From: Saccostrea cucullata
Taxonomy: Eukaryota
Assembly: GCF_032062105.1 (NCBI RefSeq)
Contig: NW_026926689.1
Coordinates: 62,001 to 126,000, forward strand
Direction of reading: 5' to 3'
DNA length: 64,000 nt
In this document: in pieces, positions 1 through 64,000 of the stretch
Numbering within the stretch: the first letter of the stretch is position 1
Layout: every line of letters starts with the position of its first letter
Notes under the pieces: model-generated
Seen by the model: the letters and a program-made list of their open reading frames with translations, nothing else
Told to the model about the DNA's origin: nothing
Databases searched by the model: none
Program-made: the position numbers and the translations under genes

Positions 1-544
1 ATATTGTATTTTTAAATAATTTCTCAGCAGTATTCTTAAATAAGCGCATCTTTTCCTAGTGAAAGTTGCTAATATAAGAATTAAGTACACATGAAGTATT
101 TGATAAGCTAAAATAAATCTTTGACTAATTTAGATATGCAACACTTGAACAAATTATACTGTATTAAGTAAACCAGCTTTTTTTTGCATGCGAGAAATAT
201 ATCCGCAAGTTTTGTGACATACTTTAATTTGTAAATATTCATCACTATGAATCATTTATTTTGCTTTATATAAGTAGAAAATGTTTCTTCTATTGTGAAA
301 ATTAATTTTAGTGGATTGATTTGCGTTTAGCTCTGTTCAAAGCTAAGTTTCAAAGAAACTATCCAAGATATTTTCATCAAACGTCATATACTGATAGATA
401 CTGATGAGAGCTATGCAACTGCATCAACATTTTTTTACCTTGACCTTTCCTTTGACCTTGACCTCACTTTTCTTAAATTAGTGTTTAGCTCAGTTTTAAA
501 CATACCATTCAAGATGGTGTTATCAAACTTCACATGTGGATACA

Positions 545-1780
545 AACTTGCACGGATGATGCATCTAAGGATGAACACTACCAGACTGGCTTCGGATGCT
601 GGATCTGACCTACATTTTCCAGATGAGTGACCAGGTTAAAGTTTTTGGAGCAGGTCCATTCCTAAGGATGTTTATAAGCCCAACTTGGACCAAACGTGCA
701 TGGATGATGCATCTAAGGATGGACACTACCAGACTTGCTTCGGATGCTGGATCTGACCTACATTTTCCAGATGAGTGACCAGGTTAAAGTTTTTGGAGCA
801 GGTCCATTCCTAAGGAACTATAAGCCCAACTTGGACCAAACGTGCATGGATGATGCATCTAAGGATGGACACTACCAGACTTGCTTCGGATGCTGGATCT
901 GACCTACATTTTCATTCCCAAGTAACTATAAGCCCTACCTGAACCAAAATTGCATGGATGATGCATCTAGGGATGGACACTACCAGACTTGCTTCGGATG
1001 CTGGATCTGACCTATATTTTCATTCCCAAGTAACTATTAGGCCTACCTGAACCAAACTTGCATGGATGATGCATCTTGGGATGGACACTACCAGACTTGC
1101 TTCGGATGCTGGATCTGACCTATATTTTCATTCCCAAGTAACTATAAGCCCTACCTGAACCAAACTTGCATGGATGATGTAGCTAGGGATGAACACTACC
1201 AGACTTGCTTCGGATGCTGGATCTGACCTATATTTTCATTCCCAAGTAACTATAAGCCCTTCCTGAACCAAACTTTCATGGATGATGCATCTAGGGATGG
1301 ACACTACCAGACTTGCATCGGATGCTGGATCTGACCTATATTTTCATTCCCAAGTAACTATAAGTCCTACCTGAACCAAACTTGCATGGATGATGCATCT
1401 AGGGATGGACACTACCAGACTTGCTTCGGATGCTGGATCTGACCTATATTTTCATTCCCAAGTAACTATAAGCCCTACCTGAACCAATCTTGTATGGATG
1501 ATGCATCTTGGGATGGACACTACCAGACTTGCATCGGATGCTGGATCTGACCTATATTTTTCATTCCCAAGTAACTATAAGCCCTGCCTGAACCAAACTT
1601 TCATGGATGATGCATCTAGGGATGCACACTACCAGACTTGCTTCGGATGCTGGATCTGACCTATATTTTCATTCCCAAGTAACTATAAGCCCTACCTGAA
1701 CCAAACTTTCATGGATGATGCAGCTAGGGATGGACACTACCAGACTTTAATTGCTTGGGTTGCTGGATCTGACCTACATT
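545..1780 (+). repeat. Tandem array: two ~147-bp units followed by ~8 units of 108 bp (internal satellite of a Helentron-like element)
   Basis: ATGCATCTAGGGATGGACACTACCAGACTTGCTTCGGATGCTGGATCTGACC recurs at ~559, 708, 853, then every 108 nt (961, 1069, 1177, 1285, 1393, 1501, 1610, 1718). Confidence 0.9.
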
Positions 1781-3710
1781 TTTAGCTCACCTCAACGAAG
1801 CTGGGGGAGCTTATGTAATACCCTCGGCGTCGGTGTCGGCGTCGGCGTCCAGGGTTAAGGTTAAGTTTTTTGGAGCAGTTTTCTTTTTAAGTACTTCTGT
1901 GTCCTATATTGAATAGACATGCATGGAAGATGTTTCTAATGTGTTTCATTGTACCAGTCAAAGTTTCAGAAGCTGCAATTTCAGCAAAGGAATGACCAGG
2001 TTAATGTTTATGGAGCAGGTTAACATTTTTGGTGCAGTTTTGGGTGTAGGTCTCATTTTTGAGTAACTATAAGCCCTATGTTGACCAAACTTGCACAGAT
2101 GATACATCTAAGGATATACACTACCAAGGTTGCATTCTACCAGGCTTGCTTCGGATGCTGAATCTGACTTACATTTTTTTGGATGAGTGAAGAGGTTAAA
2201 TTTTCATGCAAGTTTCATTTCTTAGTAACTATTAGCCCTATGTTGTTCAAACTTGCATGGATGAGACATCTTAGGATGCACACTAATGGATTTGCTCTAG
2301 ATGCTGAATTCAACATACATCTTCCCAGATAATGTACCAGGTAAAAGTTGTGGGTGCAGTTCTATTACCAAGAAACTATAAGGCTTATATAAACCAAACT
2401 TGCCCAAATGATGCATCAAGGGATGATAACTCTCAAACTTGCTACAGATGCTGGATTTTAATAACATTTTTGTGACAAAGAACTAGTTTGAAGTTTTTAT
2501 ATAGGTCTATTCCAAAGTATCAGATCAAAATTGCATTAATTTTGAATGTACACTTTTTGTTGGGTTATTGTGTGACTTTGCCTTACTTAAAGACAACATT
2601 CGTTGAGGTGAGCTCTGTAATCTCTGATTACCTATGTTTATTGCTTCGGATGCTGAATCTGACCTACATTTTCCGGTTGAGTGAACAGGTTAATGTTTTT
2701 GGTGCAGGTTTCATTTCCAAGATACTATGAGCCCTATAATGACCAAACTTGCATGGATGGTACATCTTAGGATGCATACTACTAGATGTGCTTCGGATGC
2801 TGAATGAGACTTACATTTTCCGGTTGAGTGAACAAGTCAGTGTTTTTGGTGCAGGTTTCATCTCCAAGTAACTATAAGCCCTATGTTGACCAAACTTGCA
2901 TGGATGATACATCTAAGGATGCGTATTACCAGGCCTGCTTTGGATGCTGAATGTGACCTACATTTTCCAGTTGAGTGATTAGGTTAAAGTTTTTGGTGCA
3001 GGTTTCATTATCCAGAGATACTATGAGCCCTATAATGACCAAACTTGCATGGACGATACATCTAAGGTTGCATTCTACCAGGCTTGCTTCGGATGCTGAA
3101 TCTGACTTACATTTTTTTGGATGAGTGATAAGAGGTTAAATTTTTATGCAAGTTTCATTTCTTAGTAACTATTAGCCCTATGTTGTTCAAACTTGCATGG
3201 ATGATACATCTTAGGATGCACACTAATGGATTTGCTCTAGATGCTGAATTCAACATACATCTTTCAGATAATGTACCAGGTAAAAGTTGTGGGTGCAGTT
3301 CTATTACCAAGAAACTATAAGGCTTATATAAACCAAACTTGCCCAAATGATGCATCAAGGGATGATAACTCTCAAACTTGCTACAGATGCTGGATTTTAA
3401 TAACATTTTTGTGACAAAGAACTAGTTTGAAGTTTTTATATAGGTCTATTCCAAAGTATCAGATCAAAATTGCATAAATTTTGAATGTACACTTTTTGTT
3501 GGGTTTTGGTTTCAGGGATTGTGTGACTTTGCCTTACTTAAAGACAACATTCGTTGAGGTGAGCTCTGTAATCTCTGATTACCTATGTTTATTCCCTAGT
3601 AACTATAAGCCCTACCTGAACCAAACTGATCAAATTTTATACAATTTTCATGTTGTTTTACTAATATATCCTTGGCGGGGCATTCATGTCCTATGGACAT
3701 ATTTCTAGTT
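1778..3710 (+). mobile_element. Non-autonomous Helentron/HINE-like element (possibly nested) with diverged ~145-bp internal repeats
   Basis: Starts TTTTTAGCTCACC..GAGC followed by a (CGGCGT)n microsatellite. Ends with hairpin ATGTCCTATGGACAT and CTAGT at ~3687-3709. Segment ~2130-2640 is duplicated at ~3070-3590. No ORF. Confidence 0.6.
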
Positions 3711-4097
3711 TAAAATATTTTTTTTTATGTCATATTTTAACTTCAAAATATCTTATGAAAAAAAAATTAATTCAGAGAACCACTAAAAGATTGTCTAACT
3801 TTCAAGTTTAGATAATCCATCGAAATTATGCTATATATGATTCATTTTTCCACCAAGAAATTAGAGAATATACAAGAACAAATTTTGTAGGTAACATTCC
3901 CTCTCAGAAGGTCATTCAAAAAATCTTAAATTTTCTGGAATGTACAAGTTACTGATGTTTCATTTACACTTTATTCAAATTATTGTGGACTACCAATATG
4001 ATTCTAGAATAGATGACTGTTAACTGAACAGGGGGCCCTTATTTCTGAACATTTGAAAATGACTTGGGGGAGGCTTATAGAGGCAAGGGCAGTTAAT

Positions 4098-4312
4098 TAA
4101 GGAATCACTGTCTAGTTCTTATAGTATGCCAGGGCATCAACGATAGTGGGAAACATGGGATAATTTGCATAATGGGCAAAGCCCATTATGCATAAATTAT
4201 CCCATGGGATAATTTGCATAATGGGCAAAGCCAATTGTGCATAAATTATCCCATGTTTCCCACTATTGTTGATGTCCCTGGCATACTATACAAACTAGAC
4301 AGTGATTCCTTA
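4098..4312. mobile_element. 215-bp fold-back element (near-perfect palindrome) with a duplicated central hairpin
   Basis: TAAGGAATCACTGTCTAGT...ACTAGACAGTGATTCCTTA. A related left arm recurs at ~48357-48440. Confidence 0.7.
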
Positions 4313-6074
4313 TATTTCCGTTTCACTGTGAAATAAAATTGTAGATTTATATTCTAAAAATGTAGACATAGATTTAAATCACATGAAGACTCCCTTGCCA
4401 ATTTCCATAGCCCTCTTCCACTGATGCCAAAACACAAAAGCAGCCGCACGAGATTTTGATGCATATTTGGCATCCTTAGCGTCAGACACAGAGACAGATG
4501 CGCACGAGATTTGCATGCATGTTAGGCCTCCCTCGCTCCTGACCTTTCGACTTGCCTAATTTACATTCCGGCAGGTTTATCAAGAAATTAACTCCGCTAA
4601 GTTTCAAAGAGTTATCACAGAGACAAAAATAAGAAATGGAAATATTTCCATTTAATGTGTTGAATGAGGGCTTCTAACTTTCAACCTAGCTGGGTTCTCT
4701 TTAGCATCTTACTTAGTAACATTTTACAAAAAAATCCAATTTGTAATAGAATCCACTTGCCCTTTCGTAGATATGTGATATATGATCTATATGTACTTCT
4801 AAGAAAGGAGCTTAATTTGTTCACTTTAGTTGTGCCTTCTGTTGAATTGATTTTGTTCTTGGAGTGGATTTTGAAATTCCTTCTCCAACCTTTGCTGGAG
4901 TATAGAGGATGTAAAAATCAATAGGTGTGAAATTGACACTAGATATGTCTTGATCTGAAGCACCATAAATCTGTTAAGTAATTGTCTTAGATACTAAGAA
5001 TAGGCCTTTGGTTGATTTACGCCAAGTTTTAATACACAAAAAAATGTGCGTAATTCTACAGAGAAATTGTCTGGGGATTGAAATTTACCAATCTCAGGCG
5101 TATCATAGAATTTACATCAATTGTACTTGGCAGTATGGCTAGATTTTCTTGTATAAATTAATTCTCAATCTTGACTGGATCTATATATGGTTTTAAATAA
5201 AATGTTAATACAAAAAATATAGATGCCTGTCAATCCAAAGCATTCATTTTATTAAACAATTTATGGGTAAAAGGCATTAGAAAACTATGGGGGTTATAAA
5301 CTGGTCACAAAATCTTTTGCTTCTCATGTTTATATAGATATACTTAGTTTTAGCCAATATTTGATCCAATGTAAATTATGATTTTTCGAAATACTTAGAG
5401 CAAGTCTTTGGTTTCAGGGCATTATAAGGCAATTTATGTAGAATGCAAAGGCTTCAATTACAATTAAGATAACCGTTTACCTTCATGAAATCCCATTAGA
5501 TTATGTTTAATTGCTGGACATTAAATCATATTGGTTTGTTCTAGTCAGTCTGTTAGGTAGAGGGTTATCCCATGTAGCTGACGTGGGTAGATTTTATGAC
5601 ATGGATATGAATTATAAAGTCAGGAGAGGGAACTATAAAACTGACATATTAGGTTATCAACAAATTATAGTCAGACCTGAGTAACAAGAGGCTATAAAAT
5701 TGTACTTAGACAAATAAATGTGCATAGCAAAAGAATTATAGCCAAAAAAGTCTGATAAATTGTGCAATGTTAAGAAGTGTAAACTTGGAATAAAATTGAC
5801 TTTAGAGTGTTCATGTATCAGCTTGCTTTAAACCTTAAAGAACATTTTTCATATATGAGGTTTAAAGTAACCAATGATTTCACAAACATTGTCAGTCCAA
5901 CTAGAAATACATTAGTCTGTCCCCATCAAAATTGTATGCTCAGATCATGGTTATATTACCTATAGAGGTCATGCTAAGTGACAACCATCCTTAAACCATT
6001 ATTAAATCATTATAAACCGTTAACTAATCTTTGTAGGATATAAATTTATGTTAATTATGCCCTTCTCATTCCAG

Positions 6075-8223
6075 GAGCCACAATGTCCACCCCCTCTGTA
6101 GGAAATGGCCCTGATGAGGTGAAACCCAATCCAGGCTCAGGTAAGATATACATAAAGGCACTGAAAGTTTTGGTCTCTTCCTAGTTCTAAGCAGACTGGT
6201 CATCACAGTTTGGTGTGGATATTCTCTTCTTCTAACTTAAATCATTTCAATCATGCACCTATCAAATACAGATAAAAATAGATCTGATGTAATAATATTG
6301 GCATGTGATGTTTTAATCAATCAGTAGTTTAGGAAAGTTTAGGAGACAAGATAATATTCCAGTCAAGTCGAAGGCTTTGCCCAGTTACCTCACCCTGTAG
6401 TACATGTATAAAGAGCCATGATAAAACATGCTGAATCTGTAAAGGGTTGCTAAAATAAAGTTTCTATTGTAGGTGTGATTGTGGACCAGCCTGACAATAT
6501 TGAGTATGAACAGTCCCTCCAGATTGTCCTGGGGACAGTGTGTGGGGTGGTGGGACTTCTAGGACTAATCATCATCATCTCTCTATTGTACAAACTGTAT
6601 AAACGCCGCAACTCACCACGGCGCTCACCAGGTAAATACATCATCTCCCTTCTGTACAAACTGTATAAACGCCACAACTCACCACGGCGCTCACCAGGTA
6701 AATACATCATCTCACTTCTGTACAAACTGTATAAACGCCACAACTCACCACGGTGCTCACCAGGTAAATACATCATCTCCCTTCTGTACAAACTGTATAA
6801 ACGCCGCAACTCACCACGGCGCTCACCAGGTAAATACATCATCATCTCCCTACTGTACAAACTATATAAACGCAGCAACTCACCACGACGCTCACCAGGT
6901 AAATACATCATCTCCCTTCTGTACAAACTGTATAAACGCCACAACTCACCATGATGCTCACCAGGTAAATACATCATCATCTCTCTCCTGTACAAACTGT
7001 ATAAACGCCGCAACTCTCCATGATGCTCACCAGGTAAATACATCATCATCTCCCTACTGTACAAACTGTATAAACGCCGCAACTCTCCACCACGCTCACC
7101 AGGTAAATACATCATCATCTCCCTACTGTACAAACTGTATAAACGCTGCAACTCACCACGACGCTCACCAGGTAAATACATCATCTCCCTACTGTATAAA
7201 CCGTATAAAAGCCGCAACTCACCGCGGCGCTCACCAGGTAAATACATCATCATCTCTCTACTGTACAAACCGTATAAATGCCGCAACTCACCGCGGCGCT
7301 CACCAGGTAAATACATCATCATCTCTCTACTGTACAAACTATATAAACGCCGCAGCTCACCACAGCACTCACCAGGTAAATACATCATCATCTCCCTACT
7401 GTACAAACTGTATAAACACCACAACTCTCCACCACGCTCTCCAGATAAATACAACATCATCTCCTTACTGTACAAACTGTATAAACGCCGCAACTCTCCA
7501 CCACGCTCACCAGGTAATACATCATCATCTCCCTACTGTACAAACTGTATAAACGCCGCAACTCTCCACCACGCTCACCAGGTAATACATCATCATCTCC
7601 CTACTGTACAAACTGTATAAATGCTGCAGCTCACCACAGCACACACCAGGTAAATACATCATCTCCTTACTGTACAAACTGTATAAACGCCGCAACTCAC
7701 TACGGCAGTCACCAGGTAAATACATCATCTCCCTACTGTACAAACTGTATAAACGCCGCAACTCACCACGACGCTCACCAGGTAAATACATCATCATCTC
7801 CCTACTGTACAAACTGTATAAACGCCGCAACTCTCCACCACGCTCACCAGGTAAATACATCATCATCTCCCTACTGTACAAACTGTATAAACGCCGCAAC
7901 TCTCCACCACGCTCACCAGGTAATACATCATCATCTCCTTACTGTACAAACTGTATAAATCCCACAACTCGCCATGGCGCTCACCAGGTAAATATACCAT
8001 CTCCCTCTTGCACAAATTGGAACACTAACTTCATACATCAGTGAAAAGCTTTTGTCAAAATTGTTTTTATATTTTGTAAATTATTCCACTTATATTCACT
8101 GTACTATACTATTTTGTAGATCACCCTGAAGAGGAATTGAGTAGCTCTATTTCTATAGGTCAGTATTATTAAGTAGCTCTATTTCTTTAGGTCAAGAAAC
8201 AAGAGAGATATTGATTAATTTTG

Positions 8224-8261
<38 letters not shown>

Positions 8262-11200
8262 GTCCTTTGTCCATCTGTCCTTTGTCTGTATATTCACATT
8301 TTCATTTTCTTCTCCAGAATTGCTGGGCCAATTTCAAACAAACTTGCCATAAAGCATCCTTGTTAAAGAGGATTCAAGTTTGTTCAAATGAGGGACCTGA
8401 CCCTTTTTCAAAGGAAGATAATTAAGAATTAGTGAAAATTTGGTTGTGTCTTTAAAACAAAAATCTAAATAACAACTGGGCCAAGAAAGTTGAAACTTAT
8501 ATGAAACTTTATTTACATAGTGTAGATTCAAGTTGTTCATTTCATGAGCAAAAAAAATTTTTTAAAAATATTCCTCTCAAGAGGACCACAATGGGCCACA
8601 ATGGGGGATAAAAGTTTTTACATAGGAATATATGGGAGAAAATCTACAAGAATCCTCTCACTAGAACAGAAAAAAGCCATGTTAAGTCTTATTGAAAATA
8701 AAATATTCTCACTTACTGTAATTTTAAATTTGGTCAAATCATGACCCCCTGGGGTAGGATGGGCCACAATGCACTATCAGAATTAAATATATGGATTTAT
8801 TGGGACAAAAGTAAATCTTTTTCATATATTTTTATGTAAGAACAATAAAGCTATCTTTAGTCTCATCGATATTGAAATCAAAGTATATAGAAGAAAATCT
8901 GCTGATGAAGAACAGCAGGGCCATTTTAACTAAGGTGAGTATTGTGGCCCATGGGCCTCATTTTGTGTCTTCATAAAAAGTATATAAATTTTCTAAGACA
9001 CTGACACTTGGACATTGACTTCTCAGATCTTACATAAGCAGTCCCTTCTGTGATTTGTTCCATCAAGTCCTCAGCTCTCTGTCAATTAGCTAATAGAGGT
9101 TTTCCTTTCTCCTTGAAATGCTGTGATGCAAATAATGGTAGAGGTTCATATGGTACTCAGAAAACTTCTTAGGAATGACATTGAACTGTGTTTTAATTAG
9201 CCTAGGATGACTCTGCAGGGGAGAGTCCAAAGACAGCAATGTACTGTCACTGAACTGCGTATTGATTGGGAAGTCTGCTGTGAAATCATAAGGAATACTG
9301 TTCTATGTTTAATACAGACTTTTAAAAGGTGACAATGTGCGTCTTACATTTACGTCACACACAGAACATTTTAACAGTGTCTCAGAATTTACCTTTCTTG
9401 CAAGAATACAAGTTTTAGCAAAATTGAGTAAATTTCAGAAATTTTACTACATTTAGTAAAATATTGTTCTGATGATCAAAATGTTTAGCTTTATGCAAAA
9501 CATGAAAGGTCCAAGCTAACATTAGTAATGCTCTACATAACATTTACATACTTGTTAATTTCAGCAGTTGTCCAAATTTTTTGTCAAGATTATAATTAAA
9601 AAGAATACGAAACTGTGAAAACAGAATGTAAAATTTTACGTTGGAAAGACCGGGTTGTAGAAATCTGGTACTACAGAATTCACCTGTTTTATTCTACTGA
9701 GAAGGACTTGTGACAGTTCTATATTAACAATATAGGGAGTGAATTTGTGACAAGAATTAATCTCTGTCAGTAAAAATAAAAAATATTTTTTGGAGCAGTT
9801 ATTTGTATAACAGTTAGATGGTTATTGGAAAACACTGGAGGGACAATAAATGGTTGTATGTAGAGATTGTCCTTAAACTTGTAGATCTAAGAGTTCTTGA
9901 AAAACTTCTACCTTTCAATTTATATCTTTTTACTTTTTAGCTTGAATACTGTTCATTATCTCTACATATTTCATGCTGATGTTATATTTACAGACCTGGA
10001 CCAGAAGCAGATTCCCACGATACTGCTGCTGTATGCCTATGACTGTGTGGCCCACGAGAAGGTTGTGTCGGCCCTGGCAGGCTTCCTCATTGACACCTGT
10101 AATTGTAACGTACACCTGGACATATTCGAGGACCAGATTATCCACGAGCGGGGACTAGATGATTGGCTGGTAGATAGGCTCCAGGAAGCCGATTTCATCA
10201 TAGTGTTATGTTCTGTGGGAGCTAGACTGAGGTGCACAAAGAAACGTGTCCGGTTTAAGTGTGATCCGTACCGCACCATACCCGATTATTTTGCAGTGGC
10301 TGTTGACTATGTGGCAGAGAAAATGAGAGTGGAGAGAATGAAAGGTCTGCCCATGTCCCGCTTCATTGTAGCCTACATGGATTATTCTTACAGTAGTGAC
10401 ATACCCCATCAGATTGAAATGGGGACAAAGTTTCACTTGATGAATGATATCACCAAACTTTTCTGTCATGTTCATGGTATGAATAGCACAGACAATAGCA
10501 AGTTTGGAACCTTGCACCCATCCATGATTGATGAGTATTATGAAAGCTCAGAAAATGGGCTTGAGCTTCAGGTTGCTATTGAATCTGCCAAAGAGTTCTT
10601 TAAGTGCAATCCTAATTGGGTGGAGGACAGTATGGAAGTTCTACCTCCACCCAGTACCAAGTCAAAATCGCGTCCGGTGAGGAAGAGGTCCCTGGAGCCC
10701 TTATTGGGGGAGCCTCCAGCTGACCCCCGAGTGGTGGATACTAAAGTCGACGTTCACAGACAAAACTTCTCCTCCCCTCAGCCGAGTGAACAAGATCAAA
10801 TTTTCTCTTCACCTAAAACATTGTCCAGGCAATCAGATTCATTCAAAATGAAGAATCGCTATTCTGCAGACATTGAGACAATTCCCTGTATCTTATGTGG
10901 GCAGGTGGGCCATTACAGTGATAACTGCACCTGTAAAGGGAGGGAACAGAGAAAAAATGCACATGATAACTTAAATGACGAGGAGGACGGTGAATTTTTT
11001 TCTGCTCGAGTCAAGAGTCGATCAATGCCCACAATGTGTAGTACAAGTCTTCATAGCTCCCAAACAGTATTTCAGGTGGATGTCCACAAGGAATGGACAA
11101 TGAATGAGGGTCAGATGTCAGATGAAGGCGAATCTCAGGAATATGAGTCCAGTCGTGACCTTGATGACCTTGAGCGCGACCTTCAGTCCATTATTTCACC

Positions 11201-11351
11201 TATGTCAACACAAGCTAAGACCATGTCCTTGCCAATTAATGGAATGTATGGACAACAAATGCAAGTGCTTCCTGAAGTGTCCAAATTTCCAGTCACTCAG
11301 CAAAGCAGTTCCTCTTCAAGCATGGGGTCTCTCCAGGAGCTGTGTTTATGA
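6075..11351 (+). CDS. Interleukin-17 receptor-like (SEFIR domain) single-pass receptor, 3' exons only
   Basis: Exons 6075-6140, 6473-6631 (TM helix IVLGTVCGVVGLLGLIIIISLLY then KLYKRR), probable 39-nt exon 8120-8158, and 9994-11351. All are joined in frame by phase-1 GT-AG introns. The last exon has SEFIR motifs ILLLYAYD..HEKVVSALAGFL..C.VHLD and WLVDRLQEADFIIVLCS. Ectodomain exons were not found in the window. Confidence 0.88.
6568..8018 (+). repeat. 66/69-bp minisatellite, ~21 copies, made of the IL17R exon 3' end plus splice donor
   Basis: Unit CATCATC(ATC)TCCCTACTGTACAAACTGTATAAACGCCGCAACTCACCACGGCGCTCACCAG|GTAAATA. The first copy is the true exon end. Confidence 0.97.
8221..8959 (+). 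mobile_element. Degenerate Helentron/HINE-like element, same family as 18167-19455
   Basis: 5' GCTCACCTGAGCTGAAAGCTCAAGTGAGCTTTTCTGAT, (GTCY)n-like tract, 3' AGGTGAG..TGTGGCCCATGGGCCTC hairpin. Confidence 0.75.
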
Positions 11352-13742
11352 GCCAACAGGAAGATATTCTGGCAGGAACCAATTAAAGCCTTAGAATAGT
11401 TATGACGTCTGATTCAACATCAAGGGCTATTGCACCATATAAAGAATATGGCATGCATAGTGCTATATTTTTCATGATAAGGATGATTCTATTTATGTTA
11501 CTTAAGATATAATGATGAGAGACATTTTTGATGTACACTGTAGAATTGTTGTATGACCTCACACTCTCTTCAGATTTGCCCTCATCCATTAATTTGCCCC
11601 CCTTCCCGTCTACTGATTATCCCATTATTCAATTATTTGCCTAAAATATGATGCACATATTTTATTCTAATTTATAACTATGTAATTTTCTAATATTTCA
11701 ATTGCATACATAATTACTACTTAATGAACATTGCACAAGTTCATTGCTTGTTTAAGTTAAGTTGTACATGTAGAGCCAGTCTTTGGCAATGGAGTAGAGT
11801 GGTTTGAAATTTATATCAAATAATACTCCAAATTTGCAAGCAGGAAAGACATTTGTTAGAGTGGCTGATATGTCTGCAGTGTACATCATGCAATAAGTTA
11901 TTATTTATGAGTTAAGAAGCAAATTTATCAAAGAAACAGTGCTTGTATGTGTTGGGTTTTTTTTTAACAGTAAGCTTTTTTTATATAAAAATAAAGGAAT
12001 TCTGAATGTGTAAGATTTAGATAATTTGCTTTTGAAGACTATAAATGGAAGCTTGTGCAATATACTGTTTTCTCTATTGGTACATGTACAATGTATTTGT
12101 GTTCATATACATTTTTGTATGATTATTTTTAAAAAGGCTGTGAACAAGAGTTGATCCTCTTCAGTTATGATCTTGATGTTCTTTTCCATTGGTTGTTCAT
12201 TCCTTGACACTTCATTTTTTGCTTTGGTATTAAATTTACCATTTAGAGTAAAGGAAATGGTATTCTGTCTATTAATAAAGCTTTTTGAAGGTGCTTGTCA
12301 AATAATGACTGTCATAAAATCTGTTCATAGCTCTCGATTGTCATAAAATCATCATGTGGTCTATTTTATCCCCTTTGAAAAACTTAATTTATCTTAATGA
12401 ATGTCTCATGTGATTAACCTATAGATATGTTCCCATATGTAAGGTGCTAACCTAATGCCTACTTCCTGTATTGATCTCGGATAGGCTGGAGGGGGGTGTT
12501 CCCCTGTGCTAGTCAGATAGGCAGATAGCACTCAAGTCCTGATTCTGTGTCTGTATATTCGTCTGTATTTCAGGTACTAGGACTTACCTAATTTAATACA
12601 AAATTTAGAAATTTAACATGCATTGTGTATTTTCAAATAAATTGAGGAAATCTAAAATATTATATCCAAAGAAAAAAAAAATGAGAAAATCAAACTTGAT
12701 CAAGTGTGTGATGTATGTCCTCTGTAAATCCAAGAATCAGATTTGTAGTGAATGAAATACCCTATCAGATGTACATGTATTACAGATGTGTGTTTAGATA
12801 GTTAACTAAATGCTACTTGATAAGAATGCAATCAGTGTCAACATATCATAAATCTCTTACTCATTGCACTTTCCTTATTTGTCATTTATTTATTGCATTA
12901 CATCAACAGTTGTTTCCTCTCTATATACATTAGGTTAATGATATTATTGTATTAATTATGAGTGTGTGTTTGATTCAGTGTGGAAATTATTGATCTTCGT
13001 CATGTACAATGCAAACAAATAAGTATTTAATAAATGACAAAAATGAGGAATGTTTTTAGTTGTATTCTTCAATATACTTGTGTTTTTATGCACCAAATGT
13101 TGTGTGACTTTGTCATTATAGGGAAAAAACAGAAAAAATTCACAGACAATTCAGTTTGTGTGTAAGTCATTGGCTATCAATAAGTAGGAAAAATTTAGTC
13201 AGCATTCGACTTATTGACAGGTTCATTGTATCATCCATAGAACTTGCAAATTACAATTTTAAACAAGACTTTATAATCATTTCAACAACTTGTTTGTCAA
13301 TGGCTTGAATCATCTTAAAATCTGTATAGTGGCAGCATGCTTTAATCAACTGGGAGACAAAAACCTCCTATACAGGTGACAGGGTCATGATATTGCTGCA
13401 TGAGTAAGGGAAGCTGACGATGGAATAAAATTAAGTCATCATGTGTATCATCAACTTTAGTTTAAATTTGTTTTGTTAGGTTACCATTAATGTCTTTTTC
13501 TAGTAATAATATAAGTATGAAACAGATGTGTACACTAGATTATCTTTTATTTCAAGCTATAAGTGGCATATATTAAGTCAACATTTAAAACTATAATTAA
13601 CTGAGATTACATTGTTGATATATCTAAATCTTGAGTTGAAGGCCACAGCAAATTTTAATTCTTATCCTGCATAAGGTTTTGAATATATTCTGCTAATTAT
13701 GATAGAATAAATAATACCGTTAATGCATTTGAATATGTGACA

Positions 13743-26700: not shown

Positions 26701-29700
26701 TAAATATATTTTGCAACATAAACAAAATACATGGTCACTTTTTAGAAATATGTGACATTTGGGCGAGGGTAAGAAAACATGATGGAGGGTTCGGAAAGCC
26801 TCGCCCTCTATCACGTTTTCTTACCCTCGCCCAAAACTTACTTATATTTCTAGACAGCAGCCAAGTATTTTATATCTCCATACTTCTGAGGATGGTCCTG
26901 GTTAGGACTACAGTACAGGGCCTATAATTACCTGGTTAGGACTACAGTACAGGGCCTATAATTACCTGGTTAGGACTACAGTACAGGGCCTATAATTACC
27001 TGGTTAGGACTACAGTACAGGGCCTATAATTACCTGGTTAGGACTACAGTACAGAGCCTATAATTACCTGGTGAACTTCCCCGTGTTATAATCATTCTCC
27101 ATACTTCTGAGGATGGTCCTGGCCTGGTTAGGACTACAGTACAGGGCCTCCTCCGCCATGGCAGCTGTCTCCTCTACCAGGTTACGTAAGTTCTCGTACG
27201 ACTCTGTACCTCTACTGCTGGCCATCTTCAGGTTACTCTGCTTTTTGTCTATAAATAACAATAAAATAATAAATCTAAGGATTCAAAAAAAAAGTAGAAA
27301 CAACATTTTATTACTTTATTGGCTTTATTCACTACAGTACTTGAGGCAAAGATGTGAAAAAAGAAATAGGAATTAATTTCCTACATTTACTACTATTGTT
27401 TATCAGATGTTATTACCATTGCACATATCAATTGTTTTTCTACTAAATAATAAAAACTTTATTGTAGATAGATATTTGCTGTACTATACCATCTGTTTCA
27501 GTCACTGGAACTAGGTCTGAAAAGGGATCTTTAGGAAGACCAAGATCTCTTCTATGTCTGGCTAGGTCTTCTCTCTGAAAATGATGTGTAAACACTGTAA
27601 ACACTGTATACAAGTACCAGCACTTCACATCTAGGCCAATGAAGACCATAGACCAATGTTCTATGAATTCTGTCGATTTTGACTTATAATGACTTATAGT
27701 CTACAGTTTTTTGCCCTGCAAAGATTTATATTATGTGCTGTTTTTTCCCTGTAAAGACTAACTAACTCTGCTGTTTTTCAGCCTGTGAAGACTTACTGTC
27801 TCTGCTGTTTTTGTCTTAAGAAGACTTACTAGCTGTGCCGTTATTTTTGCCCTGAGAAAACTTAATATCTGTGGGGGGTTTTCTGTCCTAAGAAAACCTA
27901 TTTTTTGCTGTTTTTTTGCTCCGAGAAGACCTACAATCTTTGTTGTTTTTTGCTCTGTGGAAACTAGGGATGTCAAAATATTTATTTTCCTTAGTCAAAC
28001 ATTCGTCTGCATTATTCGAACAATAGTCGACTATTCGGAGCAATTTTTGAAGAAAAAAAAATCTCATCGATAGCAGATTTATAAATCAAAAACCATTTTC
28101 GTAAATTTATGTAAAAAGTAACATTACTGTGTGCTACACACGATATTTAGATGAGCCTTACGTTGGGATAAGATGTAGAAATGAAATTGAATTTCACCAG
28201 CAATTGATTCTCCAAAATGTATGAATTTTCGTAAAATCACATTAAAAAATTGGTCTGATATTATATTATGTGACTTACTATCTGTGCTGTTATTTTTGCC
28301 CTGAGAAAACTTAATATCTGTGGGGGATTTTCTGTCCTAAGAAGACCTATTTTTTGCTGTTTTTTGCCCTGAGAAGACCTACTATCTTTGTTGTTTTTTT
28401 TTATCTGTTCATTCTTTCGTTCTAGTATGCTTAGAGAATTGTCAGCAATGTTTTTAAAGCTTATTTAAAATAAACTGGAAAAGGGGAGGAGCTTATTGCT
28501 TTAATAATTATCGAAGTTTCAAAACTTCGCAGCTATGCCGTGTTCCTATTGCATAATATAAACATTCTTAGAGGTAATAAATAAATTTATAATTGATACA
28601 AGTCCAATTAAAAATTTTCAAAATCCAGTAAAGTGCTGCATAATTGACTACAAAAACAGAAAGGTCAGTAATTACAAAATAATTATCGCGGTATGTAATT
28701 ACTGTTCTTTCCGTGTAAACAATGTGGAAACTTATCTAAATACTGTGACTGCTCTTATTCATCTGAGGACGGATACTACAATGGTTTGAGAAATGACGCT
28801 TTACAATTTTGAGTGAGAATTCTTTAACACCCCCTTTTTTGCATTTATTAGATATTCGAATGTCATTTCATTATTCGATCGTCGGTCCATTCGACTGATA
28901 GTCGAATAGTCGACTATTCGTTGACATCCCTAGTGGAAACTTACCCTCTGTGCTGTTTTTGCCCTTGTTTTCTCTGTGCTGTATTTTGAATAACTATTTG
29001 TGCTGATGCTTTGACTTACTATCTGTGCTGATGCTTTGACTTACTATTTGTGCTGCTGATTTGACTTACTATCTGTGATGTGCTGTTGTTTTGACTTACT
29101 ATCTTTGCTGTTGTTTTTACTTGCTGTGCTGCTGATTTGACTTACTATCTGTGCTGCTGATTTGACTTACTATCTGTGCTGCTGATTTGACTTACTATCT
29201 GTGCTGATGTTTTGACTTACTATCTGTGCTGATGTTTTGACTTACTATCTGTGCTGATGTTTTGACTTACTATCTGTGCTGATGTTTTGACTTACTATCT
29301 GTGCTGATGTTTTGACTTACTTACTGTGCTGATGTTTTGACTTACTATCTGTGCTGATGTTTTGACTTACTATCTGTGCTGATGTTTTGACTTACTATCT
29401 GTGCTGATGTTTTGACTTACTATCTGTGCTGATGTTTTGACTTACTATCTGTGCTGATGTTTTGACTTACTATCTGTGCTGCTGATTTGACTTACTATCT
29501 GTGCTGATGTTTTGACTTACTTTCTATGTGCTTATGTTTTGACTTACTATCTGTGCTGATGTTTTGACTTACTATCTGTGCTGCTGATTTTACTTACTAT
29601 CTGTGCTGATGTTTTGACTTACTTACTGTGCTGATGTTTTGACTTACTATCTGTGCTGCTGATTTGACTTACTATCTGTGCTGATGTTTTGACTTACTAT

Positions 29701-32135
29701 CTGTGCTGATGTTTTGACTTACTTACTGTGCTGATGTTTTGACTTACTATCTGTGCTGATGTTTTGACTTACTATCTGTGCTGATGTTTTGACTTACTAT
29801 CTGTGCTGTTGTTTTGACTTACTATCTGTGCTGTTGTTTTGACTTACTATCTGTGCTGTTGTTTTGACTTACTATCTGTGCTGATGTTTTGACTTACTAT
29901 CTGTGCTGATGTTTTGATTTACTATCTGTGCTGCTGATTTGACTTACTATCTGTGCTGATGTTTTGCCTGGTCTGTATCTATCTGACAGCAAATCTTTTT
30001 CTAGATTCTCTCCCTCTTTGATAAGTTCATTGGTAGAATCTATAAAACAGGGCATTTCAAAAATAACCATTGTATCAAACAAAACTCATACTTACCAACA
30101 CTGAATAAAGAGCAGATATAAATATTAAAAAACAAAGATTTGAAAAAAAATACCATGAATATTTCAGATAAACAGAAACTTTATCATTTTGTTTTTTAAA
30201 ACATCTCTCTGTAAAGGTTTCTGTGTTTTTGGAAGCTTGTAGGTACACCTTTAACTTTTATGAAGACTGTGAAGTAGCACATACACATGTATTAAGCTGA
30301 CGTTAGGTTTATATTCTATCTAATCTATCATTCTGTTTTGTAACTTGTTCTTACTTTGGTCTGTGCTGACTGTGGGTTCTTTACATCCAGTTGAAGTGTC
30401 ATTTACTGCAGCAATCAGGTCTTCAGTTTCACTCAAAGTTTTCTTTGGAGAAGGACTACTATTACATTAAAAAATTAAAATTTTACATTCTACAGCTTTA
30501 ACTTCCAACAATTCTCTACTTGACATTGGCCTTTTCTTCCATTCTTGATCTTATTATAATTCAATAACTGCTTTAACAATTGACAATTCAAATTATAGAA
30601 TAAAATATTTATACAGTATAGGCATTTAATTTTTTTCATACATACCTGATTTTAGAAGCTTTGGAGGGACTTAACAGTGTTTTCCTCCTGAGCTGAGACT
30701 TTGGGGATTTGAGGGGAGACCTCCTGACAGGACTACCTTTGGGGGTGATTCGTTCTGGACTCCCCTCCAGACTGTAGTTCTGCTGGAGCTCCCGTTCTAA
30801 GATTTTGTCAATCACTTCCGGATGTACAGCATCCGGATCTTCATCCAGTTCATCTGGATCACCTTCCCCTGAAAAAAAATATAAAAAAGTTCAAACTCTT
30901 TATCAGATAGATGTATTAGAAGCAGTTTGTAGCCTTTTATGCCCCATCTTACAAATATTTAACTTCAGTGTAAAAAAACTTGTAGTTACTGAAGTAATTT
31001 TCTCTGACATTGATGAACTTACCATCTGTTGAAACATCACTTTCTATTTTGTTCAAAATATACTCTAGAAGTCCTCCAAATATCTCTAGCAAGTTAAGGA
31101 TGGACTCGCGATTTCCATCAATAGTGTCTCGTCCTGTGATGTGAGCGAGTGATGTGTGAAGAATATCTCGAGATAAGATATCTATTACTAACTGTACATT
31201 TTGTATCTCATCTTCCCTACTGACTGGCTTCTGTATGACACCTAAAACAACAGATATAAGTAAAAACAATGTCTGTGAAGTAAATACTAAATATGTATTT
31301 TAACAAAAAATAACCCTCATTCAACCTATGTACATGCTATTTTATGTATACAAACTGAGACCAATTACTATTTGGACATTGAACTTATATATTCAAACAG
31401 GACCATAACTTTTTAATTAGAGTTTATTTTACTAATTTTGATTTCCTTTCAACTATATTTCTCCCTTCTGTAGTAATGTTCTAAAGAAAACCGGGATAAT
31501 ATACATTTTACCATAGAAAATAGAGCTGTGAAATTTTCACTATAAATTAAGCATACAAAGAGCCATAATTCAGACAGACAAGTTCTGGGTGTCAGTTCCT
31601 GGTTTCTGTTTCACTCACCCTGTAACTTCTCCCCACAGAGACCTTCAAACAACGTGACATACACAGCGGCGTTAATGTCCTCCACACAACTCAGACTGCT
31701 GCCCGCATTCAGCTGTTCCAGGAGGAGATTCGCCTGACGCACAATTTCTGTTACAATAAAGTTTTATACACATAAACATTAACTGTGTTCCGCATCAGTA
31801 GAACTCAAAAGTAACTTATACAAAATTCAAAAAAATGAACAAAAACTTTTTTTTTAATTTCATGAACTAGGTTATTGTAACAACTGTAAACTATAGTTTA
31901 CTGAAAATTAACTGTTTTTAATAATTAGCACCAATTACATGCATTATGAACTTATTTATGAAATACACTGTAGTTTATACTTTAAATTTATCAATCTCTG
32001 AATTCAAGTTCAAAGTTATAATAATTCAAAAACTACATTTCTTCCACATTTAATTTGATATGCCATAGGTCAAAACCTAAATTCAGAGGTTTGCTTACTT
32101 ATGTCCTCTTGGCTAAGTCTTTCTTTTGGTCCCAT
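20730..32135 (-). CDS. CEP95: Centrosomal protein of 95 kDa, 21 coding exons, ~886 aa
   Basis: Exons (+ coordinates): 32099-32135, 31619-31747, 31023-31241, 30646-30868, 30355-30458, 29948-30039, 27490-27574, 27068-27248, 26283-26382, 25910-26004, 25497-25667 (weak donor), 24665-24851, 24343-24435, 23920-23983, 23725-23820, 23227-23399, 22884-22958, 22428-22580, 22210-22343, 21683-21767, 20730-20894. Phases are consistent. N-terminal NVQLVIDILSRDILHTSLAHITG..RESILNLLEIFGGLLEY and C-terminal MENYYRDQF / ELRKKMESEI..LQDQL..DDDDAYFRQLDADR match vertebrate CEP95 as I recall it. Confidence 0.92.
21768..22209 (-). other. U12-type (minor spliceosome) GT-AG intron in CEP95
   Basis: 5' end GTATCCTTG, branch box CCTTGAC ~10 nt from an AAG acceptor, no polypyrimidine tract. 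Splicing restores MENYYRDQF. Confidence 0.85.
26760..26834. repeat. Inverted repeat (hairpin), probably the core of a degraded fold-back transposon
   Basis: TGGGCGAGGGTAAGAAAACATGATGGAGGG...CCCTCTATCACGTTTTCTTACCCTCGCCCA. Confidence 0.6.
26875..27070 (-). repeat. 34-bp x5 tandem repeat built from a CEP95 donor and exon-internal sequence
   Basis: Unit (+) CCTGGTTAGGACTACAGTACAGGGCCTATAATTA starts at 26897, 26931, 26965, 26999 and 27033. Confidence 0.95.
27965..28932. mobile_element. Non-autonomous hAT element, 8-bp TSD GTGGAAAC
   Basis: TIR TAGGGATGTCAA/TTGACATCCCTA. TSD at 27957-27964 and 28933-28940. Subterminal AATAGTCGACTATT motifs. Confidence 0.9.
28990..29966 (-). repeat. 25-bp minisatellite, roughly 38 copies, made of a CEP95 exon end plus donor
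   Basis: Unit (-) AAAACATCAGCACAGATA|GTAAGTC. The first copy is the real end of exon 29948-30039. Diverged longer relatives extend to ~27680. Confidence 0.95.
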
Positions 32136-32379
32136 TTTCTGGAAGAAAAAAATTAACTAACTACCTTACGTTTTTAAACTTATTTTAATTTAAAGTAAAC
32201 AACACCATGCTCTTGCAATGATTAATTAAGGAATGAATTTAATAGCTACCCATTATATATGGTATAAACTGGGTTGGGGCAGTTTACGCTTTATAATTGC
32301 AAAGCGGAATCTCTTAAGTGGTATGGGAGGACTTCCTAAATTAAGTAAATTTCCACTTTGTGGGTGTAAGACTAACCCT

Positions 32380-32675
32380 TAGGGATGGGTATCGCCACAA
32401 ATTTCGTATCGCGATATATCACGATTTTTTCCCACAATATCACGATAATATCATGATATTTTTAAAAGCAGTTTTTACAATGCTTTTACATGAAAAGTCA
32501 TTATTTTTCTATAAAATACGCTAGAAAAAACAAAACTTTTACTTTCTTGAAATTTTATGTATATAAAATTAAGTAAATTTACAACATTTTTTATACTTTG
32601 TGAAAGGTGTAAAGACCGGTATTTACCCGATACGTATACGATATACCGGTATACCGATAAAATCGCACATCCCTA
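32380..32675. mobile_element. hAT MITE, 8-bp TSD CTAACCCT
   Basis: TAGGGATG...CATCCCTA. TSD at 32372-32379 and 32676-32683. Confidence 0.88.
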
Positions 32676-33244
32676 CTAACCCTACATGTAACTCTTATCA
32701 GAAAAGTATTGTTCGACATGTTCGAAACTTCCTCAAACAGCTGCACAGTGGAATGATGTTAATTTTACATCAAAGTGCAATGAGCACGCAGATTTAAGGG
32801 GTTGTATGGAAATGCCCCCCCCCCCCCCCTCCAAATAGCTTAATCAAATTTTTGACAATATTGCTTCTTTAAAGTTAATCAATGATGAATGAAGATTGTG
32901 CCAGTCCTGGTAGTGGTATTTTGCAGAATTGGTACCTTAAAATATTCGATTAAACAATCAATAAAGCACAAAATTTAGAATTTCTAAGCCTAGATAGAAT
33001 GGTACACCAGTACTTAGGCTATCGTGGTCGTGTCAATGCGAACTCGTCCCCACTTGTTTCAGGGAAGCGGCAGTGCATTAAAAATTTACTAAATCCATCT
33101 AATATAAGTACTTTTACGGTATATCTTATTTAAAAGGAAGGAGTTATAAAATGCAAACCTTTACAAAATGCAGATCTAATACTTCATTGCACTAGTAAAT
33201 CAAAAATAAGTTGAAACATGTTCCAAATATTGTAAACACTGACA

Positions 33245-33261
33245 CAGCGACCTCTAGCGGC
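33245..33261 (-). promoter_or_regulatory. Possible CTCF-like motif between divergent genes
   Basis: Minus strand GCCGCTAGAGGTCGCTG resembles CCRCYAGRKGGCRS with one core mismatch. It is a GC-rich motif within AT-rich DNA near the presumed CEP95 start. Confidence 0.3.
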
Positions 33262-34907
33262 AGCTACAACAAACAATAAGTTTAAAACCATCACAGTGAA
33301 CAATTTATATCCGCATTTCTTTCTTTCTTTATTTATTCATTTATTTTAAATTATTATTTTTTATTTTGTTTTTGCATGTTTCTTTTGATTTTTTGGTCTG
33401 GAATTTTCTTTAATGGTTTTCTTTTGTTTTGTCGTTGAGAGAGATATTGTCTCAAAAATTTAACTCATTAAGGGAGGGGTTTTGGGGCAAGCAACCCCCC
33501 GTTGGCTTTGCTAAAAAGAGAGAAAGAAGAGAGTCCCCTTTTTGTTGTGTTTATTAACTATAGAAAATGTTCAGAGAAAGGCTAATGTAGTAATATATGA
33601 AGAAAGTTGGTTGTGAAAACATAATAGAACTTGACCTCCCCCTCATTTTTACAAAGTAGGATTTTCGGGTAAAAAGATTTATTTCCTTTCTTTGAGAAAA
33701 ACTTTCAGGTATTAATCCATATTTTTTCCCAGGCCCCAACTTTAAAAAACGGAATCACATCCCATTAAGTTGTTTACAATAAATTATGTAAACGTATGTT
33801 ATATTTCAAACACTTTTTCTCCTCACCAGGGCCCTCCCTCTTCAGTACCCCCTTTCTAGATTCTAGATCCACGCCTGTAATTAATTTGTTGAAAAGGAAA
33901 TTACAAAACTCATAATGCCTTAATTGGTACATACTTGGGGCGTCACGAGAAAAGACTTACTAGGAGTAGACTTACTACCCCCTTTTTTCTATTCAGAGAT
34001 ATAAGAGCTGACTGAGATTAGCTACTTTCAAAATTGTCTTTATAGAATTTATAGTATTCCGAAGGAATTCCTAAATTACAGATAGCAAAGGTCCAAAATA
34101 TTTTACAAAAGCGAACCGGGGCTAAGCCCCCTCCTACTTTTTTTGTAAAGATAGACGTATTGAGGCGTAGGTTTAGCCCCCCCCCCCCCCTTCAACAGGT
34201 CAAAAGGTAATGGTGTTGGCGTTTTAAAAAATGGTATTGAAAGAAGCTCGGGAAATGCTTAACTGTGGACATGCAGAAACTTAACTCCACTCCAGCATGC
34301 CCATTTGGTGGGATACACCAAGTGCTGTTCTTAATTTAGAAGTACACGTTCATGTATATTCAAGTATCAATTAAAACAATGAAGAGAGTGAGCCAAAGAA
34401 TTAAAAGAATTTAACAATTTTAGCAATATTTTTCCTCGATTAAAATTTTTATTCTCACCGATTCTTCCATTATGCATCTATCTGAAGAGCACTATATATG
34501 TAATTCTTATAATAGAAATATTTCGGATAATTTTTTTTTTTTTAGATAAGATTTTATTGATCTTTCGTGAACCCTGTGACATTCGAATCACAGCCGGTTG
34601 TTTTCACTTTTTATTAATGGTATTTTTATTCTTGTAATTGAAATTGATTAGTAGTTTATTCTGGGTACTATACATGTGTGTTTATTATATGAAGGACCTT
34701 CATTTGAATTTTTACTTTTATTACATTAATTTTCTATTACCTACACAGGGAAATACCAGCGATCTATTAAAAGCCCGTATCAAAGGTATGTTCCAGATTC
34801 TATTAATAGCATTATTACAATACTGAAAGGTAAGACGGGATTTCACGACAGTTTCGGTTGTACAAGTGAACAGGTAGATCTGTACAAAGAAAGTGAAGAC
34901 GTCCAAC

Positions 34908-36077
34908 ATGGCATCAACCACGGAATGCTATTTGTTGATTCTTTGGTTATGTCTGGCATTTTGTGGTAAGTATAATTTACTAGTTCCATATTTGCAGTTT
35001 GTATACATCATACTGAGCTGTCATACATATATACATGTACGTATATGTATGTATACAATGTAGTTTCGCTTCAATTCAGTTGAACAAATGGTTAAACATT
35101 AACATAAAATTTAATAAAAGTAGTTTCGCTTTGAACTACGTAGAGGAAACAAATCTTTTAAAATAATTCATACGTGCAATTAAATAAATTTAAGAAAGAA
35201 TTTAGCTTTTCATCATGCAAACATTTACTTAGAGAGATCGATGTGGTGATAAGGATTTTTTTCCGCCACAGACAACCTTAAAAAAAAAGTTGCTTAAGTG
35301 GAGTTGTTATTTAGCTATCAAATAATTTATGTGTTACCCCAAAGTTACTATGTCTAGTATGAGAACGCATGAAAGTTATACTTCAAAAATAGAAAGAAAA
35401 TGCTTATATATGCAAGCACGAAGTATTATTTTTGAAAGAAAAAACTTTGATAAACAGAAAAAAAGAAAGTTATCCAAACTTGAAAATATCCCATTTTCTT
35501 GTGTGTGGTTATGGTGATAGTGGTGGTGTTGTGGGGGGGGGGGGGGGTTAATTCGACTTCTTTTATAACCAAATTTTCTTCATGTATTACTACATTATCC
35601 TTTGATTAATTTGACTATGCTATAACAAAAGTTGGGGGAGGACGGCAGCCTCCCCCCGAATCATACGTGCATGTTATGAAATTAAGAATAAAATCACTGT
35701 AATTATTGCAAGGTTATTCTACATTATTAATGAAGCGCATTTTAATATAGCGGGTCAAGATACTGCCTCGACGACTGAAACTGCCCCCACCCCAGAAATG
35801 TCCCCTCCCGACCTCCTGCTGCCCATCGTCGTCCCTGTGGCGGTGACAGTGCTGTGTACAGTCATCATTATTGTCGTCATCATCATCTACCTCCGTAAAT
35901 GTCATCATACAGGGGGAGACAGAGTCTCTGATGGTAAGAGCGCTACGTCATAAAACAGATCTTCAATGTTCCAGATTGTTTATTTTGAAAAATACACAGT
36001 TCATCAGGAAAAATAAACTGATAATGTCATGGTTTTAATTCTTGAAGATTTTATTTAAATCTCTCTCTCTCTCCCAC

Positions 36078-36115
<38 letters not shown>

Positions 36116-39100
36116 AGAGAGATTGTATTATACACATAATAAGTAAAATTAAATTGTATTTTTAGCGGAGACAGGCAAAAAGACGGACAAAAAGACAGAC
36201 AAACCCAGCCGTTTTGAGATGGGACTCCTGAGCACGGCTTCCACAGATCGAGGTAGAGTACAGTAATACACGCTGGTCCTCAGGGATGATCTGTCAGATA
36301 GACCGACCTACCCAATAACTCGTAAACAACACATAAAACATCACAACCTAATGTAACAAGATAATGGAAAATTTAATGTATTTTCTTGATTTTATCATGA
36401 CCTTTGTCATTGTATTTATTATGTCTAATGTCTTGGTTGGGGGGGGGGGGTTACCTTCATATTGTATTCTATAAATCAGTGCATCGCGTACATGTATAAT
36501 GATATTGTCAGTAATATTCCCCGAACGCATCCTATGTTATGTTAATATAAACAGCTTTTAATAACTATTTTTAAATTTACAGAAGCAGAGTCTGTCCTGA
36601 ATGGAGGTAATTAAAACCGTTTAATATTACTAGTATCTATCATAAACACACACTATTCTTTCTTTCTATGAATACCGTGATGATTGATTTCTATTCTCAA
36701 TACTAGTATACATACAACTCACCTGTGTAAAGTGGAAGTTATGTGAATGAATTTTCCTTTATTAGCAAAAGAACAACTGAGAGAGATTAAAAGTCTTGAG
36801 AAAAACCTGGCCCTTTCTGTAAAAGGTATGCAACATGTGTATGGATCTGACACAAACTCTGAATTCTTCATTCTATTTTTCCTCCACTTACAAAAGAATG
36901 ACAAGTAGCTAGCTAATGCAGCATTAGAATAAAACCACACAATTGTGCATTATTTGTGACAATATAAAGTTCATACGTAATTTATACATAGAAACACATG
37001 TCATTACAAAAAATCTCTCTTTTTTAATAAAACCAATTTTTTAAAGATATTATATGTAAATTATTCAATTTCATTACAAAAATGTTTCAATTACTCTCTT
37101 TTAATTGTTTTTTTTCTCATTTAGAATTCAAGAGTCTGATGTGGCATGGTAAGATATGTAACCAATTTTATATTAGTACAACAGCATACTTATACATGTA
37201 TACAATGTACATAAGTATTTTATTGCTACATAATAAATAAAAAAAAGCAACATGTCCACGTGTCTAATTTGATATTCACAGATACTTTTTGGTTTTTGTT
37301 TTCTAGCCAACTCAGTTTTGAAGCTAATAGGTAAGCCTATTTAAAGTTTCAGTATAAATGCATTTTTATAATTGTTTGTTTTGGGGTTTTTGAAAAAACT
37401 TTTTTTTTCTAATTGTAATTTTACTAATTGCACACAGATGAGGGAATTGATGAAGAGAGTGAACCTAAAACCCTGAAAGATGAACTGTTTGAAGAAGTGA
37501 ACAAGAGAGGTGAGATCAATCATTGATTGTACAGTTATATTTATACACTGATTATAACAAGAGACCTAACAATGTTATATCTCTTTACATTTATAATCTT
37601 GTTATATACAGTGGCTAAAGATCCCAATGATAAACCAGACGAAGAAGAAGAGGAGTCAAAGAAAAGGAGGATTGAAAGTGTCAGAGAAAAACAAAACAGA
37701 CTGTTTACAGGTATGTTACAAGTAGGGGACAGTCAAGCTATATTGCAGGTACTTGACCAGTACTGGCCAAACTATTAATAATTAAGTACCTGACAAACAC
37801 TGGACAGACTGTTTACAGATTCATGACTAGTATTGGACAGCCAGTTTAAAGGTAAATGACTAACAACAGACAGACTGTATAGGTATGTGGCTATCAATAG
37901 ACACTGACTGTTTATAGGTACCTAACAATTACTGGACAGACAGTTTACAGGTACCTGACTATTACTGGACAGACTGTTTACAGGTACCTGATTATTACCG
38001 GACAGAGAGTTTACAGGTACCTGACTATTATTGGACAGACGGTTTACAGGTACCTGACTATTATTGGACAGACAGTTTACAGATACCTGACTATTATTGG
38101 ACAGACAGTTTACAGGTACCTGACTATTACTGGACAGACAGTTTACAGATACCTGACTATTATTGGACAGACAGTTTACAGGTACCTGACTATTACTGGA
38201 CATACAGTTTACAGGTACCTGACTATTACTGGACAGACAGTTTACAGGTACCTGACTATTATTGGACAGACAGTTTACAGGTACCTGACTATTATTAGAT
38301 AGACAGTTTACAGATACCTGACTATTATTGGACAGACAGTTTACAGGTACCTGACTATTACTGGAAAGACAGTTTACAGATACCTGACTATTATTGGACA
38401 GACAGTTTACAGGTACCTGACTATTATTGGACAGACAGTTTACAGATACCTGACTATTATTGGACAGACAGTTTACAGATACCTGACTATTATTGGACAG
38501 ACAGTTTACAGGTACCTGACTATAATTGGACAGACAAATTACAGGTACCTGATCATTACCGGACAGACAGTTTACAGGTACCTGGCTATTATTGGACAGA
38601 CATACAGGTACCTGACTATTATTAGACAAACAGTTTACAGGTACCTGACTATTATTGGACAGACAGTTATCAGGTACCTGACTATTACTGGACAGACAGT
38701 TTACAGGTACCTGACTATTATTGGACAGACAGTTTACAGATACCTGACTATTATTGGACAGACAGTTTACAGATACCTGACTATTATTGGACAGACAGTT
38801 TACAGATACCTGACTATTATTGGACAGACAGTTTACAGGTACCTGACTATAATTGGACAGACAGATTACAGGTACCTGATCATTACCGGACAGACAATTT
38901 ACTGGTACCTGGCTATTATTGGACAGACATACAGGTACCTGACTATTATTAGACAAACAGTTTACAGGTACCTGACTATTATTGGACAGACAGTTATCAG
39001 GTACCTGATTATTACCGGACAGACAGTTTACAGGTACCTGACTATTATTGGACAGACAGTTTACAGATACCTGACTATTATTGGACAGACAGTTTACATG

Positions 39101-42100
39101 TACCTGACTATTATTAGATAGACAGTTTACAGATACCTGACTTTTATTGAACAGACAGTTTACAGGTACCTGATTATTACTGGACAGACAGTTTACAGAT
39201 ACCTGACTATTATTAGACAGACAGTTTACAGATACCTGACTTTTATTGGACATACAGTTTACAGGTACCTGACTATTACTGGACAGACTGTTTACAGGTA
39301 CCTGACTATTATTGGACAGACAGTTTACAGATACCTATTATTGGACAGACAGTTTACAGATACCTGACTATTATTGGACAGACAGTTTACAGGTACCTGA
39401 CTATTATTGGACACACAGTTTACAGATACCTGACTTTTATTGGACAGACTGTTTACAGGTTCTTTACAAATGCTATAGGCACTTGAAAGCCTATTTAGAA
39501 ATACTTGACTAGTACTCAACAGAGTTTTTTCAGGAACATGACAATTACTGGACAGCATGTATACAACCATGACTTATTCTAGACAGACTGTTTACAGGTT
39601 TACAGGTACTTGACTAACACTGGACAGACATTATACAAGTACATGGCTATTACTGGACAGACTGTTTACAGACACCTGACTATTACTGGACAGTCAGGTT
39701 GCATGTTCTTGACTGGTACTTTTACTAGACAGACTGTTTACAGGTACCTGATTATTATTAGATGGACAGTTTACAGATACCTGACTATTACTGGACAGTC
39801 AGGTTACATGTTCTTGACTGGTACTTATACTAGACAGACAGTAAGACTGTTTACAACCATGGCTCATTAAGAGACTGTTTACAAGGTACTTGATTAGTAT
39901 GGAGCTGACAGTTTACAGATGGAACAGGCACATTGAGTGTTGTTGTCCCTGCAGAATAATTTTTGAAATTAATGAACATTTTTTTTATCATTGATAAATC
40001 TAATCAACAAAGAAGAGCATATTACGAAATAACAGGAAGTGAACTTTTTCCAAATTAATAATACTTTCATGTTTAATTTTGATGTAAGGTATGAAAAAGG
40101 TCATGTTAATACATTGTAATACAGTATCATTTTGAACAACCATAATGCATAGTCACATTTTATTTCATTTTATTTTTTTTGCAGAAACGCACAAAGTTCT
40201 CAATGAAGGTAATTTTCTGTTTATAGATTTACTAGAAATCTTATCATTCATATGATTTATATGTTGTATATAAAATGCCTATAATTGTATAATACATTTA
40301 AGTACGCATTTTCAGTAAAATGGAACAAAAATAGGCAAAAATCTCTCTTCTCAATAGAAATTGCTTAATAAAGTGACATTTTTATGCTTTTTTATATACA
40401 TATGTATATAAGTTGTATACATCTCAAGAACTAACTTAACTATTTTTTTTTCATATTTACCCTACGTAATGGTGTTTCTAAGAACTGAAAATTTAATGAA
40501 ATTAATAGTATGCTTATTCTATTTTGAATGATTTGAAGATATTGTGTTTATTGCTGATAACTTAGTTGATCTGACAATTCATGTGTCATAAGTTCTCTTT
40601 TTTTAAAATTAGGCAAAAAATATATCAAGGAAGCAAACCAGAAAGACATAGAAATCAGAAACTTCACGAAAGGTAACTGCATGGTGTATGTTTAGTTCTT
40701 CTTAAATTGTCCCTCACTAAGAAAAGCAAAACAAATAAATTGTACAAAGAATCTCTGTTTTTTTAACACAGTTTAAAAATATCAATTGTACACTAATTTT
40801 ATAGAATGAATTGTAACTGAGAACATTTCCTGTTATTTTTTTTAGATGCAAAGAAAGCTTTAACCCAAGGTTGGTAGAAAATTATATTTAACCAAAAATT
40901 ATAAATATCACAAGAGCATTACAATCTGAATGTGTTTAACACTTGTCTTATTTCCCGTTTCAGTGAAGGACCGTGTTCGAGACATGAGGAAGTCCACAGG
41001 TATTAATTGTTACTGATTCAATGTAACCTCAATATTTTGAACCGAAAGAAATCGTTGTATCTAAGCTTTCTTCTGTTGTTTTACCCCATATTTTACGGTC
41101 TTACACGGAAATAAACGCGTATATAAGGTCAAAATCTGCAAATACCTTCAGTAATAAATCATTCAGCAGTTTATGCAACATGACATGACAACTTGTATGA
41201 CAATATTTTTTTTAAATGAAATAGTTATCTTTTTATTGTTTTGTTCAATGCTTCAATGTTAATGTTGTGTTGATTTAGGATATTTATTTATCAATTTTTA
41301 ATCTACATGCAGTACAACTGAGCAATTTTCATGATTCGAACCTCAGCTGGTTACAAATTTTGGAATTAATGAAACGTTTCAAGAGAAGTTGTAGAAATTC
41401 TTGGCTTTCATGATTGTTTACTAACGTCGAATACCGTTTGATATCCACAGCGAAAATTTCGGTGGTAAATATACTGAACGTGACACAGGCCCTGTCACAC
41501 CAAGCTGCGTCCACACAGAGTCATTGTAAAAATTTTTAATCGCCGTGGAATCACAGGGAAATTGCACAAATTTCTGTAAAATTTTCACAATGTGAAGATG
41601 TCACGGCGTCCCTACGGCGACTGACGCGTTTCTACGGCGTTCTCGCGGCGTTCTACTGTGTTCCCACGGAGATCTCTTCGCGATTGACTCCGCTTCCGCG
41701 GAGTTTTCACAACGTGTTAGGAGTTTGCATCTCGTGTTCACGGCGTTCTCACTGCGGTGGCTGCGTTCACAAATACGTTCACAATGGGTTCTTCACCCAT
41801 GGATATATATATATTCATCAGGAGTGTAAAACATTCATAATTAAAGATTCAAGCTACATAATGAAAAGACCTACTTTCATGACAAGAAATATAACTCTTA
41901 ATTAAAAATGATCTATTTGAAAATTTAGTACTAAATTATTAATAGTTTTTTTTTTATTAAAATCCTTTTTTCAATTTTATCGATTCAGATGTGTTGTTTT
42001 ATTTGTATTTTCATTGATTTCATTATGAATGTTAAAAAAATAAACATACTGAAAAGTTGCTACAAATTTTAAATTATTCCACCGAAACACCACTGAAACA

Positions 42101-45067
42101 ACAGAACAAGTCCTGGTGTAATTAATATCTCTTCCCAATTTTATTTTAATGCTCCCAGTGCAACAAATACGTTAGAATTATAGTTGATCAAATATAAGGC
42201 TATTGCTCTTGTTTTGTGAGCTGGCTGACAACGCCGTGAAAGCGCAAATGTGATCGCCAACGGACGCTGTACATGTAGAAACGCCAAGGGAGCGCAATGA
42301 TCGCAGTGACATCTCCGTGTTGTTGTGTAATCGCAGTGGACTCCACGACGTCTCCGTGAGGTCTCCGTGGAAGCGCAGTCTACTATCAATGCGTTCATGC
42401 TGCGATCATGTGCGTCTTCACGGCGTTCATACGGAGCTCCCACTGCGTTGCTGGAGATCTCACCGCGCTGCTACGGCGATCATATTACGCTTCTATTGCG
42501 TTCTTTTCAGACCGCGATATCACACGGCGCTTACATTAATAGTGCATGCCCAAAGTGATCGCGGTCCCCTGGCGTTCTAGGAGACCCTAGCACCCCTACT
42601 AATGTTATTGTGATTTAAATTCAAGACACGTGGTTTAGTTTGATCTATTTAAAGGTTATAGGGTAGAACCGGTTTTATAAATAAAATTGGCAGTAAACAT
42701 GATATTGCTATAGCCTGTTTCTTTTGAAAACATGTCCTGTAATAAATGTTTCCAGACCTTTCTGAAAGACTTTCATGATTTTCAACAGAAAAAGGGTGGC
42801 TAAAGGAGGGGGTGTTAAAATAACAATATATCTTATACTTTTCGGCGAAAATTAGAGCTCACTAGTGACCGATTCGCTGGTAAAAAATGTGCATTATCAT
42901 CTACACTGAGTGTAGACCTTTGTTTGCCTTTTATGGCTATTGTTATAAATGCGCACAGAGGATCTTACCACGAGAACTGACCAATCGTTGAATGAATATC
43001 AACGTTTACGCCAAATACATGTTTACATTTTACTTCGAACGCGTAGTTCAGGTTAATCTACGATCATGTTAATGGACTGCAAAATAAAAAAGAAATGTTC
43101 TTACGAAAAAAATACAAAGATAAGAAACTTTAAAAGATGTTACGGGTGTTTTTAATTTGTTGTTAAATGGAAAAATGTTTAATAAAGTGTAGTTTGTGTC
43201 TAGTTCAGAACACCAGCGCTTCAAGGGTAAGGAAAACCACAGGTACCAAACTCGCTTGAATATTTGACCCCCTAATATTTATAATATACTAGGGGGTCAA
43301 AAATTCATGCGAGTTTGGTTTCTGTGAGGAAAACGAGCAGCATCTCTTATGCATTTAAATGGACGAAACTTTGTTTACGTTCGTGATCACGTGTTCGGCT
43401 AGGGAACTCACCTGGCAATTGTATTCACCGATAGTACAACAAAGGAATATTAATACAGACGAAATCACTTTATTTGCAGTATGACTTTCAGAAACCTTGA
43501 CTTCCCCCGTTTATTTAATAAATGAATTGTTTGTCATTATGAGCATGAAAATAATATTTGTAAAAATTGCTTTTCATTTACCATACGATTTTCCTTTTCT
43601 TCAAGCGTAAAATTCCTGTAGTATTCGTAGTAACCCATAATGCAATACTCATTCAGCTGATTGGTCAGTTAAAATCATGCATGTGCCTCATTTGCTAATC
43701 TGACGCCAAAAAATATAGTCCCGGTTCCCATGCAAAAATATTTGTCCAAAAAGAAATTTTAATTCATAACAGCAGAAAATTGTACCATAGAGAATACTTA
43801 TTTAAGTTTGAATGAATGTAAAAGAGATCGATTGATTGAAGTACATTTCTACAGACATTATCAGCTTATTCTAGGGAGGTGAAAATTGAAACGCACCATA
43901 ACTTTTCTGTTTACAATGCCTCCACGTGCTAGTCACTTCCTATCCACATTTCCGTGAATAATTTACCCTATCTCGCTGAAGTCTCGCTAACTCTCGCCAG
44001 AGACACTGCCAGATCTACTCTGAACTCATCGGGTTTTATAATTTGCAGAACTCCGAAAAATAGAAGGTTCCGAACACATTAGTAGGGGTGCCTAGGACCG
44101 CGTTCAGTGGAGATCTCGCCGCGTTGTCACGGCGCTGTAGAAGACTCTACTGCGATCACCCCGGCGTTTTGCATTTTTTATGGACGCTGTGTGATCGCAG
44201 TGAGGACGCAGTCCCCCTGTGACTGGGGTTTTACACAAAATTCCTATCCATCTGCACAAAAAAGCAACATTTTAAAAGAACATATCGAATATCATTCAGC
44301 ATCTTCACAAGCCAAGGATTTCTAAGCTACTCTGATAATGAGGAGATCGAGTAGTATATCAGAAACCTTGGCTTGCGGAGATGATCATTCAGTGAAGGGC
44401 AATATTTAAGCATCGCTTCTAATTATCCAATGCTATAACACTAGGTATCTGATATGTTCAGGTTACTGTTGAAATACATACAAACCCCTCCCCTTTGTTT
44501 AATAATTGATAGTTATGCTAGTATATTGCATGAAACACATGAAAGACCTTCATATCCCGTGCACCATTCCTGAACACATTTAGCATACGAGCAAGTAAAT
44601 AGAATGGACCCGTTTTGTGGCGAGGACTTGTATTTTAACTAACAAGCAAGTAGAGTAGAAAACGCAGGACGAGGCGCGATACAACATAGCAACCAAAACA
44701 TACTAGTACACAACAATAAATTAATACATGTATATTGTTTAAAGAGACATTAATAAAACTAATGATAAATGAATTGAAGTTTATTATTCATCTATGATTT
44801 TTAGATAAAAAGAAGGACGTGAAACACGGAAAACTGGGAACTGGGTATGTATGATATAAAACGGTCTAAGTAACTGTATGATATAAAACGGTCTAAGTAA
44901 CTGTATGATATAAAACGGTCTAAGTAACTGCTATATAGTATGATATAAAACGGTCTTAGAAGTAACTGCTATACATGTGTGTATTTCTGAAGAAGAGTAT
45001 GTTCTTGGTAACTGATTTGGGGGTCTTTTCCAGAGAAGAGAAGAAGCCTTTACTGGAGAAAAAGTGA
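34908..45067 (+). CDS. Uncharacterised 262-aa type I membrane protein encoded by 14 exons including five 24-nt microexons
   Basis: Exons 34908-34965 (signal peptide MASTTECYLLILWLCLAFC), 35751-35933 (T/P-rich stub plus TM), 36166-36252, 36583-36606, 37125-37148, 37307-37330, 37438-37509, 37612-37710, 40185-40208, 40613-40672, 40846-40869, 40964-40999, 44805-44844, 45034-45067. All have AG/GT borders and join into a 789-nt stop-free frame ending EEKKPLLEKK*. Confidence 0.8.
36060..36112 (+). repeat. (CT)n microsatellite
   Basis: Direct reading. Confidence 0.95.
37696..39920 (+). repeat. 33-bp minisatellite (about 50 copies plus degenerate flanks) containing the exon-8 3' end and donor
   Basis: Unit GGACAGACAGTTTACAG|GTACCTGACTATTATT versus the exon end ACAGACTGTTTACAG|GTATG at 37696-37715. 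A higher-order block at ~38521 repeats at ~38848. Confidence 0.93.
41488..44229. mobile_element. Degenerate non-autonomous TIR element (PIF/Harbinger-like ends) with a nested insertion
   Basis: GGCCCTGTCACAC..CTGCGTCCACAC versus GTGAGGACGCAG..TGTGACTGGGG. GC-rich subterminal CACGGCG repeats on both sides. TSD not resolved. Confidence 0.55.
42591..44090. mobile_element. Non-autonomous Transib-like element, 5-bp TSD CCTAG
   Basis: 15-bp TIR CACCCCTACTAATGT/ACATTAGTAGGGGTG. CCTAG at 42586-42590 and 44091-44095. Confidence 0.75.
44849..44975 (+). repeat. 27-bp x4 tandem repeat starting 4 nt inside intron 13
   Basis: GTATGATATAAAACGGTCTAAGTAACT repeated. Confidence 0.9.
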
Positions 45068-45502
45068 TTGAAATGGATCTTAGTTTCTGAACCAGCTTCG
45101 ACCATTGTGTTCCGTGCTATTACTGACATTTAATGAATCAACAAGCCATTCATAATCAACAGTGTAAATGATTTCGGCTCAAAACTCTACATATTTGCTC
45201 TACTCTTAATTTATATAGTTTATTTATTAATATGTGATCCATCTCACAGTTCAATAGTACAAAGTTGAGTAGACCAAGGTGCTAGTATGTTTGAAAAATG
45301 TAGGAATATCTTTCCAGGAAGATTGAAATACATGTGTGCTTTATTTGCCTCGTTTTCACGTAGGCTCCCCACTCTCAAAGTACTGAAGTATTCAGTAAAT
45401 GTAACCCGAAACTAATCAGAAATCAAAATAATACATGTATTTAATTAGGACTTTGCTGAGGGGAAATTAAAGATAAAAAAGCATTGCTAGTCTTGTTACA
45501 CA

Positions 45503-45663
45503 NNNNNNNNNNNNNNNNNNNNNNNNNNNNNNNNNNNNNNNNNNNNNNNNNNNNNNNNNNNNNNNNNNNNNNNNNNNNNNNNNNNNNNNNNNNNNNNNNN
45601 NNNNNNNNNNNNNNNNNNNNNNNNNNNNNNNNNNNNNNNNNNNNNNNNNNNNNNNNNNNNNNN
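45503..45663. other. Assembly gap (161 N)
   Basis: Run of N. Confidence 1.
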
Positions 45664-46214
45664 TGAAATAAAAATAACTTTTTATAATATTCTTGCGTTT
45701 CCATGATTATACGTTATATGTGTCATTTTGAATTTTCGCAAATAATCCAATGTACATGTCGTACTATGCTTTTCTACATGTATTTATCATTGCACAGCGT
45801 ATGTCTAGCAGTGAGGAACTGCACTTTGATGTGAATATATGTATATGTATTGAAAAGACCATAATCGTTGGCATTTGTGTTATGTTTGAAGGTTGCGTCT
45901 TCAAAAATCGCAGTATCTTGGTTGCAAGAAAATGTATTGAAGAGGTTGTATTTTTAAAGCTTTTTGAAATAATTGCCTTTCATTGTATATGCTATACATG
46001 TATATATATAGTTTTTAAATTAATAAAGAATTATGACTGCTTGGCCATGTTGTTTGTTGATTGTTTCAGGTTTATCCATTGTGTTTGTATTTAAAAAGAC
46101 TACTTATCTTTATTTTGTGCTATGTATTAATTAAAACGCGCGGCCATCTTTAAAAATATACAGTACTTGCTTGTCCTCTCCCAATGTAGAATAAAAATAT
46201 TGGGTCGGGTCGTA

Positions 46215-46865
46215 CTCCTACGTCTTTATATCAAATAAATGTTTGAGTTTCTATTTGACAATATCTGTGTAGTTTTTCAAGATCGTCTTGATCCAACAAT
46301 TTGTCCGAGATTCAATGGGTACCAATTGCTCTCCGTTTTAGCAAACCTATTTATGTATTCATATGAAGCGGAATATAATTTCAAAAAAATATATGCATGG
46401 AAAGAATCATCTGCTGTTCAACTCGAAATTAAAATAGAGTGAAGACGTAATTATCAATTAACAAAAGTTCAAGTACATGTATAAGTCGACTCGATATATA
46501 CCAATGAACTTAGAACTTAGAAGATACTAGAGGGACTGACACTCTGCATATTTCATATGGATAGTTTACTCATAAAAAGACGCTAATTAATGGTAACATT
46601 ACAACAACAACAAAATTGACAATAAATGCAATGGCTTCAATTTTTCTACTGCCTGCTTCCCATATCTATATATGTAGCAAATGTAAATTTACCACACACA
46701 TGTGGGGTTTATTTCTCTTTGTTAATTGACTACGTAGGAACATGCTCTTCGTACGAACATTTCGAACAAAAGCAACACAAGCTATTGAAAGCTATTGAAA
46801 ATAGATGAAACAAGAATTTCAACGATTTCATTTAAAGTCCACATTTTGCGAGTTATATAGCCGAT
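46215..46865 (+). mobile_element. Degraded Penelope-like retroelement RT fragment
   Basis: MFEFLFDNICVVF and LANLFMYSYEAE are remnants of the PLE RT region around GIPMG. Many stops and frameshifts. Confidence 0.7.
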
Positions 46866-46939
46866 ATTATATAGAGATAACGAATAAAATTCGAGCATAA
46901 AGGTAAAAAAAGTTAAAAGAATTCAAATCGAGAGCAAAT

Positions 46940-47570
46940 CAAACTGGGACCTCTAAAACATCATATATTGGATCAGTTGCCATGGAGGAGAGAGCATCCC
47001 CTGCCGACCGGTCACACCCGCCCTGTGCTCCTTGTCATGATCGGGAAATAACGGGGTACTTGGAGATCTCAGTTTGTAAATAATGGCCTAGCAGTTAACA
47101 TAAAAACGTTCATCAGCAACCGCCTTCATGATAGAATGCATTAGCTAACATGGTCATTGTATCGACCATAGAACTTGCTAAATGAAGACGTCAACCGAGA
47201 CTTGATATTTTTGTTTCATCAACTTGTTTGCCAATAAATTACTTCGATTCAGAAATTATACATGTAAAGAGCATGCTCTTGCGTGTCGAATTGGCTGAGA
47301 GATATGCCCCTTACCAAACGCAGGTGATATGGGTATATATTGTTACAGAAGTGACAGAAGCTGACGATTGGACAACTGAACTTTTTGCATTATTCATAAA
47401 GCTTTGTTGTTAAGTTACCAGTACAATTATATCATAACGTCCTTTTCTAGTAAAATAAAATGTATCAGAATTTGTAACCTTTTATTTCAAGCTCACTAGG
47501 ATATATCGTGTCGACATATAAATGAAAATATTTCCATTTCCAATTGTTTTCCCTATGATAAACAGTACAA
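46940..47570 (-). mobile_element. Degraded Penelope-like fragment, opposite orientation
   Basis: FHLYVDTIYPSELEIK remnant. Shares CATCCCCTGCCGACCGGTCA..GCC.TGTGCT with 51789-51830. Confidence 0.7.
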
Positions 47571-49486
47571 AAGTGAATCTTGTTTATTTCTCTGTGATTC
47601 CTGTGGCATGTAAATTTCTCTGTAGATTGAAATACTACTGAAAGGTCAAATGTCAAACTTGCATGTATATGATTGGCGTATAAATATATTGAAAAAACGA
47701 TGTTTTGTTTAATTGTTTACTAAGTAATTTGATATGATAAATCTTTTTACAAACAAAATAAATAATGAACTATCTTCGGATCAAAAGCAAGTCACTTGTG
47801 CAACGCTGTCCATTATCACCGAGGCCTCGCCAGACCGAGAACTTCACTTCCGTAAACATGTAAATCTGAACCACGTGGAGAAATCAGCATTGCCACATAG
47901 ATCATCCGATACAGACATCGTCCCTCAGTCATTACCATCCAACTTCTTACGCAATTCAACGTCCTCTGTTATTTTAACACACACAATTCTGTTTCCTGAC
48001 CATGCTGACCAACTCCTGTTTCATCAACTGCAACATTGCATTCAATATGGCGGCGGAGAAGTGACCTGGTGCCTATACAGGTGTTCCTGCTCCGACAACC
48101 TAAATCTAGATATATAATTCAAGTTAGCAAGATTGCTTTGATCGTAATATAATTTTTTTTTGTTTATTTTATAAATGTTGTTATTTGACTGCAGTATAAT
48201 TTAATAATCATTACGATTATTTCGTGTTTGTATGGGGCTATTTTTATAGTAAAATTTGACGTCACAGGTCGGCCAATGGAAAATAACATGAAATGTCTTG
48301 TGTATTTCCAATCTGCTAAATTGGACGATTACAAAAACAAATAAAAATGAAAATATAAGGAATCACTGCCTAGTTTTGAGAGTACCAGGGACATCAACAA
48401 TAGTGGGAAACATGGGATAATTTTAGCATAACGGGCTTCGCGATTTCAATTAAACGTTATGCAAAAATAAAGCGTTATCCCGATGTATATCAATCATGAA
48501 AGAAAATTGGGATATGGGGCTTGGCTGTGATTGTGCGTACGATACTCAATCAATAAGTATTTTTTTTAATTAACCCGATTAAACTCCGTAAAATAGTTAA
48601 TACCATCTCTTAATGTTTATTTCATTTCATTTCATATACAATAAATTGATTTTTGATCAAAGCGCAGCATTTTTTTTTTATTCTGAAAATTTTATTTTAC
48701 TCTCAATGGTCTTCATTACAATTTGTGACGATATAAATATTGTTTTTCTTCTTTAATTAAAGTAACTACTGTTCATAAATAATACATCGTCGATATATGT
48801 ATATCGATACAATGACCTTATCAGCAAATACATACCTCCGGGATTCTTGGAAATACCAGTATATTTGCACTGTAAACGTTTCGAAATATGGTCTATGAAA
48901 AGGGGTATTCAAAAATTGCCTAAAAATCTACATTTAAATACGCTTTACATATGAAACTTTTAAAATCAAGTATCATTACAATGTTTCCGCATTTCCTCGA
49001 ATCAAAACAAGTATCATTAAGTAGAATGCTGATTGATGTTTTCACATCAATTTGTTAGGCCATTATTTTCACATGAAAATGATTTTGCTTCTGCTAGGTC
49101 ATGACAAGGAACACATTGCGGTACATAGATACTTGGACTGAACCCATGTCTTAATTGTAAATATCTGGAGAAAAGCGACTGACGCCTATGTTTAAATGAC
49201 CTAAGTTAGGTAACAGACGCAAAACAGATTTCAATTTGTGTGTAGTCCAAAAATTTAACAAGTACCTCAAAGCTAATCCTATCGGATCATATTATAAATC
49301 TCTGTCCTCAGTTAAATTTAAAGAGTCCTTAATATGATCAGTTAGTTCTCTTTACACTCTGAATAAAGATTTACATTGGAGCTGAGTTTGCTAGACAGCG
49401 ATAGTCCCTCGTATTCCTCTTAGGATAATCAAGAGCATGTGAGAAATATCCAATAGGAAACAGCTTCTGGTGTTAAAGGACAAAAC

Positions 49487-62006: not shown

Positions 62007-64000
62007 CGGGTATATAAGCTTGAAAGATTTTGGTCAACTTTTCAGCCTTTTATTTAAAATTCAAAAACATTCTGTTGCTCCATTAAAAAAAGGAAAATAA
62101 TCTTCCATAGATATCTTATTGTACTTATGATTAAATGTTTATTCTTTTAAGGAAAAAAAAACCCTTTTTTAATAATGACAAGCATGTACTTTGATTTTTT
62201 TACCTACCGTTGTATTCGTAAAAATTACCACATCATTCATTTTCTTGTCAAATAGTATTGACCAACTTTAATTAAAAGAAAAGAAATAATTAAAATTGTA
62301 TTTTCTTTATACGATAATGAAAATCAATGTTAAAGGACATGCAGTATTTAGCAATATAAGTTGTTAATTGATTTAATAAAGGGTAAACACAGGGGATCAG
62401 AGAAGTATAATATCGAACAAAATTAAACTGTTGACCTCATAAATTTAGTTTAATACATTAATTGTGTGTTCTATTATGTGCTCTCTACATCTGAATTAAA
62501 AAATTAATGATAGATAAACAGAGTGGAGAATATGACACAAAAGCATGATCAAAAAATAATATTGAGCTGTTGATTTGTTTTTTAAAATTAACTCAAGATT
62601 TTAAATGAACTCGCAGTAGGTGTTGAAATCTATCCACGTTCATTTCGAAGAACTGCTTGGAACTTACTTTCAGGGATGGAATGGGTTTTCTCTTTACTCG
62701 GTAAGTTTATTTATTACAAATCAGCATTTTTTTTCTTTCGTCTTAAATTTTTCACAAAGACAATTAAATGAGTCTATCATGTTTTCTACAACTGGGAATA
62801 TAGAATCTCTTTAAAACGTTTCAAGAAAATGAACGCCAAAGTTTTCCTGTAATAGGCAAGGGGAATCTTTAGCTATAAAATACAATGTGATAGCACTCAA
62901 TATGAATCCGTTTCGCAAATATCGCTAAATGAACTGTTTACGGCCATCGCTCTTGACACAGTGTAATAAAAACAGTTGCACTATCTGCATTTTTCTTTCA
63001 ATGAAATTGTTTCAGACAACTTATTTCGTAGAGATGATTTATTAATATAAATATTTTGTGGAATTTAGATGTAAAAGACAATCTAAGATAATGTTTGAGA
63101 TGCTCTTACATTACCATACCTTATCAGGAAAAATTATAAACTTTTCAATTCATATTAAAATTTTGTTGAAGGAAAAACAGTAAGCACTAAGCGAAGTTTA
63201 GAGTATGTCATTAATTAATGTTTGTTTCTTTTCCTTTTTTTTTTAACCAAAATATAAAAAAATCTGAAATTGAAGAGTTTGATGAAATATAATAAGCGTA
63301 AAGAAGTATTGTTTTCAAGACATTCTTGTTTTGGATGCAAGTATTAAGGTTTAAAGTTTCGTTTCAACGTAAGCTGTATGTATTGTTAAAAGAAAATGGA
63401 AATCGGAAGTCATGATATATTGTCAATATTAGGGTTTCTGTGTAAAAACTACGCACTTGCGAGCAATAAAGATTCCCCCTGCTCATATATAAATAAGCCG
63501 TCAAACCAAGTTACTGGTATGTAGATCACATACTGTCTAATGGCAAGCGAAGAAGTGACCATCCATATCATCGGGATCAGGGCGATTTACATTTATATTA
63601 AACGTGACAAAGGAATTTAATCATTTAGATATACAAGTTGTCATTCTGTAAAACAACATTTACTTTTCAACTTTTGATGCCTACCATCTTTTTGTAATCC
63701 TCCAAAAGACTTTTGTCAAAGATTTAAAATATTATAATTCTTATTCTATTCATCTTTAAAGCTTCCAAAATATAGATCAAGTTACAAAATTTCAATAAGT
63801 ATATAGATCGATACAAACTGATAATTTTTCTTCAAAAAGAGGATGTTTTGAAAGGGAAAGACAGATCACAAAAGTAGAAAGTTTAAGATAAATTTTGTAA
63901 ATTGCAAATAATTAAAATCACAGCATTTCCTATTTTTAAGTGAAAAAGAAAATGGCAAAAAAAATGATGTGTTCATTTTGTGAAAAAGAATGAATAAAGG

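Follow-up and report, generated by a model that had tools for sequence, protein, structure and literature searches.

Does a run of very short exons of uniform phase mark a gene for mix-and-match splicing, or can such exons be a fixed part of its structure? The question is raised by a locus on the + strand of the 64,000-nucleotide stretch of Saccostrea cucullata DNA analysed here (the window), where an earlier note, made from the letters alone, described an unannotated gene whose product carries a signal peptide, a T/P/S-rich ectodomain, a transmembrane (TM) helix and a cytoplasmic tail encoded by ten symmetric exons. The tail was proposed to be diversified by combinatorial splicing, in the manner of the micro-exon genes (MEGs) of schistosomes.

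Structure and expression of the gene

Rebuilt from the sequence, the open reading frame begins with an ATG at 34908 and runs through 15 coding exons to 45067, specifying a product of 282 aa (Table 1). Every internal exon between 35751 and 40999 is in phase 1-1, ends in G, is preceded by a pyrimidine tract and AG, and is followed by GT(A/G/T). The borders, phases and terminal G of the exons listed in the earlier note were all borne out in the sequence, and for exons 1-11 by RNA contigs as well, but its totals of ten symmetric tail exons and 262 aa fell short because a 60-nt exon, exon 5, had been overlooked. The symmetric exons number eleven in the tail, or twelve counting exon 2. The tail micro-exons span 24-99 nt, with six of them no longer than 36 nt, and the claim that any pattern of skipping would preserve the reading frame holds for exons 2-13.

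Sequence alone is insufficient to prove an exon chain of this kind, because a crude scan elsewhere in the window turned up chance 'AG / open phase-1 frame / G-GT' candidates at 0.3-0.7 per kb. What places the chain beyond chance is its junctions in RNA and the recurrence of the same exon lengths and phases in four other oysters (S. echinata, O. edulis, C. virginica and M. gigas). Contigs of RNA from four runs, all belonging to one study and examined over 34850-37780, join exons 1-11 precisely at the borders of the model, with exon 5 included; contigs drop rare variants, so that minor isoforms could be hidden. The contigs extend upstream into the 5' UTR to at least 34884, and word depth within them is ~75-170 for exonic versus 2-5 for intronic sequence. 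The joints flanking exon 5, 36606/36766 and 36825/37125, occur in 4/4 runs, and the exon is also present in RefSeq X1 and in all orthologues. For exon 7, the contigs of 4/4 runs carry 22 letters, placed between 37148 and 37436, that match the exon with slight divergence.

Table 1. Coding exons of LOC134272425 and the repeat array in intron 9, in positions of the window
Feature	Position	Strand	Length and phase	Content and support
Exon 1, CDS part	34908..34965	+	58 nt	Start codon, signal-peptide h-region; joint 34965/35751 in RNA runs X1 and X3
Exon 2	35751..35933	+	183 nt, phase 1-1	Predicted signal-peptide cleavage region (AG/QD), ~19-aa T/P/S-rich ectodomain, TM helix, juxtamembrane YLRKCHHTGGDRVSD; joint 35933/36166 in 4/4 RNA runs
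Exon 3	36166..36252	+	87 nt, phase 1-1	Basic linker, poorly conserved; RNA-supported
Exon 4	36583..36606	+	24 nt	Heptad module 1 begins; RNA joints on both sides
Exon 5	36766..36825	+	60 nt, phase 1-1	Codes KEQLREIKSLEKNLALSVK
Exon 6	37125..37148	+	24 nt	RNA contigs, orthologues
Exon 7	37307..37330	+	24 nt	Heptad module 1 ends; RNA contigs, orthologues
Exon 8	37438..37509	+	72 nt	Short acidic helix EGIDEESEPKTLKDELFEEVNKR; RNA contigs, orthologues
Exon 9	37612..37710	+	99 nt	Acidic DEEEEES run, then long second helix begins; RNA contigs
Intron-9 minisatellite	37786..39819	+	33 bp x 61	Intronic, not coding
Exon 10	40185..40208	+	24 nt	Heptad module 2 begins; RNA loose end behind 37710 continues into exon 10, then 11
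Exon 11	40613..40672	+	60 nt	RNA contigs
Exon 12	40846..40869	+	24 nt	RefSeq X1, orthologues
Exon 13	40964..40999	+	36 nt	Module 2 ends; last symmetric exon; RefSeq X1, orthologues
Exon 14	44805..44844	+	40 nt, phase 1 to 2	Sole non-symmetric internal exon; orthologues
Exon 15, CDS part	45034..45067	+	34 nt including stop	EEKKPLLEKK and stop; acidic dileucine motif

The gene is already annotated, contrary to the earlier note, because the 15-exon model agrees in every letter with RefSeq XP_062610648.1 ('uncharacterized protein LOC134272425 isoform X1', Saccostrea cucullata). A genome search (1.17 Gb) returned this one locus only, i.e. a single-copy gene, and a search of the literature found no publication naming any of the loci and nothing relevant on oyster micro-exons. 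LOC134272425 is a real, expressed and catalogued, yet unstudied, oyster gene. The expectation that gene predictors would miss most of the exons was partly justified, because the automatic Magallana gigas model of 2012, K1Q5R3 (P0011), is without exons 2, 3, 7 and 11 and keeps the frame until an aberrant C-terminus, whereas RefSeq X1 has every exon.

The predicted protein and its C-terminus

The product is predicted to be a type I membrane protein with a cleavable signal peptide, a mucin-like ectodomain of ~19 aa, one TM helix and a charged, helical cytoplasmic tail of ~200 aa; the signal peptide, T/P/S-rich ectodomain, TM helix and C-terminal EEKKPLLEKK were all found as the earlier note described them. 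The Kyte-Doolittle maximum of 3.2 falls at residues 45-67, corresponding to a TM helix (about 43-67) that is followed by basic residues and kept in all full-length orthologues, and a juxtamembrane box, YLR(C/K)CH..GGDK, is conserved. The tail is laid out as two heptad segments, each from a 24-60-24-24/36-nt exon set, with an acidic linker between them and EExKPLL at the end. Heptad a/d occupancy is 0.92 in module 1 and 0.69 in module 2, values reached by 1/2000 and 7/2000 shuffles, respectively, and the heptad pattern of residues 189-258 was matched by 0/2000. Furthermore, the heptad register relative to exon starts is identical in both modules. Long helices are predicted by AlphaFold2 at residues 107-154, 164-178 and 189-258 at low confidence (pLDDT 50-60), with no confident helix packing (pLDDT 50 and pTM 0.19 for the whole protein; pLDDT 60 and pTM 0.27 for the tail alone). 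Such a protein may be a membrane-anchored coiled-coil scaffold or adaptor.

Motifs of the type [DE]xxxL[LI] bind AP complexes, with the tyrosinase tail EEKQPLL, CD3-gamma and LIMP-II as examples of acidic dileucines, and such motifs are frequent and not always functional. The pattern recognised in the earlier note is present in EEKKPLL (residues 273-279), with acidic residues at -4 and -5 and a Pro at -1, within a C-terminal segment of pLDDT <50 in which no helix is predicted, and GEExKPLL is conserved in five oyster species. The oyster motif resembles that of tyrosinase and, as in known acidic dileucine signals, is cytoplasmic, C-terminal and predicted to be unstructured. Binding of clathrin adaptors to the motif would sort the protein between the cell surface or TGN and endosomal compartments.

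One tentative proposal is that the functionally relevant splicing lies at the 3' end of the gene, where the exon immediately upstream of the motif may be a conserved switch with two outcomes: with the 40-nt exon included the protein ends in EExKPLL, and with it omitted a shift of frame would give the protein a short end without the sorting signal and a changed membrane address. The penultimate exon is 37-46 nt, and always 1 mod 3, in five species, and its skipping, with loss of the dileucine motif, is the sole recurrent alternative event, seen in RefSeq models of O. edulis and C. virginica, where omission of the 37/40-nt exon exactly reproduces O. edulis X3 and C. virginica X2. Skipping, as modelled in these two other oyster genera, would be followed by a stop in the shifted frame within ~12 codons in the last exon in 4/5 species; in S. 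cucullata the shifted frame would read EKRRSLYWRKSD and then a stop. However, the isoforms are Gnomon models, none of the kind is listed for either Saccostrea species or for M. gigas, the shifted peptides are not conserved, and the shifted frame of S. echinata runs on much further. On balance the switch is possible but rather more likely wrong than right.

A different topology would follow if the N-terminal hydrophobic stretch, with a Kyte-Doolittle value of 1.65 over 19 residues, were to stay uncleaved, resulting in a two-pass hairpin with an outer loop of ~20 aa instead of a type I protein. However, just 6-8 residues lie ahead of the h-region, and AGQD, ASQD or AAQD is kept right after it in full-length orthologues, whose h-regions vary freely. 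A cleaved signal peptide is favoured because a conserved small-residue plus QD motif following a freely varying h-region is the usual picture, making the hairpin unlikely.

The tail would be cytoplasmic under either topology.

Use of the symmetric exons

The exon-length pattern 24-60-24 occurs twice in the gene. The ungapped local score between modules 1 and 2 was matched by 32/2000 shuffles, and a profile-profile comparison of the two (hhalign) gave a probability of 4%, that is, no profile support for a cassette duplication. The phase-1 micro-exon layout is probably a fixed feature of gene structure, perhaps left over from exon-cassette duplication. Intron 9 houses a minisatellite, each unit of which duplicates the 3'-terminal part of exon 9 and the donor that follows it; the array is locus-specific in Saccostrea and has a smaller counterpart in Ostrea. 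One could join all of these elements into a single account, in which an oyster-specific, membrane-anchored coiled-coil adaptor arose from a duplicated 24-60-24-nt cassette and its splicing is regulated both at the dileucine exon and by the exon 9 array, where decoy or recursive splice sites, as many as 61 of them, could control how downstream micro-exons are used and permit rare in-frame skipped forms of a kind that contigs would not reveal. We consider the joint account improbable.

In the transcripts, the micro-exons appear to be always spliced in together. No joint that skips a symmetric exon is present in the RNA contigs of the four runs, the Logan transcript ORFs listed for two M. gigas-type clusters all carry every symmetric exon, and the RefSeq X1 models include the symmetric exons in full in all cases. 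Indeed, no transcript or isoform model examined skips a symmetric exon by plain in-frame cassette skipping.

Logan ORFs of 178-182 aa were considered as TM-less isoforms and rejected for the 182-aa P0016 and the 178-aa P0023. The former is a start-codon miscall, because the four contigs that contain P0016 all have the full ORF open further upstream, and the contig with the latter is probably chimeric, because P0023 is called directly after an ORF for ribosomal protein L27A.

The idea that the symmetric phase-1 exons are cassettes skipped in many combinations, diversifying cytoplasmic tails as in schistosome MEGs, can draw on the preserved frame, on rare isoforms being invisible in contig data, and on two protein models that are short of exons. 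One of these, K1Q5R3, keeps its frame up to the aberrant end in spite of the exons it lacks, but is an early automatic prediction. The other, RefSeq X2 of S. cucullata, lacks exon 10, but does so with an exon-9 donor 4 nt downstream (37714) and an exon-11 acceptor 20 nt upstream (40593), and thus retains its length through compensating splice sites and not by cassette skipping. Furthermore, the heptad register would not survive the loss of 8 or 20 aa, and exon lengths are invariant across five species. Omega over residues 110-258, the micro-exon tail, is 0.094 between S. cucullata and S. echinata and 0.049 between S. cucullata and O. edulis (0.05-0.09), compared to 0.4-0.64 over the signal peptide and ectodomain. 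Judged by these ratios, purifying selection on the micro-exon tail is strong, the reverse of what marks a diversifying region, and the ectodomain is fast-evolving. Diversification by mix-and-match splicing, as proposed in the earlier note, is not supported; as an explanation of the layout it is very unlikely.

Restriction to oysters and comparison with known systems

Word-indexed searches and one exhaustive search with exon 2 found homologues in oysters only (Saccostrea, Ostrea, Crassostrea and Magallana), and searches of Pfam, PDB sequences and the ESM Atlas returned nothing above noise, leaving the protein assigned to no family. The suggestion of a lineage-specific gene with no recognised homologue was upheld, and within the reach of these searches LOC134272425 is confirmed as a lineage-restricted, uncharacterised gene found in oysters alone. 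Across oyster genera the cytoplasmic tail is 77-95% identical, which would imply a specific cytoplasmic partner.

Remote membership in one of the described families of small type I membrane proteins, for instance TMEM154, is scarcely credible, since a Pfam match of E=0.0028 over the TM region of P0001, one of seven members searched, and the presence of TMEM154, TMIE, SMAGP and opalin among ESM Atlas look-alikes at scores of 0.77-0.81, are set against a best score for TMEM154 (PF15102) of 17.9 bits, in P0001 only, versus a gathering threshold of 30.3 bits, an E<0.1 in 2/7 members with no match for the window's own protein, confinement of the match to the TM helix, and shuffled proteins that reach Atlas scores under 0.9 about a third of the time. 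The same four families, which comprise small single-pass proteins whose tiny ectodomain is O-glycosylated, are the nearest Atlas embedding neighbours. The oyster protein has their general plan, in which a short T/S/P-rich ectodomain and one TM helix are followed by a longer tail on the cytoplasmic side. However, there is no significant sequence relationship, none is matched through the two-module tail, and all four are chordate families whereas the oyster protein is found in oysters alone.

Genes known for exon duplication include those for collagen (54-nt exons), titin (PEVK exons) and troponin T (micro-exons). The oyster gene resembles such repetitive-exon genes in its uniform intron phase and recurring exon lengths, and in a heptad register that repeats relative to exon starts, but it has only two cassettes with weak sequence evidence for duplication, and, unlike troponin T or PEVK exons, these cassettes are not seen to be alternatively spliced.

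Schistosome MEGs are characterised in one preprint by short symmetric exons and secreted products (bioRxiv 10.1101/2023.06.21.545858). The oyster gene is like them in that longer terminal exons enclose runs of very short symmetric ones, in its signal peptide and narrow range among taxa, and in having no recognisable domains; the likeness seen in the earlier note is limited to exon size and symmetry. It fails for secretion, skipping and fast evolution: the oyster product is predicted to be membrane-anchored, with its cytoplasmic part encoded by the micro-exons, all the data seen show these exons as constitutive (contigs could hide rare forms), and the micro-exon region is, by its omega values, under purifying selection with no diversification. 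Moreover, exon 2 and the 87- and 99-nt exons exceed typical MEG size, and the oyster gene is single-copy and not part of a multigene family.

Taken together, the observations are probably best explained by a single-copy gene, LOC134272425, whose main product of 282 aa includes all of the micro-exons and is an oyster-restricted type I protein, with an exon layout that is not a diversification device. For a well-expressed, single-copy, oyster-only gene with a conserved tail, the remaining interest is modest. It would make a tidy test of the treatment of 24-nt exons by aligners and gene predictors, several of the gene's exons having been lost from the 2012 M. gigas model, and it could offer a setting for work on a splice switch that may take away a sorting signal. 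Symmetric micro-exons in a row are in themselves no evidence of combinatorial splicing, and in this oyster gene they encode the most conserved part of the protein.

Exon chain and RNA evidence

Reconstruction from the window sequence and a second, independent splice mapper, which threads the protein through the DNA with AG/GT borders only, gave the same 15-exon chain for LOC134272425 on the + strand. Every exon between 35751 and 40999 is in phase 1 at both ends, and a G precedes the donor at all 14 sites; an exon-final G is the ordinary exon-side donor consensus, and combined with phase 1 it produces GNN junction codons. The ten symmetric tail exons proposed in an earlier note are all present, and one further symmetric exon, the 60-nt exon 5, had been missed, with which the product is 282 rather than 262 amino acids long. 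Because chance alone yields single candidates of the form AG, open phase-1 frame, G/GT, 0.3-0.7 of them per kb of this AT-rich window by a crude scan, the exon pattern by itself is weak proof and outside evidence is required. A run of N, either an assembly gap or masked sequence, occupies 45514-45664, ~450 nt past the stop codon, and probably lies inside the 3' UTR.

Coding exons of LOC134272425 (AG/GT model, window positions) and exon lengths (nt) in five oyster species
Exon	Position	Strand	S. cucullata	S. echinata	O. edulis	C. virginica	M. gigas	Remark
1	34908-34965	+	58	58	46	52	52	CDS part
2	35751-35933	+	183	180	174	183	183	
3	36166-36252	+	87	90	75	72	84	
4	36583-36606	+	24	24	24	24	24	
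5	36766-36825	+	60	60	60	60	60	symmetric; absent from earlier note
6	37125-37148	+	24	24	24	24	24	
7	37307-37330	+	24	24	24	24	24	
8	37438-37509	+	72	72	72	72	72	
9	37612-37710	+	99	99	99	102	102	
10	40185-40208	+	24	24	24	24	24	
11	40613-40672	+	60	60	60	60	60	
12	40846-40869	+	24	24	24	24	24	
13	40964-40999	+	36	36	36	30	36	
14	44805-44844	+	40	46	37	40	40	
15	45034-45067	+	34	37	28	28	28	CDS part

A search with exon 2 (35753-35932) returned P0001, a 274-aa transcript-derived protein with 60% identity, and P0001 as query returned eight proteins, six oyster-named and two from unnamed Logan transcript clusters. Cluster look-up led to XP_062610648.1, the RefSeq isoform X1, which matches the 15-exon model letter for letter; the gene, previously thought unannotated, is thus in RefSeq with every micro-exon included. 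The 1.17-Gb assembly contains the locus once.

RNA contigs from the four runs of one study were aligned to 34850-37780, ending before the tandem repeat of intron 9. Their GT..AG joints, at 34965/35751, 35933/36166, 36252/36583, 36606/36766, 36825/37125 and 37509/37612, were mostly seen in all four runs. In the gap from 37148 to 37436 the contigs carry 22 letters, a copy of the 24-nt exon at 37307 with slight divergence. A loose end past 37710 leads through the 24-nt exon at 40185 into the beginning of the 60-nt exon at 40613; it is 230-255 letters long where the exons still to come require 218, a length (the first 30 letters being displayed) that would fit full inclusion of the remaining exons. 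Word depth is ~75-170 in exons versus 2-5 in introns. The contigs are 90-99% similar to the window and therefore come from another individual or population, independent of the assembly. Exon-skipping joints are not listed among the contigs of the four runs over 34850-37780, an absence that describes the dominant form, as contigs lose rare variants and rarer forms may exist. That the gene is real and annotated, with a fully inclusive dominant form, is very probable.

Orthologous loci were retrieved and proteins threaded through them to obtain exon borders in five species (Table). Exon phases are the same in all five, as are the G before every donor and a penultimate exon of length 1 mod 3. At the M. 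gigas locus (L018:3001-54376) the gene model has a 45-kb intron ahead of its 36-nt exon. Just downstream, at 51837-54376, another gene is called whose product has 278 aa, and one sequence is common to two RefSeq accessions. The layout suggests either a tandem duplicate or a duplication in the assembly, with a single model extending across both copies.

Alternative isoforms and selection on the tail

The alternative isoforms annotated in S. cucullata, O. edulis, C. virginica, C. angulata and M. gigas are automatic models, and the proposed in-frame skipping of cassettes occurs in none of them. Three changes to the exon chain recover S. cucullata isoform X2 exactly: exon 9 runs on to a donor 4 nt further downstream (37714), exon 10 is left out, and exon 11 uses an acceptor 20 nt further upstream (40593); the length stays the same and 8 residues are swapped. 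Omitting the 37/40-nt penultimate exon yields exactly O. edulis X3 and C. virginica X2; the resulting frameshift puts a short unrelated peptide in place of the dileucine end. That this C-terminal switch is a real regulated event seems rather unlikely. Other 3' variants or truncations are O. edulis X2, C. angulata and one M. gigas UniProt entry. K1Q5R3, a 2012 M. gigas gene-model protein, is without exons 2, 3, 7 and 11, most simply explained by small exons missed by an older predictor, with symmetric phases keeping the frame intact.

Nei-Gojobori estimates of omega on the codon alignment for the tail micro-exons (residues 110-258) are 0.094 between S. cucullata and S. echinata and 0.049 between S. 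cucullata and O. edulis, versus 0.64 and 0.41 for the signal peptide and ectodomain. The tail is 77-95% identical between genera and the ectodomain barely alignable, the reverse of the pattern expected from a diversified tail. The idea of combinatorial tail diversification finds no support in the RNA contigs, the alternative models or the low tail omega. In two RNA runs (X1 and X3) the contigs differ by several substitutions and by an in-frame TCC insertion at 35800, where exon 2 codes for the ectodomain; this indel polymorphism fits a fast-evolving ectodomain.

Repeats within the introns

Intron 9 contains a 33-bp minisatellite of 61 copies (37786-39819), whose unit has no occurrence elsewhere in the S. 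cucullata genome. Each unit is a copy of the last ~17 nt of exon 9 plus the donor (..GTTTACAG/GTA); ~24 units retain TTTACAG/GTA, with CAG/GTA intact, and 17 carry GATA in its place. Judged by its sequence, TTTACAG/GTA could act as both acceptor and donor, creating decoy or recursive-looking sites. An orthologous array of 45 copies is found in S. echinata (L017:5635-7156), and the corresponding O. edulis intron carries a 47-bp unit (41 nt of exon end and 6 nt of intron) at two sites, L009:8821-8920 and 10046-10196; in C. virginica and M. gigas the corresponding introns are short and the array is absent.

Intron 13 holds a GC-richer block (41440-44250; GC ~0.38 versus 0.31-0.33 in the surroundings) with repeated 'CACGGCG / CTACGGCG'-like motifs and a 41-nt hairpin at 43238-43326, probably nested transposon debris that explains the 3.8-kb intron length. 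In the last intron, three perfect 27-bp tandem copies (100% identity; 44848-44930) come immediately behind the 40-nt exon's donor.

Protein architecture and taxonomic range

The protein combines one transmembrane helix and a tiny, variable ectodomain with a strongly constrained, charged, heptad-rich tail (residues 69-282; 52 K+R and 46 D+E in 214 residues). AlphaFold2 places helices at 107-154, 164-178 and 189-258, at low confidence and without packing. Two a/d heptad segments, residues 110-154 (exons 24-60-24-24; occupancy 0.92, reached by 1 in 2000 shuffles) and 211-256 (exons 24-60-24-36; occupancy 0.69, 7 in 2000), have the same register relative to exon starts and align ungapped (xxxxVLNxxK...) with a score that 32 of 2000 shuffles reach. 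An hhalign comparison of the two segments gave no support for common origin by cassette duplication, which is a reasonable hypothesis of doubtful standing, short of a result. The modules are separated by an acidic run, DEEEEES (in Magallana and Crassostrea, poly-D), and by the invariant segments VAKDP and RRIES. The juxtamembrane YLR(C/K)CH..GGDK box is conserved, and its two cysteines, present in most species, are candidate palmitoylation sites; the C-terminal GEExKPLL is kept in five species and matches [DE]xxxL[LI].

A small-residue motif that is conserved ahead of QD, past the variable h-region, together with basic residues after the transmembrane helix, suggests type I topology. The T/S/P stretch would carry mucin-type O-glycosylation, the cytoplasmic coiled coil would bind a conserved partner, and EExKPLL would direct AP-complex-dependent sorting; this scaffold with a sorting signal is offered tentatively.

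Searches of a 5.8-billion-protein collection with the whole protein, a seven-sequence profile and the tail region alone all matched only oyster-type proteins. Those with names belong to S. cucullata, S. echinata, O. edulis, M. gigas and C. virginica, the last represented by an orthologue and by a paralogue of 51% identity; a C. angulata member came from cluster look-up, and the unnamed Logan clusters fall together with the M. gigas and C. angulata proteins. Pfam gave no match close to any cut-off and PDB sequences no match, and the ESM Atlas gave generic small type I membrane proteins only, at scores (0.77-0.81) that shuffled proteins reach about a third of the time. None of the loci is named in any paper found. 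On current sequence searches the gene appears oyster-restricted, a finding short of proof because a word-indexed search can miss distant relatives.

LOC134272425 resembles the schistosome micro-exon genes, to which it had been likened, in exon size and symmetry; the other traits that define those genes, which are secretion of the product, variation generated by splicing and rapid evolution, do not describe the oyster gene. It is best filed as encoding an uncharacterised, lineage-restricted single-pass membrane protein, at a locus already catalogued, with a gene structure that is unusual but fixed.
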